A stretch of 64,000 nucleotides of DNA from Planctomycetota bacterium. GTDB taxonomy: Bacteria > Planctomycetota > GCA-002687715 > CAIWVZ01. The stretch is from assembly GCA_044222185.1 (NCBI GenBank), contig JBGANV010000001.1, positions 1,120,001-1,184,000 of the forward strand. Reading direction: 5' to 3'. Positions 1-64,000 of this stretch are shown piece by piece; position 1 is the stretch's first letter; each line of letters begins with the position of its first letter. Below the pieces are notes generated by a model. It was given only the letters and a program-made list of their open reading frames with translations. It made no database searches and was not told where the DNA came from. The translations under genes and the position numbers were made by a program.

Positions 1-915
1 CATGCCCACGTCGTTCATGAGCGGGCGGAGGAACCGCCACATCCAGGTCATGGGCACGACACCGGCGAGCCGCGACGGGAGATCCTGGCGATCCAGCGCC
101 AACGTCGCCGCGGCTTCGGGATCATCGGTCGCCCCGGCATAGTCGGCTCGATGGATGATTCCGCGACCGACGCCCTTCCCTCGTGCGAAGCCGTCGATCC
201 AGCCGACGAGGTAATCCGCGTCTGCCCGATGGCTCTCGAAGACGTCGATCATCTCCTGGAGCGAACGCGGGGCGAGCACCGAGACTCGCACACGGCCGCC
301 AGGTACGGGTTTGAGGCGGAGCGTGATGCGTGTGAACGCCCCGAGCATGCCGAAGCCGCCGATGGCTGCGCGGAAGACGTCTGCGTTCTCCGTGCGTGTG
401 CAGCGAAGCTCCGCGCCGAGCGGCGTGAGGATGTGGAACGCATCCACGTGCTCCCCGATCGTGCCCACGCGGAAGTTGTTCTTCCCGTGGATGTTCATCG
501 CGAGACATCCGCCGAGGGTCGGATGCATGGTGCCCGGCACGACGGGCGGCCAGAACCCCTTCGGCACGGCCAGTCGCCACAGGTCGCGGATCGTGACTCC
601 CGGCTCCGCGGTGACGACGCCAGCTTCCGCGTCGAAATGGATCACCTCGCGCATCGGCGTCATGTCGACGACGATCCCACCGGAGTTCAGCGCCGCATCG
701 CCGTAGCTGCAACCGGACCCGCGAAGGACGACCGTCCGATCCTCCTCGCGCGCGCGTGAAAACACGGTGCGGAGCTCGGCCACGGAACGCACGGAGACGC
801 ATTCGGACACCGAGGAAACCGCGCGTCCCCACCCTGCGAGACGCCGCCGGCCACCGACTGCGGACGCCGACCCGGCAGTTGCGGCGCGGAGTGAGGCAGT
901 CCCTGTTTCAGACAT
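1..915 (-). CDS. FAD-binding oxidoreductase, DprE1-like (decaprenylphosphoryl-ribose 2'-oxidase family); runs off the left edge
   Basis: Absent from the ORF track; translated by hand from ATG at 915: ...LAGWGR...RGSGCSYGDAALN...AEPGVTI...WPPVVPGTMHPTLGGCLAMNIHGKN...AIGGFGMLG...YLVGWID. These motifs are typical of DprE1. Overlaps the SDR stop by 8 nt. Confidence 0.85.
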   Translation of the reverse strand, partial: MSETGTASLRAATAGSASAVGGRRRLAGWGRAVSSVSECVSVRSVAELRTVFSRAREEDRTVVLRGSGCSYGDAALNSGGIVVDMTPMREVIHFDAEAGVVTAEPGVTIRDLWRLAVPKGFWPPVVPGTMHPTLGGCLAMNIHGKNNFRVGTIGEHVDAFHILTPLGAELRCTRTENADVFRAAIGGFGMLGAFTRITLRLKPVPGGRVRVSVLAPRSLQEMIDVFESHRADADYLVGWIDGFARGKGVGRGIIHRADYAGATDDPEAAATLALDRQDLPSRLAGVVPMTWMWRFLRPLMNDVGM

Positions 916-1663
916 TGAGGCGGCGGAAGATGAACGAAGGAATGTTTCGGATGACGAAGGCGACGAGGCCCCATCGTGCCGGCACGAAGAAGCTCTGACG
1001 GCCGCGATCGGCGCCGTCGAGGATCACTTGCGCGCAACGTTCCGCGGAGATCACCCAAAAGAGCTTCTCGACGCCCTTCAACATATCGGTCTGGATGAAC
1101 CCTGGCTTGACGGTCACGACCGAGACGCCGTGCCGGGTGAGGCGGTTTCGCAACGATTCGAGGAACGTGCTGAAGCAGGCCTTCGACGCACAGTAGGCCG
1201 GGTTCCCCAGCCGTCCGCGCTCGCCTGCGATGGAGGAGATCCCGACGATCTGACCCGAGCGCTGCTCGAGGAATCGGCTGGCCGCGAGGTCGAGCCACGA
1301 CATCGCGCCGATGACGTTCACCTCGATCATCGAGCGATCCTTCGAGGCGTCGAACTCGTCGATTCGGACCTTGGGCATCACGCCCGCGGCATAGATCACG
1401 CGGTCGACGCGACCACCGAGCACCATGACGGACGCATCGAACGCGCGCCGGACGTCGTCGTGGTGAGTCACGTCGTGCGTGATCGCCGTGACGGACGCCG
1501 ACGCGTTGGCCGCCTTGCAGCGCGCGATCAAGGCCTCGAGTTCGGGCGTGCGGCGCGCGACGGCGACGACGGCCTCGCCCCGTCGCGCGATCACCTCGAC
1601 GAGGGCCGCGCCGATGCCGGAGGACGCCCCGACGACGATCGTCTTCCTGCTATGTGCAGTCAT
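908..1663 (-). CDS. Short-chain dehydrogenase/reductase, DprE2-like
   Basis: GASSGIG Rossmann motif, SSIAGERGR, YCASK catalytic motif, VKPGFIQT. Directly upstream of the DprE1-like gene. Start set at ATG 1663, 7 nt after a -10-like box. Confidence 0.85.
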   Translation of the reverse strand: MTAHSRKTIVVGASSGIGAALVEVIARRGEAVVAVARRTPELEALIARCKAANASASVTAITHDVTHHDDVRRAFDASVMVLGGRVDRVIYAAGVMPKVRIDEFDASKDRSMIEVNVIGAMSWLDLAASRFLEQRSGQIVGISSIAGERGRLGNPAYCASKACFSTFLESLRNRLTRHGVSVVTVKPGFIQTDMLKGVEKLFWVISAERCAQVILDGADRGRQSFFVPARWGLVAFVIRNIPSFIFRRLNV

Positions 1664-1670
1664 GGGGCGG

Positions 1671-1679
1671 ATTGTGGCA
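1671..1679 (-). promoter_or_regulatory. Putative extended -10 promoter (TGcCACAAT), near-leaderless, for the SDR/DprE1-like pair
   Basis: Minus strand reads TGcCACAAT-7 nt-ATG; no Shine-Dalgarno sequence. Confidence 0.45.
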
Positions 1680-1738
1680 CGGCTGAGCCCTCGCGCCACG
1701 CAGGGCGCGAGGAGTGTTTCGCTGCTCGCTCGCCGGGA

Positions 1739-3157
1739 TCAGTTCCTCACGAACTTCACGTAGGGGAAGTCGAGCGGCTGCCCGTTGATGCCCTTGGTCG
1801 GCGGGCAGATGTAGTTTGCGAACTCGCCGGGCTTCGTCACGGGCTTCATGAGGCTCATGACGTAGGCGTGGTCGGTCGGTCGAGGCAGGGCTGCCTGGGC
1901 TTCCCGGTCCCACGCCTCCTCGGTCAGGAGCGGGTTGCCGTCGCGGTCGAACCACTGCCCGGCGTACGCGCCGACGTGGCGGTGGAAGCGACGGTGCGGG
2001 AGGCGGAGACGGTCCGGAACGCCTTCCTCGGAGAGGGCCCGGTTCCACGTGCCGAGCGCGCGCTCGCAGTCCTTGATGTACTCGTCCCGCAGCACTTCGT
2101 TCAGGGCGTTGCGGTACGCGACCTGCTGCTTCGTCAGCCGCCCGTTCTCGAGGACCTCCAGTTCGAAGCCCTGATCGAGCGCCTTGTGGTCCTGGTATTT
2201 CTCCTGTTCGCGGAAGCGTCCCTTCAAACCGGCAGCGAACCAGTCGGCCGAGTTGCTCGAGATCTCGCCCCCGAAGAGGTCCATGCCGTAGGTGAACCAG
2301 AAGTTGATGCAGCGTTGGATCGTGTCGAGCGGGATGCCTCCAAGCTTCGTCACGTCCCCGTTCGGAGCTTGCTTCATGAGCTGCGCGGTCCGGCGGACGA
2401 TGCGTCCCAGGCCCGTTTCACCGACGAAGAGGTGATGCGCCTCCTCCGTCAACATGAAGCGCGTCGAGCGGCGCAAGGGCGCGAACCCGGACTCGGCGAG
2501 CGCGGCCAGCTGATACTTGCCGTCGCGGTCGATGAACATGGTGAATGCGAAGAACGACAGCCAGTCGTTGCACGGCTGGTTGAACGCCTGGAGGATGCGC
2601 GGCTTGTCCGGATTGCCGGAACGGCGCGCGAGCATCTCCTCCGCCTCCTCGCGGCCGTCGCGACCGAAGTAGCGGTGCAGGAGGTAGACCATCGCCCAGA
2701 GGTGGCGGCCCTCCTCGACGTTCACCTGGAAGAGGTTCCGCAGGTCATAGAGGCTCGGGCAGGTGTGACCGAGCTGGCGCTGTTGCTCGACCGATGCAGG
2801 CTCCGTGTCGCCCTGGGTGACGATGATCCGGCGGAGTGCGTTGCGAAACTCGCCTGGAACCTCGTCGAAGGACGGCTCGCCCTCGTGGTCGCCGAAGCCG
2901 ATCGCCTCCGCGTCCTTCTCTTTCGCCAGGAAGATCCCCCAACGGTAGTCGGGCATCTTGACGTGATCGAACTGCGCCCAGCCGTCCGAGTCGACGGAGA
3001 TGGCCGTGCGCAGATAGATCTCGTCCTGCTGGAACCCGTCAGGCCCCATCTCCATCCACCAGTTCTGGAACGATGGCTGCCACTGCTCCAAGGCACGCTG
3101 GAGGCGAGGGTCCGACGAGAGATCGACGTTGTTTGGAATCCGGTCAGAGAGGGACAT
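1739..3157 (-). CDS. boxB: Benzoyl-CoA 2,3-epoxidase oxygenase subunit BoxB
   Basis: IPNNVDL N-terminus, VKMPDYRWGI, TQGDTEPASVEQQ, diiron motifs EEGRH and EEAHH, DRDGKYQL. About 472 aa from ATG 3157, coupled to the boxC stop. Confidence 0.95.
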   Translation of the reverse strand: MSLSDRIPNNVDLSSDPRLQRALEQWQPSFQNWWMEMGPDGFQQDEIYLRTAISVDSDGWAQFDHVKMPDYRWGIFLAKEKDAEAIGFGDHEGEPSFDEVPGEFRNALRRIIVTQGDTEPASVEQQRQLGHTCPSLYDLRNLFQVNVEEGRHLWAMVYLLHRYFGRDGREEAEEMLARRSGNPDKPRILQAFNQPCNDWLSFFAFTMFIDRDGKYQLAALAESGFAPLRRSTRFMLTEEAHHLFVGETGLGRIVRRTAQLMKQAPNGDVTKLGGIPLDTIQRCINFWFTYGMDLFGGEISSNSADWFAAGLKGRFREQEKYQDHKALDQGFELEVLENGRLTKQQVAYRNALNEVLRDEYIKDCERALGTWNRALSEEGVPDRLRLPHRRFHRHVGAYAGQWFDRDGNPLLTEEAWDREAQAALPRPTDHAYVMSLMKPVTKPGEFANYICPPTKGINGQPLDFPYVKFVRN

Positions 3158-4830
3158 CACGTTCTCCGATAGTCGAAAACAGGCCGGGTGGCCTTTCCGT
3201 AGGAGGTCAAGGCACCCTTCTCCCCCACGGCGTTCGGTCGTTGGAAGATCCAGTTCTGCCACGCTGTGAGCCGGCCGAAGATCTTGCTGTCACACGTTTC
3301 CGGCCCGCCGAAGCGGAGCGACGCCTCCATGCCCGTGAGCGCGTCCGGCGAGAGGCTCGCGCGCTCTTCCACCGCGACGCGGACCTCGTCTTCGTAGTCG
3401 AGAGGGTCGAGACAGAAAGTCGCGAGTCCGAGATCGTCGATGCGCCGAGCGTCAAGCAATCCCGACTTCGACGCCGTCCGGATCACGTCGACATGGTCGG
3501 GCGTTCCGAGGAAGCGCGACTGGAGGCGCGTGAGGCCGTGTGGCATCGGCAGCGGCCCGAAATTCAGCGAAGACGTTCCCATGAACACGGGGCGCTTGGG
3601 TTCGTCGAGGACGTAGATGCGGTCTGCCGCGAGCGCCACCTCGAGGAGCGATCCGCCGAAACACGAGCCGGGCTCGACGAACGCGAAGAAGCTCTTCGCG
3701 GTTGCGTCCAGGCGCCGGAGGACGCGCGCCTGATGAAGAAGGACCTCCCGCCCAAACCAGTGGGTCTGAGCGCGAGCGAGGGCCTCGTCCGCGCGCAGTA
3801 CGCGTTGGATGTCGCCGGTCGTCTTGAGCCGCACGACACCGATCTCGAGAAAGTTCATCCGCAGATGGAGGAGCGCGCGATCGAGTTCGCGGAACGCACG
3901 AAGCGCCCACAGGTCCGCGCCGCGGGCGAGCATGGCGTCGGCAGTCTCCGGTTCATCCGCGTCGGGGCCGGCTACGGTCAGCGTCGCCGTGCGGTGCTCC
4001 GGCTCGAGGTCGAGCGTCACGTACTTGCCCTTCAGGGATCCGCCGGCTCCAACCAGGTCGACGGGCGGAAGTTTCACGCCCTGCGTTCCGGCGGCTGGTC
4101 CACCGGTTGCCGCGTCCGCGAACTTGCGGGCGCGCGCATCGACGTCTTGCTGGAACGTGCTCTTGGGAAAGACGTCATCCACGAGGTTCATGGTGATCGC
4201 ACGGCGGCCCTTGATGCCTTCCGCCACCGTCGAGAACACGTCGGCGTGGTCGCGTCGGACCTTGCGCTTGTCGACGAGCCGCGTGAGTCCGCCCGTACCC
4301 GGAAGCACGCCCAGGAGCGGAACCTCCGGCAGCGAAACGGCGCTGTTGCCGTCGTCGACGAGGTAGATCGTGTCGCAAGCGATTGCCAGCTCGTATCCGC
4401 CACCGGATGCCGTGCCGTTCAGCGCGGCGATCGTCTTCACCCCGGAATTCCGTGCGAGGTCCTCGAGGCTGATGCGGGTTTCGTTCGTGAACTTGCAGAA
4501 GTTCACTTTGAATGGATGCGACGAGGCCCCGAGCATGTAGATGTTCGCCCCTGCGCAGAAGATCCGATCGAACGCGCTCGTGATGACGAGGACACGCACG
4601 TCGGGATGCTCGAAGCGCAGGCGCTGGATCACGTCGGCCAGCTCGATGTCCACGCCCAGGTCGTAGGAGTTGAGCTTCAGGCTGTAGCCCGGCCGAAGCG
4701 TCTGCGAATCCTGCACCTGCATGGTGAGGCGTGCGATCTTCCCGTCCACCTGCAGCTTCCAGTGGCGGTAACGCGAGGGATCGGTATCGAACGAGATCGG
4801 GGGATGCGATTGCGTTTCGGTGTCGGCCAT
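3157..4830 (-). CDS. boxC: 2,3-epoxybenzoyl-CoA dihydrolase BoxC (crotonase fold)
   Basis: LKLNSYDLGVDIEL, FCAGANIYML, KVNFCKFTNETR, LPEVPLLGVLPGTGG, GRLTAWQNWIFQRPNA; 557 aa. Confidence 0.95.
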   Translation of the reverse strand: MADTETQSHPPISFDTDPSRYRHWKLQVDGKIARLTMQVQDSQTLRPGYSLKLNSYDLGVDIELADVIQRLRFEHPDVRVLVITSAFDRIFCAGANIYMLGASSHPFKVNFCKFTNETRISLEDLARNSGVKTIAALNGTASGGGYELAIACDTIYLVDDGNSAVSLPEVPLLGVLPGTGGLTRLVDKRKVRRDHADVFSTVAEGIKGRRAITMNLVDDVFPKSTFQQDVDARARKFADAATGGPAAGTQGVKLPPVDLVGAGGSLKGKYVTLDLEPEHRTATLTVAGPDADEPETADAMLARGADLWALRAFRELDRALLHLRMNFLEIGVVRLKTTGDIQRVLRADEALARAQTHWFGREVLLHQARVLRRLDATAKSFFAFVEPGSCFGGSLLEVALAADRIYVLDEPKRPVFMGTSSLNFGPLPMPHGLTRLQSRFLGTPDHVDVIRTASKSGLLDARRIDDLGLATFCLDPLDYEDEVRVAVEERASLSPDALTGMEASLRFGGPETCDSKIFGRLTAWQNWIFQRPNAVGEKGALTSYGKATRPVFDYRRT

Positions 4831-4838
4831 GGGGCCAG

Positions 4839-4867
4839 AGTCTAGCTTCGAGGCGGGAGAACGACAA
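4839..4867 (-). promoter_or_regulatory. Putative sigma70 promoter of boxCB
   Basis: Minus strand TTGTCG-N17-TAGACT, 8 nt before the boxC ATG. Confidence 0.55.
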
Positions 4868-4914
4868 GCACTATACTTCTCTTGCGGTGACCCATCTGGG
4901 CACTATATTGCCCA
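4868..4914. promoter_or_regulatory. Putative BoxR operator sites
   Basis: Direct repeat GCACTATA at 4868 and 4900. The second copy lies in the palindrome TGGGCA-CTATAT-TGCCCA (4897-4914). Resembles the TGCA-type boxes of BzdR/BoxR regulators. Confidence 0.55.
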
Positions 4915-4919
4915 CCGCC

Positions 4920-5687
4920 ATGACGGCGAGGCGCACCGATCCGGATGACCTGGACTTCCTGCGACGGCTGGGCGGCGTCGTCCACGTCAAGCGCCAGCGA
5001 CAGGGCTTCACCGCGAGAGAGCTGGCAGAGCGCTCGGGGCTCTCGCGGCGCTTCATCGCCCTGCTCGAAGCCGGCGACGGCAACGCGTCGGCGACGAACC
5101 TGCGACGCCTGGCGCGGGCCCTCGGCGTGACCCTGGCCGATCTGCTGACGGCCGCCGACGGCCCGCCTGCCCGTCGGCCCATCGCACTGTTGGGCCTGCG
5201 GGGCGCCGGCAAGAGCACCCTGGGAGCCAAGGCCGCCAAGCGCGCGGCGCTCCCCTTCGTCGAGCTCGACGCCGTCGTCGAGAGGTCGGCCGGCCTCGCG
5301 CTCGCCGAGATCTTCGCCGTCCATGGAGAGCAGTACTTCCGCCGAGTGGAGCGCGAGGCCCTTCGCGAAGTCGTGGACGCGGACCCGCCGGCGCTCATCG
5401 CGACGGGTGGCGGGATCGTGGCGTCTGCCGACACGTTCGCGCTCCTTCGCGAGCGCTGCGTCACCGTCTGGCTCAAGGCCACGCCCGAGGACCACTGGAA
5501 CCGCGTCGTGGCACAGGGCGATCACCGGCCCATCACGAGCCGGCCGGACGCCAAGGCCGAGCTGCGTTCGATACTCGCGGCACGCGCGCCGCTCTACGCA
5601 CAGGCGGATCACGTCATCGACACGTCGCACCTCGACGTGGAGGAAGCCGTCGCGGCGCTCGTGGAGATCGCGAAGCAGCCGGCTTGA
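4920..5687 (+). CDS. boxR: BoxR/BzdR-family regulator (XRE HTH plus shikimate-kinase-like benzoyl-CoA sensor)
   Basis: ELAERSGLSRRFIALLEAGDGN helix-turn-helix; IALLGLRGAGKSTLG P-loop; RVVAQGDHRP. Divergent from boxC. Confidence 0.9.
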   Translation: MTARRTDPDDLDFLRRLGGVVHVKRQRQGFTARELAERSGLSRRFIALLEAGDGNASATNLRRLARALGVTLADLLTAADGPPARRPIALLGLRGAGKSTLGAKAAKRAALPFVELDAVVERSAGLALAEIFAVHGEQYFRRVEREALREVVDADPPALIATGGGIVASADTFALLRERCVTVWLKATPEDHWNRVVAQGDHRPITSRPDAKAELRSILAARAPLYAQADHVIDTSHLDVEEAVAALVEIAKQPA

Positions 5688-5693
5688 CGCGGC

Positions 5694-6221
5694 TCAGTCT
5701 GGCTGGTCGACGGACCAATCGCAGTGGTCGCCACCCACGGGCAGTTGCAGGTCGACGCTCCCTGCACCGCCCGTCCGCGGCTCGATCTCCTCGTACCAAG
5801 GCGGCGCGAGCCGCTTGCAGAGGACCCGACAGTCGTGGGATCCGGCCCGTCCCGTTCGCTTGAGGTTCTCGAAAAACGCGCATTGCTTGATGCGCATCAC
5901 GACCTTGCCGTCCTTCACGAACAGCTCGAACTTGTGGCCGTACAGGTGCGCCATCGCCTGGAAAACGGCCATCTTGTCCGCGGCACTTTTTCCGTCGAGG
6001 CCCGCGATCTTCCTCCACGCGCGCGTGGCGATGCGGAACTGGGAGATGAAGACGCGGATGTCCACCTCCATCGTCTGCGCTTCGCCCAGTCGCTCGAGGA
6101 TGTTCATGAACCACAGTCCGTCGAGCGTGATGATCATCTGCCGCGAGAATGCGGCGATCTTCGCCCAATCGACGGCGGCGTCGTGGGTGAGAGGTTGCGG
6201 AACGGGCGCGGGCTGCTCCAA
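5694..6221 (-). CDS. DUF6125-like / V4R-type ligand-binding protein
   Basis: LDGLWF motif and Cys pattern (CAFF...HDCRVLC...HCDW); 175 aa, directly downstream of the desaturase. Confidence 0.6.
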   Translation of the reverse strand: MEQPAPVPQPLTHDAAVDWAKIAAFSRQMIITLDGLWFMNILERLGEAQTMEVDIRVFISQFRIATRAWRKIAGLDGKSAADKMAVFQAMAHLYGHKFELFVKDGKVVMRIKQCAFFENLKRTGRAGSHDCRVLCKRLAPPWYEEIEPRTGGAGSVDLQLPVGGDHCDWSVDQPD

Positions 6222-6233
6222 GGGGAGCTCTCC

Positions 6234-7271
6234 TTACGACCCCACTCCGCCGGCGACCGGCGCCGCAACCGGAGCGGCCGCGGGCGCGGCCACGATCCTG
6301 TAGTCCGGGTGCTGTTCGCGGAACTTCGCGAGCTGGCTCGGGAAGAACATGCCGCGGCAGAGGAGCTGTCCGGCGCGATAGTACCCGAAGGGGACGATGT
6401 GCGCTCCAGCCGCCACGAGTTCCGGCTTCAGCTTCTCGTGCAACTGTGGGAGCTGGCTCCAATGCACGTTCGGGTGATCGTGATGTTCGATGTGGTACCC
6501 GATGTTGAACATCGTCAGGTTGAAGAGTTTCGACACGAACGTCGTCGAATGGCTGTACGGCCTGGCCTCGGTCTTGCGGACACAGCCAGCGTGTTGCGCG
6601 TACATTCCGGGCGCCATCACCATCGCGTTGGCCACGATCGCGGGAAGCAGCCACAGCCCCAGCGCCATCACTGGATCGATCAGGAACGGAATCGACCACA
6701 GCGCGAGGAAGATCACGAATTCGATCAATGCCTTGCGCCCGATGCGTGCCTCCCACCGGCCGCCCGTGAAGTCCTTCCAAAGCGCCGGGGTGTAGCGGAA
6801 CGGCCACGCGAAGAACGAGTACGTGTAGATGTTCTCGAACGACCCGTCGGGCCGTTGTTTCGGCAGCGTCCAGTCGATGTCCTCGAGCAGGTGCGCGTGG
6901 TGGACCGTCACGTGGGCGTGCTGCCAGAAGAAGGATGGCCACGCGCCCGACACCGTCCAGGTCCGCCCGAACCACGTGTTCAGCGCCGGGCTGTTGAAGA
7001 TCTTCCGGTGGGTGTGGTTGTGGAAGTTCACACCGACGTTGATCCCGGAACACCACCCGAGCATCAGCGCGCACGCGGCGACGTAGGCCAGCCGCGCGAG
7101 CACGCTCGTCTCGATGACGGCGAGTGCGCCGACCGGGTGCAGATAGAGGATCATCGCGAGGACGTACCCGAGCGTCAGCACGACGTGGAATACGACGCAA
7201 TGGATGTCCTGCGGATGCGCGAGGATCGGCTTGCGTTCAGGGCCCGTCGTATCCTGTGTCTGTGTGCTCAT
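6234..7271 (-). CDS. Membrane-bound fatty acid desaturase/hydroxylase family protein
   Basis: Three His boxes (HNHTH, HVTVHH, HIEHH) and several TM segments. Confidence 0.88.
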   Translation of the reverse strand: MSTQTQDTTGPERKPILAHPQDIHCVVFHVVLTLGYVLAMILYLHPVGALAVIETSVLARLAYVAACALMLGWCSGINVGVNFHNHTHRKIFNSPALNTWFGRTWTVSGAWPSFFWQHAHVTVHHAHLLEDIDWTLPKQRPDGSFENIYTYSFFAWPFRYTPALWKDFTGGRWEARIGRKALIEFVIFLALWSIPFLIDPVMALGLWLLPAIVANAMVMAPGMYAQHAGCVRKTEARPYSHSTTFVSKLFNLTMFNIGYHIEHHDHPNVHWSQLPQLHEKLKPELVAAGAHIVPFGYYRAGQLLCRGMFFPSQLAKFREQHPDYRIVAAPAAAPVAAPVAGGVGS

Positions 7272-7274
7272 GGC

Positions 7275-7436
7275 TCAGGCGATGCGCGCGACGATGCGCC
7301 ACCACAGGTACGCGAGGATCAGGCTGATCCACGGTCCCCAGAACACGGCGCCGACGACGATTGCGAGCGCCGTGATGGGAAACAGCGACCGCCCCACGAT
7401 CGATCCGAGGCTGATGCTGGTACCGCTTGCATTCAT
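7275..7436 (-). CDS. Small hydrophobic membrane protein (53 aa)
   Basis: MNASGTSISLGSIVGRSLFPITALAIVVGAVFWGPWISLILAYLWWRIVARIA; ends 3 nt before the desaturase start; coding-like codon usage. Confidence 0.6.
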   Translation of the reverse strand: MNASGTSISLGSIVGRSLFPITALAIVVGAVFWGPWISLILAYLWWRIVARIA

Positions 7437-7491
7437 GTGAGGGCTCTCAGAAGTCGCGACGCCGAGGACGAGCCGACGCGACACGAGGTCG

Positions 7492-7553
7492 CCGGAAGAT
7501 ACCTCCGGTCCCTGGGGTCGTGCAAACCCCAGCGGCTTTTCCAGTTGGGAAAA
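7492..7553 (-). promoter_or_regulatory. Putative promoter of the desaturase operon with three inverted repeats
   Basis: Minus strand TTGCAC-N18-TATCTT; inverted repeats at 7492-7508, 7512-7532 and 7537-7553. Confidence 0.45.
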
Positions 7554-7610
7554 CGCAGGTCGGGTGAGTCTCTTCCTCAGTGATCGATTTCGTCGCCGAA
7601 CACGTGGCTT

Positions 7611-8636
7611 TCACACGTGCTTGTCGCGACCGGATGTCGTGCCGAGTGGAGGCGGAACCACGATGTCCTCCGCGTGAATGAAGCGCGGTTGAGGTGCACG
7701 TCCCAGGTCGGCGGCGGCCGCATCCCACTCTTCGGCGAGGGCCTCGGCATTGACCCGCGGCGATGCGGCACGGATGCCCAGATAGGCTCCGTCCTCGGGC
7801 GCGACGCGAAAGCCGGCGCGCGCGAACGTCAATAGCCAGGGCGATCGCGCAAAGGAGGGCGCCTCGACCCGACGCTCCCCCGTCCCGATCACGGCGCCGA
7901 GGAGCGCATGAGCCGCGACCTCGTCTTCTGGCGGGACACGAAACTCCATCACGATCACGACCTCACCGCGGGGCCGCACGATCGCATGGCCCCGGACCGA
8001 TCCATCGCGATCGACGACCCCGAGCACGAAATCGTCGCGCCACGGGTTCGACGTACGGAAACGCATGAGCGCGCCGTCGCGCCGCACGTCGATGCTGCGG
8101 GCTGCCGTCCGGCGCGGCAGACGGTCGAGTTCATCACTGGTCAGCCGGCGGACGTCCAGGTCGCACTGCGTCTGAAACGGCGCCGGCAGGCGTACGGCGC
8201 GAATCTCCGTCCGCACGGGTTTGAAGTCGCGCACGCGCCGCAGGAACCACCAATCGGACTCATGCACCAATCCGAACACCGCGTGAACCCGCCCGCCGGC
8301 TTCCGCGTACTCGGCGAACGTCTCGTCCATCGCAACGAAGGACCCGTGGATGCCGCCGACGCGGTAGAGCTCGTCAGTCCAACAGCCGAACAGCCGCCCG
8401 AACGTCATCTCGTGCTCGCCGATCTGCATGGGAACGTGCGAGGCGCCGAGGTGACCGACGATTCTCCCGCTCGAGTCCTCCGCCACGATGGACGAGCACC
8501 CGAACGGGTTGCCGCCCAGGGCGTGACCGATCATGTGGCGGACGTTCTCGAACGGGCGCGCGGTCGCGCTCGCGAAGCCTCGAGCAATGCCGTCCAAGTC
8601 CGCCTCGGTGGACGGCCGGATGTTGAAACCACTCAT
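7611..8636 (-). CDS. GNAT-fold acyltransferase-like protein (divergent paralog of the next gene)
   Basis: FNIRPSTEADL start and NPFG...VAEDSSGRIVGH; architecture colinear with 8647-9654. Confidence 0.65.
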   Translation of the reverse strand: MSGFNIRPSTEADLDGIARGFASATARPFENVRHMIGHALGGNPFGCSSIVAEDSSGRIVGHLGASHVPMQIGEHEMTFGRLFGCWTDELYRVGGIHGSFVAMDETFAEYAEAGGRVHAVFGLVHESDWWFLRRVRDFKPVRTEIRAVRLPAPFQTQCDLDVRRLTSDELDRLPRRTAARSIDVRRDGALMRFRTSNPWRDDFVLGVVDRDGSVRGHAIVRPRGEVVIVMEFRVPPEDEVAAHALLGAVIGTGERRVEAPSFARSPWLLTFARAGFRVAPEDGAYLGIRAASPRVNAEALAEEWDAAAADLGRAPQPRFIHAEDIVVPPPLGTTSGRDKHV

Positions 8637-8646
8637 CGTCGCTCCG

Positions 8647-9654
8647 TCACACGAGGTCGAAATCCGCGAGCGTGTAGTACCAATGACGCCGCAGGTACTC
8701 GGGCTCGAACTTCTGGTGGTATGGCCGCGCCGTCATCACGTAGGGCGTCGGCTCGGCCTCGAACCCCCAATCCTGGAACTGCGCGAACCAGGGGCTGGAC
8801 GTCGGGCAGATGAACGCGAGTTCTCGATGCCCGTCCTGCGCCGCGCGCTCGGCGGCCCAACGCAACAGAGATTGCCCCGCGGTCGTGTCACACGGATCGA
8901 GCATCCAGTCGACGATCACACCGTAGGGCCGCGCTGCGATCTTCGCGTTGCGATAAACGACGTAACCGCGGACTGCGCCCCCCTCACCCGGCCGCGAGAT
9001 CGCCATGCGATACGGGTTGCCGGGTGCATCGGTGAACCGCCAGTTCAGGAATCGAGAATCCCGGACCGCCATGCATCCGAAGATCGAGGCTTGCCGCTCG
9101 AAGCACTCGTCCATCTCGGATGGAAACGACGTGACGGGAATGGCGTGCATCGCCGGCGCCCATTCCGGGAGCCGCGCGCCGTCGCGACAAACCAGCATCA
9201 TCTGCGACCGCAGCATCCAGTAGTCGAGGTAGCGGACGCCGACGCGGTAGTGGTCGGGTACGGGCAGGCCGTACATGACGACGTCCTCGTGACTCCCGCC
9301 GAACGTCGACGCGTACGCCTGCGCGAGCCGCACGAAGAGCCCCGGGTTCCTCAGGCCACGTCGGATCGTCGGATCCGAGTAGGCGTCGCAGTTCTGACCG
9401 AAGCGATACTCGCGCCCGTCGGCACGAACACGGAGGGGAACGCCGCCGTAATGTGCCACGACGCGACCGTCCGGGTCCTCGACGACGAGCGTGTGACTAC
9501 CCGCGGGGTTCCGAGCGTATTTCCACCGCCACCACTGGGCGTCGCGCGGCTGGAACTCGGGGTCCGCTGGACCGAAGACCTTGTTGAAGAGGTCCGCGAT
9601 CGCGGTCTCGTCGCCGGATTCGTAGCGGCGGATGACGTAGCCGGTGCCTTTCAT
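8647..9654 (-). CDS. GNAT family N-acyltransferase (tandem GNAT fold)
   Basis: YVIRRYESGDE, WWRWKYARNPAG, GRVVAHYGG, RDSRFLNWRF, C-terminal WYYTLADFD. Confidence 0.8.
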   Translation of the reverse strand: MKGTGYVIRRYESGDETAIADLFNKVFGPADPEFQPRDAQWWRWKYARNPAGSHTLVVEDPDGRVVAHYGGVPLRVRADGREYRFGQNCDAYSDPTIRRGLRNPGLFVRLAQAYASTFGGSHEDVVMYGLPVPDHYRVGVRYLDYWMLRSQMMLVCRDGARLPEWAPAMHAIPVTSFPSEMDECFERQASIFGCMAVRDSRFLNWRFTDAPGNPYRMAISRPGEGGAVRGYVVYRNAKIAARPYGVIVDWMLDPCDTTAGQSLLRWAAERAAQDGHRELAFICPTSSPWFAQFQDWGFEAEPTPYVMTARPYHQKFEPEYLRRHWYYTLADFDLV

Positions 9655-9661
9655 GGGCCGG

Positions 9662-9690
9662 ACTCTCGCCCGCGGCGCCGCTCCTGTCAA
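9662..9690 (-). promoter_or_regulatory. Putative sigma70 promoter, leaderless, for the GNAT pair
   Basis: Minus strand TTGACA-N17-GAGAGT-7 nt-ATG (9654). Confidence 0.55.
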
Positions 9691-10685
9691 CCGGTTCGTA
9701 CGCCCGGCTGGCTCCGAGCGAGATCCACGGCCTGCCTCGCGACGCGGACCCCCTCGTCGACGGCGGCCTCGATGATCCGCGAGTCCTGCTCGAGCGAGCG
9801 AATGAGTCGCGCAGGCGGAGCGATGACCGTGATGTTCACGCCGGTCGGCGGATGGTCGAGGATCCCGAGCGCGACCTTGCGCGCGTGCCGGCCTGCGCGA
9901 ACGGCGAGGGCTACGCTGGAATGCAGGCCCCGCCGCCCCGCCAGCGTGTAGAGCAGGAGCGTTTCGTACCAGGCCGGCCCTTTCGGGGGCGGCAGCGTGA
10001 GGATCACGACGAGGTCCGTGAATCCGCCGGCGATCGCCTCGACGACGGGAAGCGGCGCGCCACAGGCCCCGTCGATGTACATCCCATGTTTGAGGTCGTA
10101 GGCGTTGGCGAGAACCGGAACGGACGCCGCCGCGAGCAGGCTCGGCAGCATGTCGTCGCGCGGCAACGTGCGAACGTCGACGAACTTGGTCGTCAAGTCG
10201 TAGGCGTGAGTGATCGGAAAGTAGATCGGTGCATGAAACCCGGCGACCGCGTTGAGATCGATGGGCCGCGCGCGCGTCATGGCGACCTCCACCGCATGGA
10301 GGTTGATCACCGGGCGTCCCGCCGCCAGTCGCGCCATGAGGTGCGGCGCGTTGCGGTAGAGGAAGAACGGCGGCTCCTTCGCCCTCGACAGCTCGTCGAT
10401 GTAGACCCGCGTCCCCTGACGCGTCCGCTGCGAAACCCAGTACATGAAGTTCAGCGCCCCCGCGCTCGTCCCGTACAGCGCGTCGAACGCGTCGACCGGA
10501 ACGCCAGCCTCCCAGAGCCCGGCCTGAACGCCGGCGCCGAACGCCCCGCGCATGCCGCCGCCTTCCTGAAGGAGTGCCACGCGCCGACCTCCGCGCTCGG
10601 ACCTCGGCGTCAGGGCGCAGGCGAGCGCCGCGGACATGCCGCGTGCGGGAACGACGAGCTCGTTGCGGACGGAAACGGGAGGCAT
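9687..10685 (-). CDS. Patatin-like phospholipase
   Basis: EGGGMRG oxyanion loop, GTSAG nucleophile elbow, YIDGA catalytic Asp. Start uncertain (10637-10754). Confidence 0.85.
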   Translation of the reverse strand: MPPVSVRNELVVPARGMSAALACALTPRSERGGRRVALLQEGGGMRGAFGAGVQAGLWEAGVPVDAFDALYGTSAGALNFMYWVSQRTRQGTRVYIDELSRAKEPPFFLYRNAPHLMARLAAGRPVINLHAVEVAMTRARPIDLNAVAGFHAPIYFPITHAYDLTTKFVDVRTLPRDDMLPSLLAAASVPVLANAYDLKHGMYIDGACGAPLPVVEAIAGGFTDLVVILTLPPPKGPAWYETLLLYTLAGRRGLHSSVALAVRAGRHARKVALGILDHPPTGVNITVIAPPARLIRSLEQDSRIIEAAVDEGVRVARQAVDLARSQPGVRTG

Positions 10686-10806
10686 GACTGGCGGACCGAG
10701 CGAGGCCGAGGCACGGATCGCCCGTGCTGTATCGGCACGCCGAGCGGGCATCATGACACAGAACCGGCCTCGTGTCTGCGCCGCGGTGCTCGGCGTGTGC
10801 GCGCGG

Positions 10807-11709
10807 TCAAGAACGAATCGGCCGGGGCGTGATAGCCGCAGGCCCCGCGAAGGCACCCGGGGCGATTCGTTCAAACGCGGCGGACGGACGACAGACGAAG
10901 CGCAGCTTCCGGCCCGTGATCGGATGCTGGAAGCCCAGGATCCACGCGTGCAGCATGAGTCGCTTCGACGGTGCCCCGTCGTACAACTCGTCTCCCAGGA
11001 TCGGATGACCGGCTTCCGAAAGATGCACCCGCACCTGATGTTTCCGTCCCGTCTCGAGCCGGACCTCGAGCGCGGACACCCTCGGTCCCGAGTGTCGCAC
11101 GAACCACCGCGTGAGGGCGTCCTCCGATCGGTCGCGGAGCATGCGAGGATCCCCGCGCCGAAGCGAGCGGACGTGGTGCCGAGCATCGTCGAGCTCGACC
11201 AGCCGTCCTGCGCACTCCCCGCTCGGCGCGTCCATCTGCCCGGAGACGATGGCAGCGTAGTGACGGTCGATCGCATGGGTCGCGAACGCCGCCTTCAGGC
11301 CTTCGCGTGCCGCGTCCGTTCTCGCGAACACGAGCAGCCCGGACGCCTCCTTGTCGAGGCGGTGAACGAGGTGGACGTCCGAATCCGTCCCGCGCTCACG
11401 GAGCGCGTGGCGCAGCTCGGACCACGCCGAGCGTTGCGCGCTCGACCGCTCCGACACGCTGATCAAGCCAGGCGGCTTGTCCACGACGATGATGTCGTCG
11501 TCGATGTGGACGATCGGAATGGCGTCGTCCGCGGTTGCCCGAGCCTCCTTGGGACGGATCTCGATTCGCGCCGAATCCGCCACGAGCTCGGCGCCACCGC
11601 GGACCGCCGTGCCGTCGACAACGACGCGATCGTGGTCGAGAAGCTGTTTCAGCGTGCGCTTCGATGCCGTGGGCATCAGGAGCTTCAGTCGTTCCATCAG
11701 GGGCCGCAT
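10807..11709 (-). CDS. RluA/RluD-family pseudouridine synthase
   Basis: S4-like N-terminus, VVDKPPGL, VHRLDKEASG with catalytic Asp, LETGRKHQVRVHL, PILGDELY, LHAW. Confidence 0.92.
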   Translation of the reverse strand: MRPLMERLKLLMPTASKRTLKQLLDHDRVVVDGTAVRGGAELVADSARIEIRPKEARATADDAIPIVHIDDDIIVVDKPPGLISVSERSSAQRSAWSELRHALRERGTDSDVHLVHRLDKEASGLLVFARTDAAREGLKAAFATHAIDRHYAAIVSGQMDAPSGECAGRLVELDDARHHVRSLRRGDPRMLRDRSEDALTRWFVRHSGPRVSALEVRLETGRKHQVRVHLSEAGHPILGDELYDGAPSKRLMLHAWILGFQHPITGRKLRFVCRPSAAFERIAPGAFAGPAAITPRPIRS

Positions 11710-11828
11710 GGTCCGGGCATCTAACACCTGGATGGCCGCCCCAGAACGAATTCGCCTCGTGCCCCGCGGCGGAATCGGGCCCGTGGGGTCGCGACCTCGC
11801 GACGATGGCGCTGATACGATCCGCCGCC

Positions 11829-13637
11829 ATGCCGTCGCCCAAAGCCCCCGAACGCACGCGCAGTGCACGCGAGCTCCTGCGCGCCCTGCGACCGTACACG
11901 CGGCCGCAGCGGCGCTACGTGGGCCTCATCCTGGCGATCCTCCTCGCAGGACTCCCACTCGCCTGGGCGACTCCGTTCCTCGTACAGCGCGTGTTCGACG
12001 ACGCCGTCGCCAACCGGGATCTGGGCGAACTCTGGCGCCTGGCGTTGGGCCTCGGCCTTCTGACGTTCGCGGCGGCGCTGCTTTCCCTCGCTCGCGGGGC
12101 GTGCACGACGCTGTTCCAGAACAAGACGATTCACCGATTGCGGTTGCACCTGTTCCGGGTCAACCAATCGCTCGGCCTCTCGTTCACGCAGGGTCGCGAG
12201 ACCGGCGAGACGATGTCCCGACTCTCCGACGACGCGGCAAACCTGGGCGGCGTCATGGCGGATACCTTCGCGTCGGCCGTCACCGCCACCGTCCAGCTTC
12301 TGGTCGTCGCGGCGATCCTCGTCGTGCGTGAATGGCGGCTTGCGCTGGCGGCGGTGGCCGGTGCGGCAGGACTTCTCGGGATCCAGGCGCTGTTCGTGAA
12401 ACCCCTGAGGCGCCGCAGCACCGACGTTCGCGAACGGGCCGCCGAGCTGAACGCCGGACTGCATCAGGCGCTATCCGGCCACCAGTTGGTGCGTGCCACC
12501 GCCTCGGAGGGGTTCGAAGCGCATCGTTTCGGAGACCTCCTCGCGAGGTCCGTGCGCACGACGGTCGGGCGGGACTTCTTCGGACTGTGGACCGGCCATC
12601 CCACGGTCGTGCTCGGTGGACTCTTCCCACTGATGTTGCTCGTGCTCGCCGGATACCTGATGGCGAAGGGAGAGCTCACACAGGGCCAGCTCTTCGCTTT
12701 CTTCATCCTCCTCGGACAGCTCTTCGACGCAGCGGCCACTCTCGGGCGACTGAACCCCGCGTTCCAGACCTCACTCGCGTCGCTCGATCGGATCGTCGAC
12801 CTGCTGGAAGCGCGGAAGCTCCATCGCCAACCCACGGGCACCCACGTCCTCACGAGGATCGACGGCCGCGTGCGCTTCGAAAGCGTGTCGTTCCGCTACA
12901 GGCCGGCGCCGGACGGTGAACTGGTCCTGCGAGACATCTCGCTCGACGTCGCCGCCGGGACGACGGTCGCGCTCGTCGGTCGAAGCGGAGCCGGCAAGAC
13001 GACGCTGCTCTCCCTGATCCCGCGGTTCTTCGAACCCACGTCGGGAGAGATCTTCGTGGACGACGTCCCCCTGCGCGAAATCGAGGTCCGGTCGCTGCGA
13101 GCGCGGATGGGGCTGGTGCCGCAGGACGTCTTCCTGTTCGACCGCACGATCGCGGAGAACATCCGGTACGGATCGCCCGCAGCGACGCCGGCAGACGTCC
13201 GCGCCGCGGCGGAGGCCGCATGCTGCCTCGACTTCGTCGAAGCGCTGCCGAAGGGATTCGAGACCCGCGTCGGCGAGAGAGGCGTGACGCTCTCCGGCGG
13301 ACAACGACAACGCCTCGCCATCGCCCGCGAAATCCTGCGCGACCCACGCATCATCATCCTCGACGAGGCGACCTCGTCGCTGGATTCCCAAACGGAGCGC
13401 GCCGTCCACACGGCGTTGAGACGGCTGCTCGAAGGACGAACGGCCTTCCTCATCGCCCACCGACTGTCCACCGTCCGGGACGCCGACCTCATCCTCGTGA
13501 TCGACGAAGGCCAGATCGTCGCCCGCGGGACGTACACCGAACTGTTGGCCACGAGCCCCGAGTTCCGGAGGCTCGCACTTCTCCAGGACCTCTCCGCACC
13601 CGAACGAGCCACAGGACCATGGACACCGGCATCCTGA
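11829..13637 (+). CDS. ABC exporter, fused TMD-NBD (MsbA/Sav1866 type)
   Basis: Multiple TM helices, Walker A GRSGAGKT, LSGGQRQR signature, ILDEATSSLD, IAHRLST. Preceded by TGaTACGAT-8 nt-ATG. Confidence 0.93.
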   Translation: MPSPKAPERTRSARELLRALRPYTRPQRRYVGLILAILLAGLPLAWATPFLVQRVFDDAVANRDLGELWRLALGLGLLTFAAALLSLARGACTTLFQNKTIHRLRLHLFRVNQSLGLSFTQGRETGETMSRLSDDAANLGGVMADTFASAVTATVQLLVVAAILVVREWRLALAAVAGAAGLLGIQALFVKPLRRRSTDVRERAAELNAGLHQALSGHQLVRATASEGFEAHRFGDLLARSVRTTVGRDFFGLWTGHPTVVLGGLFPLMLLVLAGYLMAKGELTQGQLFAFFILLGQLFDAAATLGRLNPAFQTSLASLDRIVDLLEARKLHRQPTGTHVLTRIDGRVRFESVSFRYRPAPDGELVLRDISLDVAAGTTVALVGRSGAGKTTLLSLIPRFFEPTSGEIFVDDVPLREIEVRSLRARMGLVPQDVFLFDRTIAENIRYGSPAATPADVRAAAEAACCLDFVEALPKGFETRVGERGVTLSGGQRQRLAIAREILRDPRIIILDEATSSLDSQTERAVHTALRRLLEGRTAFLIAHRLSTVRDADLILVIDEGQIVARGTYTELLATSPEFRRLALLQDLSAPERATGPWTPAS

Positions 13638-14983
13638 CGTTCCTCCCGCCGGGCTGGCGGAGCGACGTGACGCGTCGAAACGACCTGTTTGCGCTGGAAG
13701 AGCGGCTCCGCTTCACGCTTTCGGGCTGGCAGCTCGCACCTGCGCTTGGTGGCGAGCCGTTCCACCCGGATGAACACTTCGTCGACTCCATCTCCGCCGC
13801 GCGACTGCAGCTTCACCACCTCCTCGAGCGCGACGTCCGGGTCATCGTCCTCTTCTTTCCCCAAACCGGCGGTGGGCGTGCGGCGACCGCACTGGTTCGC
13901 TACCTGGACGCCATCGTGAGCCCGCCGCTCCCCGTCGTACTCCTGGGATTCGACGGCCTGGACGGCGGCTCGGGCGAGGCGGCCTGCGTTTCTGCCGAGC
14001 TGCGGCTCGTTCATCGGCGCCATTCCGTCCACGTTGCCACGGTGCAGGAGTCCGATCGTGCGTTCGGCGCGTTCGGCGACGATGTGGAGGTCCTGCGGGA
14101 CGAGGCTCGCAAATTCGAAGTGCGAATGGCGTTCCGCGACGACCTGCGTCGCCATCACCACCTGAGGATCGCCCCGTCGGATCAGGTCCCCCTCCATTGG
14201 CAGATCCCCCGTGCCGATGCGCACGAGAAGGTGGGAATCTCGGTGACCTCGGTCGACGCCGCCGAGTTCCACCGTCGTGTGCGGGAGATCCTTCGCGCCG
14301 ACGGACGACCCATCGATCCGCGCCTGCTGCGCGCCATCGCGATCGATTGCCACCCGACGGAGCCGGCCCATCGGGCCGCTGTGCTCGTCGCCCGCGACCT
14401 GGCGGATGAATGTCATGCGCAGAGCGTGGCCCTCGGGCCCCAACTCGGATCACGGCTGTCTGGAGCGCGGATCGCCACGGGGATCAGCCAGCTCACCGGC
14501 CCGGACGGAACCGCATGGCCGTCGATCGCGGCAGTCGCCGATGGTGACGACGCGGGTGCTCTCACGCAGGCGATTCTCCAGCGCGCGTTGCCCGAACCGA
14601 CGCTGCGCGCGCCCTCGCGCTTCAACGACCCTGGACAACTCCGGCCGGCTCGCGCAGCCGCGACGCTCACGATCCGACACTTCGCCGACGGTGAGATGAT
14701 CCTGGATGGTGCTCCCTGGCAGGTCCCCGACGGCGCGACGTCGAATTCGTTGACGTGCGCGCGGGTCGTCTTCGCCCCCGAAGGTCCACGCCTCTTTCAC
14801 CTCCAGGCAGCGCCGCTATCTCCGGGGCCGATCGACGGAACGTGGCGCCTGTGCGTGAAGCATTCACGTGCGGCGTTGCTCCGAGCCTGGCCATCCGATC
14901 GCATCACGCTGATCGCGGGTGACTGCGCCGCACGCGTCGCCGAGCTCGCACGATCGTGCGGCCTCAGCGCCCATTCACCGTGA
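13619..14983 (+). CDS. Hypothetical protein with remote L-fucose/L-arabinose isomerase-family resemblance
   Basis: ADGDDAGALTQAIL and the C-terminal WPSDRITLIAGDCAARVAELARSCG recall isomerase segments, but with altered metal ligands. Overlaps the ABC gene end. Confidence 0.5.
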   Translation: MDTGILTFLPPGWRSDVTRRNDLFALEERLRFTLSGWQLAPALGGEPFHPDEHFVDSISAARLQLHHLLERDVRVIVLFFPQTGGGRAATALVRYLDAIVSPPLPVVLLGFDGLDGGSGEAACVSAELRLVHRRHSVHVATVQESDRAFGAFGDDVEVLRDEARKFEVRMAFRDDLRRHHHLRIAPSDQVPLHWQIPRADAHEKVGISVTSVDAAEFHRRVREILRADGRPIDPRLLRAIAIDCHPTEPAHRAAVLVARDLADECHAQSVALGPQLGSRLSGARIATGISQLTGPDGTAWPSIAAVADGDDAGALTQAILQRALPEPTLRAPSRFNDPGQLRPARAAATLTIRHFADGEMILDGAPWQVPDGATSNSLTCARVVFAPEGPRLFHLQAAPLSPGPIDGTWRLCVKHSRAALLRAWPSDRITLIAGDCAARVAELARSCGLSAHSP

Positions 14984-17096
14984 TGCGAAGGATCATCGAG
15001 GCGCCGGCTGCCATGGGGACGTGAGCCACCCCGCGATCCAGTGGCAGGTCACCCCCGCTCGGGAGGGCCCGAAGCCCCAATCCGGCAGGCACACAGACGT
15101 CGCGAACGCCGGCGGCTCGGGCCGTGATCGCGAGGATCGCGCCATTGACGGAGCACCAATCTCCGCTCGCCATCCAAACGTGAACGCCCGCGTCCCGGGC
15201 GAGTCGCCGAAGAACGTGCGCAGGGACCACGGCGTCTGCCGAATAGCTGACCTGCCTTCCGCTCACGTGCCCGCGGAACAACGCGGGCTCCGCCGTGGCC
15301 GCGTGCACGCCGAGGACGTCCACCTCCTCCGGGCGCGCGCTCACGAGCCATGGCTGCCAGAACCGGCGACCGAAGCCCGATGGCTCACCAGCGACGAGTA
15401 GATCGGGGGCGGTCAACCGCACCTCCACGGGACTCGCTCGCGAGATCGCCGTCGCGGGCAGTCCCGTGACCTGCGCCACGCCGGGCCCCTCGCCCGCCGA
15501 CGTCGGCGCCAGCCCCACGGCACCGATGAACAACGCGCCCTTTGCGCCGCGAACCAGCCGGCGCACGCGCTCCAGCGTCCGCGCCTCGACCCGAAAGAGG
15601 TTCGGAAACACGAGCCACGTGTATCCGTGGGACTCATCGAGTTCGTCGAGCAGCACGGCTTCGTGCGACACGCCGGCGCGACTCAACTCGGTCATCTGCC
15701 TCGGGATCACGTCGGCATACCGGTCGGACCAATAGTCGGTGACGGCCAGCGAGTCCTCGTCGATGACGAATGCCACGTCGACCCGCGGCGGAGCCGACCA
15801 GGGCTCGCGCGCGCAACTCACCACCTCCGTGACCGCAGCCAGCGTCGCCGGGTCGTCGTAGAACGAGCCCGTCATGTCGAACCACCAGAAGCCCATGCCA
15901 TTGGCGAGCGCCAGGCCTGCTTCGCGGACCTGCGCCGACGCCGTCAGCGAAGGTGTCTCCGTCCAGCCGTACCCGGCGTTGTCGAAGAGGAGGTGCGTTC
16001 GCACGTCATTTTCGTGGAACGCGGCCTTGCCGGCGCGCCTCAACGACCCCAGCGGCATCATCGTCTGGGCGGCCCCGCGCCGCAGATCGCGATTGGTGTA
16101 GGAGCCCGGACTCGCGAGGAAGTCGACGCGGGGATCGGCGAGGAGCTGGCTCAACCCCAGGTGTCCGCCGTGAAACACCCCCTCGCCGTGGAAGGGCATC
16201 TCGATGAGGTAGCCGAAGAAGGCCCCGGCGAACCAACGCCCACCCGACTCCTCGCCGATGACGCCGCAGAGGTCTCCGATGAACGTTGCGGCCTCGTCTG
16301 CGAGGAACGCGTCGAAGTCGAGCACCCAGGCCTGCGCCCTGGGATCGCGGAAACGCGCGACGCTCGGCCGGCGGCGAAGTTGTTTCGGGGGGATTTCGAT
16401 CCGGTCAGGGTCGACGGGCACGCCCCAGCGTTCCGCCAACGCATTGGGTCCCGGGTACCTCGACAGGGCCCAATCGGCGAACGCCACACGCGCCGGCTCG
16501 CTGTAATCCGGGAGCCAACCCTCCATCGTTCCGACCTGGAACCACTCCTCGGTGTTGCCGGACGCGACGAGGATTCCGCCGACGTTCTCGCCGTAGTCCT
16601 GCCGCGCCACGTGTCGGGCGAAGTGCCGGAGGTTCTCGGCCGCCGCAGCTCGCCAGGCTCGAGAGCTCCACGAAACGCAGGTCGACTTGGAGTAGCCGTG
16701 GAGAAACGGATCCTCCGGGCGTCGGTCCGCGAACGTCACGAGTTCCTGCGGATGTTCAGCGTCCCACCACGGCGGCGAACACAGATGTACCCGCGGAATC
16801 AGGCACGCATCGGGCGCGCCCGCCAGGGCCGCCCGAGCCCGGCGATCCAGCTCCGCGTAGTCGTAGGTTCCTGGAGCCGTCCAGACCGGCTGTGCGAGAC
16901 GGTAGGGATGGAAGTCGGCGGTTGCCGTGAATGAAACCCCGACGACTCCGGCCTCACGGAACCTGCGGACCGCCTCCGCGTCGGGGTCGGGCGTGCAGTA
17001 GAAGAGCGGGGGTTCCCGCCGCCCGCGCCATTCGATCCACCATCGGCCTCCGTCGCTTCGGAGGGCGTGCGACGGGCGGACCGGCTTCGGTGCCAT
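14964..17096 (-). CDS. Glycoside hydrolase, GH42-like beta-galactosidase clan (TIM barrel plus trimerisation-like domain)
   Basis: W..PGTYDYAELD, PPWWDAEHPQEL, SWSSRAW, GNTEEW, DYSEPARVAF.W, VDFLASPGSY, HEND, WWFDM; no signal peptide. Confidence 0.7.
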   Translation of the reverse strand: MAPKPVRPSHALRSDGGRWWIEWRGRREPPLFYCTPDPDAEAVRRFREAGVVGVSFTATADFHPYRLAQPVWTAPGTYDYAELDRRARAALAGAPDACLIPRVHLCSPPWWDAEHPQELVTFADRRPEDPFLHGYSKSTCVSWSSRAWRAAAAENLRHFARHVARQDYGENVGGILVASGNTEEWFQVGTMEGWLPDYSEPARVAFADWALSRYPGPNALAERWGVPVDPDRIEIPPKQLRRRPSVARFRDPRAQAWVLDFDAFLADEAATFIGDLCGVIGEESGGRWFAGAFFGYLIEMPFHGEGVFHGGHLGLSQLLADPRVDFLASPGSYTNRDLRRGAAQTMMPLGSLRRAGKAAFHENDVRTHLLFDNAGYGWTETPSLTASAQVREAGLALANGMGFWWFDMTGSFYDDPATLAAVTEVVSCAREPWSAPPRVDVAFVIDEDSLAVTDYWSDRYADVIPRQMTELSRAGVSHEAVLLDELDESHGYTWLVFPNLFRVEARTLERVRRLVRGAKGALFIGAVGLAPTSAGEGPGVAQVTGLPATAISRASPVEVRLTAPDLLVAGEPSGFGRRFWQPWLVSARPEEVDVLGVHAATAEPALFRGHVSGRQVSYSADAVVPAHVLRRLARDAGVHVWMASGDWCSVNGAILAITARAAGVRDVCVPAGLGLRALPSGGDLPLDRGVAHVPMAAGASMILRITVNGR

Positions 17097-17105
17097 CGGT
17101 CGAGC

Positions 17106-18548
17106 TCAGTCGCGGACGAACCGCCTGGCGAAATCCATCGGATCGACACCCGAGTCGTTCATGACCTGGAAGACGGCGAGGTTGGCCTGGTGCCGTGAGG
17201 TTCGCAGCGTCGCCTCCTGTTCAGCGACGAGGGCCTCGCCCTCGAGGACCTCGCGCCCCGTCGCCACCCCGGCACGCAGCTGTTCCTCGAGAATCCGGAG
17301 GTTCTCGCGGGCCGAACCCACGGACGTGGTTGCTGCCGCGAGCGCCGATTGCTTCTCGACGGCCCTTCGGAAGTTGTCCAGGATGCGCTGCTCGAGCTGG
17401 CGAAGCGTCGCCGTCACGGCCCAGGCGCTCTCGACGATCTGGGCTTCGAGCCCCGCCGAACGCGCCTCGATGCGACCGCTCAAGTCCGGATTCCAGTTCA
17501 ACGAGAGGAAGCCTGCGATGTTCGTGTTCGGCTGACTCAACGAGTCGCTCGTGAACGTCAGTTGAGGGCCGACGCTCAACTCGGGCCAGTTCGCCCGGCG
17601 GTTCGACTCCAATTCGTGGAGCAGTGCCTGGCGCGTCTCCACGAGGACGTCGACCGACGGGTTGTCGTATCGAGCGCGGTCCAGCAGTTCGATGACGTTC
17701 GTCGGGAGCGCGATCACCTCCTGCCACGGGACGACCTCCGTCGGGTGATCGATGGGCAGGCCGACGGCTGCGTTCAGCGCACGGCGCGACTGAGCCACGG
17801 CGCTGGCGATCTCCTCGCCGCGCTGGCGCGTGTTCGTGAGTGCCACCTCCACGACGAGCACGTCGTTCCGGCGCAGCAACCCGGCGTCGAAACGCGCTTG
17901 GGCATCCGCGAGTTCCCGAGATTGAGCGGCGATGGACGCTCGGTTGACGTCGCCGAGTTCCTGAGCCTGGAGCATCGTGAAATAGGCCTGCGCCACGAGG
18001 AAGCGTTGTTCGCGTCCTGCGGCGGCGAGGCGTTGCTCCGCGCTCCGGTAGCGTGCCTGGGCGGCCCGAACGGACTCCGCGAGCCGACCGCTGACGTCGA
18101 GCGGAATCGAAAGGTCGATCGTGAGATCGACGACGGTCTTGTCCTGATGGAAGAACGCGTTTCCGGGGGCCTTGGCCTTGGACTGGAGGCCTGCACGGAT
18201 CTCGAAGTTGGGGCGCAGCGCCGATCGTGCCTCGTCCACGCCAGCGGAAGCCTGGGCGACCTGGGCGCGAACCGTCTGCAGGTCGATGGATCCACCCTCG
18301 ACGCTCTCGAGCAGTTCGACGAGGGAGACCGGGCGCCCCGGCTCCAAGCGAACCGTCGTCGCCTCGGCTCGGAGCGCGACGAACGCGTCCCGTTCATCCT
18401 TCGATTGAGAAACGCCCCGCTGGCTCTGCATCTCCTCGGAGAGCGTGCACGCACCGAGCGTCGCGACGCCCACGAGCAGCACCGCATAGCCGATCGGTTC
18501 CAAGAGGCGACACATGCGGTGGATCGCTCGTTCGTGGTTGATGGTCAC
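17106..18548 (-). CDS. TolC-family outer membrane efflux lipoprotein
   Basis: Hydrophobic leader with LGAC lipobox; VAQAYF..LQAQ, ARFDAGL, QLRAGVAT..EVL OEP repeats. Start uncertain (18515, 18548 or 18581). Confidence 0.85.
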   Translation of the reverse strand: MTINHERAIHRMCRLLEPIGYAVLLVGVATLGACTLSEEMQSQRGVSQSKDERDAFVALRAEATTVRLEPGRPVSLVELLESVEGGSIDLQTVRAQVAQASAGVDEARSALRPNFEIRAGLQSKAKAPGNAFFHQDKTVVDLTIDLSIPLDVSGRLAESVRAAQARYRSAEQRLAAAGREQRFLVAQAYFTMLQAQELGDVNRASIAAQSRELADAQARFDAGLLRRNDVLVVEVALTNTRQRGEEIASAVAQSRRALNAAVGLPIDHPTEVVPWQEVIALPTNVIELLDRARYDNPSVDVLVETRQALLHELESNRRANWPELSVGPQLTFTSDSLSQPNTNIAGFLSLNWNPDLSGRIEARSAGLEAQIVESAWAVTATLRQLEQRILDNFRRAVEKQSALAAATTSVGSARENLRILEEQLRAGVATGREVLEGEALVAEQEATLRTSRHQANLAVFQVMNDSGVDPMDFARRFVRD

Positions 18549-18549
18549 G

Positions 18550-19422
18550 TCACTCCGCGACTGCGGTGGACTTGGTTGCAAAGCGCTTCATCGTCTCCGG
18601 CTTGTATGTGAACAAGAGGTCGACGAGCTGCGCGAGCGTGTGCTTGAGTTCGTGGCGCTTGACGATCTTGTCCACGAACCCGTGCTCGAGCTGGAACTCG
18701 GATCGCTGGAACCCTTCCGGCAGATCCGTTCGCAGCGTCTCCTGGATGACTCGGGGCCCGGCGAACCCGATCAAGGCGTCCGGCTCGGCGACGATGACGT
18801 CGCCCAGGGCGGCGAACGATGCCGTGACGCCACCCGTCGTGGGATCCGTGAGCACACAGATGCAGAGCCCACCGCTCTTGTCCAGCCGGTGGAGAGCGCC
18901 GGAGGTCTTGGCCATCTGCATGAGCGAGAGGACGCCCTCGTGCATGCGGGCTCCGCCCGACGCGCTCACGAGGACTGCGGGGATCTTGAGCTCGGTTGCG
19001 AGTTCGACGGCCCGCGCAACCTTCTCCCCCACGACGGAGCCCATGGACCCGCCCATGAATCCGAAGTCGAGGACGCAGAGCGAAACGGGCTTCCCTTCGA
19101 TGAGCCCGACGCCGGCGATCGCGGCCTCGGTCTCACCGGACTTGATGACGGTGCGCGCGAGCTTCTCCGGATAGGGCTCCTTGTCGACGAAGCCGAGGAA
19201 ATCCCTGGGGTAGAGCTGGTTCCACATCTCGTCGAACGTGCCTTCGTCCACGAGGGAATCGACCCGACGGCGACCTGCAAGGAGGGAGTGCGCTCCGCAG
19301 TGCATGCAGACGTTCAGGTTCTTCTCGAAATCCTTCTGGAAGAGCGTCTGGTTGCACTTCTTGCATTTGATCCAGAGCCCCTCGGGCATGTCCTTCTTCT
19401 TGCCGAAGCTCCTCCAGCGCAT
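18550..19422 (-). CDS. accD: Acetyl-CoA carboxylase carboxyltransferase beta subunit
   Basis: CKKC...CMHC zinc ribbon, FMGGSMGSVVGEK, SGGARMHEG, PTTGGVTASF, IGFAGPRVI. Confidence 0.97.
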   Translation of the reverse strand: MRWRSFGKKKDMPEGLWIKCKKCNQTLFQKDFEKNLNVCMHCGAHSLLAGRRRVDSLVDEGTFDEMWNQLYPRDFLGFVDKEPYPEKLARTVIKSGETEAAIAGVGLIEGKPVSLCVLDFGFMGGSMGSVVGEKVARAVELATELKIPAVLVSASGGARMHEGVLSLMQMAKTSGALHRLDKSGGLCICVLTDPTTGGVTASFAALGDVIVAEPDALIGFAGPRVIQETLRTDLPEGFQRSEFQLEHGFVDKIVKRHELKHTLAQLVDLLFTYKPETMKRFATKSTAVAE

Positions 19423-19423
19423 G

Positions 19424-20095
19424 TCAGGTCTCCTTCACCGCTGCCGGCAGTGCCGACGCGGCGCGCTCGCGAAGTCGCGCAATCGAGGCCGCCCGATCCT
19501 TCTGACCGAACACGGCGGAGCCAGCCACCATCACCGTCGCGCCTGCGGCGGCGGCCGCTCCGATCGTGTCTGCGTTGATGCCGCCGTCGATCTCCAGATC
19601 CCCCTCGAAACCCATCTGCCGCAGTTCGCGAAGCTTGGGCAGAACCTCGGGCATGAAGCGCTGTCCACCGAAGCCCGGATGAACCGACATCACGAGGATC
19701 ATGTGGAGTCTGCCGAGGTGGGGTCGGAGCCCGGCGACCGACGTCTGCGGGTTGACCACCATGGCGGGCTTGACACCCAGCGCCTGCAGATGATCGATGA
19801 CGGGGCTCGGATCCTTCACCGCCTCCAGGTGGAACGAGATGATGTCCGCACCCGCCTCCGCGAACGGTTTCGCGTAGGTCATGGGGTCGGTGATCATCAG
19901 ATGGGCGTCGAGTGTCATGGTCGTCGCCTGCCGGATCGAGGCGACGAGAGGAGGTCCGAACGTGATGTTGGGGACGAAGTGCCCGTCCATCACGTCGAGG
20001 TGAAGGAGGTCCGCCCCGCCCTTGCGTACGGAGTCGATCTCTTCGGAGAGTCGCGTGAAGTCCGCCGCGAGGACGGATGGTGCGATCTTGATCAT
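19424..20095 (-). CDS. rpe: Ribulose-phosphate 3-epimerase
   Basis: IAPSVLAADF, HLDVMDGHFVPN, MSVHPGFGGQ, IDGGIN, VAGSAVF. Confidence 0.97.
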   Translation of the reverse strand: MIKIAPSVLAADFTRLSEEIDSVRKGGADLLHLDVMDGHFVPNITFGPPLVASIRQATTMTLDAHLMITDPMTYAKPFAEAGADIISFHLEAVKDPSPVIDHLQALGVKPAMVVNPQTSVAGLRPHLGRLHMILVMSVHPGFGGQRFMPEVLPKLRELRQMGFEGDLEIDGGINADTIGAAAAAGATVMVAGSAVFGQKDRAASIARLRERAASALPAAVKET

Positions 20096-20131
20096 GTCTC
20101 CGGTCTCCGCGTCCCCGGGCTCGCGATCATC

Positions 20132-21313
20132 CTATGCCCGATCCTTCAGGCACGCGATGCCGGGGAGGATCTTCCCTTCGATCAGCTCCAGGCTGGCGCC
20201 GCCCCCCGTCGACACGTGAGCCATCTTCGACGCGAGGCCGAACTTGTTCACCGCGGCAGCCGAATCTCCGCCGCCGACGATCGTCACCGCCGTCGACGCA
20301 GCGCAGGCTTCGGCGACCGCCTTCGTTCCCTCGGCGAACGGCGTCATCTCGAAGACGCCCATGGGGCCGTTCCAAAGCACCGTCTTCGCGTTCATGATCT
20401 GGTCGCGGAAGATTCGCATCGTCCCGGGACCGATGTCGAGCCCCATCCATCCGTGGGGAATCTGACCGACCTCGAGGCGACGCTCCGCCGTCTCCTTGAA
20501 CTCGTTCGCGCACAAGTGGTCCGTGGGAAGGTGAAGAGCGATCCCCTTCGCGCTGGCGTCGTAGATGATCTTCCGCGCGAGTTCGACCTTGTCCGGCTCG
20601 ACCTTCGAGTTGCCGATCGGGACTCCCTGCGCCGCGAGGAACGTGTAGGCCATTCCGCCGCCGATGAGGATCGAATCGACGCGCGTCATCAGGGACTCGA
20701 TCACGAGGATCTTGTCCGAGACCTTGGCTCCGCCGAGGATCGCGACGAAGGGGCGGACCGGATGGCCCATGATCTTGTCGAACGCTGCCAGCTCCTTTTC
20801 GACGAGGAACCCTGCGACGGCCGGCATGAAGGCTGCCACACCGCTCACGGAGGCGTGGGCGCGGTGAGACGACCCGAACGCGTCGTTGACGAAGACATCC
20901 CCGAGGCTCGCCAGGGCCTTGGCGAATTCCGGCGTGTTCTTCGTCTCCCCCGGCCAGAACCGCACGTTCTCGAGCAGCAGGGCCTCGCCATCCTTCAGGG
21001 CGGCGACGGCCTTGGCGGCCTCGGGCGCGACGATGTCCGACACGAGCCCGACCTTCTGCCCGAGTTCCTTGGACAAGCGCTCGGCGACCGGCGCGAGCGA
21101 CGCCTCTGGCATGCGCTCTCCGTCGGGACGCCCGAGATGGGACATCATGACGAGGCGTCCGCCCTGCGAGATCACGTGGCGGATCGTCGCCAGGCTTTCG
21201 GTGATGCGCGTGGCATCCGTGATGACACCGTTCTTCAGGGGCACGTTGAAGTCGGCCCGCATGAGAACGCGCCGGCCTTTGAGGGGAATGTCGCGAACGG
21301 TGAGCTTGTTCAT
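20132..21313 (-). CDS. pgk: Phosphoglycerate kinase
   Basis: RADFNVP, SHLGRP, LLENVRF, NDAFGSSHRAHAS, GGAKVSDKI, WNGPMGVFE, HVSTGGGASLE. Confidence 0.98.
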   Translation of the reverse strand: MNKLTVRDIPLKGRRVLMRADFNVPLKNGVITDATRITESLATIRHVISQGGRLVMMSHLGRPDGERMPEASLAPVAERLSKELGQKVGLVSDIVAPEAAKAVAALKDGEALLLENVRFWPGETKNTPEFAKALASLGDVFVNDAFGSSHRAHASVSGVAAFMPAVAGFLVEKELAAFDKIMGHPVRPFVAILGGAKVSDKILVIESLMTRVDSILIGGGMAYTFLAAQGVPIGNSKVEPDKVELARKIIYDASAKGIALHLPTDHLCANEFKETAERRLEVGQIPHGWMGLDIGPGTMRIFRDQIMNAKTVLWNGPMGVFEMTPFAEGTKAVAEACAASTAVTIVGGGDSAAAVNKFGLASKMAHVSTGGGASLELIEGKILPGIACLKDRA

Positions 21314-21445
21314 GTCGGTCGGAGTTCCGGCTTCAAGTTCGACGTGATCGTTGGTGCGGGTCTTAGCACACGGGGTCCCTGGCATCGACCGTCCGACGCG
21401 CGGCGACTATCATCGAACGGAGGCCCCGCCGAACCCGGCCCGCGC

Positions 21446-22867
21446 ATGACCGACTCCCAAGCCCGAACACCCCTCGACCCCCTCGAACGCGCGCTGCTGC
21501 GTTGCGGATTCGCGAAGGGCGACCACGTCGGCGTGGCCGTGTCGGGCGGCCCCGATTCGACGAGTGCTCTCGCGGCCACCGCGGCTCTCGGGTGTCGCGT
21601 GGGTTTCACCGTCACCGCGATCCACGTCGACCACGGACTGCGCGGCCCCGCCGCCGCGTTCGCCGACGAACGCGCCGTCGCGCGATGCTGCGAAATCCTG
21701 GGAGTCGACTTCCTCGTTCGGAAGGCAGATGTCCTGACGCGCGATCGAGGCGGCAGTCGCTCGATCGAATTCGCGGCCCGCGAAGCCCGCTACGCGGTGT
21801 TTCGGGAGGTCGCCGCCACCGTGCGAATCACCCACCTCGTCCTCGGCCACCACCGCGACGATCAGGATGAACACGTGATCCTGGCGCTCCTGCGCGGGAG
21901 CTGGCCGCAGGCACTCGCGGGAATGCCCCCTGCACGAGACTTGATCCCCGGTTGCACGCTCGTCCGCCCCTTCCTCGACCTGCGCAAGTCCGAACTCGGC
22001 GCTCGACTGGGAGACCTGCCGATCTCCGAAGACGAATCGAACGCGGCCCCCGCTCACCGGCGCAACGTCGTGCGTCTGGCGCTTCTACCGGCGCTCCAAA
22101 AGACCAGCGACGCGACGGCGACCGTGCTCGCGCGCGTCCGCCGCCAGTCCTCCGCTCTCACCGAAGCCTGCGCCGCCCGCGTGAACGCCGTGCGACCGCG
22201 GCTTTTGATCCACCGCGAGCCCGGCCTCATCGTGCTGGACGCGCGAACCCTGACGCAGGAGGCGCGCCTGGCGCGGGCCTGGATCCTGCGCGCACTTTGC
22301 AACGAGGACCGAACGATCGTCGGCCCGGCGTCGTGGCAGCTCGTGCGCCAGCTCGAGGACGCGCTCGGTGGCACCGACACCGCCGCCTGGGAGATCAAGC
22401 GTGGGGTGTGGATCGAACGGCGAGACGGCCGCATCCACGTTTTTCGCGACCCGCCCGCGACGGACCCTGGGCCGCCGGTCGCGGCTGGCGAATCGGAATG
22501 GGTCCTGTTCGACGACGGCGTGAGGCGGATCTCATTGCGTGCGGAGTCGCGTGACGGCGATGGTCGCTGCCCGAACGTCGCGGTACGCCGCGCGCGGCCG
22601 AGTGACCGATTCCCACTGGAGAACGGCGGCACGCAAAGTCTCGCGGACCTGCTGTCGAATCGCCACGTTCCGCGCGCGTTCCGCCGGCGGGTCCCAGTGC
22701 TGATCGCCGACGGGCGGATCGCGTGGGTCGTGGGAGTGCGTTCCGCCGCGGTCCCGTCGACCCCTGGAATGCGATGGACCGCGTGGGTCGACGGGAGTGT
22801 GCCGTGGGCGCGGACCGAAGGGCCGCACCCGGCACCGATGACCGTTCAGGTCACTTGTAGGCGATGA
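21446..22867 (+). CDS. tilS: tRNA(Ile)-lysidine synthetase
   Basis: VAVSGGPDS PP-loop, HVDHGLR, AAREARY, HHRDDQ, VRPFL, DESN, C-terminal TilS domain (VPRAFRRRVPVL...IAWVVG). Confidence 0.93.
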   Translation: MTDSQARTPLDPLERALLRCGFAKGDHVGVAVSGGPDSTSALAATAALGCRVGFTVTAIHVDHGLRGPAAAFADERAVARCCEILGVDFLVRKADVLTRDRGGSRSIEFAAREARYAVFREVAATVRITHLVLGHHRDDQDEHVILALLRGSWPQALAGMPPARDLIPGCTLVRPFLDLRKSELGARLGDLPISEDESNAAPAHRRNVVRLALLPALQKTSDATATVLARVRRQSSALTEACAARVNAVRPRLLIHREPGLIVLDARTLTQEARLARAWILRALCNEDRTIVGPASWQLVRQLEDALGGTDTAAWEIKRGVWIERRDGRIHVFRDPPATDPGPPVAAGESEWVLFDDGVRRISLRAESRDGDGRCPNVAVRRARPSDRFPLENGGTQSLADLLSNRHVPRAFRRRVPVLIADGRIAWVVGVRSAAVPSTPGMRWTAWVDGSVPWARTEGPHPAPMTVQVTCRR

Positions 22868-24068
22868 CGTAACCGTCCTTCGTGAGTCCGAGCAGGAGGT
22901 TGGCCTCCGGTGCGCCCATGACCCAGTCGAAGGAGCCGAGTGTCGCTTTGGCGGTCGTCCGGCCGGTCTTGGCGTCGACGCGCCAGACTTCGTGGCCGTG
23001 GCCGCGGAGGTATGCCCGCTTGGCGTTGTACGCGAGGCCTTCGGTCGCGAGCTCGAAGCCCTCCGGCGCCTTGTCGACGTCGGACGCGCGCCACACGCTC
23101 AGGCCGGTCGTCAGGTCGACCGCGACGAGGCGATCCGCGTTGTGCGCGAAGACGACGTTCCCGCTGACGGTGGCCGCCGTGACGAAGGGTGACTCCGTCC
23201 GGTAGGTCCAGCGAGAAACGCCCGTTGCGCCGTCGAGGCAGTACAGCCCTCGATCCTGACAGGACGCGATGAGGCTCACGGAGTGCTTCCCGGCCTCGAC
23301 CGTGTCCGACATCGTGAGTGCGTTGCAGGCTCCGAGGAGGCGCGTCCGCCATGCGGCGTCGACAGGGGCAACCTCGTTCCATCCCATCGCGGGGACGGCG
23401 ACGACCTCGCCATCCAGCCCGCCGACGATTGCGAGACCCCGTGGAAGCCGCGGAGTGACGATGGGACCGGCCGTGATGACGGACGTCGCGGCGAAACGCC
23501 ACGCGGTCCGCGCATCGACGGGGTTGAGCGCGAGGATCTGGTTGGTCGCGAGGCCGGCGGCGAACACCGTGGTGTCCGTCGACGCCAGCGGCATCGTCGT
23601 GGCCACGTTGAGCTCGGTCCGCATGCGGAACTCGTGAGCCCCCGTCCGGCGATTGACGACGATCATCCCGCCGTCGGTCTCGGTGACGAACACGACGTAG
23701 CGATCGCCGGGGCGAGGATCCAGGCGGACCTTCTTCGGTCCCAGCACGACCACCCACTTGCGCTCACCCACCTTCAGGTCGACGCAGATGACTTCGTACT
23801 GGCGCTTCGCCGGATTGAACTGCTCGAGGTACAGGTCTGAGCCACTGACCCAGGCGTCCTCGAGGGTCCCGCCATCGAGGCAGTTCCAAGCGAAAGCGCG
23901 CTCCATTCCCACGCCGGCCATCTCACTCGCCAGCATTTCGACACGACTGGAATTGTCCGCGAGGGGCGCGGACGTCTCCTGGGTCGAGGTGTTCGTCGTC
24001 TGTGCACACGACGCGAACAACAACACCAGGCCCAGAACGGGGGCTATGCCCCGATTCCGAATGAGCAT
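22851..24068 (-). CDS. PQQ-like beta-propeller lipoprotein (BamB-like)
   Basis: LLFASC lipobox; repeated LYCLD..TG...W / LVAVD..TG..VW blades. Confidence 0.8.
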   Translation of the reverse strand: MLIRNRGIAPVLGLVLLFASCAQTTNTSTQETSAPLADNSSRVEMLASEMAGVGMERAFAWNCLDGGTLEDAWVSGSDLYLEQFNPAKRQYEVICVDLKVGERKWVVVLGPKKVRLDPRPGDRYVVFVTETDGGMIVVNRRTGAHEFRMRTELNVATTMPLASTDTTVFAAGLATNQILALNPVDARTAWRFAATSVITAGPIVTPRLPRGLAIVGGLDGEVVAVPAMGWNEVAPVDAAWRTRLLGACNALTMSDTVEAGKHSVSLIASCQDRGLYCLDGATGVSRWTYRTESPFVTAATVSGNVVFAHNADRLVAVDLTTGLSVWRASDVDKAPEGFELATEGLAYNAKRAYLRGHGHEVWRVDAKTGRTTAKATLGSFDWVMGAPEANLLLGLTKDGYVIAYK

Positions 24069-24136
24069 GAGCGCGGTCTCCAAAGTGAGCTTGAGCAGCC
24101 TATCTTTTTTCCCGGTTCGAGCGCGTAAGCGGCACT

Positions 24137-24164
24137 AATATAGGCACGTAGGAAAACGAGTCAA
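24137..24164 (-). promoter_or_regulatory. Putative sigma70 promoter of the propeller gene
   Basis: Minus strand TTGACT-N16-TATATT in an AT-richer intergenic stretch. Confidence 0.5.
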
Positions 24165-24206
24165 GAAAACCTGCGGACGTCTCCGTCGCCCCTGATCGCG
24201 CGCTCG

Positions 24207-24941
24207 ATGCCCGACCCCACCCCTTCGCCTGAAAATCTCCGCGCCATCGTCGCGGCGAACCTCGCGTCCGTCCGCCTGCGGATCTCGGCCGCAGAGCGGT
24301 CTGCGGGACGCAGTTCGGGCTCCGTTCGCCTCGTCGCCGTCACGAAGTCCGTGACGGTTGAGGGTGCGATCGCGCTCGCCCGGGAGGGGGTCCTCGACCT
24401 GGCGGAGAACCGTCCGGAGAACCTCGTCGAGAAAGCGTCGGCACCCGGCCTGGCCGGAGTCGTCTGGCATCTGATCGGGACCTGGCAGCGTCGAAAAGTC
24501 CGCGATTCGATCGCGCGCGTGGGCATCGTCCATTCCGTGCACAGCCTGGACCTGGGCCGGGAGATCTCGCGGCGAGCGTCGGACGCAGGGCGGCGCCTCC
24601 CCGCGCTCGTCCAGGTCAACATCTCGGGGGAACCATCGAAGCAGGGCCTGACGGCCGAGGAAGCGCCCGCAGCGATCGACGCCCTCCACGCGCTGAGCGG
24701 GATCCGGATCGACGGCCTGATGACGATGGCTCCGGAGGGCGCCGACGGATCGACGCTCCGGCGCATCTTTGCTGCGACCCGCGCGCTCCGCGACCGTCTG
24801 GCAACGCACGAACACCCGCTCCCGGAACTGTCCATGGGAATGTCGTCCGATTTCGAGCCCGCCATCCTCGAAGGCTCCACCATGGTGAGGATCGGGTCGG
24901 CGCTGTTTCGCGGCATTCCTTCCGGCGGGACGCTGACATAG
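24207..24941 (+). CDS. yggS: Pyridoxal phosphate homeostasis protein YggS/PLPBP
   Basis: LVAVTK (PLP lysine), WHLIG, HSVHS, LVQVNISGEPSKQG, GLMTM, LSMGMSSDF, MVRIGSALF. Confidence 0.96.
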   Translation: MPDPTPSPENLRAIVAANLASVRLRISAAERSAGRSSGSVRLVAVTKSVTVEGAIALAREGVLDLAENRPENLVEKASAPGLAGVVWHLIGTWQRRKVRDSIARVGIVHSVHSLDLGREISRRASDAGRRLPALVQVNISGEPSKQGLTAEEAPAAIDALHALSGIRIDGLMTMAPEGADGSTLRRIFAATRALRDRLATHEHPLPELSMGMSSDFEPAILEGSTMVRIGSALFRGIPSGGTLT

Positions 24942-24977
24942 ACTCTGGTCCCTCCAGGCCCGAACAACGTTGTCTGC

Positions 24978-27671
24978 ATGCCGATCCTGATCGTCGAAAG
25001 AGGAAACGAACGAGGTCGCCGTTTCGACCTGAAGCCAGGTGCCCGTTTCGTTTTCGGCAGGGACGAAGCCTCGACCCTCGTCACCAGCGACCACCTCTGC
25101 TCGCGGCAGCACTTCGCCGTCGAGGAGAGGAACGGTGCATGGGTGGCCGTCGACCTCGGCTCGTCGAATGGCACCTTCGTCAACGAGGAACGCATCACGG
25201 AGCGGACGCTCGCATTCGGCGACTTCATCGGCGCCGGCGAGACGCAACTGCTCTATCACCAGGACGAAGCCAGCGCGGGCCGCGGTCTCGCCGGCAAGGT
25301 CGTCGGTGGATACAAGATCCTCGAGCGCCTCGGTCGCGGTGGCATGGGCACGGTGTACAAGGCGAACCAGATCAGCCTGAACCGGGTCGTCGCCCTGAAG
25401 GTGCTCTCCCACCGAGTCAGCGCCGATCCAGCCTTCGTGAAGCGGTTCCAGGCCGAGGCCCAGGCGGCCGGCCGGCTCAACCATCCGAACATCGTCCAGG
25501 TCTACGACGTCGGCAACGACCAGCGGCTGCACTACTACTCGATGGAGTACATCGAGAACGGAAGCGTGCAGACCCTCGCGACGAAGCTCGGCACGCTCCC
25601 CATGGACCTGGCGATCGCGGTGATCACGGACGCGGCTCGAGGCCTCGTCTACGCCGAGAAGCGCAACCTCGTTCACCGCGACATCAAGCCCGACAACTTG
25701 ATGATCAACAGCGAAGGCGTGGTGAAGATCGCCGACCTGGGACTCGCGCGCGACGCTGGTGAGCGTGCGCGCCACTCGGGAGAGAAGTCGGAGGGAACGG
25801 GCGAAGACAGTGACATCTTCGGCACTCCCCATTTCATCTCCCCCGAACAGGCCCAGGGCAAGGCCGTCGACACGCGTTCCGACATCTACTCGCTCGGCGC
25901 GACCTTCTACCGGCTCACCGCCGGCCAGACGCCCTTCAGCGGCGAGAACGTCCAGGAGATCATCCAGAAACAGATCGACGAGGAGCCCGTCCCCATCCGC
26001 AAACAGCGGAAGGACTGCAGCCCTGCCGTCGCCGCGATCATCGAGAAGATGATGCAGAAGGACCCTGGCGCCAGGTACCAGTCGGCGCAGGACCTGCTCA
26101 ACGATCTCGAGTCGTTGGAGAAGACCGCCGCGGGCGGTTCAGGCAAGCTGGTCGCCGCCATCGTTGCGCTCGTCGTCCTGGCCGGCGGCGGTTTCGCCGC
26201 GTGGAAGGCACTTGGAGCGAAGCCCGAAGTGGTCGTGGCGCCCCCCGTCGACACGAAGCCGACGGCGACCCGCCCGAGTACCGACGACGGGAGCGACCTG
26301 AACTCCACCGAGCAGGAGCGCGAAGCCGCGCGCGTGGCTTTCCTCGCCGTGCGCGACGCCGAGGACCAGGCCGTGGCCGCCGGCAACGCCGACTGGCCCG
26401 CTCTGCGCACCCGCTACCAGACCGTCGCGGACAGCTACGCCCGAACCGCCTTCGGAAAGAACGCCCGCGAACGCGTGACCGCGATCGACAAGATCGTCGC
26501 CGCCAACGAGGCCAAGGCCGCGGCGCTCGCGGCAGCGGCCGAGTCGCGGGCGGCCGCCGTCCGAGGCTCCATCGAGAAGGCGAAGTCGGCGGCCGAGACC
26601 GCCGCCAAGGAGGACCGATTCGCCGACGCGCTCGCCGCCGTGCAGAAGGCTCGACGTGAGATCGGGCCCGGAGCTGAAGGTGCGGCGCTCGACCAGCTGA
26701 CCGAGTCCTTGAAAAAGCAGGCGATCGCGCGCGTGACGGCTCTCGGCGACAGCGCCAAGGCGCTCGAGCAGGCCGGCAAGCTCGACGACGCGGAAAAGTT
26801 GCTGCGTGACGCCGCGGCGGCATTCGTCGGTGAGAACACGGGGACCGCACGCCAGCCGTTCGAGAACGGTGCAGCACAGCTCACGACCGCCGCCGCCGGA
26901 GTGCGCGCCCGCGGAGAGGAACGAAATCGCGCCGACATGGAACACGATCGTCAGCTCGTCTTCCAGACCCGCAAGTCCGTCGGTACGAGCCTCACGCACA
27001 ACTTCGACCCGGACCAGGCGAAGACCGCGCTCACCCAGGCCTCCAACGAACTCCGGCGGGCCGATCAGAAGGCGGCGATCGCCGCTGACCTGGAGGCTCT
27101 GGATGCGGCGATCCGTCTGCGCACGCAGTGGGTCGAGTTCCTCCAGGCGCAGATCCCGCGCGGACTCAAGCTCAAGCTGCCGACGTCGCCGGATCGCAAG
27201 AAGACCGGAGACTTCACGATCGTCAGCGTGAACTCGACGGGCCTCGTCGGAAAGCGCGGGACCGGCGAGATGCCGTTCACGTTCTCATCCTTCACCACGG
27301 TCGAGTTCTACGACTACTTCCTGAAGGACTGGGTCGAGAAGAACGACGCCACGCACGCCGATGCGGCGCAGCTGCTCATGCTGGGTGGAGCGCCCGACCG
27401 CGCCCTCGACCTCGCGAACACCCTGAAGGATCCTGCCGTGAAGGATTCCCTCATCGGCATCGCGAAGCGCGAGGCGGAGGCCGCGGCGCTACTCGCGGAG
27501 GTTCGCGACCTCGCGCAAAAGGCGACGACCGACGAGTCGGTCACGGGCCGGCTGTACCGCAAGGTCAACCGTCTCCTCGACGAGTTCGGAACGACGCGCA
27601 CCACGTTGATGAACCGTCGCGCCCCGCCGGCGCCCATGAGCCGCCCGACCTCGCGCGATTCGCTTCGGTGA
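24978..27671 (+). CDS. FHA-domain Hanks-type Ser/Thr protein kinase with a TM helix and a long helical C-terminal region
   Basis: FHA (GRD..SRQH..DLGSSNGTFVN), LGRGGMGTVY, VALK, HRDIKPDN, DLG, GTPHFISPEQ, TM LVAAIVALVVLAGGGFAAW. Confidence 0.93.
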   Translation: MPILIVERGNERGRRFDLKPGARFVFGRDEASTLVTSDHLCSRQHFAVEERNGAWVAVDLGSSNGTFVNEERITERTLAFGDFIGAGETQLLYHQDEASAGRGLAGKVVGGYKILERLGRGGMGTVYKANQISLNRVVALKVLSHRVSADPAFVKRFQAEAQAAGRLNHPNIVQVYDVGNDQRLHYYSMEYIENGSVQTLATKLGTLPMDLAIAVITDAARGLVYAEKRNLVHRDIKPDNLMINSEGVVKIADLGLARDAGERARHSGEKSEGTGEDSDIFGTPHFISPEQAQGKAVDTRSDIYSLGATFYRLTAGQTPFSGENVQEIIQKQIDEEPVPIRKQRKDCSPAVAAIIEKMMQKDPGARYQSAQDLLNDLESLEKTAAGGSGKLVAAIVALVVLAGGGFAAWKALGAKPEVVVAPPVDTKPTATRPSTDDGSDLNSTEQEREAARVAFLAVRDAEDQAVAAGNADWPALRTRYQTVADSYARTAFGKNARERVTAIDKIVAANEAKAAALAAAAESRAAAVRGSIEKAKSAAETAAKEDRFADALAAVQKARREIGPGAEGAALDQLTESLKKQAIARVTALGDSAKALEQAGKLDDAEKLLRDAAAAFVGENTGTARQPFENGAAQLTTAAAGVRARGEERNRADMEHDRQLVFQTRKSVGTSLTHNFDPDQAKTALTQASNELRRADQKAAIAADLEALDAAIRLRTQWVEFLQAQIPRGLKLKLPTSPDRKKTGDFTIVSVNSTGLVGKRGTGEMPFTFSSFTTVEFYDYFLKDWVEKNDATHADAAQLLMLGGAPDRALDLANTLKDPAVKDSLIGIAKREAEAAALLAEVRDLAQKATTDESVTGRLYRKVNRLLDEFGTTRTTLMNRRAPPAPMSRPTSRDSLR

Positions 27672-27982
27672 GCGTGACGATCCAGGAGACGCGGGAGGGT
27701 GTCGTCTTCCGCGTCCGCTGCCGCCCTTCGGCGCCGAAGACGCGGCTCGCGGGCGAACATGCGGGATCCCTCAAGGTCGACCTCGCCGCGCCGCCCGAGC
27801 GCGGCAAAGCGAACGCGGAACTCGTGCGATTCCTCGCCAAGACGCTCGGTGTCGACGCGGCTGCGATCCGGATCTCCGCCGGCGAGAGCGGCCGTGAGAA
27901 ATCCATCCGCCTTTCGGGTATCACTTTGGCCTCACTCGCCGCGAAACTCGCGGCCATTGACGGGGGAACGTCGCACTCATGA
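27668..27982 (+). CDS. yggU: DUF167/YggU family protein
   Basis: [39 protein letters not shown]; GTG start overlaps the kinase stop. Confidence 0.88.
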
Positions 27983-28803
27983 CGACACTGAATCAGCAGA
28001 TCCGCGAATCCGCCGACGCCGTGCGCGCCGCGGTCGGCGACCTGCGTCCTGAGGTCGGCATCATCCTCGGTACGGGGCTCGGCAGCCTGGGCTCGGAGAT
28101 CGAGTCCCGCAAGACGATGCCCTACTCCGAAATCCCGCACTTCGCGCGCTCGACGGTCGAATCGCATCGAGGGGATCTCGTGTTCGGAACGCTCTCCGGC
28201 AAGCGCGTCGTCGCCATGGAGGGTCGGGTCCATTTCTACGAGGGCTATTCCATGCGCCAGATCACGCACCCGGTCCGCGTGATGAAGGCGCTGGGCGTTC
28301 ACACCCTCATCGTGACCAACGCATGCGGCGGCATGAATCCCCAGTGGAAGACCAGCGACATCATGGTGATCGACGATCAGATCAACCTGATGGGCGCCAA
28401 CCCGCTGATCGGCCCCAACGACGATGAGCTCGGGCCGCGCTTTCCGGACATGTCGCAGCCCTACGACCGCGAGCTCATCGGCCTCGCCCAGCGCGTCGCC
28501 CTGGAAGAGAAGATCACGCTCCAGAAAGGCGTGTTCGTCGCCGTCGCCGGACCCAACCTCGAGACGCGGGCGGAGTACCGTTTCCTGCGGACGATCGGAG
28601 CCGACGTCGTCGGCATGAGCACGGTGCCTGAAGTGATCGTCGCCGCACACCAAGGCACCCGCGCCCTCGGCTTCTCGATTATCACGGACAGCTGCCTTCC
28701 CGACGCGTTGCGGCCGGCGCAGCTGTCCGAAATCCTCGAAGCCGCAGCCCACGCCGAACCCAAGCTGAAGAAGCTGGTCAAAGGCGTGATCGCGAAGCTC
28801 TGA
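27979..28803 (+). CDS. punA: Purine nucleoside phosphorylase (trimeric, inosine/guanosine type)
   Basis: [40 protein letters not shown]. Confidence 0.95.
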
Positions 28804-28863
28804 CCGCCTCGCGACAGAAACCCGAATCGATCGAAGGCCCCGTGATCCACGGAGACGCCACGA

Positions 28864-31800
28864 ATGTTCCAGGAAATAGGGGGCGCCCGGCGCCAGCAGG
28901 ATCTCGAAGATCGCGTACTCGCACGGTGGAAGGCGCAACGGATCTTCGCCCGCGCACAGGAACGGCGCGCGAATGCGCCGCGCTTCACGTTCTATGAGGG
29001 TCCGCCCACTGCGAACGGTCGCCCGGGCATCCATCACGTCCTCTCGCGAACGCTGAAGGACGCCATCTGCCGCTACCGCGACCTCACGGGCAGCTACGTG
29101 GAACGCAAGGCCGGGTGGGACACCCACGGCCTCCCCGTCGAGGTCGAGGTCGAGAAACAACTCGGCATCCACGGCAAGGCCGAGATCGTCGAATTCGGCC
29201 TCGAGAAGTTCACGGAACGCTGCATCGATTCCGTGTTCACCTACACGAGCGATTGGGAGCGCCTCACCGATCGGATCGGCTACTGGCTCGATCTCGATTC
29301 GGCGTACGTCACCTACCACGAACCCTACGTCGAGTCGGTCTGGTGGGCGCTGAAGACGCTCTTCGACAAGGGCGTCCTCTACCGTGGCCACAAGGTCGTC
29401 TGGTGGTGGCCGCAAGGGGGAACGGCCCTGTCGGCGGCGGAAGTGGGCCTCGCATACAAGACGACGGATGATCCGTCGGTCGTCGTTCGCTTCCGCGTCG
29501 CCCCCGCCTCCGATGGAACGCCGCGATCGCTCCTCGCCTGGACGACGACGCCCTGGACGCTCCCGTCGAACGTCGGCCTCGCGGTTGCAGCCGACCTTCC
29601 CTACGTGGAGGTTCGTCTGGAGCCGACGGAGAAGGCCCCCGAGAGAGAGATCGTCATCCTCGGTGAAGGGCTGCTGAGTTCCGTGCTCGGCGACCGGCCC
29701 TACGAGATCGTCAAGCGGTGCTTCGGTCGCGACCTCGTCGGCTTGAAGTACGAACCACCACTCCCATTCGGTGACCCGACGGGCGGCCGCGCCTGGGAAG
29801 TCGTCGCGGGCGACTTCGTCACGTTCGACGCCGGCTGCGGCATCGTCCACCTCGCACCCGCGTTCGGCGAGGACGACATGCGCGCCGCGAAGTCGACGGG
29901 CCTGGGCTTCCTCCAACTCGTGGAGCCCGACGGGACCATGTCGGCGGCGGTCACGCCGGCGGCGGGAATCTTCTGCAAGAAGGCCGACAGCATCCTCACG
30001 AAGGAACTGAAGGCACGTGGACTCCTCTTCAGCACCTCCGTCTACCGCCACGAGTACCCGTTCTGCTGGCGCGCCGAGAAGGATCCACTGATCCAGTACG
30101 CGCGACAGTCGTGGTTCATCCGCACGTCCGAGTTCAAGGAGCGGATGATCGAGATCAACGGCAGCGTCGACTGGCATCCGGAGCACATCCGCGAAGGACG
30201 GTTCGGCGATTTCCTGCGCAACAACGTGGACTGGGCCGTGTCTCGCGAACGGTTCTGGGGCACGCCGCTGCCGATCTGGATCAACGACGTGTCCGGCAAG
30301 ATGGACGTCGTCTCCTCGGTGGACGAGATCCTCTCGCGAAACCCGCAGGCATTCGCGGCATTCGACGAAGCCCGCAAGCAGAACCCCAAGCTCGCGTCCC
30401 ATCTCCGCGTCCACAAGCCGTGGGTCGACAACGTCACGTGGACGAAGCCCGGCGAGGCGGGCGTTTATCGCCGCGTCCCCGACGTGATCGACTGCTGGTT
30501 CGACTCCGGCGCCATGCCGTTCGCCCAGCGTCATTACCCGTTCGAAAACAAAGCGCTCTTCGAGTCCTCGTTCCCCGCCGATTACATCTGCGAGGGAATC
30601 GACCAGACGCGCGGCTGGTTCTACAGCCTGCTCGCCATTTCAACGCTGCTGTTCGACAAACCCGCCTACAAGCACGTGATCGTCAACGGCCACATCAACG
30701 ACAAGCACGGCAAGAAGATGTCGAAGTCGTTGGGCAACACCGTGAACCCTTGGGAGGTCCTCGACAAGTACGGCGCTGATCCGCTGCGCTGGTACCTCTT
30801 GGGCGGCAGTCCGCCGTGGCTGCCCAAGTCGTTCGACCCGGAGCAGATCGACGAGATCTCCAAGAAGGTGTTCGGGACGCTGTGGCCGTCGTTCAACTTC
30901 TTCGCGCTCTACGCACGCGTCGACGGGTGGAAGCCCGGACGGCCGGCGCCTGACGCCAAGAACCGATCCACGCTCGACCGGTGGCTTTTGTCCCGCGTGA
31001 ACTCCGTCGCTCGCGACGTTCGCGCCGCCCTCGAGAGCTACGACCCGCAGCGCGCGACTCGACTCCTCGCCGACCTCATCGACGAGATGTCCAACTGGTA
31101 CATCCGCCGAAATCGCGCGCGGTTCTGGAAGTCGACCGACCCCGCGGACAAGGCGGCGGCGTACGACACGCTGCATCGCACGTTGACGACGCTCGCGTTC
31201 CTCCTGGCGCCGATCGCGCCGTTCTCTGCCGACGAGCTGTATCTCGGCCTGCACCCGGCCGGCACCGGTCTCGAATCCGTCTTCCTCGGAGACATGCCCG
31301 CGGTCGACGAGAGTCTCATCGATCCGGCGCTCGAAGCGCGCATGGCGGCGGTCATCGCCGTCGTTTCGCTCGGCCGATCGGCTCGCACGACCTCCGGCCT
31401 CCGCGTCCGCCAGCCGCTCGCACGAATGATCGCGTCGGCCCCCGACGCCGCAGGGCTCGCAGCCCTGAAGGACGAAAGTCTCGCCGAGGAGATCAAGGAC
31501 GAGTTGAACGTGAAGGACCTCGTCACGGTCGACCGCCGCGCGGGCTACGTGGACGTCAGTCTGAAGCCGAACCTCCCCGTGCTCGGTCCCAAGCTCGGGA
31601 AACGGCTCGGCAAGGTGCGCGCGCTCCTCCAAGCTCCGACGCAGGAGATGATCCAGTCCGTCGACGAGACCGGCTCGGTCACCATCCAGGTCGACGGCGA
31701 AGCCATGACCCTCGGCCCCGACGACCTCATCGTCGAATGCACGGGCAAACCGGGATTCGCCGTCGCTGCCGAGCGCGGCTACCTGGCAGCGCTCGACACC

Positions 31801-32079
31801 GCGCTGACGGACGCACTGATCCTCGAAGGCCTCGCGCGCGAGGTGCTGAACCGGCTGCAGAACGCCCGCAAGGATGCCAACCTCCAGGTCACGGATCGGA
31901 TCCGCATCCGGGCGCACGCGACGGGCCAGCTCGAAGCGGCGATCGCGACGCATCGGACGATGCTCGAATCGGAGGCGCTCGCCGTTTCCATCACCATCGA
32001 GCCCACGCCGCCCGGCGGTGCAGCGGTGCTCGACGTCGATGGCCATCCGATGCATCTCGCGATCGAGAAGGCGTCATGA
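28864..32079 (+). CDS. ileS: Isoleucine--tRNA ligase, type 2 (IleRS2)
   Basis: YEGPPTANG.PGIHH, GWDTHGLPVE, WTTTPWTLPSN, DCWFDSG, EGIDQTRGWF, KMSKS. IleRS2-type C-terminus (EGLARE..NR.Q..RK) without the IleRS1 zinc finger. Confidence 0.97.
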   Translation: MFQEIGGARRQQDLEDRVLARWKAQRIFARAQERRANAPRFTFYEGPPTANGRPGIHHVLSRTLKDAICRYRDLTGSYVERKAGWDTHGLPVEVEVEKQLGIHGKAEIVEFGLEKFTERCIDSVFTYTSDWERLTDRIGYWLDLDSAYVTYHEPYVESVWWALKTLFDKGVLYRGHKVVWWWPQGGTALSAAEVGLAYKTTDDPSVVVRFRVAPASDGTPRSLLAWTTTPWTLPSNVGLAVAADLPYVEVRLEPTEKAPEREIVILGEGLLSSVLGDRPYEIVKRCFGRDLVGLKYEPPLPFGDPTGGRAWEVVAGDFVTFDAGCGIVHLAPAFGEDDMRAAKSTGLGFLQLVEPDGTMSAAVTPAAGIFCKKADSILTKELKARGLLFSTSVYRHEYPFCWRAEKDPLIQYARQSWFIRTSEFKERMIEINGSVDWHPEHIREGRFGDFLRNNVDWAVSRERFWGTPLPIWINDVSGKMDVVSSVDEILSRNPQAFAAFDEARKQNPKLASHLRVHKPWVDNVTWTKPGEAGVYRRVPDVIDCWFDSGAMPFAQRHYPFENKALFESSFPADYICEGIDQTRGWFYSLLAISTLLFDKPAYKHVIVNGHINDKHGKKMSKSLGNTVNPWEVLDKYGADPLRWYLLGGSPPWLPKSFDPEQIDEISKKVFGTLWPSFNFFALYARVDGWKPGRPAPDAKNRSTLDRWLLSRVNSVARDVRAALESYDPQRATRLLADLIDEMSNWYIRRNRARFWKSTDPADKAAAYDTLHRTLTTLAFLLAPIAPFSADELYLGLHPAGTGLESVFLGDMPAVDESLIDPALEARMAAVIAVVSLGRSARTTSGLRVRQPLARMIASAPDAAGLAALKDESLAEEIKDELNVKDLVTVDRRAGYVDVSLKPNLPVLGPKLGKRLGKVRALLQAPTQEMIQSVDETGSVTIQVDGEAMTLGPDDLIVECTGKPGFAVAAERGYLAALDTALTDALILEGLAREVLNRLQNARKDANLQVTDRIRIRAHATGQLEAAIATHRTMLESEALAVSITIEPTPPGGAAVLDVDGHPMHLAIEKAS

Positions 32080-32687
32080 GACGGCTCCGCCTGGCGGTTC
32101 TCGTCTCGGGAAGCGGGCGCAGCCTGCGCAACCTGCTCGAGCTGGGTGCCGTCGGGAACCTGCCGGGCCACGTGGATCTCGTGATCGCGTCGCGCCCCGA
32201 CGCGGGCGCGCTCCACCATGCCCAGATCTTCGGTGTGCCCTCCAGGGTCTGCAAGACCGCGGAGGTCACGGCCGCACTCGACGCCGTCGATCCCGATCTC
32301 GTCGTGATGGCGGGATACCTGAAGATGTGGCCCCTCCCCGCGCACTACGAGGGCCGTACGATCAACATTCACCCGTCGCTTCTCCCGCTGTTCGGGGGCA
32401 AGGGCTTCTACGGACACCACGTCCACCAGGCCGTGATCGAGTCCGGCATGAAGGTCTCCGGCTGCACGGTGCATTTCGTGACCGCCGAGTACGACCAGGG
32501 CCCGATCATCCTCCAACGCACGTGTCCGGTGCTCGACGACGATTCGGCCGATTCGCTCGCGACCCGGGTCTTCACGGAAGAGTTGAAGGCGCTGCCCGAG
32601 GCCATTGCACTCTTCGCTGAAGAGCGCCTCCGCGTCGAGGGGCGCCGCGTGCGCGTGCTCTCGCCTCCCGATGGAATGAGAAGGTAG
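32076..32687 (+). CDS. purN: Phosphoribosylglycinamide formyltransferase
   Basis: AVLVSGSG, LVVMAGY, INIHPSLLP, SGCTVHFV..EYDQGPII; ATGA overlap with ileS. Confidence 0.94.
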   Translation: MRRLRLAVLVSGSGRSLRNLLELGAVGNLPGHVDLVIASRPDAGALHHAQIFGVPSRVCKTAEVTAALDAVDPDLVVMAGYLKMWPLPAHYEGRTINIHPSLLPLFGGKGFYGHHVHQAVIESGMKVSGCTVHFVTAEYDQGPIILQRTCPVLDDDSADSLATRVFTEELKALPEAIALFAEERLRVEGRRVRVLSPPDGMRR

Positions 32688-32694
32688 GTTGCCC

Positions 32695-34455
32695 ATGGCC
32701 GCGAGCCGCGCGACGAGGAACGCCGCGTCGATCCATCATTCGGTCGATTGCACGGCAACCGACACGCATCACGTGCGGGTCACCACACGGTTCCGCGGGT
32801 TCGACGGCGAGGCGCTCGTCGCCGCCCTGCCCAACTGGACGCCCGGCAGCTACATGATCCGGGACTACGCTCGTCACGTACGGACGATCGTCGCGCGGGA
32901 TCTGCGCGGACATCCGCTGCCGTGCGAGAAGGTCCGGAAGAACGCATGGCGGATCGCCCACGGTGGTCTCGAATTCACGCTCGAACTCGTGATCTTCGCG
33001 TTCGAGCTGACGGTGCGGACGTCCTACCTCGACGCGGAACGTGCGAGCCTGACGGGAGCATCGCTCTTCGTACACCCCGACGGTCGGACGGACCTGGGCG
33101 CAACGGTCTCCCTCGCACTTCCGAAGGGCTGGGGCGCAGAATGTGCGCTCCGACGTGACCGAGGCGGGAACTTCTCCGCGGCGAACTACGACGAGCTCGT
33201 CGACTCGCCGATCCTTGCCGGTCGCCTCCGCGTCGCATCATTCCGGGTCCACGGAATCGATCACCGCTTCGCCGTCGCGGGCGATGGGACTTTCCCGCTG
33301 GCCCAGGTCTGTCGCGACACGCACCGCATCATCGACGAAGCACGGAAGATCTTCGGGACGCTTCCATACGAGGACTTCCGTTTCCTCGTGAACCTGGGTC
33401 AGGACGCCGACGGCTCCGGCGGACTCGAGCACGCTCGGTCGACGGTGCTGCAGGTCCCGCGGTGGAGCCTGCGGGATGCCGCGCGCTACCGCACGTTCCT
33501 CGGCCTCGTCGCGCACGAATTCTTCCACGTCTGGAACGTGAAGAGGATCCACGATCGGGTCCTTGGGCCCTTCGACTACGAGCGCGAGACGCTCACGAGC
33601 CTGCTTTGGTTCCACGAAGGGTTCACCGCGTACTACGACGACCTGCTGCCTACGCGAGCAGGCGTGTTTTCCGTGAAGGACTGGCTGGAACTCCTCGCCG
33701 AGAACCTCAACGCGACACTGACGTTGGGTGGTGAGTCGGTCCAAAGCCTCTCCGAGTCGTCGATCGACGCATGGGTCAAGTTCTACAAGCGGAACGAAGA
33801 GAGTCGGAGCGCGACGGTCTCCTACTACACCAAGGGCTCGGCCTTCGCTCTCGTGCTCGACGCCGAGATCCGGCGGCGGACGTCGGACCGCCGCACGCTC
33901 GACGACGTCATGCGAACCCTCGATCGAGACGCAGGCAGGAAGAAGCCCCTCGACCGCGCGACGTTCGAGGACGCCGTGAGACGCGCCACCGGCGTGGGAT
34001 TCGGCGCCTTCATCCGGCGCTACGTCGACCGGCCGACGACGCTGCCCTTGCGACGCGCGCTCGCAACGCTCGGGCTCGTGCTTCGTCCCAAGGACGACCG
34101 GTACCGCCGACGCGCATGGCTCGGGGTCGTGAGTCGCACGGAGCCGACGCGGACGATCGTCGAGGAAGTCCTGACCGGGTCCCCCGCCGAGGCGGCCGGG
34201 ATTCATCCGCGGGATGAGTTCGTCGGCCTGGGCGGATGGCGCGTGGGGGGCGACCTCGAGGCCGTCCTCGCGCGGCATTCGCCCGGTGATACGATCGACG
34301 CCGTCCTCCTCCGGGGGGATCGCGTACTCACGCGCATCGTGCACCTGGGAGTGAATCCGCGGCCGCCGCTCGCCGTCAGCGTCGACCCGCGGGCGTCGGC
34401 CTCCGCCCGTCGGCGCTTCAGGTCATGGTGCGGGCAGGCCCTTCCGGAGCGTTGA
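32695..34455 (+). CDS. M61 family glycyl aminopeptidase with C-terminal PDZ domain
   Basis: PNWTPGSY, YDELVDSP, GGLEH, HEFFHVWNVKRI, WFHEGFT.YY, SYYTKG, GSPAEAAGI PDZ segment. Confidence 0.93.
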   Translation: MAASRATRNAASIHHSVDCTATDTHHVRVTTRFRGFDGEALVAALPNWTPGSYMIRDYARHVRTIVARDLRGHPLPCEKVRKNAWRIAHGGLEFTLELVIFAFELTVRTSYLDAERASLTGASLFVHPDGRTDLGATVSLALPKGWGAECALRRDRGGNFSAANYDELVDSPILAGRLRVASFRVHGIDHRFAVAGDGTFPLAQVCRDTHRIIDEARKIFGTLPYEDFRFLVNLGQDADGSGGLEHARSTVLQVPRWSLRDAARYRTFLGLVAHEFFHVWNVKRIHDRVLGPFDYERETLTSLLWFHEGFTAYYDDLLPTRAGVFSVKDWLELLAENLNATLTLGGESVQSLSESSIDAWVKFYKRNEESRSATVSYYTKGSAFALVLDAEIRRRTSDRRTLDDVMRTLDRDAGRKKPLDRATFEDAVRRATGVGFGAFIRRYVDRPTTLPLRRALATLGLVLRPKDDRYRRRAWLGVVSRTEPTRTIVEEVLTGSPAEAAGIHPRDEFVGLGGWRVGGDLEAVLARHSPGDTIDAVLLRGDRVLTRIVHLGVNPRPPLAVSVDPRASASARRRFRSWCGQALPER

Positions 34456-34459
34456 CGAC

Positions 34460-34541
34460 GCGAGAGTGGCGAAATTGGCAGACGCGCCAGACTTAGGATC
34501 TGGTGGTGAAAACCGTGGGGGTTCAAGTCCCCCCTCTCGCA
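34460..34541 (+). tRNA. tRNA-Leu (anticodon TAG); CCA not encoded
   Basis: GCGAGAG/CTCTCGC acceptor stem, D-loop AATTGGCAGA, anticodon arm CCAGA-CTTAGGA-TCTGG, long variable arm, GGTTCAAGTCC T-arm, discriminator A. Confidence 0.96.
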
Positions 34542-34635
34542 TCCCTCGATGGCCGAATTCCACTTTCTTCGGCCAAAGTCGTCTATGCCGATCGAGGACG
34601 GGATCCGTACACCACTCCGTCTCCAGCAGGTCAAG

Positions 34636-36396
34636 ATGCCTACCAAGTTGCACGGGTCGCCGCTGGCCTCGTTGAGCCGGCTCGTTTTCGCATTGGTCCT
34701 GACCGTCATTCCACTGACGGCGCACGGCGGGAGCTACTCGGGACCGCGCAACCCCGGTGGAAACTCGGGATCCCCTGGCGGCGTCGGCGGTCGAACCGGT
34801 GGCCGGGCACTCGGCGGAGTGACGCCGGTCCCCAATGCCGGTGCCAGCGACGTCGCGAAGTGGGAATCCTGGTGGGCGCTGAACAAAGAGGAATTCCTCC
34901 CGGCGACTGGCGCCGCGACGAGCGGCACGCCGCTTCCCGGCTACGCCGCTTCCACGCCCCGCCCGCTCACGCCGGAAGAGGTGCGGACGCACGTCATTCC
35001 GGTCCTCCAGAAGGCGCTGACCGACAAGGAAACCAACCTGCGAGACAGCGCCGCGATTGCCCTCGGCAAATGCGGTGACGTGCGCGACGTCGCAGCACTC
35101 CTGACCGCGCTCGGGGACAAGGACCGGACCGTGGTCGAGGGCGCGATCATCGGACTGGGACTCCTGGGCGACCCGCGCGCGGAAAAGAAGCTCGTGGAGA
35201 TCTTCCAGGACAGGAGCGAGCACATGAGGTCGCGTGGAATCGCGGCGATCGCTCTCGGTTACTCCGGCGGAGACCTGGCCCAGAAGGCCCTCTTCGATGG
35301 CCTCGGAAGCGAGCTCTCCGGGGGCGACGGCAGCAAGCTCAACGCATCGCAGATCGAGAGCGCCCGGCTCGTCGGCGCGGCGTTGTGGGCCGGGGCCGAC
35401 CAGCCCGGCGGAAGCGACGACCGCTCGGCACTCGTGGCGGCGCTCATGCAGCGGGCGCTGGACCTGGGCGTGGTGAAGGATCGGAGGTTTCTCGGGATCG
35501 GAGTCGCGGCACTGTCCAAGCCCCGTGACCACGGCTCCCTCAAGCACGTCCTGGCGGCCCTCGGCGACTCCCGATCGGACGTTCGCGCAGGCGGAGCGAT
35601 CGCCGCGGGCCGCGTCATCCGCACGGACGACAAGAAGAGCATCCAGGCATTGATCGCCGCCTTGGGAAGCGAGGGCGACTTCTTCGCCAAACGCATGATG
35701 CTGATGGCCCTGGGCCGGATCGGCGGAATCGAGGCGCAGAAGCAGCTGCTCCTCGAGCTGGACGACAAGGATCGCCAGCATCGCTCGTTCGCAGCCTTGG
35801 CCCTCGCCGTCTCCGGCGCCACCGCCGTCGCGCCGCGACTTCGCGCCGAGCTCGAGAAGGGCAACGACGAGAGCCTCCGCGGAGCCATGGTGATCTCGCT
35901 CGGAATCCTCCGAGACGGTGATGCGGCCAAGACCGTCGGTGCCCTCGTCGAGAAGGAATCCGGCCCCGAGCTTCTCTCGCACTGCATGTGGTTCTACGCG
36001 CTGACGCGTGACCGGTCGGCCGTGCCTGCCATCGAGAAGACGCTTCTTCATGCGCGGACACCCGAGTTGCAGGCTGCCGCCGCGGTGACTCTCGGTCTGC
36101 TCGGTTCGGTCGACTCGATCCCGACGCTGGTCAAACTGTTGAACGACTCGGGGACGATCAACGTGAAGGGGGCGGTCGCGACGGCCCTCGGCCGCATGGG
36201 TGACCGGCGCGCCTTCGACGCCTTGAGGAAGATCATCGAGAACCCATCCGAGCAGCCACTGGCGCGCGCGTTCGCCGTGGTCGGCCTGGGCATCCTCGCA
36301 CAGCGCAACCCATGGCCGCCGTTCTCGCGAATCGCCATCGACGGCCATTACGGCCTCACGAACGAAGCCGTCGACGAACTACGCGACCTCCTCTGA
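34636..36396 (+). CDS. Secreted HEAT/PBS-lyase repeat protein
   Basis: Signal peptide ending LTA-HGG, Gly-rich linker, WESWWALNKE, and many AAIALG / ALGRIG / VATALGRMG repeats. Confidence 0.85.
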   Translation: MPTKLHGSPLASLSRLVFALVLTVIPLTAHGGSYSGPRNPGGNSGSPGGVGGRTGGRALGGVTPVPNAGASDVAKWESWWALNKEEFLPATGAATSGTPLPGYAASTPRPLTPEEVRTHVIPVLQKALTDKETNLRDSAAIALGKCGDVRDVAALLTALGDKDRTVVEGAIIGLGLLGDPRAEKKLVEIFQDRSEHMRSRGIAAIALGYSGGDLAQKALFDGLGSELSGGDGSKLNASQIESARLVGAALWAGADQPGGSDDRSALVAALMQRALDLGVVKDRRFLGIGVAALSKPRDHGSLKHVLAALGDSRSDVRAGGAIAAGRVIRTDDKKSIQALIAALGSEGDFFAKRMMLMALGRIGGIEAQKQLLLELDDKDRQHRSFAALALAVSGATAVAPRLRAELEKGNDESLRGAMVISLGILRDGDAAKTVGALVEKESGPELLSHCMWFYALTRDRSAVPAIEKTLLHARTPELQAAAAVTLGLLGSVDSIPTLVKLLNDSGTINVKGAVATALGRMGDRRAFDALRKIIENPSEQPLARAFAVVGLGILAQRNPWPPFSRIAIDGHYGLTNEAVDELRDLL

Positions 36397-36397
36397 T

Positions 36398-36450
36398 CGG
36401 TGTCGCCGCGCGCCCGGCGATCACCGCGCGTCGGTGGAATCACTGACGCG
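36398..36450. terminator. Two adjacent GC hairpins between convergent genes (possible terminator)
   Basis: CGGTG-TCGCCG/CGGCGA-t-CACCG (36398-36426) and CGCGTCGGTG-gaat-CACTGACGCG (36427-36450); no clear U-tract. Confidence 0.35.
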
Positions 36451-36552
36451 AAAGACACCGTCCCGGCCGATCCTGACGCGCTGGCCCACGTGGCTCGGCC
36501 CCTCGAGAATCTCGATTTCGGTCCCGCAACGCGGAACCTCGACGCCGAGGCT

Positions 36553-39159
36553 TCACCCGACGGGGATTCGCCCACCCCCCGGAGCCACCTCCGTCAGGGG
36601 TATGGCGAAGCCGGACCCGCCGGGTACGTACGCCTCCCCTTCACGGACGTCGCGCGGCCCGGCGGCAACCCAGCGGATGCGCCACAGCTCCTCGGACGGC
36701 GGCATCACGAAGCGCAGGGGCGTGGGCTCGAATGACACGAGGCGAAGGAGGTGGTTCGAATCCGCGGGCATCGAGAACCCCAGCGGCGTGCCCGTGGAAC
36801 CATCGGGTCGCCGAACGCTGGCGCGCCATTGCCCTGCAGGAAGCCGGAGAGTCATGCGCCCGCCGCGGGGCACGAGTCCTGACGACGGAGGACGCAACCG
36901 CGGGCCGTCCAGCCGAGTGGGATCGACTCGTTCGACGACGACCGGAAGATCGAGGTCGTTGCCGGTCGCCAGGTCCGCGACCTCGAAGGTTGCGGTCCAA
37001 TGCGGGATGACTGCCTGGGCGGTTCCATCGCCACGGAGCGTGATCGACTCGACTTTCATCGCACCGAGCCACGATGGCCCCCGACCGACGATCTCGGAGT
37101 CCCGCCCGACGGCACCGGCGATCCGAGCCACCCCGTCGACGCCGGTGAATGACGACACCCCGGTCGCGCGCTCGCCCGAGAGGACGCTGTCCCAGCCGCT
37201 GAGCGGCGCGCCGGTCGCGTCGCTGCGGAGCATGACCTCCCACCCACCGAGCGGAGCCCCGTTCTCGTCGACGAGCTTGAGAGACGTGATCCTGGGCGGC
37301 GTCACCGTGATGGCGACCTTCGTCGTCCCCTCCACGAGGACTTCGTCCCGGTAGACCTGGACGCCATCGACCTCGATACGGCAGACGTAGCTCCCGTCGG
37401 GCAGGTTCAGTCGGGCCCATCCGTCCGGATCGGTGAGCACGTCGAAGACGCGGCCGGGCGCTGCCGCGGTGCCCGTGGGATCGCGTCTCTCCATGCGCAC
37501 CCGTGCGTTCACGTTCATGCCCGCTGGATCGACGACGTGGATCCCCGCCGAGCGCGCCTCCGGCACGGTGAGCTCGGCGACGCCATCCATGAGCTGGAAC
37601 GCGACCGGCGCGATCGCCAATGCCCCCGTGGCGCCCATGGCCATCGCAGACATGTCGACGTTTCGCGGAAGTCCATCGAAAGACGCGAGCCCGCGGTCGT
37701 CCGTCGCAAGCTCGGCGAAGCCACCGCCCTGAAACTCCAGGCGCACGAGGCCCCTCCATGGGGCATCTCCGGTGGCCCTGGCATGGACACGCACCGAGGC
37801 GCCGAGCCCGCGTTCGAGCGCGAGGGTCGCCGACACGGAATGTCCCGGGATCACCTCCAACCCCCGCGTGGCGGTCACGCGACCGGATGACCGAACCTCG
37901 AACGCACGGACGCCCGACGGAACACGGTCCGCGACGTACTCGCCGTCGATGAACCGCCATGCGAGTGGCGCGTCGGCCGGACCACCCCATCGCCACGGCC
38001 GCAGAGCGATCTGCGCATCGGCGATCGGCTTGCCGTCCTCTTTGTCGATCACCTTCAAACGCACACTGCCGCCGGCTCCGACCACGACCGTCTGCTGCGC
38101 TGCGACGAGCGCCAGTGGAACCACCACGGTCGCAAACTCGGGATGCTCGATCGTCGCGAGTTGAGCCTTCCCGTCCGCCGTTGCGCGGCTTCCCCGAATC
38201 TTGATCCGGCCGTCGGAAGACGTGACGCCGAGTGGAACGACTCCCATGGAAACGTTCGCGCCCGACACGGGTTCATAGAGCTCGGTGACGACCGCCAGCT
38301 CGAGGTCCGGAACGACGGCGGGCGCCGCGAAAGGTCCACAGCCGACGACCTCCGGCTCGAACGGCTTCGGGACGATCGCCGGCGGCGCGACCGTCCAGTG
38401 CAGGGAGGGTGGCGCGATCGGCGCACCGCCGGCCCCGGGCACCTCCTGCGGGACGGCCGCATTGGACGCGACCGTCGAATCCTCGTGCCTCGGTCCCACG
38501 GGTGAATCGTCCCGGAGCGCGGCGGTTGCGAGCCAGACGATCGCGCCGATGACGACCGCAAGGCTCGCGACGGCGGCCCCGCGCGGAATCACGCGCCCTG
38601 GCCGGATGCCTCCTCCCGCGACGACGAACAAAGCCGTCGTCCATTGGTGCTCGCCGTCACCCCAGCGCGAGCGCGCGCGATCCCGCAGGCGATCGAGGCC
38701 GCGCATGAGTTGCACCCGGACCGTCGATGCCGGAACCCCCATGTCCGACGCGATCTCGGCCGGAGTCATGTCCCGGAAGAACCTCATCAGGATGACCGTC
38801 CGATAGGGAGCCTCGAGCGCCAGCACCTCGTCCACGAGTTCCCGATGCAGCATGGCCTGGCGGACCATCTCGTCGGGCATCGCCGTGGCCTGGCGCGACG
38901 ATGCCATGCCTTCACGGCGACTGCGGCGCCCGGCAGCCCGCAGATGCATCCATGCGAAATTCCGAACGACCTGGCGCAGCCACGGCCGCAGCGGCCTCCC
39001 CACCGCTGGCGGGTGCGAGATCGCCGCGAGCCACGCTTCCTGGACCACGTCGTCCGCGGCCGCGGGGTCACGCAACAGGGAGCGCGCGAGCGATCGGACC
39101 CAGCGTTCCTCCGCCAGGAGCCTCGAGATGTCGTCAGTCGTTGGGGGCCTGGGTTCCAT
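36553..39159 (-). CDS. ECF sigma factor with fused TM helix and carboxypeptidase-regulatory-like beta-sandwich repeats
   Basis: Region 2 (ADDVVQEAW..LRPWL..VVRN), region 4 (LEAPYRTVILMRFF..MTPAEIA..MGVPASTVR), TM segment, then V.D..G.P / TD..G repeats. Confidence 0.88.
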   Translation of the reverse strand: MEPRPPTTDDISRLLAEERWVRSLARSLLRDPAAADDVVQEAWLAAISHPPAVGRPLRPWLRQVVRNFAWMHLRAAGRRSRREGMASSRQATAMPDEMVRQAMLHRELVDEVLALEAPYRTVILMRFFRDMTPAEIASDMGVPASTVRVQLMRGLDRLRDRARSRWGDGEHQWTTALFVVAGGGIRPGRVIPRGAAVASLAVVIGAIVWLATAALRDDSPVGPRHEDSTVASNAAVPQEVPGAGGAPIAPPSLHWTVAPPAIVPKPFEPEVVGCGPFAAPAVVPDLELAVVTELYEPVSGANVSMGVVPLGVTSSDGRIKIRGSRATADGKAQLATIEHPEFATVVVPLALVAAQQTVVVGAGGSVRLKVIDKEDGKPIADAQIALRPWRWGGPADAPLAWRFIDGEYVADRVPSGVRAFEVRSSGRVTATRGLEVIPGHSVSATLALERGLGASVRVHARATGDAPWRGLVRLEFQGGGFAELATDDRGLASFDGLPRNVDMSAMAMGATGALAIAPVAFQLMDGVAELTVPEARSAGIHVVDPAGMNVNARVRMERRDPTGTAAAPGRVFDVLTDPDGWARLNLPDGSYVCRIEVDGVQVYRDEVLVEGTTKVAITVTPPRITSLKLVDENGAPLGGWEVMLRSDATGAPLSGWDSVLSGERATGVSSFTGVDGVARIAGAVGRDSEIVGRGPSWLGAMKVESITLRGDGTAQAVIPHWTATFEVADLATGNDLDLPVVVERVDPTRLDGPRLRPPSSGLVPRGGRMTLRLPAGQWRASVRRPDGSTGTPLGFSMPADSNHLLRLVSFEPTPLRFVMPPSEELWRIRWVAAGPRDVREGEAYVPGGSGFAIPLTEVAPGGGRIPVG

Positions 39160-39234
39160 GCGGAGTCAGATTATGCCGCCCACGTCCCCGGCGTTTCGCA
39201 ACTGGTAGGATCCGCCACCCCCGAGAGCCTGAAC

Positions 39235-40647
39235 ATGCGCACTGTCCGTCCTTTCCTTGCATTCTGCCTGATCGTCGCCGCAACCCGTGCTCAGACGCAG
39301 GTCTCGACTCAGGATCTCTGGGCCCTCGACATCGCCTCGAACCAGATCGCGGTCCTCAACGGTGGGGGCGGCTTCACGGGGACGGTCATCCCGCTTCAGG
39401 GCACCGGTTCGGCGCGCGGCCTCGCCTTTGCCCCGTCCGGCCTCTGCTACGTGGCCCGCGGAAACGACGTTCGGACGTACGACGGCACCACGTCGACCGT
39501 GTTCGCCAGCAACTCGAATGGCATCGATCAAGCCCAGGACGTGGCCGTCCGACCCGGGACGGCCAACGAGGTCTGGGTCGCCTGCGGAACGAGCACGACC
39601 AACAGCAAGGTGATCCGTTTCGGCGCGAACGGCACCGTGATCTCGACGCTCACCGATCCGAACCTCATCCATCCACGGCGCATCGCGTGGAATCAGACTG
39701 GATCGACCCTGTACGTCCTCAGCAACGTCAACAAGCGGATCTTCAGCCTCGACGCGACGTCCGGCACATTCACGCAATTGGCGAATCTCACGACGGCGAA
39801 CGTGGCACCCATCGGCCTGACGTTCGACGTCACGCGAAATGCTCTCTGGGTCGTGGGGGACTTCGGTGTCACGGGTGACGTGGGTCGCGTCACCATCGCC
39901 ACGGGGACGTACACCCCGGTCATCACGTCCGGCACCATCGCGGGCATGGCTGCACCGGCGAACGTCTGGTTCGACCGCTTCCGGGTCCTGAACGTCGTCT
40001 CGCGCGCGCTGAACGGCGGGACCACGGGAATCTACCGCTTCGACGCCTCGACCGGCTCGACTCCCATCCACCTGACCGACGTCACGACGACGGGTACGAC
40101 CAGTTTCATCGACGTGCGCGGCCGTCCCGAACTCGTGGGAATCGGCGCCCCGTCGTCCTCCCCGAACAACTACGTGCTCTCAGCCAGCGCGACGGCTCCG
40201 GTGCCCATCTCGAACCCGATCACGTTCCACGTGCCGAGGGCGGCGAACCGGATCTACGCAGCCGCGTTGAGCCCGCTCTGGGCGACGGCGTGCGATCCAT
40301 ACGTACCCGGCGCACTCGAGCCCGTGCTCCGGATCCCCGCGCCGGACGCTCGCGGGATTCCGCTGAGCCTGTCGGACGGCGGCCTGCTGCTCCAGGCGAC
40401 GGCGGGAGTCTGCTGCGACCCCGCGACGGGCTTCCCCGTGAGCCTGTTCCTGACCGTGAGCGGCTTCGTCGGGGTCCTCGACGCCAACGGCGATGCCAAC
40501 GCGACGATCAGCATTCAGCCGAACCCGCCGGTCGCGCTCAACGGGTTCCAGATGTCGCTCGCACTCGTGACCGTCGACCCGTCGGTGCCGAGCGGCTTCG
40601 GCCGGATCAGTGACCCGATCTGCCTGACGATCAACATCGGACCATGA
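39235..40647 (+). CDS. Secreted beta-propeller protein (NHL/SMP-30-like) with a C-terminal beta-rich domain
   Basis: Signal peptide MRTVRPFLAFCLIVAATRA; blades ARGLAF, AQDVAV, PRRIAW, PIGLTF, PANVWF; Thr/Gly/Asn-rich composition. Confidence 0.8.
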   Translation: MRTVRPFLAFCLIVAATRAQTQVSTQDLWALDIASNQIAVLNGGGGFTGTVIPLQGTGSARGLAFAPSGLCYVARGNDVRTYDGTTSTVFASNSNGIDQAQDVAVRPGTANEVWVACGTSTTNSKVIRFGANGTVISTLTDPNLIHPRRIAWNQTGSTLYVLSNVNKRIFSLDATSGTFTQLANLTTANVAPIGLTFDVTRNALWVVGDFGVTGDVGRVTIATGTYTPVITSGTIAGMAAPANVWFDRFRVLNVVSRALNGGTTGIYRFDASTGSTPIHLTDVTTTGTTSFIDVRGRPELVGIGAPSSSPNNYVLSASATAPVPISNPITFHVPRAANRIYAAALSPLWATACDPYVPGALEPVLRIPAPDARGIPLSLSDGGLLLQATAGVCCDPATGFPVSLFLTVSGFVGVLDANGDANATISIQPNPPVALNGFQMSLALVTVDPSVPSGFGRISDPICLTINIGP

Positions 40648-40681
40648 CCGCTGCGCGCCGTGGCGCTGGCGCGCGCGCCGG

Positions 40682-41929
40682 TCAGAAGTCGCCGTCGCTC
40701 ATCTTGAAGTGGTGCTTCAACCGCAGGCGCCAGGTCTCGTCCACCGCCCCATCCACCAGCTTTTCGAGCGTTCGTTGGATGCCCGCGGCTCCCGAGTTGA
40801 TCAGCCAATCGCCGAGCGCGTAGCGGTATCGGGTCTCCAGGTCGGCGGATCCGATGAGCTCCGGTAGGACGGCGAGCGCCTCGGGTGTCGGCCGCATGGC
40901 GACGTCCCAGATGATGTGGCGCCGCGTCGCCCGACTGTCGGGGCCGTTCGCCTCGTGGAACATGGCGACGAGGCGGTCCAGGGCCTTTCGATCACCCATG
41001 CGGTGGAGTCCGCCGACGGCGATCTCCACGAGGTCGCGCGGCGCCGTCGGGTCGGCGGCGACGTCCTCGAAGAGCTTGCGTGAACGCTCGTCGCGCGCGC
41101 TTCGAAGCCCCTCCAACGCCACGTCGCGGGCCGGCCCGGACTTCGCTTCCGCGGCAAGCCGGGGGAACGCCTCGGCACCGCCGACCTCCGCAAGCAGCTG
41201 CACGGCGATCCTCCGCTCGGAGGCATTGGCGGCCGATTCGACCCACGCCGAAATCAGGGGAACCGCGACGGCACGATCGGGCTGCAAGAGATCGCGAACG
41301 GCCCGGCGACGGCAAGCGAGGTCGTCGTGGCGCCCGGCCGGAGGCGATCCCACGTCGGACGCAAGCGCCAGCCTCACGCGCTGGATGAATCCGTCGAGCA
41401 CGTTGGCCGGCTGGATCGGGCTGTCGTTGCCGCGAGCGTCCAGGATGACCTGGGCCCGAGCCTCCGAAAGACGAGCCCGACCGAGCCGGGCTTGAAGCCC
41501 GTCGATCTCGGCCGTCGCGACCACGTCGTCGTAGCTCGCATAAAGCAGGCTCGGGGTCTCGTCGACGTCCCCGCCACCGGTCGTCGCACCGCCGTTCGTT
41601 CCGGCGAGCGGAGGCCCTTCGCCGCCGGTGTGCCGCGGCACGCGTCCGGACGTCTGGAGGCGCCCAACGCCGAAGCCGACCAGGATGAGGGCTGCCGCCG
41701 CCGCGGTCCGCCACGCCACCGGCGTCCAGCGACGGCGCGGAGCCTCCTGCGGCACCGCGAAGGCACGCGGGAGCGCCTCGCCCAGGCGAATGTCCTCGCC
41801 CAGGTAGGCAGCGCATGCCGGGCAGTCCAGGAGGTGGTCGGTGATGAAGACCTCGGCCTCGGGCCCGAGTCCCCCGTCGAGGAACTCGTCGAACTGCGCA
41901 CGCGCCTTCTGGCAGAGAACGGGGTTCAT
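40682..41929 (-). CDS. Zinc-binding anti-sigma factor (ZAS/zf-HC2) with TM helix and HEAT-like C-terminus
   Basis: C...FLDG.L...HLLDCPAC, TM WRTAAAAALILVGFGVG; ATGA overlap with the upstream sigma gene. Confidence 0.85.
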   Translation of the reverse strand: MNPVLCQKARAQFDEFLDGGLGPEAEVFITDHLLDCPACAAYLGEDIRLGEALPRAFAVPQEAPRRRWTPVAWRTAAAAALILVGFGVGRLQTSGRVPRHTGGEGPPLAGTNGGATTGGGDVDETPSLLYASYDDVVATAEIDGLQARLGRARLSEARAQVILDARGNDSPIQPANVLDGFIQRVRLALASDVGSPPAGRHDDLACRRRAVRDLLQPDRAVAVPLISAWVESAANASERRIAVQLLAEVGGAEAFPRLAAEAKSGPARDVALEGLRSARDERSRKLFEDVAADPTAPRDLVEIAVGGLHRMGDRKALDRLVAMFHEANGPDSRATRRHIIWDVAMRPTPEALAVLPELIGSADLETRYRYALGDWLINSGAAGIQRTLEKLVDGAVDETWRLRLKHHFKMSDGDF

Positions 41930-42483
41930 GCGGAACTCAACTCCTCCCTGAGGCGCTGTTTCGCACGAAACAGGATCAGGGAAACCGTGTTCGCGGTGCT
42001 GCTCAGCCGCCGCGCGATCTCCTGGCAACTCAATCCGTCCTGGTACCGCATCCGCACGATCTCGAGGTATCGCGGTGGAAGTCGGCCCACGGCCCGCGCG
42101 AGGGCCTGCGCCTCTTCGCGACGTGCCAACCCTTCGAGCGACGAAGGGCTCTTGTCGATTCCAGTTCCCGGGTCTCCCTCGGCCGCGTCTCGAACGCGCT
42201 GCTCCAGGCGGAGGCGTCGGCGCGTACTGATGGCCAGGTTGACACCGATCCGGAAGAACCACGTGGAGAAGCGATGTTCCTCCACGTACCGGTCGAGGTG
42301 CTCGAAGGCCCGCAGGATCGTGTCCTGGACCAGATCCCGCGCCCGCTCGCGATCACCGGCGATCGGCGTGAGGACGGCCAGCAGCGGCTGCTCGTAACGC
42401 GAGACGAGCTGGACAAAGGCATCCCGATCCCGCGTCCTGGCGCGGGCCAGCAGAACCGCCTCGTCCACCGGGCTTTCAGCCAT
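41926..42483 (-). CDS. ECF RNA polymerase sigma factor
   Basis: DRDAF.QLV.RY, ARDLVQDT.LRAF, FSTWFFRIGVN, LPPRY...LSCQEIA...TV...LFRAKQRL. Confidence 0.93.
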   Translation of the reverse strand: MAESPVDEAVLLARARTRDRDAFVQLVSRYEQPLLAVLTPIAGDRERARDLVQDTILRAFEHLDRYVEEHRFSTWFFRIGVNLAISTRRRLRLEQRVRDAAEGDPGTGIDKSPSSLEGLARREEAQALARAVGRLPPRYLEIVRMRYQDGLSCQEIARRLSSTANTVSLILFRAKQRLREELSSA

Positions 42484-42597
42484 CCACACTCTCTCCAACG
42501 GCCTGCTGGACCGGGTCTTTCGGGCAAATCCGCCCGGCCTTGGCCGGCGGCTGGAGCCCTGCCCGCACGGCCGCCCCCTGGCCCGACCACGCCCGGT

Positions 42598-44127
42598 TCA
42601 GGAAATCAGGCTGTGCCCCGTCATCTCCGGGCTCTGGGCCAACCCCATGACGTCGAGGAGGGTCGGGACGACGTCGCACAACCGACCGCCGGAGGTGAGT
42701 TTGGCGCCCCGGTGCCGCTCGGAGATCAGGTGCAAGGGGACGGGATTGGTGGTGTGCGCCGTGTGGGGCTCACCCGTGATCGGGTCCACCATCATCTCGC
42801 AGTTGCCGTGATCAGCGGTCACGATCATCGAACCACCGCGGGGCACTACGGTTTCGAGGATCCTGCCGATGCCCTCGTCCACCGCCTCGACGGCGCGGAT
42901 CGCCGCCTGGAGGATCCCCGTATGCCCGACCATGTCCGGGTTCGCGTAGTTCACCACTAGCACGTCGAACTGCCCCGACTTCACCCCATCCACGACCTTG
43001 TCGGTCACCTCGGCGGCGCTCATCTCGGGCTTCAGGTCGTAGGTGGCCACCTTGGGCGAGGGAACGAGGATCCGCTCCTCGCCCTTGAACGCGATCTCGC
43101 GCCCGCCGTTCAGGAAGAACGTCACGTGCGCGTACTTCTCCGTCTCGGCGACGCGCAGCTGCGTCATCGCCGCCTTCTCGAGCAGTTCGCCCATGACGTC
43201 ACGGAGCGAGATGGAGGCGAAGAGTTTCGGGAACGGATACTCGGCCTGGTACTCCGTCATGGTCACGTGGTGCAAACCGAGCGCCTCCGTGGGGAACGCC
43301 GAGAAGCCGTTCACGCCGGTCAAAGCCTCGCTGATCTGCCGCGCCCGGTCCGCCCGATAGTTGAAGAAGAATGTGACGTCGCCCGCAGCGAGCCGCGGCG
43401 CACCATCGATGAAGGTCGGCAGGATGAACTCGTCGGTCTCGTTCCGCGAGTACGCGCGTGAGACCGCGTCCTTCAGGTTGGCGGCGTGCTGGCCGAGACC
43501 ACGCACCATGCAGTCGTACGCCTTCTGCACGCGCTCCCAGCGCTTGTCGCGGTCCATGGCGTAGTACCGACCGCTGACCGTCCCCACGACCCCGACGCCC
43601 GTTCGCTGCATGGCCGCGAGGAGGCGGTCACAGTAGGTCATGGCCGACGACGGCGGCGTGTCGCGTCCGTCCGTGAAGACGTGGAACACGACCTTGTCCT
43701 TCGCGAGCCCGGCAGCCGCGGCGCACTCGAGCAGAGCCACGTAGTGATCCTCGTGACTGTGCACTCCGCCATCGGAAACCAGCCCCATCATGTGCAAGCG
43801 CCGGCCGGGTGCGCGCGCCAGCTCGAATGCGTGCACGAGCGCCGGGTTCGTCGCCAACGACTTCTCCGCGATGGCGCGGTTGATGCGGTCGATCGACTGC
43901 ACGACGATCCGTCCCGCGCCGATGTTCATGTGCCCCACTTCGGAGTTCCCCATGAGGCCCGGCATGAGTCCCACGGCCTCGCCGTGGGACAGGATCTCCG
44001 TCATGGGGTAGCGGGCGCGGATGCGGTCGAAGGCCGGCGTCCGCGCGAGCGCGATGGCGTTGTTGTCCCGCTCTGCCCTGCAGCCAAAACCGTCACAGAT
44101 CACGAGCACGTGGGGCGTCTTGGCCAC
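42598..44127 (-). CDS. gpmI: 2,3-bisphosphoglycerate-independent phosphoglycerate mutase
   Basis: MGNSEVGH, GLVSDGGVHSH, DGRDT, GRYYAMDRDKRW, AETEKYAHVTFF, NPDMVGHTG, TADHGN, HTAHT. Confidence 0.98.
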   Translation of the reverse strand: MAKTPHVLVICDGFGCRAERDNNAIALARTPAFDRIRARYPMTEILSHGEAVGLMPGLMGNSEVGHMNIGAGRIVVQSIDRINRAIAEKSLATNPALVHAFELARAPGRRLHMMGLVSDGGVHSHEDHYVALLECAAAAGLAKDKVVFHVFTDGRDTPPSSAMTYCDRLLAAMQRTGVGVVGTVSGRYYAMDRDKRWERVQKAYDCMVRGLGQHAANLKDAVSRAYSRNETDEFILPTFIDGAPRLAAGDVTFFFNYRADRARQISEALTGVNGFSAFPTEALGLHHVTMTEYQAEYPFPKLFASISLRDVMGELLEKAAMTQLRVAETEKYAHVTFFLNGGREIAFKGEERILVPSPKVATYDLKPEMSAAEVTDKVVDGVKSGQFDVLVVNYANPDMVGHTGILQAAIRAVEAVDEGIGRILETVVPRGGSMIVTADHGNCEMMVDPITGEPHTAHTTNPVPLHLISERHRGAKLTSGGRLCDVVPTLLDVMGLAQSPEMTGHSLIS

Positions 44128-44144
44128 GGGGCGTCACCTCGTCG

Positions 44145-44867
44145 TCATTCGGAGTTTCGCGACCGTCCGCCCAGGATGCCCGAGCGGACCAGGAAATAGA
44201 GGAGCTGGAGCACGGCCGTGATCGCTGCCGCCACGTAGGTCATGGCCGCCGCACGGAGCACGGACCTCGCTCCGGCCATCTCGTCGTTCCGAAGGTAGCC
44301 CCCTTCCTCGAGCGTCCAAAGCGCCCTCGCACTCGCATCGAACTCCACGGGAAGCGTGACGAGAGTGAAGAGGAGTGCGCCCGAGAAGAGGATGATGCCG
44401 GACCAGACGGCCAGTGCGCCCACCGACGTCGTCACGCCGCCCAGCACGAGCCCGACCATGATGAGGATCCAACTGAGATTGCTTCCAACGGACGCGACCG
44501 GAACGAGCGCGCTCCGGAACCGGAGTGGGGCATACCCGCGCGCATGCTGAACGGCGTGTCCGACCTCGTGCGCGGCGACTCCGATCGAAGCGATCGACTT
44601 CCCGGAATACACCCCGGACGAGAGCCGCAGGACCTTCTCCCGCGGGTCGTAGTGGTCCGAGAGGAAACCGTCCACGGGCTCGATGCGGACATCCCGAATC
44701 CCGTTCTGCTGGAGGATGCGCGCGGCGACGTCGGCGCCGCTCACGCCCGATCGGGTCCCGACCTGGCTCCATCGAGCGAAGGCAGACTTGACCCACATCG
44801 CCGCGAGTGCGCTGAGGAGAAGGCCGGGCCCGATGAAAATCAGTTGTCGCAGATCGAAAAACGGCAT
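44145..44867 (-). CDS. YugP-like membrane neutral zinc metallopeptidase
   Basis: LSDHYDP, GVAAHEVGHAVQH, VTLPVEFDASARA, VLRAAAMTYVAA. Confidence 0.92.
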   Translation of the reverse strand: MPFFDLRQLIFIGPGLLLSALAAMWVKSAFARWSQVGTRSGVSGADVAARILQQNGIRDVRIEPVDGFLSDHYDPREKVLRLSSGVYSGKSIASIGVAAHEVGHAVQHARGYAPLRFRSALVPVASVGSNLSWILIMVGLVLGGVTTSVGALAVWSGIILFSGALLFTLVTLPVEFDASARALWTLEEGGYLRNDEMAGARSVLRAAAMTYVAAAITAVLQLLYFLVRSGILGGRSRNSE

Positions 44868-45016
44868 GGTGTTCTGCTCCCTGGGTGTTGGCGTGTCGCG
44901 TTCCTTATACGGACTGAGTGGGGCGCGCTCCCCGTGACAAGTTGACAGTGAACGTCTCCATTCCCTGCCGTCGATAGATCCTGATCGAGGCGCGCACGCC
45001 TGTCTGCGCCGGGGAG

Positions 45017-46864
45017 ATGACCTTGGTCGACGCAACCGTTGCTGAACTTCCTCCTCGCGCCAGGACTTCCGAGGGCCCGGTGCACGCGGACGAGGCTCGG
45101 TCATACGCGCAGCAACCGAAGGCGCGAAGGCGTGGTGCCGGCGGCTGGCTTCTCCTCGCCGTGGGCGTCGCCGGCTCCGGCGTCGCCGACGTCGTGCTGA
45201 CTCACCGCGTCCCGCTGTCGCCTGCAGACCTCGCACTCGTGCGCGGCGGGCCGTCGCCCAACGTCGCCGTGGGATGGCTGGCGGGATTGCTCGGATCGGA
45301 CCTCCTCGTCTGGCGACTCTTCGGCGCGATCGGGGTCGTGGCGCTCGCGTGCGCGACGGCGTTCGCGAGCAGCCGGATGGTCGGGACCAGGCGGGCTGCC
45401 GGGTTCGGTGCCGCCGTGGTGCTTCTGCATCCACTCGTGAGGACCTGCGAGCTCGACGTCGACGGCTGTTCGGGGATCTGGGCGACGGCACTCGCGGTCT
45501 TCGGACTCGGACTCGCCCGAGACTGCGTGGCGCGGCGGTGGGTCGGCGCGGCGATCGCGCTCGCGGCCGCCGGTCTCCACTCCGCTGCGAGCGCCCCGTT
45601 CGCCTTGGTGCCGTGGGCACTACTGGGATCCGGAGCTGACGATCGCAGGCAGGCACTGCGCACGCTTCTCGCATGCGCCCTGGGCTGCGCCGGCGCGAGC
45701 GCGGCGTCGATGCTTGCACACGCGACCGCCGCAGGTGAGATCGCAGGCGGTGCAGCCGACACGATGAGGAGCCTCGTGGCGCTCGCGGGACGCGACGGCA
45801 TCGCGGAGCCGTTTCGCTGGGCCACACCGGTCGCGGCGTGGTTCCTGCTTCTTTGCGGCGGGCTCGTTCGGGCCCGCGACGCTCAGTCCGGGCCGGCGGC
45901 GCTCTTCGCCGGCATCGCCGCGGTCGCGACGATCCTGCCTGGAGTCGTCGTTACACGGCGCGGGGTCGCGGATTCCGATCTCGTCGGAGCCGTCACGTGC
46001 CTCGCGATCGCGGCTGGTTCCGCAGGCGTCACGACGACGTGCGCTCGGCGGTGGGCCATGCTCGCGGGCCTGGTCCTGCTCGCGGCCGTTGGGACCTCGA
46101 CCGTCGGCGACTACGCGATGCGCGAACTCCCCGCGCGCGCTGCCGTCGCGAGCTTCGCCGGCCACTGCGACCAGCTCCCGCTCGATCGATGCCAGACGGT
46201 CTGCATCGTCGGAGCGGACGACCCGATGCTGGCGGTGGCGCGCCGCCACGCGGCTGCCGACGGGGCCTTCCGCGCCGTTTCGATCCGGCGACTGGAGGAA
46301 CTCGGCGCAGCGCCCCTCGATGCCGCAGTCGCCGTGCTCCGGTGGGGCGCACCGGCGGACGAGGGGCTGCTCGCGGAGGCGCCGCCGACCCTGCAAACCA
46401 TCGTCGTCGGATCGATCTCCGCAGAGATCGAGCTCGTGTCGCCACCGCCGGACGTCGTGTGGCCTGCGAGGCGCGCCCGCGACGAACCGTCCTTCGAGTT
46501 CAGGTTGCCCTCGGACATGACCCCGACGAGCGCGAACCTCACGTTCGTCGCCGTCTCGGAGCACGCGGGTCGCCCCCACAGCCTCCTGCGGCGCCTGGAC
46601 GCGAGCGTCCTGCGGCGCAGTCGTGACGACGGTCCGCCACGTTGGATCTGGCACCCCACCTGGCGATCGAGCGTGCACGCCGACAACGAACTCCACTGGG
46701 AGGACGGCGACTTCGGCGCCCACACGTCATCGATCCGATGGACGATCGCCGTCTCCGATCGCGAGGCCGATCACGACGATGCGCCCGACGCACACGACGA
46801 CGCGCCGTTCGGAGCCAACGTCCGGCTCGCGCCGTTCCGCACGCTCACCGTCGGGCCGAAATAG
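45017..46864 (+). CDS. Polytopic membrane protein with soluble C-terminal domain (possible GT-C-like)
   Basis: About ten hydrophobic Ala/Leu-rich segments followed by a polar domain; no diagnostic motif; start uncertain. Confidence 0.5.
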   Translation: MTLVDATVAELPPRARTSEGPVHADEARSYAQQPKARRRGAGGWLLLAVGVAGSGVADVVLTHRVPLSPADLALVRGGPSPNVAVGWLAGLLGSDLLVWRLFGAIGVVALACATAFASSRMVGTRRAAGFGAAVVLLHPLVRTCELDVDGCSGIWATALAVFGLGLARDCVARRWVGAAIALAAAGLHSAASAPFALVPWALLGSGADDRRQALRTLLACALGCAGASAASMLAHATAAGEIAGGAADTMRSLVALAGRDGIAEPFRWATPVAAWFLLLCGGLVRARDAQSGPAALFAGIAAVATILPGVVVTRRGVADSDLVGAVTCLAIAAGSAGVTTTCARRWAMLAGLVLLAAVGTSTVGDYAMRELPARAAVASFAGHCDQLPLDRCQTVCIVGADDPMLAVARRHAAADGAFRAVSIRRLEELGAAPLDAAVAVLRWGAPADEGLLAEAPPTLQTIVVGSISAEIELVSPPPDVVWPARRARDEPSFEFRLPSDMTPTSANLTFVAVSEHAGRPHSLLRRLDASVLRRSRDDGPPRWIWHPTWRSSVHADNELHWEDGDFGAHTSSIRWTIAVSDREADHDDAPDAHDDAPFGANVRLAPFRTLTVGPK

Positions 46865-46964
46865 TCGTGGCCCCGAGAGGGGTTCTCACGCATGATGCGG
46901 CTTCGGCGCGACACTGAAGGCCCGTGCACGCCACGAACGGTCGCTGCCCGCGGAGTCCACCGCC

Positions 46965-47648
46965 ATGACCACACTCCCGAAGTCCGAGACCCGTCCCGAC
47001 GGCCGTCCAGCCATCGACGTCCTGCAACCAACCGAGGTGCAGACCGCCACGTTCGCGTTGGGTTGATTCTGGGGACCCGACTCCCAGTTCGGGAGTCTCG
47101 ACGGTGTGGTGCGCACCCGCGTCGGCTACGCGGGCGGCACGAAGCTCGAACCGACCTACCGAGACCTCGGTGATCACACGGAGACCCTCGAGCTCGACTT
47201 CGACCCCGCGAGAATCTCGTACGAGGCGCTCCTCGACGTGTTCTTCTCGACCCACAACGCCTGCCGCAAGCCGTGGAGCCGCCAGTACGCATCGATCGTG
47301 TTCTGGCGCGGCGAGGCGCAGCGAGCACTCGCGATGGAGGCCGGCCGCGCGATGGAGGCCAGATCAGGCAAGCCCGTCGTCACCGAATTCGTCGAGTTCG
47401 GGAGGTTCTGGCTCGCGGAGGACTACCACCAGAAGTACTCGCTGCGCCGAGTCCCGGAGATCGCGCGCGAATTCACCGACATCTACCCGCGGCTCGAGGA
47501 CTTCGTGAATTCGACCGCCGTGATGCGAGCCAACGCCTGGCTTGGTGGGCACGCCACGCGCGCGCAGGTCGACCGAGACTTGATGGGGCTCGGCCTCTCC
47601 GCCGGCGCGCAGAGGCTGCTTTCGCGGTTGACGCGAAACGGCGGGTAG
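46965..47648 (+). CDS. msrA: Selenocysteine-containing peptide-methionine (S)-S-oxide reductase MsrA (Sec34)
   Basis: GGAG RBS, ATG at 46965, TATFALG-TGA(47064-47066)-FWGPDSQFG..GVVRTRVGYAGG, DHTE, QYAS, FWLAEDYHQKY. The TGA sits at the Cys of GCFWG. Confidence 0.92.
47079..47097 (+). promoter_or_regulatory. Putative bacterial SECIS hairpin
   Basis: GACTCCC-AGTTC-GGGAGTC: perfect 7-bp stem starting 12 nt after the UGA, with G at the second loop position. Confidence 0.8.
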
Positions 47649-47661
47649 GCCCGCGAGAGCG

Positions 47662-48603
47662 CTATTTCCCAACCCAATACAGAGCCGCGGCCGCGATCTG
47701 GAGTTCCATCATCAGCAGGTACATGTTCCGCCAGGCGCGACGGTCGCCTGCGTCGGCGAGATGCGCGGCGTCGCGGATGAGCGAGCGCCCGGTCCACACC
47801 CCGTGGGCGGCGATCAGCACGCCGACGATCGTGCTCGCCGTCGGTGGCAGGCCCAGGAGCGGGCGGTCCGCGACGACGATCCGCGGCAGGGCGATGAGCA
47901 GCAAGCCCGGCAGGCAGAGGAACGGAGCCACGAGCCGCGCCGCCATCGTCGGCCCGAAACGGATCGGAAGCGAGCTCGCTCCGCCCTGCCGATCGCCCTC
48001 GACGTCTGCGAAATCCTTGGTGGGCGCGGCGCCGATCACGAAGCAGAAGAACACGGCGCCGAGGATCCAGGGCTCGCGATCGGAGAAGATCGGGGCCAGC
48101 GTCCCCCATCCGGCCACTTTCAGCAGGAGCCCGCGCGGGATTGCGATCACGAGCGGCCCGAACCACCAGGAGTTCCGGGCGCGCAACGGCGGCGCCGAAT
48201 ACGCCCACGTGAGCCCGGCCGTGAAGGCGACGATCCAACCGACCTCGAACTCGCCCGTCGGCGTCACGAGAAACGCCAGCGCGACGGCCACGGCGTAGAG
48301 CACGAGCGTGCCGACCCGCGCCGCGCGAAGGCTCATGGCACCGCTGGGAATCGGGCGATGCGGCTTGTTGATCCGATCCAGGGCGAGGTCGTGGATCTGG
48401 TTCAATGCGTTGCTCGCTGCATTGAGCGTCGCCGCCATCAGGGCTCCCGCGAGCACGAGCCAGAATGCCCGCGCACCGGTGACCACGGCGCGATGGGCGC
48501 CCAGCGCGGAGAAGGCCCCGGAGATCATCCCGATCGCGGGCGGCAGCAGCGTGAACGGCCGCGTGAGGTCGATCCACGCTCGAACGGCGCCAGGGCGCTT
48601 CAT
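47662..48603 (-). CDS. UbiA-family prenyltransferase with homogentisate-prenyltransferase-type motifs
   Basis: RPFTL, NQIHDLALDRINKPHRPIPSG, AYSAPPLR, IAIPRGLLL, KDFADVEGD; multiple TM helices. Confidence 0.88.
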   Translation of the reverse strand: MKRPGAVRAWIDLTRPFTLLPPAIGMISGAFSALGAHRAVVTGARAFWLVLAGALMAATLNAASNALNQIHDLALDRINKPHRPIPSGAMSLRAARVGTLVLYAVAVALAFLVTPTGEFEVGWIVAFTAGLTWAYSAPPLRARNSWWFGPLVIAIPRGLLLKVAGWGTLAPIFSDREPWILGAVFFCFVIGAAPTKDFADVEGDRQGGASSLPIRFGPTMAARLVAPFLCLPGLLLIALPRIVVADRPLLGLPPTASTIVGVLIAAHGVWTGRSLIRDAAHLADAGDRRAWRNMYLLMMELQIAAAALYWVGK

Positions 48604-49316
48604 GCCGCGCCTCCGGCAACCGTGAGCCAGGCTCCGACGGCCGCAGCGCAACTGCTCGATGCGAAGTTCACGCCCTCGTTGTTCAAAACGCCTCGTCGCT
48701 CGAGGGTCGCGCCGATGAGGCTGTCGACGAGAGAGCCCGCGAGCCCGCCGACGACGATCGCCCACCGGAATACGCCGTCCGTCGCCGCGACGGCAGTCGC
48801 CGTGATCGCACCACCGACCAGGGAGAAGAATACTCCCGCCCACGTCATGCCGCCGTCGGTTCCGCGAATGACCATGGGGCCGAAGAGCAGAAGCCGCGGG
48901 GTCTCCCGCGCCAGCATCCCCCACTCCCCGGCGACCGTGTCCGCGAGCGATCCGGCGAGTGCTGCAGCCGCTGCGGGAATGGTCCAGACCGACCACTCGG
49001 GGCGAGCGGCGCCCAAGATCAACACGATGGCCGCGGCGCCCGCATTGGCGACGACGTGCCGGGCCGAGCGCCGCCCGCCGGCCTCCTGCGCCACACCCAG
49101 CCGGGCCTTGCGGGCGATGCCGGTCCGTGAAGCGCCGGTTCCGACGACGACGAGGCTCAGGAACGCCGCGATCACCGACGCGCCGCCTTCCCACGCAAAC
49201 CAAAGCGCGTGGACGAATCCTGCGAAGATGCCCGAGCGCGTTCCGGCCCGGATCAGGACGACCGGGACGGTGAGCGCCGTCGCCGTGACGATCGCGGTTG
49301 CAAGTTCGTGGCGCAC
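48600..49316 (-). CDS. DUF92/TMEM19 family membrane protein (VTE6 phytyl-phosphate kinase-like)
   Basis: RSARHVVANAG, LADTVAGEWG, GTDGGMT, GSLVDSLIGATLE, LNNEGVNF. Confidence 0.88.
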   Translation of the reverse strand: MRHELATAIVTATALTVPVVLIRAGTRSGIFAGFVHALWFAWEGGASVIAAFLSLVVVGTGASRTGIARKARLGVAQEAGGRRSARHVVANAGAAAIVLILGAARPEWSVWTIPAAAAALAGSLADTVAGEWGMLARETPRLLLFGPMVIRGTDGGMTWAGVFFSLVGGAITATAVAATDGVFRWAIVVGGLAGSLVDSLIGATLERRGVLNNEGVNFASSSCAAAVGAWLTVAGGAA

Positions 49317-49317
49317 G

Positions 49318-49857
49318 TCAGGGGCTCGCAATCCAGGCGGCCACCGCCGCGGACACGGGCCACGCGACGTTGTCTTCGATCGGCCTCGGAAGCCCATCGG
49401 CGACGGCGCCGGCGCATCCCGCGGCGATCGCGATGGGCCACGGCGCGACGATGGCGCACGCCAGCGCTGCGGCACCCCCCGCGAGCACGCTCACGAGCAC
49501 GCGTTTCTCGCGCCGCCACGGCCAGCACGGACCTCGAACCGCCAATCCGAGGAATGGGGCGACTCCGTCACCGACTCCGAGCGATAGCCAGCCGATCTGC
49601 GCGATGACCGGCCGGTCGTGAAAGACCACGAGCAGCGCGGCGCACGCGAGCGGGTACGCCCAGATGGCGCGCGTGCCCGTCCCGTCCGGTCGGATGACGT
49701 TCCGCAGCCCGGGCAGCCTGGGAAGGAGCCACGCGTTCGCCGGGATCGCGATCAGCGCGAGGGCCAAGGCTGCATCCACACCGATCACCGGGACGAGATA
49801 GGCCCCGAGTCCGATCAGAATGTGAACCGCGCGCCGGAGAAGCTCGTTGCGGGTCAT
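49318..49857 (-). CDS. Phytol/dolichol kinase-like membrane protein (VTE5/SEC59/DGK1 family), short and divergent
   Basis: ELLRRAVHILIG, LGVGDGVAPFLG, WRREK, IEDNVAWP; 179 aa. Confidence 0.7.
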   Translation of the reverse strand: MTRNELLRRAVHILIGLGAYLVPVIGVDAALALALIAIPANAWLLPRLPGLRNVIRPDGTGTRAIWAYPLACAALLVVFHDRPVIAQIGWLSLGVGDGVAPFLGLAVRGPCWPWRREKRVLVSVLAGGAAALACAIVAPWPIAIAAGCAGAVADGLPRPIEDNVAWPVSAAVAAWIASP

Positions 49858-49858
49858 G

Positions 49859-51985
49859 TCACTTCTTGAACTGGATCGGCTTCCCGTCGAGTCCGGGCGT
49901 GGCCGCGAGCCCGAGCAGCGCCTCCACCGTCGGGTGGATGTCCGCCACGTCCGCGACGGACTGCGACGGCGGAAGCGACGAGAAGAGCACGCCGGGGACC
50001 ACGTCCGGATCGACGGAGCAGTGATCACCGCTCCAGAGACTTCGATTGGGCTGGAACACCGGCTCGTCCATCGCGCCGAGCGTGCACTGCCACGAGACAC
50101 GGAAGCCAGACTCGAACCCGAGCACCAGATCCGCGGATTCGTTCACGCGATCACCGGAGTAGATCTCCTCCCGCGGTTTCACCGACCTCACGACGGGCTG
50201 CCCCTCGTGGCGAAGCCCGAGGAGCCGCTTGCGAATCTCCTCCACGAGCGCGCCGCGCTCGGTCGGTTGCACCGCGCCGTTGGGCTCCCGTCCCGCGAGG
50301 TTGACGTAGATCTTGCCGAGCCCCATGGAGTAGGCCTTCGTCTTCGTCCAGTCGACGCCGGGGAACAGCGACGTACCGCCGATGGAACGTTCGACAGTCC
50401 GCGTCTCGCCATCGGCCGTGCCGACCAGCAGGCCCTCCTCGGCGAGCCACCGGTTGAGGTTGACCGAGACACGGAACGGCGCGAAGCCGTGATCGGAGAC
50501 GACGAACAGGATGTCGCCGCCACGGAGGAATTCCTTGCGGACACGGCCGACCAGGCGGTCGAGGCGCACGTAGGCGTCGAGGATCGGGTTCCCACGTCGT
50601 GCGACCGCGGCCGGATCGTGGCGCGGATGTGCGGGGTCGAGGTCCCTCCAGAAGAGGTGCTGGGCGCGGTCCGGGGTCGACAGCACGCAGAAGAAGCACC
50701 GCCAATCGGTGCGTGCGAGCGTGCGCGCCACCATCTGCTCGCGGCGCGCGTCCAGTTCCTCGACGTCGGAGAGGAACGTGGCCTCGTCGATGACCTCGTC
50801 CTGCAGCGGATTCGTGGCACAAGCCCAGCCGAGCGTGTCGAAGGGCCCGTCGGCGCAGAGGTCCGAGCCGAAGTCGAGCGGCGCGGTGATCGGCGCGAAC
50901 GGTGATTGCTCGACCGGGTCGAAGCACGTGGGCTCCTGGTAGAGGACCGTCCGCGCACCGCCTTCGAGCAAGCGGAATCGCGTGAGTCCGTGGAGAGACG
51001 TACCCGGGGCCACTCCGAACGTCACGGGCATGAACGGCGTCCAGCGCGACTCCGCCACCTCCTCCAGAGCCTGTCCCACGCCGACCGTGACGCGGCGCTC
51101 CTCGCGCGACGCGCGCGCCGTCACGTTCACGCTGATGCGAGTCTTCGTGAACGGAGAGATCGGCCCCTGCACCGAGATGTCGCCGAGGGTGCCATCGGGA
51201 CGCACGGCGATCGGCAGGACGCGACAACCAGTCGGAGTGATGCGGCGCTCGGGCGGAACGGGCTCCTCGCGATAGACGGTCACCGTCCCCGGCGTCCCCA
51301 TCATGTCCGGAACGCCCAGTCCGCAGAGGATTCGCCCGTGCTTGAGCTCGGGCGCGGGAAACGCCATCGGCGCGAGCAACGACGCCGAACCAACCCCGTC
51401 GCGATCGAGACGCTCCCAGATCGCCTCGCCGCCGCGTGCGTTGATCGGCACGATCATGTCGTCGGGGATCGAGGCGACGACGGCGCCCGCCGCAGCACCG
51501 ACGGACATCACGGTCGCGCAGGCCATCAGCAATCCGGATCGCGCACCGCGACGACGCCACATCCTGACGGCCATGCCCGCGCCGGCGGCAGCGAGCGCGC
51601 CCACCACCCACCAGGCGATACGCCTCGGAAACAGGTGTCTGGGCTCGACCAGTGCCAGCTCGGCCGTGACGTCGTTCCCCTTGAATCCTCGACGGAGGAA
51701 GTCGAAGACGCCGGTGCGACCCGGATTGCGTCCGGTCGTGAGCGTGGCCCAGGAGACCGGAGACTGTGCCGGGTTGGTGGGGCGCAGGGGAATCAACCCG
51801 CCTGATGCGGCGAGGTCCGCGAGCGCCGGCAAGCGCCCCTCGGCGATCCAGCGGGACGTGAGCGCGAAGTCGAGCCCGTCCACGCCGATGACGACGACCC
51901 GAGCCTGAGACTGCGCCACCGCGGTCGCATGAAACGACGACGCCGCCAGCGCGACCAGGGCGAGTCGGAGCAGATCACTCCTCAT
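49859..51985 (-). CDS. Alkaline phosphatase superfamily (nucleotide pyrophosphatase/phosphodiesterase-type) exported protein
   Basis: Signal peptide, VVIGVDGLD, PAQSPVSWATLTTGRNPG, PDRAQHLFW, VVSDHGF, WSGDH. Confidence 0.88.
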   Translation of the reverse strand: MRSDLLRLALVALAASSFHATAVAQSQARVVVIGVDGLDFALTSRWIAEGRLPALADLAASGGLIPLRPTNPAQSPVSWATLTTGRNPGRTGVFDFLRRGFKGNDVTAELALVEPRHLFPRRIAWWVVGALAAAGAGMAVRMWRRRGARSGLLMACATVMSVGAAAGAVVASIPDDMIVPINARGGEAIWERLDRDGVGSASLLAPMAFPAPELKHGRILCGLGVPDMMGTPGTVTVYREEPVPPERRITPTGCRVLPIAVRPDGTLGDISVQGPISPFTKTRISVNVTARASREERRVTVGVGQALEEVAESRWTPFMPVTFGVAPGTSLHGLTRFRLLEGGARTVLYQEPTCFDPVEQSPFAPITAPLDFGSDLCADGPFDTLGWACATNPLQDEVIDEATFLSDVEELDARREQMVARTLARTDWRCFFCVLSTPDRAQHLFWRDLDPAHPRHDPAAVARRGNPILDAYVRLDRLVGRVRKEFLRGGDILFVVSDHGFAPFRVSVNLNRWLAEEGLLVGTADGETRTVERSIGGTSLFPGVDWTKTKAYSMGLGKIYVNLAGREPNGAVQPTERGALVEEIRKRLLGLRHEGQPVVRSVKPREEIYSGDRVNESADLVLGFESGFRVSWQCTLGAMDEPVFQPNRSLWSGDHCSVDPDVVPGVLFSSLPPSQSVADVADIHPTVEALLGLAATPGLDGKPIQFKK

Positions 51986-51995
51986 CGAATTCGAT

Positions 51996-53351
51996 TCACT
52001 TCCCGCCACGGATCTCGCGGACGTAGATGTTGCCGAACTGAATCGGCGCACCGTGGTGCTGCAGGGCGATGGGACCCGATGCGGGTACGCCCGGCAGCTG
52101 CGCGTCCTCGATCACGCGCTCTCCGTTGAGCGTCACGGTCAAGCGATCACCGACCATGCGGATCCGGAAGCGGTTCCACTGACCGATGGGTGCGTCAGCC
52201 TTCTTCTTCGGGGTGACGCCCGCTCGCACCGCCGGCGAACTCGCGGGATCGGTTCGATACCCATACACCTCGCCGGATCCGATCGGCCAGCACCAGATGT
52301 TCACTTGCGACTTGTCGTTGCCGCGCAGGTAGATCCCACTGTCACCCGCCTCCTGGACCTTCACGGTCTTGGGTTTGCCATCGTCGCCCTTGGGTGACGT
52401 GCCGTCCGGCAGAACCACCGGAACTTCCTTCTCCTCCGGCTTCCCCGTCCAACGCCAGTCCACGATCAATTCCACGTCGCCGAACGACTCCTCGCTCCAA
52501 AGGTGGTCGCCCTTCCCGTCGTAGTTCAGGGTCCAGTCGTCGACGGTCCAATGCGCCTTCTGCTTGTCGTCGGCCTTCCATCCCGTCAGATCCACGCCGT
52601 TGAACAGGGTGCGAAAGCCTTCATCCGTCAGCGCGACCTGCTCCGCGGCGAGCGCGCCCGATGACGGAAGCTCGGTGATCACGAGGTTCTTGAAGTCGAT
52701 GGGCGAACCCTCGGACTCGAGGCAGATGTAGCCCTTCCGCGGGTTGATGTCGTAGCCACCGCTGACTTCCTTGCCGTTGACCTCGAGCTTGAGCGTGCCG
52801 TTCTTCGCGACGATCCGGTAGTGATTCCATTCTCCGGCGCCCTTCGTCCGCGATTCGCTGGGCAGGCAGCGCTCCCAGCCGCCTGGATGGGGCCGATCGG
52901 GCTTCATGTGCGCGCCATGGATCGAGAACACGTCGCCCTGGCTCGTGTAGTTGGGGGTCTCGTGACCGAGCATCACCTGCACCTCGATCGATCGGGTGAA
53001 TGGCTGACCGCGGGCGGTGATCGGGTCCGACCAGATGAAGATCCCCGCATTGCCGCCAGCATCGTGGTGCATCCAGTCGACTTCCAGGATGAAGTTTTCG
53101 AACTGGCGATCCGTGCAAAGAACGCCCGTCGGGTGACCCGAGCAGTGGATCATCCCGTCTTTCACGGTCCATGTACTCGGCGCTCCGTTCACGTTCTTCC
53201 AACCGGTCAGGTCCTTGCCGTTGAAGAGCGGTACCGGTTTGGACGACTCCGTGGGCGGCGTCTGCGCGCATGCAGGGTCGGGCAGGAGCGCTGCCAGCGC
53301 AACCAGGCTGAAGGCCACGATCCACGACGGGTTCGAAGTGATGGTTCCCAC
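51996..53351 (-). CDS. Secreted tandem DUF1080 (3-keto-disaccharide hydrolase family) protein
   Basis: Two LFNG.DLTGW domains with NAG/DSGI, EVQ, GEWN/GQWN and G.I.L motifs; signal peptide; AGGAG RBS. Confidence 0.9.
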   Translation of the reverse strand: MGTITSNPSWIVAFSLVALAALLPDPACAQTPPTESSKPVPLFNGKDLTGWKNVNGAPSTWTVKDGMIHCSGHPTGVLCTDRQFENFILEVDWMHHDAGGNAGIFIWSDPITARGQPFTRSIEVQVMLGHETPNYTSQGDVFSIHGAHMKPDRPHPGGWERCLPSESRTKGAGEWNHYRIVAKNGTLKLEVNGKEVSGGYDINPRKGYICLESEGSPIDFKNLVITELPSSGALAAEQVALTDEGFRTLFNGVDLTGWKADDKQKAHWTVDDWTLNYDGKGDHLWSEESFGDVELIVDWRWTGKPEEKEVPVVLPDGTSPKGDDGKPKTVKVQEAGDSGIYLRGNDKSQVNIWCWPIGSGEVYGYRTDPASSPAVRAGVTPKKKADAPIGQWNRFRIRMVGDRLTVTLNGERVIEDAQLPGVPASGPIALQHHGAPIQFGNIYVREIRGGK

Positions 53352-53470
53352 GTCCAGTCTCCTATCCGGTGACGGCGAATGCCGGCGCAGACGTTAGCGC
53401 AAGCGGGCTCGTTTCAGAGGCTCGGCGAGGGGTTTCACGAACGGCTTGCGCCAGCGGGCGGCGATCGACG

Positions 53471-55729
53471 TCAAACGCCCCGGCGCATCCGCTGGTCGAA
53501 CCATTCGTACCGGCCCTCGCGCTTCCATCGCACGGACTTCGCTCCGAGATACTGGGCGAGGTTCTGTGTGAAGGCATACAGCGGCGTCTTGAGGGTCCAC
53601 CACAAGCGGTAGGCGACACTGCGGTCGTCACGCCAGACTACGGGCAGGAGGTGGCACAGCGCCTTCACGGAAAAGAGCGGAACCATCCACCATCTTGGAA
53701 TCGTGTGGAGTCCCACGAGGTCGTGGATGTTCTGATGGTCGAGGTAGACCCGGCGGAACTCGTAGAGCACGGGACTGTTGTGCGAGTGGATGACGACGGA
53801 TCCCGGATCGTTCACGAGACGCCAGCCACCAAGGATCGCCTGCCGCCCCCATGCGATGTCCTCGCCGAACTGTCGCTTCTCGAACGGGATCGTCTCCATG
53901 GTCGACTTGCGGACGCATGAGGCCACGTCGTCGAACGCGATCAGCCGGTAGCGCTCGAACGGATGCATGCGATCCCACGCAGCGCGGTCGGCGAGGTGTT
54001 TCACTTCGGGGGCGCCCGACTCCTTGGTCCAACCCTTCAGGCGATCGCGTTGGAACGGGTTGCAGTCCGGTCGGGGCAACTGGTGGCAATACGCTCCGGC
54101 TACGCGGGGATCGTCGAAGTTGCCGACGAGCCTCTCCAACCAGTTCTCGTCGATCGGCTCCGCATCCTGGGTCAGCAACGCGACGATCTCACCGTGGGCC
54201 TCGCGAACCGCTCGGTTGCGAGTGAGACCGTGGTTGAACTCGGAGTTCGGAATCTGGATCAACCGGACGGAGGGGCGCTTCTGCACCATCTCCACGGTCC
54301 CGTCCTTCGAGCCCGAGTCGATGACCAACACCTCGTAGTCGAACGAGGTCTTCTGGGCGAGAATCCTGTCGAGCACGGTTTCGAACAGTGGACCGCCGTT
54401 CCAAGTCGGCACGAACACGGTTGCGTAGGGCCGGCCAGATCCCTTGCGTTTGCGCGCCGCGGCCGCCGGATCGACGGGGGCGCGCGAGCCGACTCCGGAC
54501 CTCACCCGCGAGTAATGCTCGGCCGTCTCGCGAGCGCAGTCCGCCATGGCGCGTACCGGCGGGATCGAGGCCACCAGCTGGCGGTACTTCTCCGGATCGT
54601 CCACGAGGTCGGCGAGCACTGATCGGAGCTGCTCGGGGTCGCCGGGCCGGACGAACACCCCGCCCCGCCCCGGCTCGAACGCCTCGCGCATCCCGCCCAT
54701 CTCCGTTGCGATCACCGGGACGCCGGCCAGTTGGGCCTCCCGGATCGTGAGGCAGAACGACTCCCACCAGAGCGAGGGGACCACGAGCAGGTCGATCTCG
54801 CGAAGGATCTCCGGAACCGTCGCGGGCTCGTACCCGCCAGCGAACCGGACGTCCAGCCAGGGGTGCGCGAGGTCCCGCAGCCGTCCTTCAAACCCCGAGT
54901 CACCGTGAAAGTTCGGGGCGTCCCCGTGGATGGTGAGCCGGACCTCCTTTCGCGCCAGGCGATTGAACGCCTCGACGAGGATGTGGGTCCCCTTCGACGG
55001 GATGACGGAGCCGATGAAGCCGATCGTCCGCACGAATTCGCGGGGCCGCCGAGCGCGCTCGAACCCCCGGCTCGACAGTCCGTGAGGGACCGTGACCATG
55101 CGGTCGGCGTCCAGACCGAACTCCGCCATGCGCTGCCCGTGTGCTCGTGATGGCGAGATCAGCAGATCGCACCGCAGGAGCCGGGCGCGAAGCTCTGGGT
55201 CCAACGCTCGCAGCCCTTCGCCCGTGATGTCGAAGTGGGGCCAGAGTTCCTTCAGGCAACGGGCACAGCGGTCACGATCGAGTTCGACGCACACCTCCAG
55301 GTCCTTCCGAATTCGCTGGCCACGCGGGCAGACCATCCAGAAGTCGTGGAGCGTCATGACGAGCTTCGCTCCGCGCTCCGCGACGCGATCGAGGATGCCG
55401 GTCGAGAGGCATGTGAGATGGTGGACGTGAACGAGGTCGGGCTTCCACGCATCGATCGTTTCGCAGAACGCCGCCTCGATCCTCTCGTTGCGGTGGATCC
55501 AGCGGAAGCTCGCGGCATCCTGGAAGTTGTAGTTCAGCGCGACGACCGGGATGCCATCCACCGCGTAGCGGCGCACGTCGTAGTCGGGCCTGGCCACGTC
55601 GCCTTCGCGGCAGAAAACCAGGACCTCGTGACCGAGGTCCATCAGGCCACGCGCCAGGTCCCGCGCATGAAGCTCCGTGCCGCCACGACTCTGGGGCACG
55701 AAGCCCGCCGCCACGAAGAGGATCCGCAT
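53471..55729 (-). CDS. Bifunctional glycosyltransferase, GT4 plus GT2 (rhamnosyltransferase-like)
   Basis: GGTE, TLHDFWMVCPR, VPSLWWESF (GT4); PTWNGG, IDSGSKDGT, FNHGLTRN, LTQDA, FGED (GT2). Confidence 0.92.
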   Translation of the reverse strand: MRILFVAAGFVPQSRGGTELHARDLARGLMDLGHEVLVFCREGDVARPDYDVRRYAVDGIPVVALNYNFQDAASFRWIHRNERIEAAFCETIDAWKPDLVHVHHLTCLSTGILDRVAERGAKLVMTLHDFWMVCPRGQRIRKDLEVCVELDRDRCARCLKELWPHFDITGEGLRALDPELRARLLRCDLLISPSRAHGQRMAEFGLDADRMVTVPHGLSSRGFERARRPREFVRTIGFIGSVIPSKGTHILVEAFNRLARKEVRLTIHGDAPNFHGDSGFEGRLRDLAHPWLDVRFAGGYEPATVPEILREIDLLVVPSLWWESFCLTIREAQLAGVPVIATEMGGMREAFEPGRGGVFVRPGDPEQLRSVLADLVDDPEKYRQLVASIPPVRAMADCARETAEHYSRVRSGVGSRAPVDPAAAARKRKGSGRPYATVFVPTWNGGPLFETVLDRILAQKTSFDYEVLVIDSGSKDGTVEMVQKRPSVRLIQIPNSEFNHGLTRNRAVREAHGEIVALLTQDAEPIDENWLERLVGNFDDPRVAGAYCHQLPRPDCNPFQRDRLKGWTKESGAPEVKHLADRAAWDRMHPFERYRLIAFDDVASCVRKSTMETIPFEKRQFGEDIAWGRQAILGGWRLVNDPGSVVIHSHNSPVLYEFRRVYLDHQNIHDLVGLHTIPRWWMVPLFSVKALCHLLPVVWRDDRSVAYRLWWTLKTPLYAFTQNLAQYLGAKSVRWKREGRYEWFDQRMRRGV

Positions 55730-55735
55730 GCTCGA

Positions 55736-58700
55736 TCACCGTCGCCGGCCGCGCGCGGCCGATTCCAGAAGTCGCCGATAGTGCCCCTCGGTCGATACGG
55801 CGTCCTCGCGGATGTCGCGGATCGACGAGCGGAGCGGCCTGAGGCGGTCGCACAGCCCCCGGTCCGTCACGAAACGCATGAGCTTCCGCGCGAGGTCGGC
55901 CGCATCGCCCATCTTGAACCGGAAACCGTCCACACCGTCCTGGACCATCTCGGCCATCCCACCCTCATCCGAAGTCACCACCGGCACCTCGGCCATGAAC
56001 GCCTCGTGGATCGTGAGCGGAGAGTTCTCCCACCACAGGCTGGGAACCACGAGCACGTCGATCTCCGCAAGAAGGTTCGCCACGTCCTTGTTGTCGTAAC
56101 GCCCGAGCAGGCTGATGCGCGGGTTCGTGATCCGCGACCGCAGTTCGGCGACGTATTGCGGGAAGATCTCCAGCGCTCCGTGAATTCGTCCTTCCACGGG
56201 AAACGCCGCGAGCGAGTTGAGCGCATCGACGAGGACGTTCAGCCCCTTGTACTCGGCGATCGTGCCCAGGTATCCGATGCGCAACAGCTCGGACGGCACC
56301 TTGGAACCGCCGCCGAATCGGCTGAGATCCTGCCCATATCGCCAGTGCACGATCTTCTCGACTGGCACTGCTTTCGATCGCAAGAAGACGTCGCGGAGGA
56401 ACACGCTCGGTGCGAAGAAGAAGTCCACGTTCCGAAGGGCGTCGAAGATCACCCGGATCCGCTCGACGATCGCCGCTTCCCGTCGTTCGGGTGAGGCACG
56501 CCCTGAACCGACCCGCGCCGAGCGACGCTCGACGCGGACACCGATCGACTTCATGCCCTTGGGCAGAAACCGCGTCATGGCACGGCCTGCGGCCCGACCG
56601 ATGCGGGCCACGAGCCCGGCCTCCATCACTCGGTGTTCGATGCAGTCGGCACAGCGCGCGGGCACGGGCTCGAGGCATCGCTCGTCGTCCGGTCGGCGCA
56701 TGATGCCGTCGCGAGCGCAGACGAGCATGTACTCGTGCAGCGTGCACACGACGGGAATCCCCCGGCGCTTCGCTCGGTCGATGATTCCAACCCCGAAGAA
56801 CTTCGTGTGCTGGAGGTGGACGACGTCGGGCCGGATACGCTCGAGCAGCGAGTCGAAGACCATCTCCATCCCCGAGTCCACGTAGGTCGACTCGAACGTC
56901 GCGAAGGCGTCGTGGTGGACGATTTCCGTGAACGGCAACCCGTCGAAGACCCCGTCGCGCGTCTCGTACTGCGGCCGGTCGGGACGGTTCTCGCAGAAGA
57001 CGAGGTGCACGTCGTTCCGTGTCTGTAGCGCCCGTGAAAGCTGGTAGGTGTATATCTCCGATCCCGCCGCGTGATACGGGAGGAAGTCGTGGATGACCAT
57101 CAGCACGCGAAGGCGATGCGGCAAGGCGTCGAGTCGGGCGACGAGCGCCTGGATCGACGTGCCCTTGCTTCCGGGTCGCGCGGAGGACCGCAGTGCGTCC
57201 AGGATCCGCTGGCGCTGCGCCACGTGGTCACGGAGCGCTGCCAGCCGGACACCCACGTCGCCGTCTGGCTCGCCCTCGGCGACGCCGAGCAGGCGTTCGA
57301 TCTCCCCGACCCGATCTGCTGCCGTCGCCGCGCCGCCATCCAGGTCGTCGACGCGTCGCCGCAGCTCGGCTTCGACACCGCGAAGTCGATCCATGGCCGC
57401 CGACGCCGTCTCGCACTCGAGTCGGAGATCCGCCGCCGAACGTTCCGCGCGAAACGCCCGCGCCCGCCACGAAGTGACCTCGCGAGCCTCGTCCGCCAGC
57501 GACACGGCGAGTCCCGCGGCCCGGCGCACGGCCTCGTCGCGAGCCCGGCGGTCGTCGGCCGCATCGGCTGCGACGCGCACCATCTCGAGTTCGGCGGTCC
57601 GCAGTTCGCGGGTCGCATCACGCCACCGTGCTTCGAACTCCGCAGCGAGTGCCGAGGCGTCGGCGGCGGCTCGACGCGCCGCATCGAGAGCGCGCTCGTG
57701 CTCGCCGATCGACGATTCGTAGCCGGAGATCGTCGAATCCCAGGCGGTGCGGGCCGCTTGATGATCCCGGTCGCGAGCTTCGGCCTCCTCACGAAGCCGC
57801 TGGAGCTCGGTTTCGAAGCGACCGATCGACTCCTGAAAGCCGGCGACGACGCCGTCCTTGGCGACCGAGGCGCTCTCGAGTTCCCGGATCCGCGCCTCAT
57901 CGGCTTCGATGCGTTCCTTGTGCAATTGAAGCGAGCGGAGGAGGTCGGCTACGTGTGCATGCAGCTCATGCGTCGAGCGCACGAACGCTTCGATCGCTGC
58001 ATCCTTGTCGGCCAGGGTGCGGCGGTACTCGCCGATGGAGGTCTCGAACGCCGCGACCACGGTGGCGCGTTGCTGGGCCTGCTCGCGGTGTTCCGCGAGC
58101 GACTTCTCGAAGTCGCCGATCACGGCTTCACGAGTCACGGCCTGGGCACGATGTTGCGCGAGCGACGCCTCGAACTCGGCGAGAACGAGGTCCTTCGCCG
58201 CGAGTTGCTCCCGATATTCCACGATCGACGCCTCGAAGCGAGACAGGTCGTCGTCCTTGCGGGCGACCTCCGCCGTGAGCGTCGCCACGGATTCGGAGGC
58301 GCCGTCGAACGCGCGTCGCAGGTCGTCCCATCGGATGCGCTCGCCGTCGAGTTCACCGCGAGCCTGGACGAGGTCGGTCGTGCGGATGTCGAGTCGTGCG
58401 GCGAGCCGCGCGGCCGATGACGTGGTTCGCGACCAGGGCACGACCCGCGGCCCTGCCGCCACCGCACGCTCGTAGATCTCACCGAGCCGCGTCGCGTGTT
58501 CGGACATGGGCGTGAGCGCAGGGATCGATGCCTTCCACGCATCGAGGCGCGAGGGGTCGGCCAGGACCTCCGAGATCCGGCTCGCGAGGCTCGACGCCGA
58601 CTCCGGCGCGAACGTGGCACCAGCCCCATGCAGGCGTTCCGCGAGCGCACCGCGGTCGGGAACGATGGCGGGCACACCCAGGCGGAATGCCTCATCGAGC

Positions 58701-59707
58701 ACGAACGAATACGACTCGGGAGCGATGGACGGGATGACGGCGACGTCGAAGCGGCGCCGGCCGATGTCCTCTGGACGAAAGCCGCCGGTGAATTCCACGG
58801 GAAGCCCAGCGGCGAGTTCCCGGATCCGCGCGTCGTAGGCCGGATCCGCCGCCGCGCCGAGACACCGGACCGACAGACGGCGGCGGTCGCGCTCGGGCAG
58901 CATCCGGAGGGCCTCGATGAGGATGTGAAGCCCTTTGAACGGAGCGAAATGGCCCCAGTGTGCCAGTCGCAGTACGGACGCCCGAGCCTCGCCTGCGTCG
59001 ACAGCCCAGGCAGGAGCGTGCCGCTCGAGGGTTCCGTGGGGAAGGACCGTGAAGCGCCGGAGCGGCATCTGCAGTTTGTCGGCGAGAATGAGCCGGTGCG
59101 ACACGCTGGGCACGATCACGGACTGAGCTCCCTCGATCTCGCTCCGCATGTCCGAGGCGAATGCCGAAATCTCGTCCGCCGCCTCGCCGTCCGACATCCA
59201 ATCGGGCCGTGGAACACAACGCAGGCAAGAGTCCACGGAGAGGTTCCGCATGCAGAGCGCCTCGTCCCTGACCCGAAACGCGCGTGGGCAGGATGCCATC
59301 ACGTCGTGCAGCGTCACGACGACGGGGATCCCCGCAGCGTTCGTCACAGCCACGAGGTCCCGCGTCAGCCGGATCCAGTGGTGGATGTGAACGACGTCCG
59401 GGCGAATCTCCCTGAGGGCCTCGCCGAACAGACGCGACGCCCGCGGGTCGTACGATTTGTGCCAGCTGTCGACGTACGCCCCGGTGCGGTGAAGACGCCG
59501 AATCGGGATCCCCTCGACGTCATCGGGCACGACCTCGGGCACGTCCTTCGATTGGAGGGATCCTGTGAAGACGTGGACGTCATCGCCTGCGGCGCGGAGC
59601 GCGAGAGCTGCCTCCAAGACGTAGTGCTCGGTGCCGCCCCGGCACTCGGGAACGAAACCGTGAACGACCTGGAGAACCTTGCGCGGCTCCGACTTTCGCA
59701 ACGTCAT
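55736..59707 (-). CDS. Glycosyltransferase with two GT4 domains joined by a long coiled coil
   Basis: N-terminal GT4 (GGTE, TLHD..ASCPR, PSIAPESY), about 430-aa heptad-rich linker, C-terminal GT4 (AGSE, TLHEY, PSLWWENSP). Confidence 0.9.
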   Translation of the reverse strand: MTLRKSEPRKVLQVVHGFVPECRGGTEHYVLEAALALRAAGDDVHVFTGSLQSKDVPEVVPDDVEGIPIRRLHRTGAYVDSWHKSYDPRASRLFGEALREIRPDVVHIHHWIRLTRDLVAVTNAAGIPVVVTLHDVMASCPRAFRVRDEALCMRNLSVDSCLRCVPRPDWMSDGEAADEISAFASDMRSEIEGAQSVIVPSVSHRLILADKLQMPLRRFTVLPHGTLERHAPAWAVDAGEARASVLRLAHWGHFAPFKGLHILIEALRMLPERDRRRLSVRCLGAAADPAYDARIRELAAGLPVEFTGGFRPEDIGRRRFDVAVIPSIAPESYSFVLDEAFRLGVPAIVPDRGALAERLHGAGATFAPESASSLASRISEVLADPSRLDAWKASIPALTPMSEHATRLGEIYERAVAAGPRVVPWSRTTSSAARLAARLDIRTTDLVQARGELDGERIRWDDLRRAFDGASESVATLTAEVARKDDDLSRFEASIVEYREQLAAKDLVLAEFEASLAQHRAQAVTREAVIGDFEKSLAEHREQAQQRATVVAAFETSIGEYRRTLADKDAAIEAFVRSTHELHAHVADLLRSLQLHKERIEADEARIRELESASVAKDGVVAGFQESIGRFETELQRLREEAEARDRDHQAARTAWDSTISGYESSIGEHERALDAARRAAADASALAAEFEARWRDATRELRTAELEMVRVAADAADDRRARDEAVRRAAGLAVSLADEAREVTSWRARAFRAERSAADLRLECETASAAMDRLRGVEAELRRRVDDLDGGAATAADRVGEIERLLGVAEGEPDGDVGVRLAALRDHVAQRQRILDALRSSARPGSKGTSIQALVARLDALPHRLRVLMVIHDFLPYHAAGSEIYTYQLSRALQTRNDVHLVFCENRPDRPQYETRDGVFDGLPFTEIVHHDAFATFESTYVDSGMEMVFDSLLERIRPDVVHLQHTKFFGVGIIDRAKRRGIPVVCTLHEYMLVCARDGIMRRPDDERCLEPVPARCADCIEHRVMEAGLVARIGRAAGRAMTRFLPKGMKSIGVRVERRSARVGSGRASPERREAAIVERIRVIFDALRNVDFFFAPSVFLRDVFLRSKAVPVEKIVHWRYGQDLSRFGGGSKVPSELLRIGYLGTIAEYKGLNVLVDALNSLAAFPVEGRIHGALEIFPQYVAELRSRITNPRISLLGRYDNKDVANLLAEIDVLVVPSLWWENSPLTIHEAFMAEVPVVTSDEGGMAEMVQDGVDGFRFKMGDAADLARKLMRFVTDRGLCDRLRPLRSSIRDIREDAVSTEGHYRRLLESAARGRRR
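57944..58258 (-). repeat. Five tandem 63-nt/21-aa repeats in the coiled coil
   Basis: KDDDLSRFEASIVEYREQLAA / KDLVLAEFEASLAQHRAQAVT / REAVIGDFEKSLAEHREQAQQ / RATVVAAFETSIGEYRRTLAD / KDAAIEAFVRSTHELHAHVAD. Confidence 0.8.
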
Positions 59708-59743
59708 CCTCGACGGAATCGGTGACGCCCGGTTCCGTCGAGG
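59708..59743 (-). promoter_or_regulatory. Strong hairpin abutting the start codon of the GT4-CC-GT4 gene
   Basis: Perfect 11-bp inverted repeat CCTCGACGGAA...TTCCGTCGAGG. Confidence 0.5.
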
Positions 59744-59848
59744 GTCCGACGGATTACCGAGCCGTGCCGGCTCCGCACCATGGGTGCGGAGGATACCCAA
59801 CGAGAGCCTTCGCCTGAACGTCGGGCGCGAAAACCGGACGGGCTACGG

Positions 59849-61390
59849 TCACTTCGGCGCCAGGTCGGGCCGCGTCGCCGTCGGGTGCGGATGCGGGATC
59901 ACGATGATTGCGAAGACGAGACCTGAACGTTTGTACAGGCGCCAGACCGCACCATCCGCGGAACTGCCCTCGTCCGGCTGCACGTCGAGCCCCCACCGCG
60001 CCTCGTGGCGGTGCGACATCGTGTACGGCATGCCGTCCTGGACGAAGCGGTTGACGATGACCGTCGTGGGAACGCGGTGCTCGGACAGCTCCCGGAAGAG
60101 CGAAGCGAACGGCTCCGGGTCCCCCGGAACGTCAGGGAGCACGGCGTGATCCACGCCGAGAAGCGTGAGCGCGGTCGCGACGTGGTTGCCATGGGCCAGG
60201 ATTCGGTTGTGACCTCCACCGAGCCCGACGGCCTCCTTCACGGCACTCATGAGGCTCGAGTCTCGCAGCACGAGCAGGTTGGGATAGTGAAGCGTGAACG
60301 CCGTGGCTGCGAGGATGAGGAGGAACCCTGCACCTGCCACCCGCAATGGGAGCGAGCGCTTCGGACGACCACGAACCGCGGCGGATCCGATCGCGCAGAT
60401 GGTCGCGATCGGCATGATCCACCATTCGAAGTTGTTCGCTTCGAACCAGCAGAAGAACGGAAAGCGGAGTGCGAACGTGATGCCCGCCGCCAAGATCAGC
60501 CTGCCGACGGGCCGATCTCCTCGCAGCAGGCCTGCTGAGAGCCCGACGGCGAGCGCATGCGCCGGGCCGATCCACGTGCGCAGGTCCTTCACGTCCCAAT
60601 GGCGGCCGATGATCGCTGCAGCCATGGAGTCGGCGTGGGTCTGGCACAGCGTCAACGCCTTCTCGTCACGGCCGGTCCACGGGCCGTCCTTCGCAATGTC
60701 GCGGAGCCAAAGCCAGAAGGGCGTCACACCGCCATCAGCCAGCCGCCAGATCAGCGCATAGAGCGAGAACGTGATGACACCGCAGGCAAACCCCCACACG
60801 AGGATGCGTCGCCACCGATGCAGCCTGGGGAGGCCCAGGCCCGCGGCGACCGCGACGCCGGGCACCATCAGGAGATTGTCCTGCCGCAACAGGAGCGCCG
60901 TGACGGTCGCGATCCCGAGGTGGAGCAGCGAGACCTGCTTGCGACTGGCGGTGAACAGGACCACGAGCGCGCCCGCGACGGCGGGCAGGACGTTCTCTCC
61001 CGTCGCCGCCTCGATGATGAAACCGCGACAGGAAAACATGACGGCGGCGAACGCCAGACCCGCGATCCAGCGGCGGCGGCCCGCAGCGAGCCCGATGAGC
61101 GCGAGGATCGCCACGCCGCCTGCCCCCGAGACGACGCGGACCGCGACGTGGCCGACGTCGTGCGCCGCGAACAACCGGACGACGGGGACGACGACGAGCA
61201 CGATGATGTGAAACAGAGGATGGTGCGGGACGATGGAATTCGCCGGGTTCCGCTCCGCCTTGATCCCATGCCAGATGCCGTCGTGGATGGAGAACGGCCC
61301 GTCGGCATCGACCGGAAACAGCTGCACGGCCATGACCATCACGGCCACCGCGATGATGGCCCAGGCGACGCGCCGGCAGATGAGGTTCAT
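59849..61390 (-). CDS. Polytopic membrane protein, probable GT-C/PMT-like transferase
   Basis: N-terminal TM, loop with HDG..HHPLFH, about ten further TM segments and a small soluble C-terminus; lies in the glycosylation cluster. Confidence 0.6.
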   Translation of the reverse strand: MNLICRRVAWAIIAVAVMVMAVQLFPVDADGPFSIHDGIWHGIKAERNPANSIVPHHPLFHIIVLVVVPVVRLFAAHDVGHVAVRVVSGAGGVAILALIGLAAGRRRWIAGLAFAAVMFSCRGFIIEAATGENVLPAVAGALVVLFTASRKQVSLLHLGIATVTALLLRQDNLLMVPGVAVAAGLGLPRLHRWRRILVWGFACGVITFSLYALIWRLADGGVTPFWLWLRDIAKDGPWTGRDEKALTLCQTHADSMAAAIIGRHWDVKDLRTWIGPAHALAVGLSAGLLRGDRPVGRLILAAGITFALRFPFFCWFEANNFEWWIMPIATICAIGSAAVRGRPKRSLPLRVAGAGFLLILAATAFTLHYPNLLVLRDSSLMSAVKEAVGLGGGHNRILAHGNHVATALTLLGVDHAVLPDVPGDPEPFASLFRELSEHRVPTTVIVNRFVQDGMPYTMSHRHEARWGLDVQPDEGSSADGAVWRLYKRSGLVFAIIVIPHPHPTATRPDLAPK

Positions 61391-61405
61391 GCGCGAGCGT
61401 CAGCC

Positions 61406-62785
61406 TCAGACCTGTCGGTCGAGCTTCACGAAGTAGGTGTCTTCGCGGTAGGCGCCCTGGCCGAGTTGGGTGTTGTAGTTGCAGTCCTTGCAACACGGGA
61501 TCGGGTCGCCCTGAAGAAGTCGGTCACGCATGACCTTCATCGCTTCGCCGTTCCAGATGTCGGCGAGGTTCGCTTCGTGGACGTTGCCGACGACAGGACG
61601 GCCCTGGATGCAGCATGGCGCGACGTCGCCCGAGACGTTCACGAACAGCTCGTTCCACAGGAACTTGCAGGTGTACCTGGCAGATCCGCCGGGCCCCGAC
61701 TCGACCGCAACCGCGGGTTCCGCGGGAGGCACCGCGAAGTTCATCACGGCCTGCCGGGCCATCTCGTCCTTGGAGAGGTGAGGCGCCGGTGAGGCGTCGG
61801 CTGCCGATGCGACGGCCTCCGCATCGGGCAGCGGCGCATCGACGAACTCATCGGTCGGGACCTCGGCGCCCGACATCAGACCGCGGAGATGTGGCAGCGG
61901 TCCGTCGGGAAGGTTGGGCAGTCGCAGAGTCACTGCTGCGATCTCGTCCTCCGAAATGTCCGGGAATTCGGCCGGCAGGACCACTTCGACGCCCAGTTCC
62001 CGCGCGCGCTGCTTCGCAAGTCGCAGGCACTTGTTCGCCAAGGCCCGGTGGCGCAGGAGCGACGAATCGGCCAGCTTGTCGTTGAACGCGATCATCCACG
62101 CCGCAACGAGCTTGTCCACGTGCAGGAGGTGGGCGATCTCGACCATCGCCGGAAGCTCCTCGATGTTCTCGCGCATGAGGGTGGCAGCCATGTGGAACCC
62201 TGGCCACACGGACGGCGGGAGCTTGGACCTCCATTGGTGGAAGTGCCACATGTTCCGCGTGATCACGTTGAAGTCGCCGCCGATTCGAATGCGGTTGAAC
62301 GTGCGGCGCGTCCCACCATCGAACGAGATGATCATGCAGGCCGTGTGAGGCCCGACCCGACGGATCATCTTCGGGTCGAGGAGCATCCCGTTGGTGATCA
62401 CCTCGAGCTTCGTCTGCCAGTTCCTGCACTCCTGGAGGACCTCGTCCAGGTACGGGACCATCAACGGCTCACCGACGACCGTGAGGTTCACGATGCGTGC
62501 GTGCGGGAAGACCTGCGGCACCAGCGCACGAAACGTCTGCACCGGCATGTCCATGTCGTAGCGGCCGCGTCCCTGCTCGCGTGGCACCGGAAATTCGCAC
62601 ATCCGGCAGTAGAGGTTGCAGTCGGCGGTGAGCTCGAGCGTGACCTTCAGGGGCTGCCCGTCGACGAACACGTCACCCTTGCGCGCGGCTTCGCGCACGC
62701 GGCGCTCGTTGTCGGATTTGTAGGCCGCGATCTGCTCGGGTGTGTAGCGGGACGCGTCGTAGAGGTTTTCCGATGAGTCACTCAT
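61406..62785 (-). CDS. Radical SAM protein with SPASM/twitch domain
   Basis: CNLYCRMC, GEPL, ITNG, ISFDG; C-terminal CKFLW..GDVAPCC..GN..IWNG..CCKDC. Confidence 0.92.
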   Translation of the reverse strand: MSDSSENLYDASRYTPEQIAAYKSDNERRVREAARKGDVFVDGQPLKVTLELTADCNLYCRMCEFPVPREQGRGRYDMDMPVQTFRALVPQVFPHARIVNLTVVGEPLMVPYLDEVLQECRNWQTKLEVITNGMLLDPKMIRRVGPHTACMIISFDGGTRRTFNRIRIGGDFNVITRNMWHFHQWRSKLPPSVWPGFHMAATLMRENIEELPAMVEIAHLLHVDKLVAAWMIAFNDKLADSSLLRHRALANKCLRLAKQRARELGVEVVLPAEFPDISEDEIAAVTLRLPNLPDGPLPHLRGLMSGAEVPTDEFVDAPLPDAEAVASAADASPAPHLSKDEMARQAVMNFAVPPAEPAVAVESGPGGSARYTCKFLWNELFVNVSGDVAPCCIQGRPVVGNVHEANLADIWNGEAMKVMRDRLLQGDPIPCCKDCNYNTQLGQGAYREDTYFVKLDRQV

Positions 62786-64000
62786 GCGCGCTCCCCTGAC
62801 TCGATTGCCGTCCGATAGATCGCAACGATCCGCTTCGCGTGCTCGCCCAGTGTCGCCGGCCGGCGGACCTGCGTGCGCAGTCGTTCGACCTGGCCGCGAT
62901 CACGCGCCAGGTCGCCGAGCACCGCCGCCAGGGATCCTGCGTCGCCCGGCCGGAACAGTCGCCCGTTCACTCCGTCTCGCACGAGTTCCCGCATGCCGCC
63001 CAGGTCCGCCGTCACGACGGGAACCCCGTGGGCCTGTGCTTCCAGGATCGTGATCGGCTGGTTCTCCACCCACCGCGAGGGCACGACCGTGACGTCGACG
63101 GACGCCAGGATCTCCCCCACTCGCGAGGGCTGGTACTTGCCGTGAAACCGGATCGGCAGCCCTCGGGCGCGCCGCCGCAATGAGGTGGCGAACTCGGGGC
63201 GGAGGTCCTCGCGTCCGAACACGTCGACCTCGACGAGACCGTCGGGAATGAACTGCATGGCTTCTACGATCAGGTCGATGCCTTTTTGCGGCGACACGGT
63301 GCCGAGGAACCCCACGCGCAGCCGTTCGCCCGGAGCGTAACCGGCGCCGGCGGCTGAATGAGATTCAGTATCGACGCCGTACCCGAGGACCACCAGCGAC
63401 TCCTTTCGGAATCCCGCAGCCACGAACGTGCGTTCGAGGAACTCGGAAGGGGCGATGAAGGTCCGGACGTGGCGGACGAGTTCCGCCACCGCCGCTGCTC
63501 TGGCTTCGACGACGGGGAGCATACCAGCGCCTTCCGACGCCGCCAAAACCCTGGCCCCGTGAGACTTCGGCGAGATCCGGCGCAAAGCGAGGCCGACCCC
63601 CCGGGCCCATCGTGAAACCCCGCCTCCGAGCCACTTTTCCATGCGGGCAGCAACCCGCTGCCCGCGACGTTCGAAAGCCGTGAGCCCGAAGCGGTACCCC
63701 ACGACGCAGTCGGCGCAGATCGAGGCTTCGGGCCCGTTGCACACGGAGCCGTCGCGGCGGACCAGTTGGCCATTGCGGGGACAGATGAGGCTGAAGTCGT
63801 TGAGGGTCATCACGACCGCGGTTCCCCGGCGCGAGGCAACCTCGGGAACACAGAAGCTCAGCAGGTTCAGGTGCTGGATGTGGACGACGTCCGGTCGGAA
63901 CGCGTCGAGCTCCTCCTCGAAAGCCGCGCGCGCGCCGTCACCGACCCAGGCGTCCCGGGCCACCGTGACCACCCTCGACGCCGCGAACTCGACGATCGAC
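62782..64000 (-). CDS. GT4 glycosyltransferase (5' end beyond the window)
   Basis: PDVVHIQHL, TLNDFSLICPR, GFLGTVSPQKG, VPSRWVENQP, DGVNG.LF. Confidence 0.9.
   Translation of the reverse strand, partial: SIVEFAASRVVTVARDAWVGDGARAAFEEELDAFRPDVVHIQHLNLLSFCVPEVASRRGTAVVMTLNDFSLICPRNGQLVRRDGSVCNGPEASICADCVVGYRFGLTAFERRGQRVAARMEKWLGGGVSRWARGVGLALRRISPKSHGARVLAASEGAGMLPVVEARAAAVAELVRHVRTFIAPSEFLERTFVAAGFRKESLVVLGYGVDTESHSAAGAGYAPGERLRVGFLGTVSPQKGIDLIVEAMQFIPDGLVEVDVFGREDLRPEFATSLRRRARGLPIRFHGKYQPSRVGEILASVDVTVVPSRWVENQPITILEAQAHGVPVVTADLGGMRELVRDGVNGRLFRPGDAGSLAAVLGDLARDRGQVERLRTQVRRPATLGEHAKRIVAIYRTAIESGERA

Follow-up and report, generated by a model that had tools for sequence, protein, structure and literature searches.

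Can a reading frame that lacks its active site in the public annotation be part of a complete selenoprotein gene? This question is raised by an msrA locus in a window of 64 kb, i.e. the whole stretch of DNA that was analyzed (JBGANV010000001.1:1,120,001-1,184,000). The window belongs to the Planctomycetota genome GCA_044222185.1 (7.08 Mb, 16 contigs, 93.8% complete). A first-pass annotation made from the sequence had proposed that the locus hides a methionine sulfoxide reductase A with selenocysteine (Sec) at the catalytic position. In our analysis, 46965-47648 is with high confidence a genuine, conserved and mis-annotated Sec-MsrA gene. The gene structure, the family membership, the fold, a conserved TGA, a conserved and covarying hairpin and the Sec machinery are all supported by the data presented here.

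Gene structure of the msrA locus

As the first-pass annotation had described, the open reading frame called under translation table 11 starts downstream of the active site (Table 1). The protein of this locus in the public collection is the same shortened form (P0002, 180 aa, 99% identity, 79% of the query). Upstream of the call, the frame runs on to an ATG preceded by a Shine-Dalgarno-like GGAG. This extension passes through a single in-frame TGA and, when translated with TGA as U, reads TATFALG-U-FWGPDSQFGS around the codon. Besides U34, the 227-residue product contains C100 within HNAC as its only Cys; the extended frame, its TGA and this Cys had been correctly read from the letters before. 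Between about 46850 and 47650, across the TGA, GC3 periodicity keeps to the frame of msrA. The deposited 180-aa product is without the active site, and the real product is very probably the 227-aa selenoenzyme.

A stop codon is located 23 codons upstream of the ATG at 46965, and therefore there is no room for an N-terminal signal in the window msrA. A lipobox-like N-terminal Cys signal (...LLSC, ...LVGC) was seen in many orthologs, among Sec as well as Cys forms (L021, L025-L029, P0009, P0011, P0015, P0020 and others). Judged by this signal, these orthologs would be exported lipoprotein MsrAs.

The neighborhood of the gene was examined from 45017 to 49203. An ORF on the same strand (45017-46864, +; 615 aa) with many hydrophobic segments and strong coding periodicity ends 100 nt before the msrA ATG, and a Pfam search with it gave zero matches. 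A UbiA-family prenyltransferase (47662-49203, -) converges on msrA from downstream. Among these neighbors, no redox-related gene was found beside msrA.

Table 1. Location of the features of the msrA locus (window positions) and of the AhpC/TSA-family matches with TGA in the same genome
Feature	Position	Strand	Remarks and basis
Shine-Dalgarno-like GGAG	46952..46955	+	9 nt spacer to ATG; direct sequence reading
Full msrA CDS, very probably a selenoprotein	46965..47648	+	227 aa plus stop; ATG 46965-46967, TAG 47646-47648; translation with TGA=U
PMSR catalytic domain, about residues 27-160; C-terminal helical domain, about residues 161-227	within 46965..47648	+	
Predicted Sec codon UGA (U34), G-U-FWG active-site motif	47064..47066	+	Sequence, translation, ortholog column
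Predicted SECIS hairpin	47079..47097	+	Stem 47079-47085/47091-47097; apical loop AGUUC 47086-47090
Cys100 codon (HNAC), candidate resolving Cys	47262..47264	+	Translation
Table-11 ORF without active site	47106..47648	+	GTG start, 180 aa; ORF list and public protein collection
AhpC/TSA match with TGA	C10:154985-155350		
AhpC/TSA match with TGA	C12:29260-29616		
AhpC/TSA match with TGA	C14:21886-22251		
AhpC/TSA match with TGA	C7:47213-47575		
AhpC/TSA match with TGA	C14:193954-194409		
AhpC/TSA match with TGA	C1:395554-395904		
AhpC/TSA match with TGA	C1:1682483-1682833		
AhpC/TSA match with TGA	C8:167099-167413		
AhpC/TSA match with TGA	C5:71202-71375		
AhpC/TSA match with TGA	C4:240626-240979		
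AhpC/TSA match with TGA	C1:1626992-1627336		

The msrA product is a two-domain MsrA

The full-length product matched Pfam PF01625 (PMSR) over residues 27-160 with 125.9 bits (cut-off 23.7). The score against TIGR00401, the canonical MsrA equivalog, was 105.1 bits and thus under the cut-off of 108.1, which points to a divergent MsrA subfamily. The window protein did not reach an E value of 0.01 with PF20939 (Selenoprotein methionine sulfoxide reductase A, helical domain), a model that matches the homologs P0003, P0042 and P0119.

The best solved relatives were all Sec-MsrA of Clostridium oremlandii (CoMsrA; 4LWJ, 4LWK, 4LWL, 4LWM, 4U66 and 7C13; E 3e-48). The alignment to these chains covers query residues 25-205, extends past the catalytic core and reaches chain residue 187 of 208-209. 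An AlphaFold2 model calculated with 20 homologs had a mean pLDDT of 92.1, and its C-terminal third was helical, with helices at 158-226. In Foldseek, the model aligned to 4LWL/4LWJ over 202 columns (TM 0.90 on target, 38-39% identity) and to canonical MsrAs over only about 150 columns. [quoted passage not shown] The pocket residues Y65, E73, Q107, Y108, H155 and Y158 are all present and are invariant or nearly invariant in the alignment of 20 homologs. The window protein is a two-domain MsrA of the C. oremlandii type and a further member of a known family.

The TGA is conserved at the catalytic column

The relatives search covered 41 genomes, that is the window's genome and 40 relatives. It returned 12 near-full-length matches (45-56% identity; own 100%), all of which had a single TGA each. 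Stops were also seen in two weak partial matches. The remaining matches were canonical MsrAs, which had at most 46% identity, aligned in the core only and had zero stops. All 11 of the relatives' loci that were fetched carried the TGA at the same column. The best 80 of about 580 confirmed matches in species-representative genomes gave TGA in 75 and TGT or TGC in 4 cases, and L117 was the one locus of the 80 without a codon call. Pooling these best 80 of about 580 with the 11 relatives, TGA was found in 86 of 91 genomic loci. A metagenome scan was seeded with Cys-type proteins, and the best 80 of about 580 matches contained 73 TGA and 7 Cys codons. Since both scans retain the best 80 of about 580 matches, their fractions apply to the closest relatives, not to the family as a whole. 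The orthologs are also related to each other, so that the loci cannot be counted as independent events.

In 20 aligned database homologs, all necessarily called without recoding, the Sec column contained Cys in 19 proteins and Trp in one (P0003, GWFWG). The Cys in 19 of the 20 homologs, together with the TGA of the genomic and metagenomic loci, establishes the Cys/Sec pairing that was anticipated among orthologs. The Trp of P0003 may be a TGA read as W under a non-standard code, or a true TGG.

Record titles assign the TGA loci to Chloroflexota, 'delta proteobacteria'/Desulfobacterota, Nitrospirota, Planctomycetota, Acidobacteriota, Actinomycetota, Bacillota, Synergistaceae, Calditrichaceae MAGs and others. 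The first-pass annotation had described Sec-MsrA as a protein of a limited set of organisms. This view did not hold, since the two-domain subfamily is mostly Sec across many phyla. Among the best 80 of about 580 matches per scan, helical-domain MsrAs of sediment, sludge and groundwater bacteria from many phyla are overwhelmingly Sec-encoding, and standard gene calling therefore truncates this subfamily systematically.

A conserved hairpin follows the TGA

Starting 12 nt after the TGA, the sequence GACUCCC/AGUUC/GGGAGUC forms a hairpin of 7 perfect pairs with an energy of -11.5 kcal/mol when folded alone. The loop AGUUC begins 19 nt after the UGA. According to the legend of Figure 2 in PMC13188914, a bacterial SECIS has a loop of 3-9 nt, a stem of 4-16 bp, a spacing of 16-37 nt and an energy of -7.5 or lower, and a G stands within the first two loop positions. 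The window hairpin fits these rules with its loop of 5 nt, stem of 7 bp, distance of 19 nt and energy of -11.5 kcal/mol. Its loop also fits with G as the second base, followed by U. The hairpin and the early loop G had been noted at first sight, and both stand.

As a control, the fold energy was compared with shuffled sequences. In this DNA of 67% G+C, the 47-nt segment folded with -16.1 kcal/mol, which corresponds to z = 0.19, and 101 of 200 shuffles folded as well. Because the fold energy is unremarkable, chance is a possible origin as far as the single sequence is concerned, and the functional case rests on comparative data.

Pairing and covariation were analyzed in 83 distinct genomic Sec forms, taken from the best 80 of about 580 matches and from the relatives' loci. 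The 7-pair helix was paired in 81% of the cells, compared with 75.2 ± 0.7% after shuffling (0/500 as high) and at most 58.5% after sliding of the partner columns. Covariation was 0.176 versus 0.080 in the shuffled set (0/500 as high) and did not exceed 0.075 when slid. The three inner C-G pairs were near-invariant (80, 82 and 83 of 83), and the two outer stem pairs were found in about half of the 83 sequences, the window's included. Double changes (C-G/A-U/U-A and U-A/G-C) occurred 16 times at pair 18-32 and 11 times at pair 19-31.

The hairpin is coding, and therefore synonymous sites are a sharper test. This set contained 151 distinct Sec forms and 11 Cys forms from genomic and metagenomic loci (best 80 of about 580 per scan). 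Conservation at synonymous sites was confined to the hairpin. The Gly codon of the 3' arm was GGG in 143 of 151 Sec forms; at two further conserved Gly positions within these 48 nt, GGG was used in 23 and 21. The Arg codon was CGG in 109/113 Sec forms, and the third base of the Ser/Ala codon was C in 148/151. The loop was GGUUC in 110 of the 151 Sec forms, AGUUC as in the window in 22, AGUUU in 16, GGUUU in 2 and GUUUC in 1. The core CCC-RGUUY-GGG was present in 140 of 151 Sec forms but in 2 of the 11 with Cys (p = 5e-8 in a Fisher test that ignores kinship).

The 11 Sec forms without this core still form alternative hairpins. In three of them, the metagenomic loci L190, L194 and L199, AGG replaces CGG as the Arg codon, and GGA-GUC or GGA-GCC replaces GGG-AGU in the 3' arm. 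The stem is shifted by one register and closes a 6-nt loop (AGGUUC/U); this compensated change involves an amino-acid replacement. The comparative sequence data support the hairpin at 47079-47097 as the probable SECIS element of the gene. Its near-invariant core could serve as a simple detector for helical-domain Sec-MsrA.

Selenocysteine machinery and further TGA-containing genes

The window's own genome encodes the complete set of Sec factors that had been predicted for this organism. Searches gave 487 bits for selA, 330 bits for selB, 371 bits for selD and 74.7 bits for tRNA-Sec, all above the curated cut-offs. The tRNA-Sec gene is located 80 nt downstream of selA and has the anticodon TCA in ARAGORN. 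Sec use in some Planctomycetes has been published before (PMC4807772). About 0.5 kb past selA and tRNA-Sec, a DinB-like ORF and a glutaredoxin-family gene (107 aa, WCPDC) were observed (locus L012, C1:1631125-1634218). The latter is the only Pfam glutaredoxin-family gene of the genome.

Further mis-annotated selenoproteins had also been expected, and several candidates were found. The selD gene (C14:427704-428624) itself contains one in-frame TGA, in the motif GGG-U-ACK. Among 29 AhpC/TSA-family matches in the genome, 11 contain one in-frame TGA (Table 1). In 10 of these 11, the TGA is at a classical redox motif (PG-U-T once, W-U-GPC/W-U-PPC seven times, G-U-IFC once and W-U-IAC once); the eleventh, FT-U-PPF, is less clear. 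These genes presumably form an expanded Prx-like selenoprotein set that is truncated or split by standard annotation. A formate-dehydrogenase-like gene (C6:198655-199224, -) carries its TGA in CNRT-U-HAPSV. At least a dozen further TGA-containing redox genes mark the organism as a heavy selenium user.

The other TGA genes were found by family searches, in place of a genome-wide de novo screen for TGA codons in frames whose GC3 looked coding both before and after them. This screen had produced 40,743 raw candidates, of which 463 passed the thresholds tried. Both this msrA and selD were lost from it because their upstream segments are short. A second formate-dehydrogenase-like match with TGA (C6:194519-194701) was rejected because the U, at position 59, stands almost at the end of the 61-residue match and is probably an ordinary stop. 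The model NF041383 (VPGUxxT thioredoxin-like selenoprotein type 2) was also tried. It retrieved only two MsrA genes from the genome, with 26 bits against a cut-off of 275, and this weak match is due to an MsrA-like segment inside the model and does not indicate membership.

Independent contigs and alternative explanations of the TGA

Independent sequence was available from Logan contigs. In X2, which comes from a different study, a 190-nt piece corresponding to 46943-47132 has the TGA intact, and its sole difference is a C>T exchange at 47102, a synonymous change from GAC to GAT. Further differences between X2 and the window within msrA are at 47192 and 47273, and all three are at third codon positions. 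A 229-nt contig from the metatranscriptomic library X20 covers 46912-47138 with zero differences. Since DNA can occur in RNA libraries, this contig speaks only weakly for transcription. The X5 and X8 pieces over msrA are short or partial.

The alternative that survives best is that the UGA terminates and a 180-aa protein without nucleophile is made from the GTG at 47106, or that a near-cognate tRNA reads the UGA as Trp or Cys. The public gene call agrees with termination, and a misreading tRNA would find a parallel in the W at the Sec column of P0003 if this is a TGA=W translation and not a TGG codon. However, the residues upstream of 47106, with the P-x-ID and TATFALG-U-FWGPD blocks, rank with the most conserved parts of the family. 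The shortened form would be without the catalytic motif and strand 1, and its GTG start at 47106 falls inside the conserved block GVVRTRVGY. The genome also has a dedicated tRNA-Sec and SelB, and the gene a SECIS-type hairpin; we consider both variants of this explanation very unlikely.

We regard it as more improbable still that msrA is a pseudogene, inactivated when its catalytic Cys codon mutated to a stop, in a cell that uses its canonical msrA. Such a second gene does exist in the genome (C10:71428-71886, canonical Cys-MsrA, 219.7 bits, no stops), and under table 11 the frame is indeed interrupted. Yet of 171 related loci (best 80 of about 580 per scan plus 11), 159 have TGA at this column, and apart from it the frame is unbroken and shows coding periodicity before and after the TGA. 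The confinement of all three X2 differences in the gene to third codon positions is at odds with a dead gene, as are the hairpin, whose synonymous sites are conserved in TGA forms alone, and the Sec machinery of the genome. A sequencing or assembly error that conceals TGC or TGT, although a single-base error is always possible in an assembly of 16 contigs and 93.8% completeness, is the least probable explanation and can hardly be entertained, as X2 from a different study and X20 from an RNA library both match at 47064-47066 and the TGA is common to the orthologs.

Cys100 and the distribution of Sec and Cys forms

The Sec-MsrA encoded in the window differs from most of its database homologs at residue 100. 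Of the 20 aligned database homologs, 17 have Thr at this position and one each has Glu, Ser or Cys. Among the planctomycete-sample orthologs, Cys was found in 9/11. Cys100 replaces the Thr of the HxPT motif and stands seven positions before Gln107/Tyr108. The stretch from Cys100 on corresponds to the mobile L2 loop of CoMsrA (PMC4479559). Cys100 heads this L2-equivalent stretch and therefore could act as a resolving Cys, which we put forward as a hypothesis.

A tree was calculated with FastTree from 180 rows, of which 146 were Sec and 28 Cys forms; 6 canonical MsrAs served as outgroup. The motif filter left out L056, L060, L069, L094, L098, L104, L109, L111 and L114; L117 and duplicates were also left out. 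The two-domain subfamily formed one clade (FastTree support 100). The Cys forms were scattered among the Sec forms with at least 13 state changes, of which at least 6 are forced by well-supported branches, in a tree that is a quick build from biased sampling. Some metagenomic Cys-form loci with TGC still have a complete or near-complete hairpin; it is core-identical in L137 and retains 6/7 pairs in L125 and L143, and L126 belongs here as well. From their sequence, the hairpins of L137, L126, L125 and L143 look like fossil SECIS elements left after recent Sec-to-Cys conversion. The scattered Cys forms taken together with the kept hairpins suggest that Sec-to-Cys conversion has occurred repeatedly, which we offer as a lead.

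A joint reading of these observations is conceivable, although we consider it rather doubtful. In a first part, a 1-Cys Sec-MsrA scaffold would have gained the resolving Cys100 in the planctomycete lineage; in a second, the two-domain subfamily would be ancestrally Sec, with a single, sequence-conserved SECIS (CCC-RGUUY-GGG) throughout the bacteria. If the first part were true, the selenenic acid would be resolved via an intramolecular Se-S bond, and thioredoxin-type recycling might replace glutaredoxin. If the second were true, Cys forms would have arisen from Sec forms secondarily and more than once, and would still bear fossil hairpins.

Proposed mechanism

We infer actual Sec insertion, enzyme activity and a recycling route as follows. 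The UGA would be decoded as selenocysteine when the hairpin binds SelB carrying Sec-tRNA-Sec and thereby delivers it to the ribosome. In the protein, Sec34 would attack the sulfoxide of Met-S-O and be converted to the selenenic acid. The pocket for this reaction would be made by Tyr65, Glu73, Gln107, Tyr108, His155 and Tyr158, and the C-terminal helical domain would maintain the form of the active site. After oxidation, the enzyme would be recycled by a thiol reductant, either glutaredoxin-like as in C. oremlandii or following an intramolecular Se-S bond with Cys100.

Comparison with known systems

This family was already established, and so were its structure, the catalytic advantage and the SECIS-dependent decoding; what is known of how Sec-MsrA works is not changed by the present finding.

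The hairpin shares its general design with the E. coli fdhF-type SECIS and the bSECISearch consensus. Each is a coding-region stem-loop that follows closely 3' of the UGA; the apical loop is small and has G then U near its 5' side, and the spacing is within 16-37 nt. Beyond these general rules of the model, the window hairpin and that of E. coli fdhF are presumably unrelated in sequence.

Canonical Cys-MsrAs of the E. coli, bovine and M. tuberculosis type (TIGR00401) have the PMSR fold and the catalytic motif in common with the window protein, at an identity of at most 46% that is restricted to the core. They differ in that they have no helical domain and combine a Cys nucleophile with C-terminal resolving Cys residues. 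Where they show HDPT...GNDxG, the window protein has HNAC and a shorter loop.

Selenoproteome surveys have reported the same selenoprotein family elsewhere. Sec-MsrA is included in the selenoproteome table of Syntrophobacter fumaroxidans (PMC1794560), and MsrA is among the selenoprotein families of the GOS marine metagenomes (PMC2398784). No mention of a Sec-MsrA of Planctomycetota was found in the survey passages considered; supplementary lists such as S9 of PMC4807772, which concerns planctomycete selenoproteins, could include one.

The nearest known system is CoMsrA from Clostridium (Alkaliphilus) oremlandii OhILAs (PDB 4LWJ, 4LWK, 4LWL, 4LWM, 4U66 and 4W8C). CoMsrA is a native selenoprotein with Sec16 and no Cys, and its Sec form is 20-fold more active than the Cys form (PMC4333827, PMC4479559). 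Its reductant is glutaredoxin and not thioredoxin, and its active site stays formed only with the C-terminal helical domain (PMC4333827, PMC4479559). Both proteins have the UGA at the nucleophile of G-U-FWG and combine the PMSR domain with a C-terminal five-helix domain. The CoMsrA pocket consists of Tyr47, Glu55, Gln89, Tyr90, His137 and Tyr140 (PMC4333827), and these residues map with an offset of 18 onto Y65, E73, Q107, Y108, H155 and Y158 of the window protein, whose N-terminus is 18 residues longer. The hosts are different, a high-G+C member of the Planctomycetota for the window protein and a Firmicute for CoMsrA. In contrast to CoMsrA, which is of the 1-Cys type and has Val at the corresponding position, the window protein contains Cys100. 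It thereby falls outside the 1-Cys subtype, which is a label of CoMsrA and no criterion for the family to which both enzymes belong.

Follow-up and report, generated by a model that had tools for sequence, protein, structure and literature searches.

The locus described here raises the question of what a phytol/dolichol-kinase-like gene, a DUF92 gene, and a UbiA prenyltransferase gene do side by side in a bacterium with no evident photosynthesis. The locus lies in a window of 64,000 nucleotides (the whole stretch of DNA that was analyzed) from a Planctomycetota genome that is estimated to be 93.8% complete. Photosynthesis genes were not found in this genome, in agreement with an earlier note on this DNA, which took the host to be apparently non-phototrophic. 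The precedent for such a gene set is the salvage of phytol by VTE5 and VTE6, and PMC9782597 treats prenol and prenyl-phosphate kinase genes as established only in plants and cyanobacteria. The plant and cyanobacterial systems, in which VTE5 and VTE6 are joined by a UbiA enzyme (VTE2/HPT, MenA, or ChlG), have three superfamilies and a logical order in common with the operon. DUF92 is clearly present, and the kinase-like protein keeps residues of its family's GD...K...DN core. However, unlike in the hosts of VTE salvage, no photosynthesis, HPPD, or cyclase genes were found in this genome, the transferase is not an HPT, ChlG, or MenA by curated cut-offs, and the genes are operonic or fused, with an NPP-type phosphodiesterase added in the Planctomycetota.

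Gene order and junctions

The features of the locus are as follows.

53471..55729, minus strand: GT4+GT2 bifunctional glycosyltransferase, assigned with Pfam; membership in the pathway is uncertain
49859..52051, minus strand: NPP-type phosphodiesterase P0004, 730 aa, with a PF01663 match
49318..49857, minus strand: dolichol/phytol-kinase-like membrane protein P0001, 179 aa, ATG start
48600..49316, minus strand: DUF92 / COG1836 membrane protein P0002, 238 aa, GTG start
47662..48603, minus strand: UbiA-superfamily prenyltransferase P0003, 313 aa, ATG start
48376..48402, minus strand: first Asp-rich motif of the UbiA protein, NQIHDLALD, from sequence and translation
47992..48018, minus strand: second Asp-rich motif of the UbiA protein, KDFADVEGD, from sequence and translation

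The junctions were read from the sequence. A 1-nt gap separates the phosphodiesterase from the kinase-like gene (tgaCATG, that is, stop, one base, and ATG), a single base also lies between the TGA of the kinase-like gene and the GTG with which DUF92 begins, and the DUF92 stop and the UbiA start codon share bases in an ATGA. The set of four genes is translationally coupled via these 1-nt, 1-nt, and ATGA junctions. The earlier note had described three coupled membrane genes with a 1-nt gap and then an ATGA overlap, and this trio is confirmed at 47662-49857 on the minus strand; its limit of three genes does not hold, since the upstream phosphodiesterase is a fourth coupled gene that had been overlooked. 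Both Asp-rich motifs sit at the coordinates given there, and the IAIPRGLLL segment it had pointed out was also found. For the phosphodiesterase, the GTG at 52051 gives the 730-aa protein and the ATG at 51985 is the likelier start. The window also carries a long glycosyltransferase cluster upstream of the operon.

Family assignment of the four proteins

P0003 scores 103.6 bits against PF01040 (UbiA; cut-off 34.2), and the key residues of the first (N68, Q69, D72, and D76) and second (K196, D197, D200, G203, and D204) Asp-rich motifs are invariant in 16 family members. The NQxxDxxxD, INKP, and KDxxDxEGD motifs are similar to those of HPT, and the earlier note leaned toward HPT and tocopherol. 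An HPT/HST-like homogentisate prenyltransferase that leads to a tocochromanol or a plastoquinone-like antioxidant is, however, highly improbable. Beside this resemblance, P0003 reaches 82.1 bits with the HPT/VTE2 model NF009525, far below the cut-off of 226, and it is scored higher by the ChlG/BchG models (122.8 and 119.7 bits). A genome-wide search for hppD, tocopherol cyclase, and GGGP synthase returned nothing above cut-off: the best HPPD match has 28.1 bits (cut-off 277), and tocopherol cyclase (PF14249) and GGGP synthase (PF01884) gave no match. Because neither HPPD nor tocopherol cyclase was found above cut-off, the tocopherol reading is not supported and the module is not considered a vitamin E pathway.

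The top NCBIfam and PDB matches of P0003 are chlorophyll synthases, which would suit an enzyme that esterifies a prenyl group to a scavenged (bacterio)chlorophyllide, another tetrapyrrole, or another acid. We regard such a role as very unlikely. The scores against the chlorophyll synthase models TIGR01476 (119.7 bits, cut-off 212.3) and NF005742 (122.8 bits, cut-off 313) fall short, whereas genuine BchG proteins score 290-348 bits. The host genome has no match to the type-II reaction centre (PF00124), and its best BchH match, at 534 bits, is under the cut-off of 829. A phylogenetic tree was built from 14 true BchG proteins, 12 bacterial DGGGPS-like proteins, and the paralogues of the host genome, together with the P0003 family; HPT/HST, cyanobacterial ChlG, and archaeal DGGGPS were left out. 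In this tree, the P0003 clade (34 rows, SH-aLRT 97) stands apart from the BchG clade (SH-aLRT 100) and from the bacterial DGGGPS-like proteins; the three groups are set apart without their mutual order being fixed.

P0003 is likewise below the cut-off of the DGGGP synthase model NF009521 (81.3 bits, cut-off 296), scores 23 bits with the DPPR-synthase model, and lies under every curated NCBIfam cut-off. Among solved structures, chlorophyll a synthase 9sas (1.9e-30) and DGGGPS 6m31 (3.4e-26) are its closest relatives by profile. P0003 has the Asp-rich motifs and an RPxPSG motif in common with ChlG/BchG and archaeal DGGGPS, whereas its family has a PRGxLLKVAGW segment of its own. An ESM Atlas search with the UbiA protein returned only unnamed UbiA clusters. 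Elsewhere, the host genome encodes heme O synthase and an enzyme of the MqnP-like type, and their presence indicates that the ordinary UbiA roles are already filled. As judged from its sequence, P0003 belongs to a large, distinct clade without a name in the ChlG/DGGGPS/HPT part of the UbiA superfamily.

The kinase-like protein P0001 has no match in Pfam or NCBIfam, even at E<=10. Ten of 16 homologues are named 'dolichol kinase' by JGI, and a P0001 profile retrieves 2093 relatives, many of which are fused to DUF92; PF01148 is matched by 6 of 78 relatives. The consensus of the wider family is GDGxA..KSxxGS..ESLPxxxDDNLxVP, with core motifs (GD..A, K(S)..G(S), and (D/E)DN..P) that we take to be those of VTE5/DolK. 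P0001 retains D97, K118, D162, and N163 and has lost the Ser and Gly of KSxxGS; this motif, correctly described as degenerate in the earlier note, reads EKRVLVS. The AF2 model of P0001 has a pLDDT of 97. Its best match among 48,161 chains is CdsA 4q2e (Z 7.6 over 154 residues, a Z range that is non-specific for helical bundles), and CarS matches with Z 5.5. Foldseek gave no match to the model at E<=0.001, and a PDB sequence search with the profile gave chance matches only. When the core motif regions of the kinase-like and DUF92 proteins were compared with hhalign, a relationship was returned at 77% probability and E 2e-5; a corresponding relationship is reported for archaea by Makarova et al. 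2015 (PMC5898192). From these sequence and model comparisons, P0001 is a putative CTP-dependent prenol kinase of the dolichol/phytol-kinase branch of the CTP-transferase superfamily (COG0170).

P0002 scores 123 bits with PF01940 (DUF92; cut-off 27.5) and 89.4 bits with the hypothetical-equivalog model TIGR00297, under its cut-off of 205.85. We annotate P0002 as a homologue of plant VTE6 and a putative prenyl-phosphate kinase. VTE6, the only DUF92 protein so far tested, is a kinase (PMC9782597), and PMC5898192 counts DUF92 within the CTP-transferase superfamily. The latter source also describes archaeal COG0170-COG1836 fusions (arCOG02245, with a Sec59-like N-domain), for which Makarova et al. 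predict a kinase step in isoprenoid metabolism. The same two-domain fusion occurs in 49 of 80 loci surveyed here, whereas this window encodes the two domains as separate genes. The conserved context of the archaeal fusions is the cis-prenyltransferase gene uppS; the constant partner here is a UbiA transferase.

These observations also bear on an archaeal-style route, in which a prenyl glycerol(-phosphate) ether is the product of the UbiA enzyme and the CTP-transferase pair acts on that ether instead of on a free prenol. One protein would phosphorylate the lipid alcohol, the other would form a CDP-lipid (compare CarS and CdsA), and the phosphodiesterase would remodel the head group, a chemistry compatible with an NPP-type lipid phosphodiesterase. 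DGGGPS 6m31 is the second-best solved relative of the UbiA protein, CdsA and CarS are the sole structural matches of the P0001 model that have a related function, and the hhalign result places DUF92 in the CTP-transferase superfamily, as does PMC5898192. Nevertheless, we consider this route rather unlikely: the absence of GGGP synthase from the genome search counts against it, as it does against the glycerol ether offered as an alternative in the earlier note, the DGGGPS model is far from its cut-off, and VTE6, the only DUF92 protein tested, is a kinase (PMC9782597). Moreover, in three genomes of the Gemmatimonadota sample, a separate DGGGPS-like paralogue coexists with the P0003 family.

P0004 scores 99.6 bits with PF01663 (Phosphodiest; cut-off 23). 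Its AF2 model (pLDDT 89; helices 20-48, 142-168, and 170-193) shows a membrane helix at the N terminus, a membrane hairpin of two helices within the catalytic domain, and an insert rich in beta structure. The best Foldseek matches are Xanthomonas NPP 7n1s (2.4e-11), ENPP1, SPAP, ENPP6, and autotaxin, and the metal and nucleophile motifs DG.D, SPVSW..TG, PDRxQH, SDHG, and WSGDHCS are conserved across 14 sequences. Score, predicted fold, and motifs agree with the assignment of P0004 as an NPP / type I phosphodiesterase. It has the fold and the bimetal and nucleophile motifs in common with Xanthomonas NPP, ENPP1, ENPP6, and autotaxin. Unlike these enzymes, it carries the extra hairpin and insert, and members of its family are encoded in one operon with a UbiA prenyltransferase or are fused to it.

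Conservation and neighbors of the module

Out of at least 561 UbiA relatives, the loci of the best 80 were surveyed; most come from Acidobacteriota, and they are not mutually independent. In 66 of the 80, the UbiA gene is immediately preceded by DUF92 in the same orientation. In 49 of these, DUF92 and the kinase domain share an ORF, 7 have a separate kinase ORF, and 10 have no kinase match. The other 14 loci comprise 3 with DUF92 further upstream, 1 with the kinase only, 2 with the phosphodiesterase only, 6 with none of these, and 2 that are too short for a judgment. Among 41 related genomes, UbiA is present in 26, DUF92 in 26, the kinase-like gene in 23, and the phosphodiesterase in 27; UbiA co-occurs with DUF92 in 24 and with the phosphodiesterase in 25. 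Fusions join the same partners: P0292 is a single protein of kinase, DUF92, and UbiA, P0290, P0295, and P0297 are DUF92(+kinase)+UbiA fusions, P0291 and P0296 are UbiA+phosphodiesterase fusions, and P0142 is a phosphodiesterase+kinase fusion. The grouping of the kinase-like, DUF92, and UbiA genes goes beyond chance neighborhood, and its order is kept in several phyla; in the Planctomycetota, the phosphodiesterase gene accompanies the UbiA gene in the genome, adjoins it, or is fused to it. The trio of the earlier note is thereby upheld as a genuine unit by cross-phylum conservation and fusions, while its HPT and tocopherol lean is not supported, given the scores and the lack of HPPD and cyclase matches above cut-off. 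In our literature search, a description of the cluster was not found, and Seaver 2014 and vom Dorp 2015 may already cover COG1836-UbiA clustering.

Dependence of the UbiA transferase on the kinases is not universal, because L031, L104, and G007 have a phosphodiesterase-UbiA pair without kinase or DUF92 nearby; a search for DUF92 in the G007 genome found none. A gene that lies between DUF92 and UbiA in L035, G010, and G014 is on the opposite strand and unrelated.

The wider neighbors are lineage-specific, and none in the survey points to an acceptor-making enzyme. In Planctomycetota, they are the GT4+GT2 gene and a sigma factor. The GT4+GT2 protein of the window has 57% identity over 752 aa to the protein encoded immediately before the phosphodiesterase in L033, and the order GT4+GT2 then phosphodiesterase is found in L028, L030, L031, L033, L034, and L118. 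In Acidobacteriota, the neighbors are LptD-like, rml, and Rv2578c-type radical SAM genes. HpnA-like SDRs recur at 15 of the 80 loci; the sole copy of the host genome is far off, on C14. Algal phytol as the substrate and a functional tie to the convergent msrA, both raised in the earlier note, are speculative; msrA is not a conserved neighbor in the 80 loci. The best GGR-like match in the host genome has 91 bits (cut-off 158.8).

The frequent sugar-nucleotide and glycosyltransferase neighbors fit a glycan carrier as well. In the mycobacterial decaprenyl-phosphoribose pathway, a UbiA-type DPPR synthase acts with a phosphatase and an SDR epimerase, and the loci here similarly combine a UbiA enzyme with a phospho-ester hydrolase and SDR and glycosyltransferase neighbors; however, the hydrolase is of the NPP type and not PAP2, and kinases are present. 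The kinase-like protein would then make a polyprenyl phosphate (compare dolichol kinase), UbiA would add a phospho-sugar as DPPR synthase does, the product would feed the adjacent glycosyltransferases, and the phosphodiesterase would recycle the carrier outside the membrane. In keeping with this are the GT4+GT2 gene that precedes the phosphodiesterase in Planctomycetota, the glycosyltransferase cluster of the window, polyprenyl-P-sugar-type GT2 genes downstream of UbiA in L049 and L050, rml and sugar SDR genes upstream in Acidobacteriota, and PAP2+kinase fusions in 3 of 34 proteins scanned. Yet we judge this function unlikely: it leaves DUF92, the most constant partner, without a role, the DPPR-synthase score is low, the synthases within the clusters are of the short-chain trans type and not cis-prenyl, and the sugar genes vary by phylum and may reflect inherited synteny.

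Proposed prenol salvage pathway and its significance

Our preferred reading, to which we give slightly better than even weight, is that the four genes form one pathway that turns a free isoprenoid alcohol back into an activated form and transfers its prenyl group to an acceptor, giving an uncharacterized membrane lipid. The kinase-like protein would use CTP at the cytoplasmic face to phosphorylate a free prenol of short chain length, with farnesol, geranylgeraniol, or phytol as the probable substrate, and the VTE6-like DUF92 protein would put on the second phosphate to give a prenyl diphosphate with a probable length of C15-C20. The UbiA enzyme, with two predicted Asp-rich Mg2+ sites, would O- or C-prenylate an acceptor to form a membrane or envelope lipid; in this organism, the acceptor would be neither homogentisate, GGGP, nor chlorophyllide. 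As a conjecture, the hairpin-anchored, periplasm-facing NPP-type enzyme would cut a phosphodiester or pyrophosphate on the same lipid, so that the product would be matured or the prenol freed for recycling by the kinases. The fusion of UbiA with the phosphodiesterase, of which we found no description in the literature searched, points to a step at the outer face of the membrane.

A short-chain donor is favored because the clusters at L074 and L104 contain FPPS/GGPPS-like synthase genes and because the nearest characterized UbiA relatives use C20 donors. The presence of polyprenyl synthase genes in these two clusters also argues for a donor that is made de novo and not salvaged. A more specific version, that the product is an undescribed bacterial C15-C20 isoprenoid ether or ester membrane lipid, perhaps glycosylated and trimmed outside by the NPP-type enzyme, is possible but doubtful.

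Operon structure and fusion tie the putative kinase pair to an orphan UbiA clade in thousands of proteins from non-phototrophs. Identification of the product would assign a function to a large family of UbiA prenyltransferases without a name and would test whether ordinary heterotrophic bacteria have prenol salvage. A possible new bacterial isoprenoid lipid bears on the 'lipid divide' and on the interpretation of biomarkers. If the C15-C20 lipid is real, its distribution would extend widely through the Acidobacteriota, Planctomycetota, and Gemmatimonadota and through several candidate phyla, these bacteria would have a dedicated transmembrane loop for prenol recycling, and part of the short-chain isoprenoid signal in soil and sediment that is credited to archaea or chlorophyll could be bacterial.

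The operon and its flanks

The window sequence and translations place the UbiA gene last of four minus-strand genes that run back to back, with no space for separate regulation. The earlier note had described a set of three; the junctions it claimed for the kinase-like, DUF92 and UbiA genes are correct, as are the positions of the UbiA motifs NQIHDLALD (48402-48376) and KDFADVEGD (48018-47992), but the first gene of the set, encoding a 730-aa phosphodiesterase, had been overlooked. Because the UbiA stop codon lies 13 nt from that of the convergent msrA, the operon ends at UbiA.

Genes of the operon and features flanking it
44145-44900: Zn_peptidase_2 gene
45017-46864, plus strand: 615-aa open frame with a hydrophobic N-terminal half, between the Zn_peptidase_2 gene and msrA
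46965-47648, plus strand: msrA
47662-48603, minus strand: 313-aa UbiA protein (P0003)
48600-49316, minus strand: 238-aa DUF92 protein (P0002); TGA overlaps the UbiA ATG as ATGA
49318-49857, minus strand: 179-aa kinase-like protein (P0001); TGA, one base, then the DUF92 GTG
49859-52051, minus strand: 730-aa phosphodiesterase (P0004); TGA, one base, then the kinase-like ATG
51996-53351, minus strand: tandem 3-keto-disaccharide-hydrolase-domain protein
53471-55729, minus strand: GT4+GT2 protein, 752 aa, 57% identical to its counterpart at locus L033
55736-63972, minus strand: long same-strand cluster leading to the GT4+GT2 and hydrolase-domain genes, with a GT4 (396 aa), a radical SAM/SPASM protein (459 aa) and a 1354-aa double GT4 protein

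A 513-aa protein of the last cluster matched no family, and the 615-aa frame gave no Pfam or NCBIfam match. The msrA gene carries an in-frame TGA (47064-47066) that coincides with the catalytic Cys of the GCFWG motif and would read ...ATFALGUFWGPDS... if selenocysteine is inserted. A 7-bp hairpin begins 15 nt past the UGA, with a fold z-score of just -0.07, and the genome encodes tRNA-SeC (C1:1632625-1632719). From its sequence, MsrA is plausibly a selenocysteine enzyme; nothing was found that ties msrA to the operon in function.

The UbiA enzyme and its candidate pathways

The 313-aa protein matches UbiA (PF01040, 103.6 bits) and falls outside every curated NCBIfam subfamily, because each score lies below its cut-off: 122.8 bits for ChlG (cut-off 313), 119.7 for BchG (212.3), 99.8 for PRK12884 (269), and 81.3 for DGGGPS (296). 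The HPT/tocopherol route, a rival reading toward which the earlier note leaned, is not supported, as the HPT model gave 82.1 bits against 226 and the genome search returned no tocopherol cyclase and no HPPD above cut-off (best 28 versus 277 bits). The check for a glycerol acceptor also came back negative, with no PcrB/GGGP synthase found in this genome (7.08 Mb, 93.8% complete). The same genome holds four UbiA paralogues, making five genes in all. Two of the paralogues resemble MqnP, one as an MqnP/UbiA-like enzyme (264 bits versus 181) and the other weakly; the remaining two are a heme O synthase (253 versus 210) and an EboC-like protein (142 versus 250).

A rival route is formation of a ChlG-like ester. 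The solved structure nearest to the family profile is chlorophyll a synthase (9sas, 1.9e-30), followed by DGGGPS (6m31, 3.4e-26). In this genome no type-II reaction centre was found, the best geranylgeranyl reductase match stayed below cut-off (91 versus 158.8 bits), and the BchH model gave 534 bits against a cut-off of 829, with what is probably CobN. In the phylum to which a Gemmatimonadales carrier belongs, 14 of 301 genomes have true BchG (290-348 bits), while members of the present family score 60-91 bits. The DGGGPS cut-off was reached in none of 201 genomes; a 'DGGGPS-like' group (~110-173 bits) is found alongside the family in three (G047, G050, G065). Bacterial 'DGGGPS' homologues are described as numerous and of unclear function in Coleman et al. 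2019 (PMC6431249). The family profile separates its own members (343-485 bits) from BchG (80-104) and the DGGGPS-like proteins (40-78). A quick maximum-likelihood tree of 64 rows, none dropped (34 family, 14 BchG, 12 DGGGPS-like, and the 4 paralogues; HPT, cyanobacterial ChlG and archaeal DGGGPS left out), gave SH-aLRT supports of 97 for the family and 100 for BchG, did not settle the branching order of the three groups, and placed the EboC-like paralogue among the DGGGPS-like rows.

The kinase-like and DUF92 proteins

The 238-aa protein is a DUF92 member (PF01940, 123 bits), and the 179-aa protein matched no Pfam family even at E<=10. A word-based search turned up 16 further proteins resembling the latter, 10 of them labelled 'dolichol kinase' by JGI, and a profile of its homologues (A1) recovered 2093 proteins at E<=0.001 from 1.84 billion representatives. 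Of 34 relatives scanned, a DUF92 domain stands at the C-terminus in 14 (above cut-off in 13), a PAP2 phosphatase at the N-terminus in three, and a Phosphodiest domain in one; PF01148 was matched weakly by two. The PAP2 proteins (P0191, P0195, P0230) join phosphatase and kinase-like domain in one polypeptide, an arrangement that would suit a prenyl lipid losing its phosphate and regaining it across the membrane. The consensus of 78 aligned single-domain members, six of which match PF01148, is GDGxA...KSxxGS...ESLPxxxDDNLxVP; D97 and N163 do not vary among them, and K118 and D162 hardly do. We take the GDGxA, KSxxGS and DDN elements to be phytol/dolichol-kinase motifs. The operon protein retains all four residues, and the degenerate KS motif noted earlier is confirmed, EKRVLVS standing where the family has KSxxGS.

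Another rival is CarS-like activation. With the AF2 model of the kinase-like protein (pLDDT 97), Foldseek returned no match at E<=0.001; of 48,161 chains compared by an exhaustive aligner, the best was the CDP-diacylglycerol synthase CdsA (Z 7.6 over 154 residues), and CDP-archaeol synthase CarS reached Z 5.5, values that are weak for helical bundles. The kinase-like core aligns to the DUF92 core by hhalign (77% probability, E 2e-5), in agreement with Makarova et al. 2015 (PMC5898192), who assign COG1836 to the cytidylyltransferase superfamily and report archaeal Sec59-like+COG1836 fusions. The kinase activity is what we infer.

Conservation, fusions and a proposed route

In 41 genomes (40 related ones and this one), matches occur in 26 for UbiA, 26 for DUF92 (25 over cut-off), 23 for the kinase-like protein, and 27 for the phosphodiesterase. 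UbiA and DUF92 occur together in 24 (UbiA alone in G007 and G022; DUF92 alone in G008, plus a weak match in G035), and UbiA and phosphodiesterase in 25 (G002 has only UbiA; G008 and G026 only phosphodiesterase). Within the taxonomic order, phosphodiesterase, kinase and DUF92 genes are contiguous, and UbiA adjoins them or sits 1.5-3 kb off beyond an unrelated opposite-strand gene.

A scan of named genomes gave at least 561 UbiA relatives. The best 80 loci, which are mutually related and not independent samples, are mostly from Acidobacteriota, with others from Planctomycetota, Gemmatimonadales, Fischerbacteria, Omnitrophota, Eisenbacteria, and Glassbacteria. The trio proposed earlier is conserved together: a same-strand DUF92 gene lies directly upstream of UbiA in 66 of these best 80, fused in frame to a kinase domain in 49, beside a separate kinase ORF in 7, and lacking a kinase match in 10, some cut by contig ends. 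The remainder have DUF92 farther upstream (3), only the kinase (1), only the phosphodiesterase (2), nothing upstream (6), or too little upstream DNA (2).

Searching for longer relatives of the UbiA protein yielded fusions of kinase+DUF92+UbiA (P0292, 785 aa), DUF92(+kinase)+UbiA (P0290, P0295, P0297), and UbiA followed by phosphodiesterase without the membrane hairpin (P0291, 970 aa; P0296, 915 aa); the scan of kinase-like relatives added phosphodiesterase followed by a kinase-like domain (P0142). Such fusions make a common pathway by far the likeliest reading. Two 649-aa metagenomic proteins (P0293, P0294) place a fatty-acid-desaturase/hydroxylase domain (PF00487; His boxes HDVVHR, HLDHHTH, HHLEHH) before a UbiA of this clade, a hint that some lineages oxidise or desaturate either the prenyl chain or the acceptor. 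Another clade member (P0289, 675 aa, labelled Galbitalea sp. MAG) has a 375-aa C-terminal extension that no family model matched.

For the phosphodiesterase (PF01663, 99.6 bits), the metal and nucleophile motifs of the alkaline-phosphatase superfamily are kept across 14 homologues. Its model (pLDDT 89) shows a helix at the N-terminus, a hairpin of helices at 142-193, and an insert rich in beta structure, and Foldseek returned NPP enzymes, including lipid-active ENPP6 and autotaxin. The signal-like N-terminus (hydropathy by crude script) and, in the fusions, a place behind the final UbiA helix suggest a periplasmic catalytic domain.

A further rival, a glycan carrier, is brought up by neighbouring genes. 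In Planctomycetota a GT4+GT2 gene lies upstream of the phosphodiesterase at L028, L030, L031, L033, L034, and in G007; in the window the hydrolase-domain gene separates the two. An HpnA-like SDR gene occurs in 15 of the best 80 loci and is immediately upstream in 10; it lies downstream of UbiA in L029, L030 and L033, and ahead of the kinase in L055 and others. Acidobacterial loci carry LptD-like, rmlA/B/C-like and Rv2578c-type radical SAM genes, probably as inherited synteny, and L074 and L104 hold short-chain FPPS/GGPPS-like synthase genes within the cluster. No gene naming the acceptor was found among the surveyed neighbours.

Our search, which did not cover Seaver 2014 or vom Dorp 2015, where UbiA clustering may be mentioned, found no paper on this gene cluster. 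According to PMC9782597, plants and cyanobacteria are the only groups with established genes for prenol and prenyl-phosphate kinases, and VTE6 had been predicted by comparative genomics of COG1836 (Seaver 2014). New here are the phosphodiesterase link by co-occurrence and fusion, the triple and desaturase fusions, the pathway checks that came back negative for this genome, and the tree that compares the family with BchG and DGGGPS-like proteins. Although phosphodiesterase and UbiA are kept without the kinases in some genomes and sugar genes recur near UbiA loci, both counter to it, the simplest model by analogy is VTE5/VTE6 logic moved into non-phototrophs: two putative kinases acting in sequence would produce a short prenyl diphosphate, a dedicated UbiA transferase would use it, and in Planctomycetota the phosphodiesterase would have the product as its substrate or else recycle the prenol.
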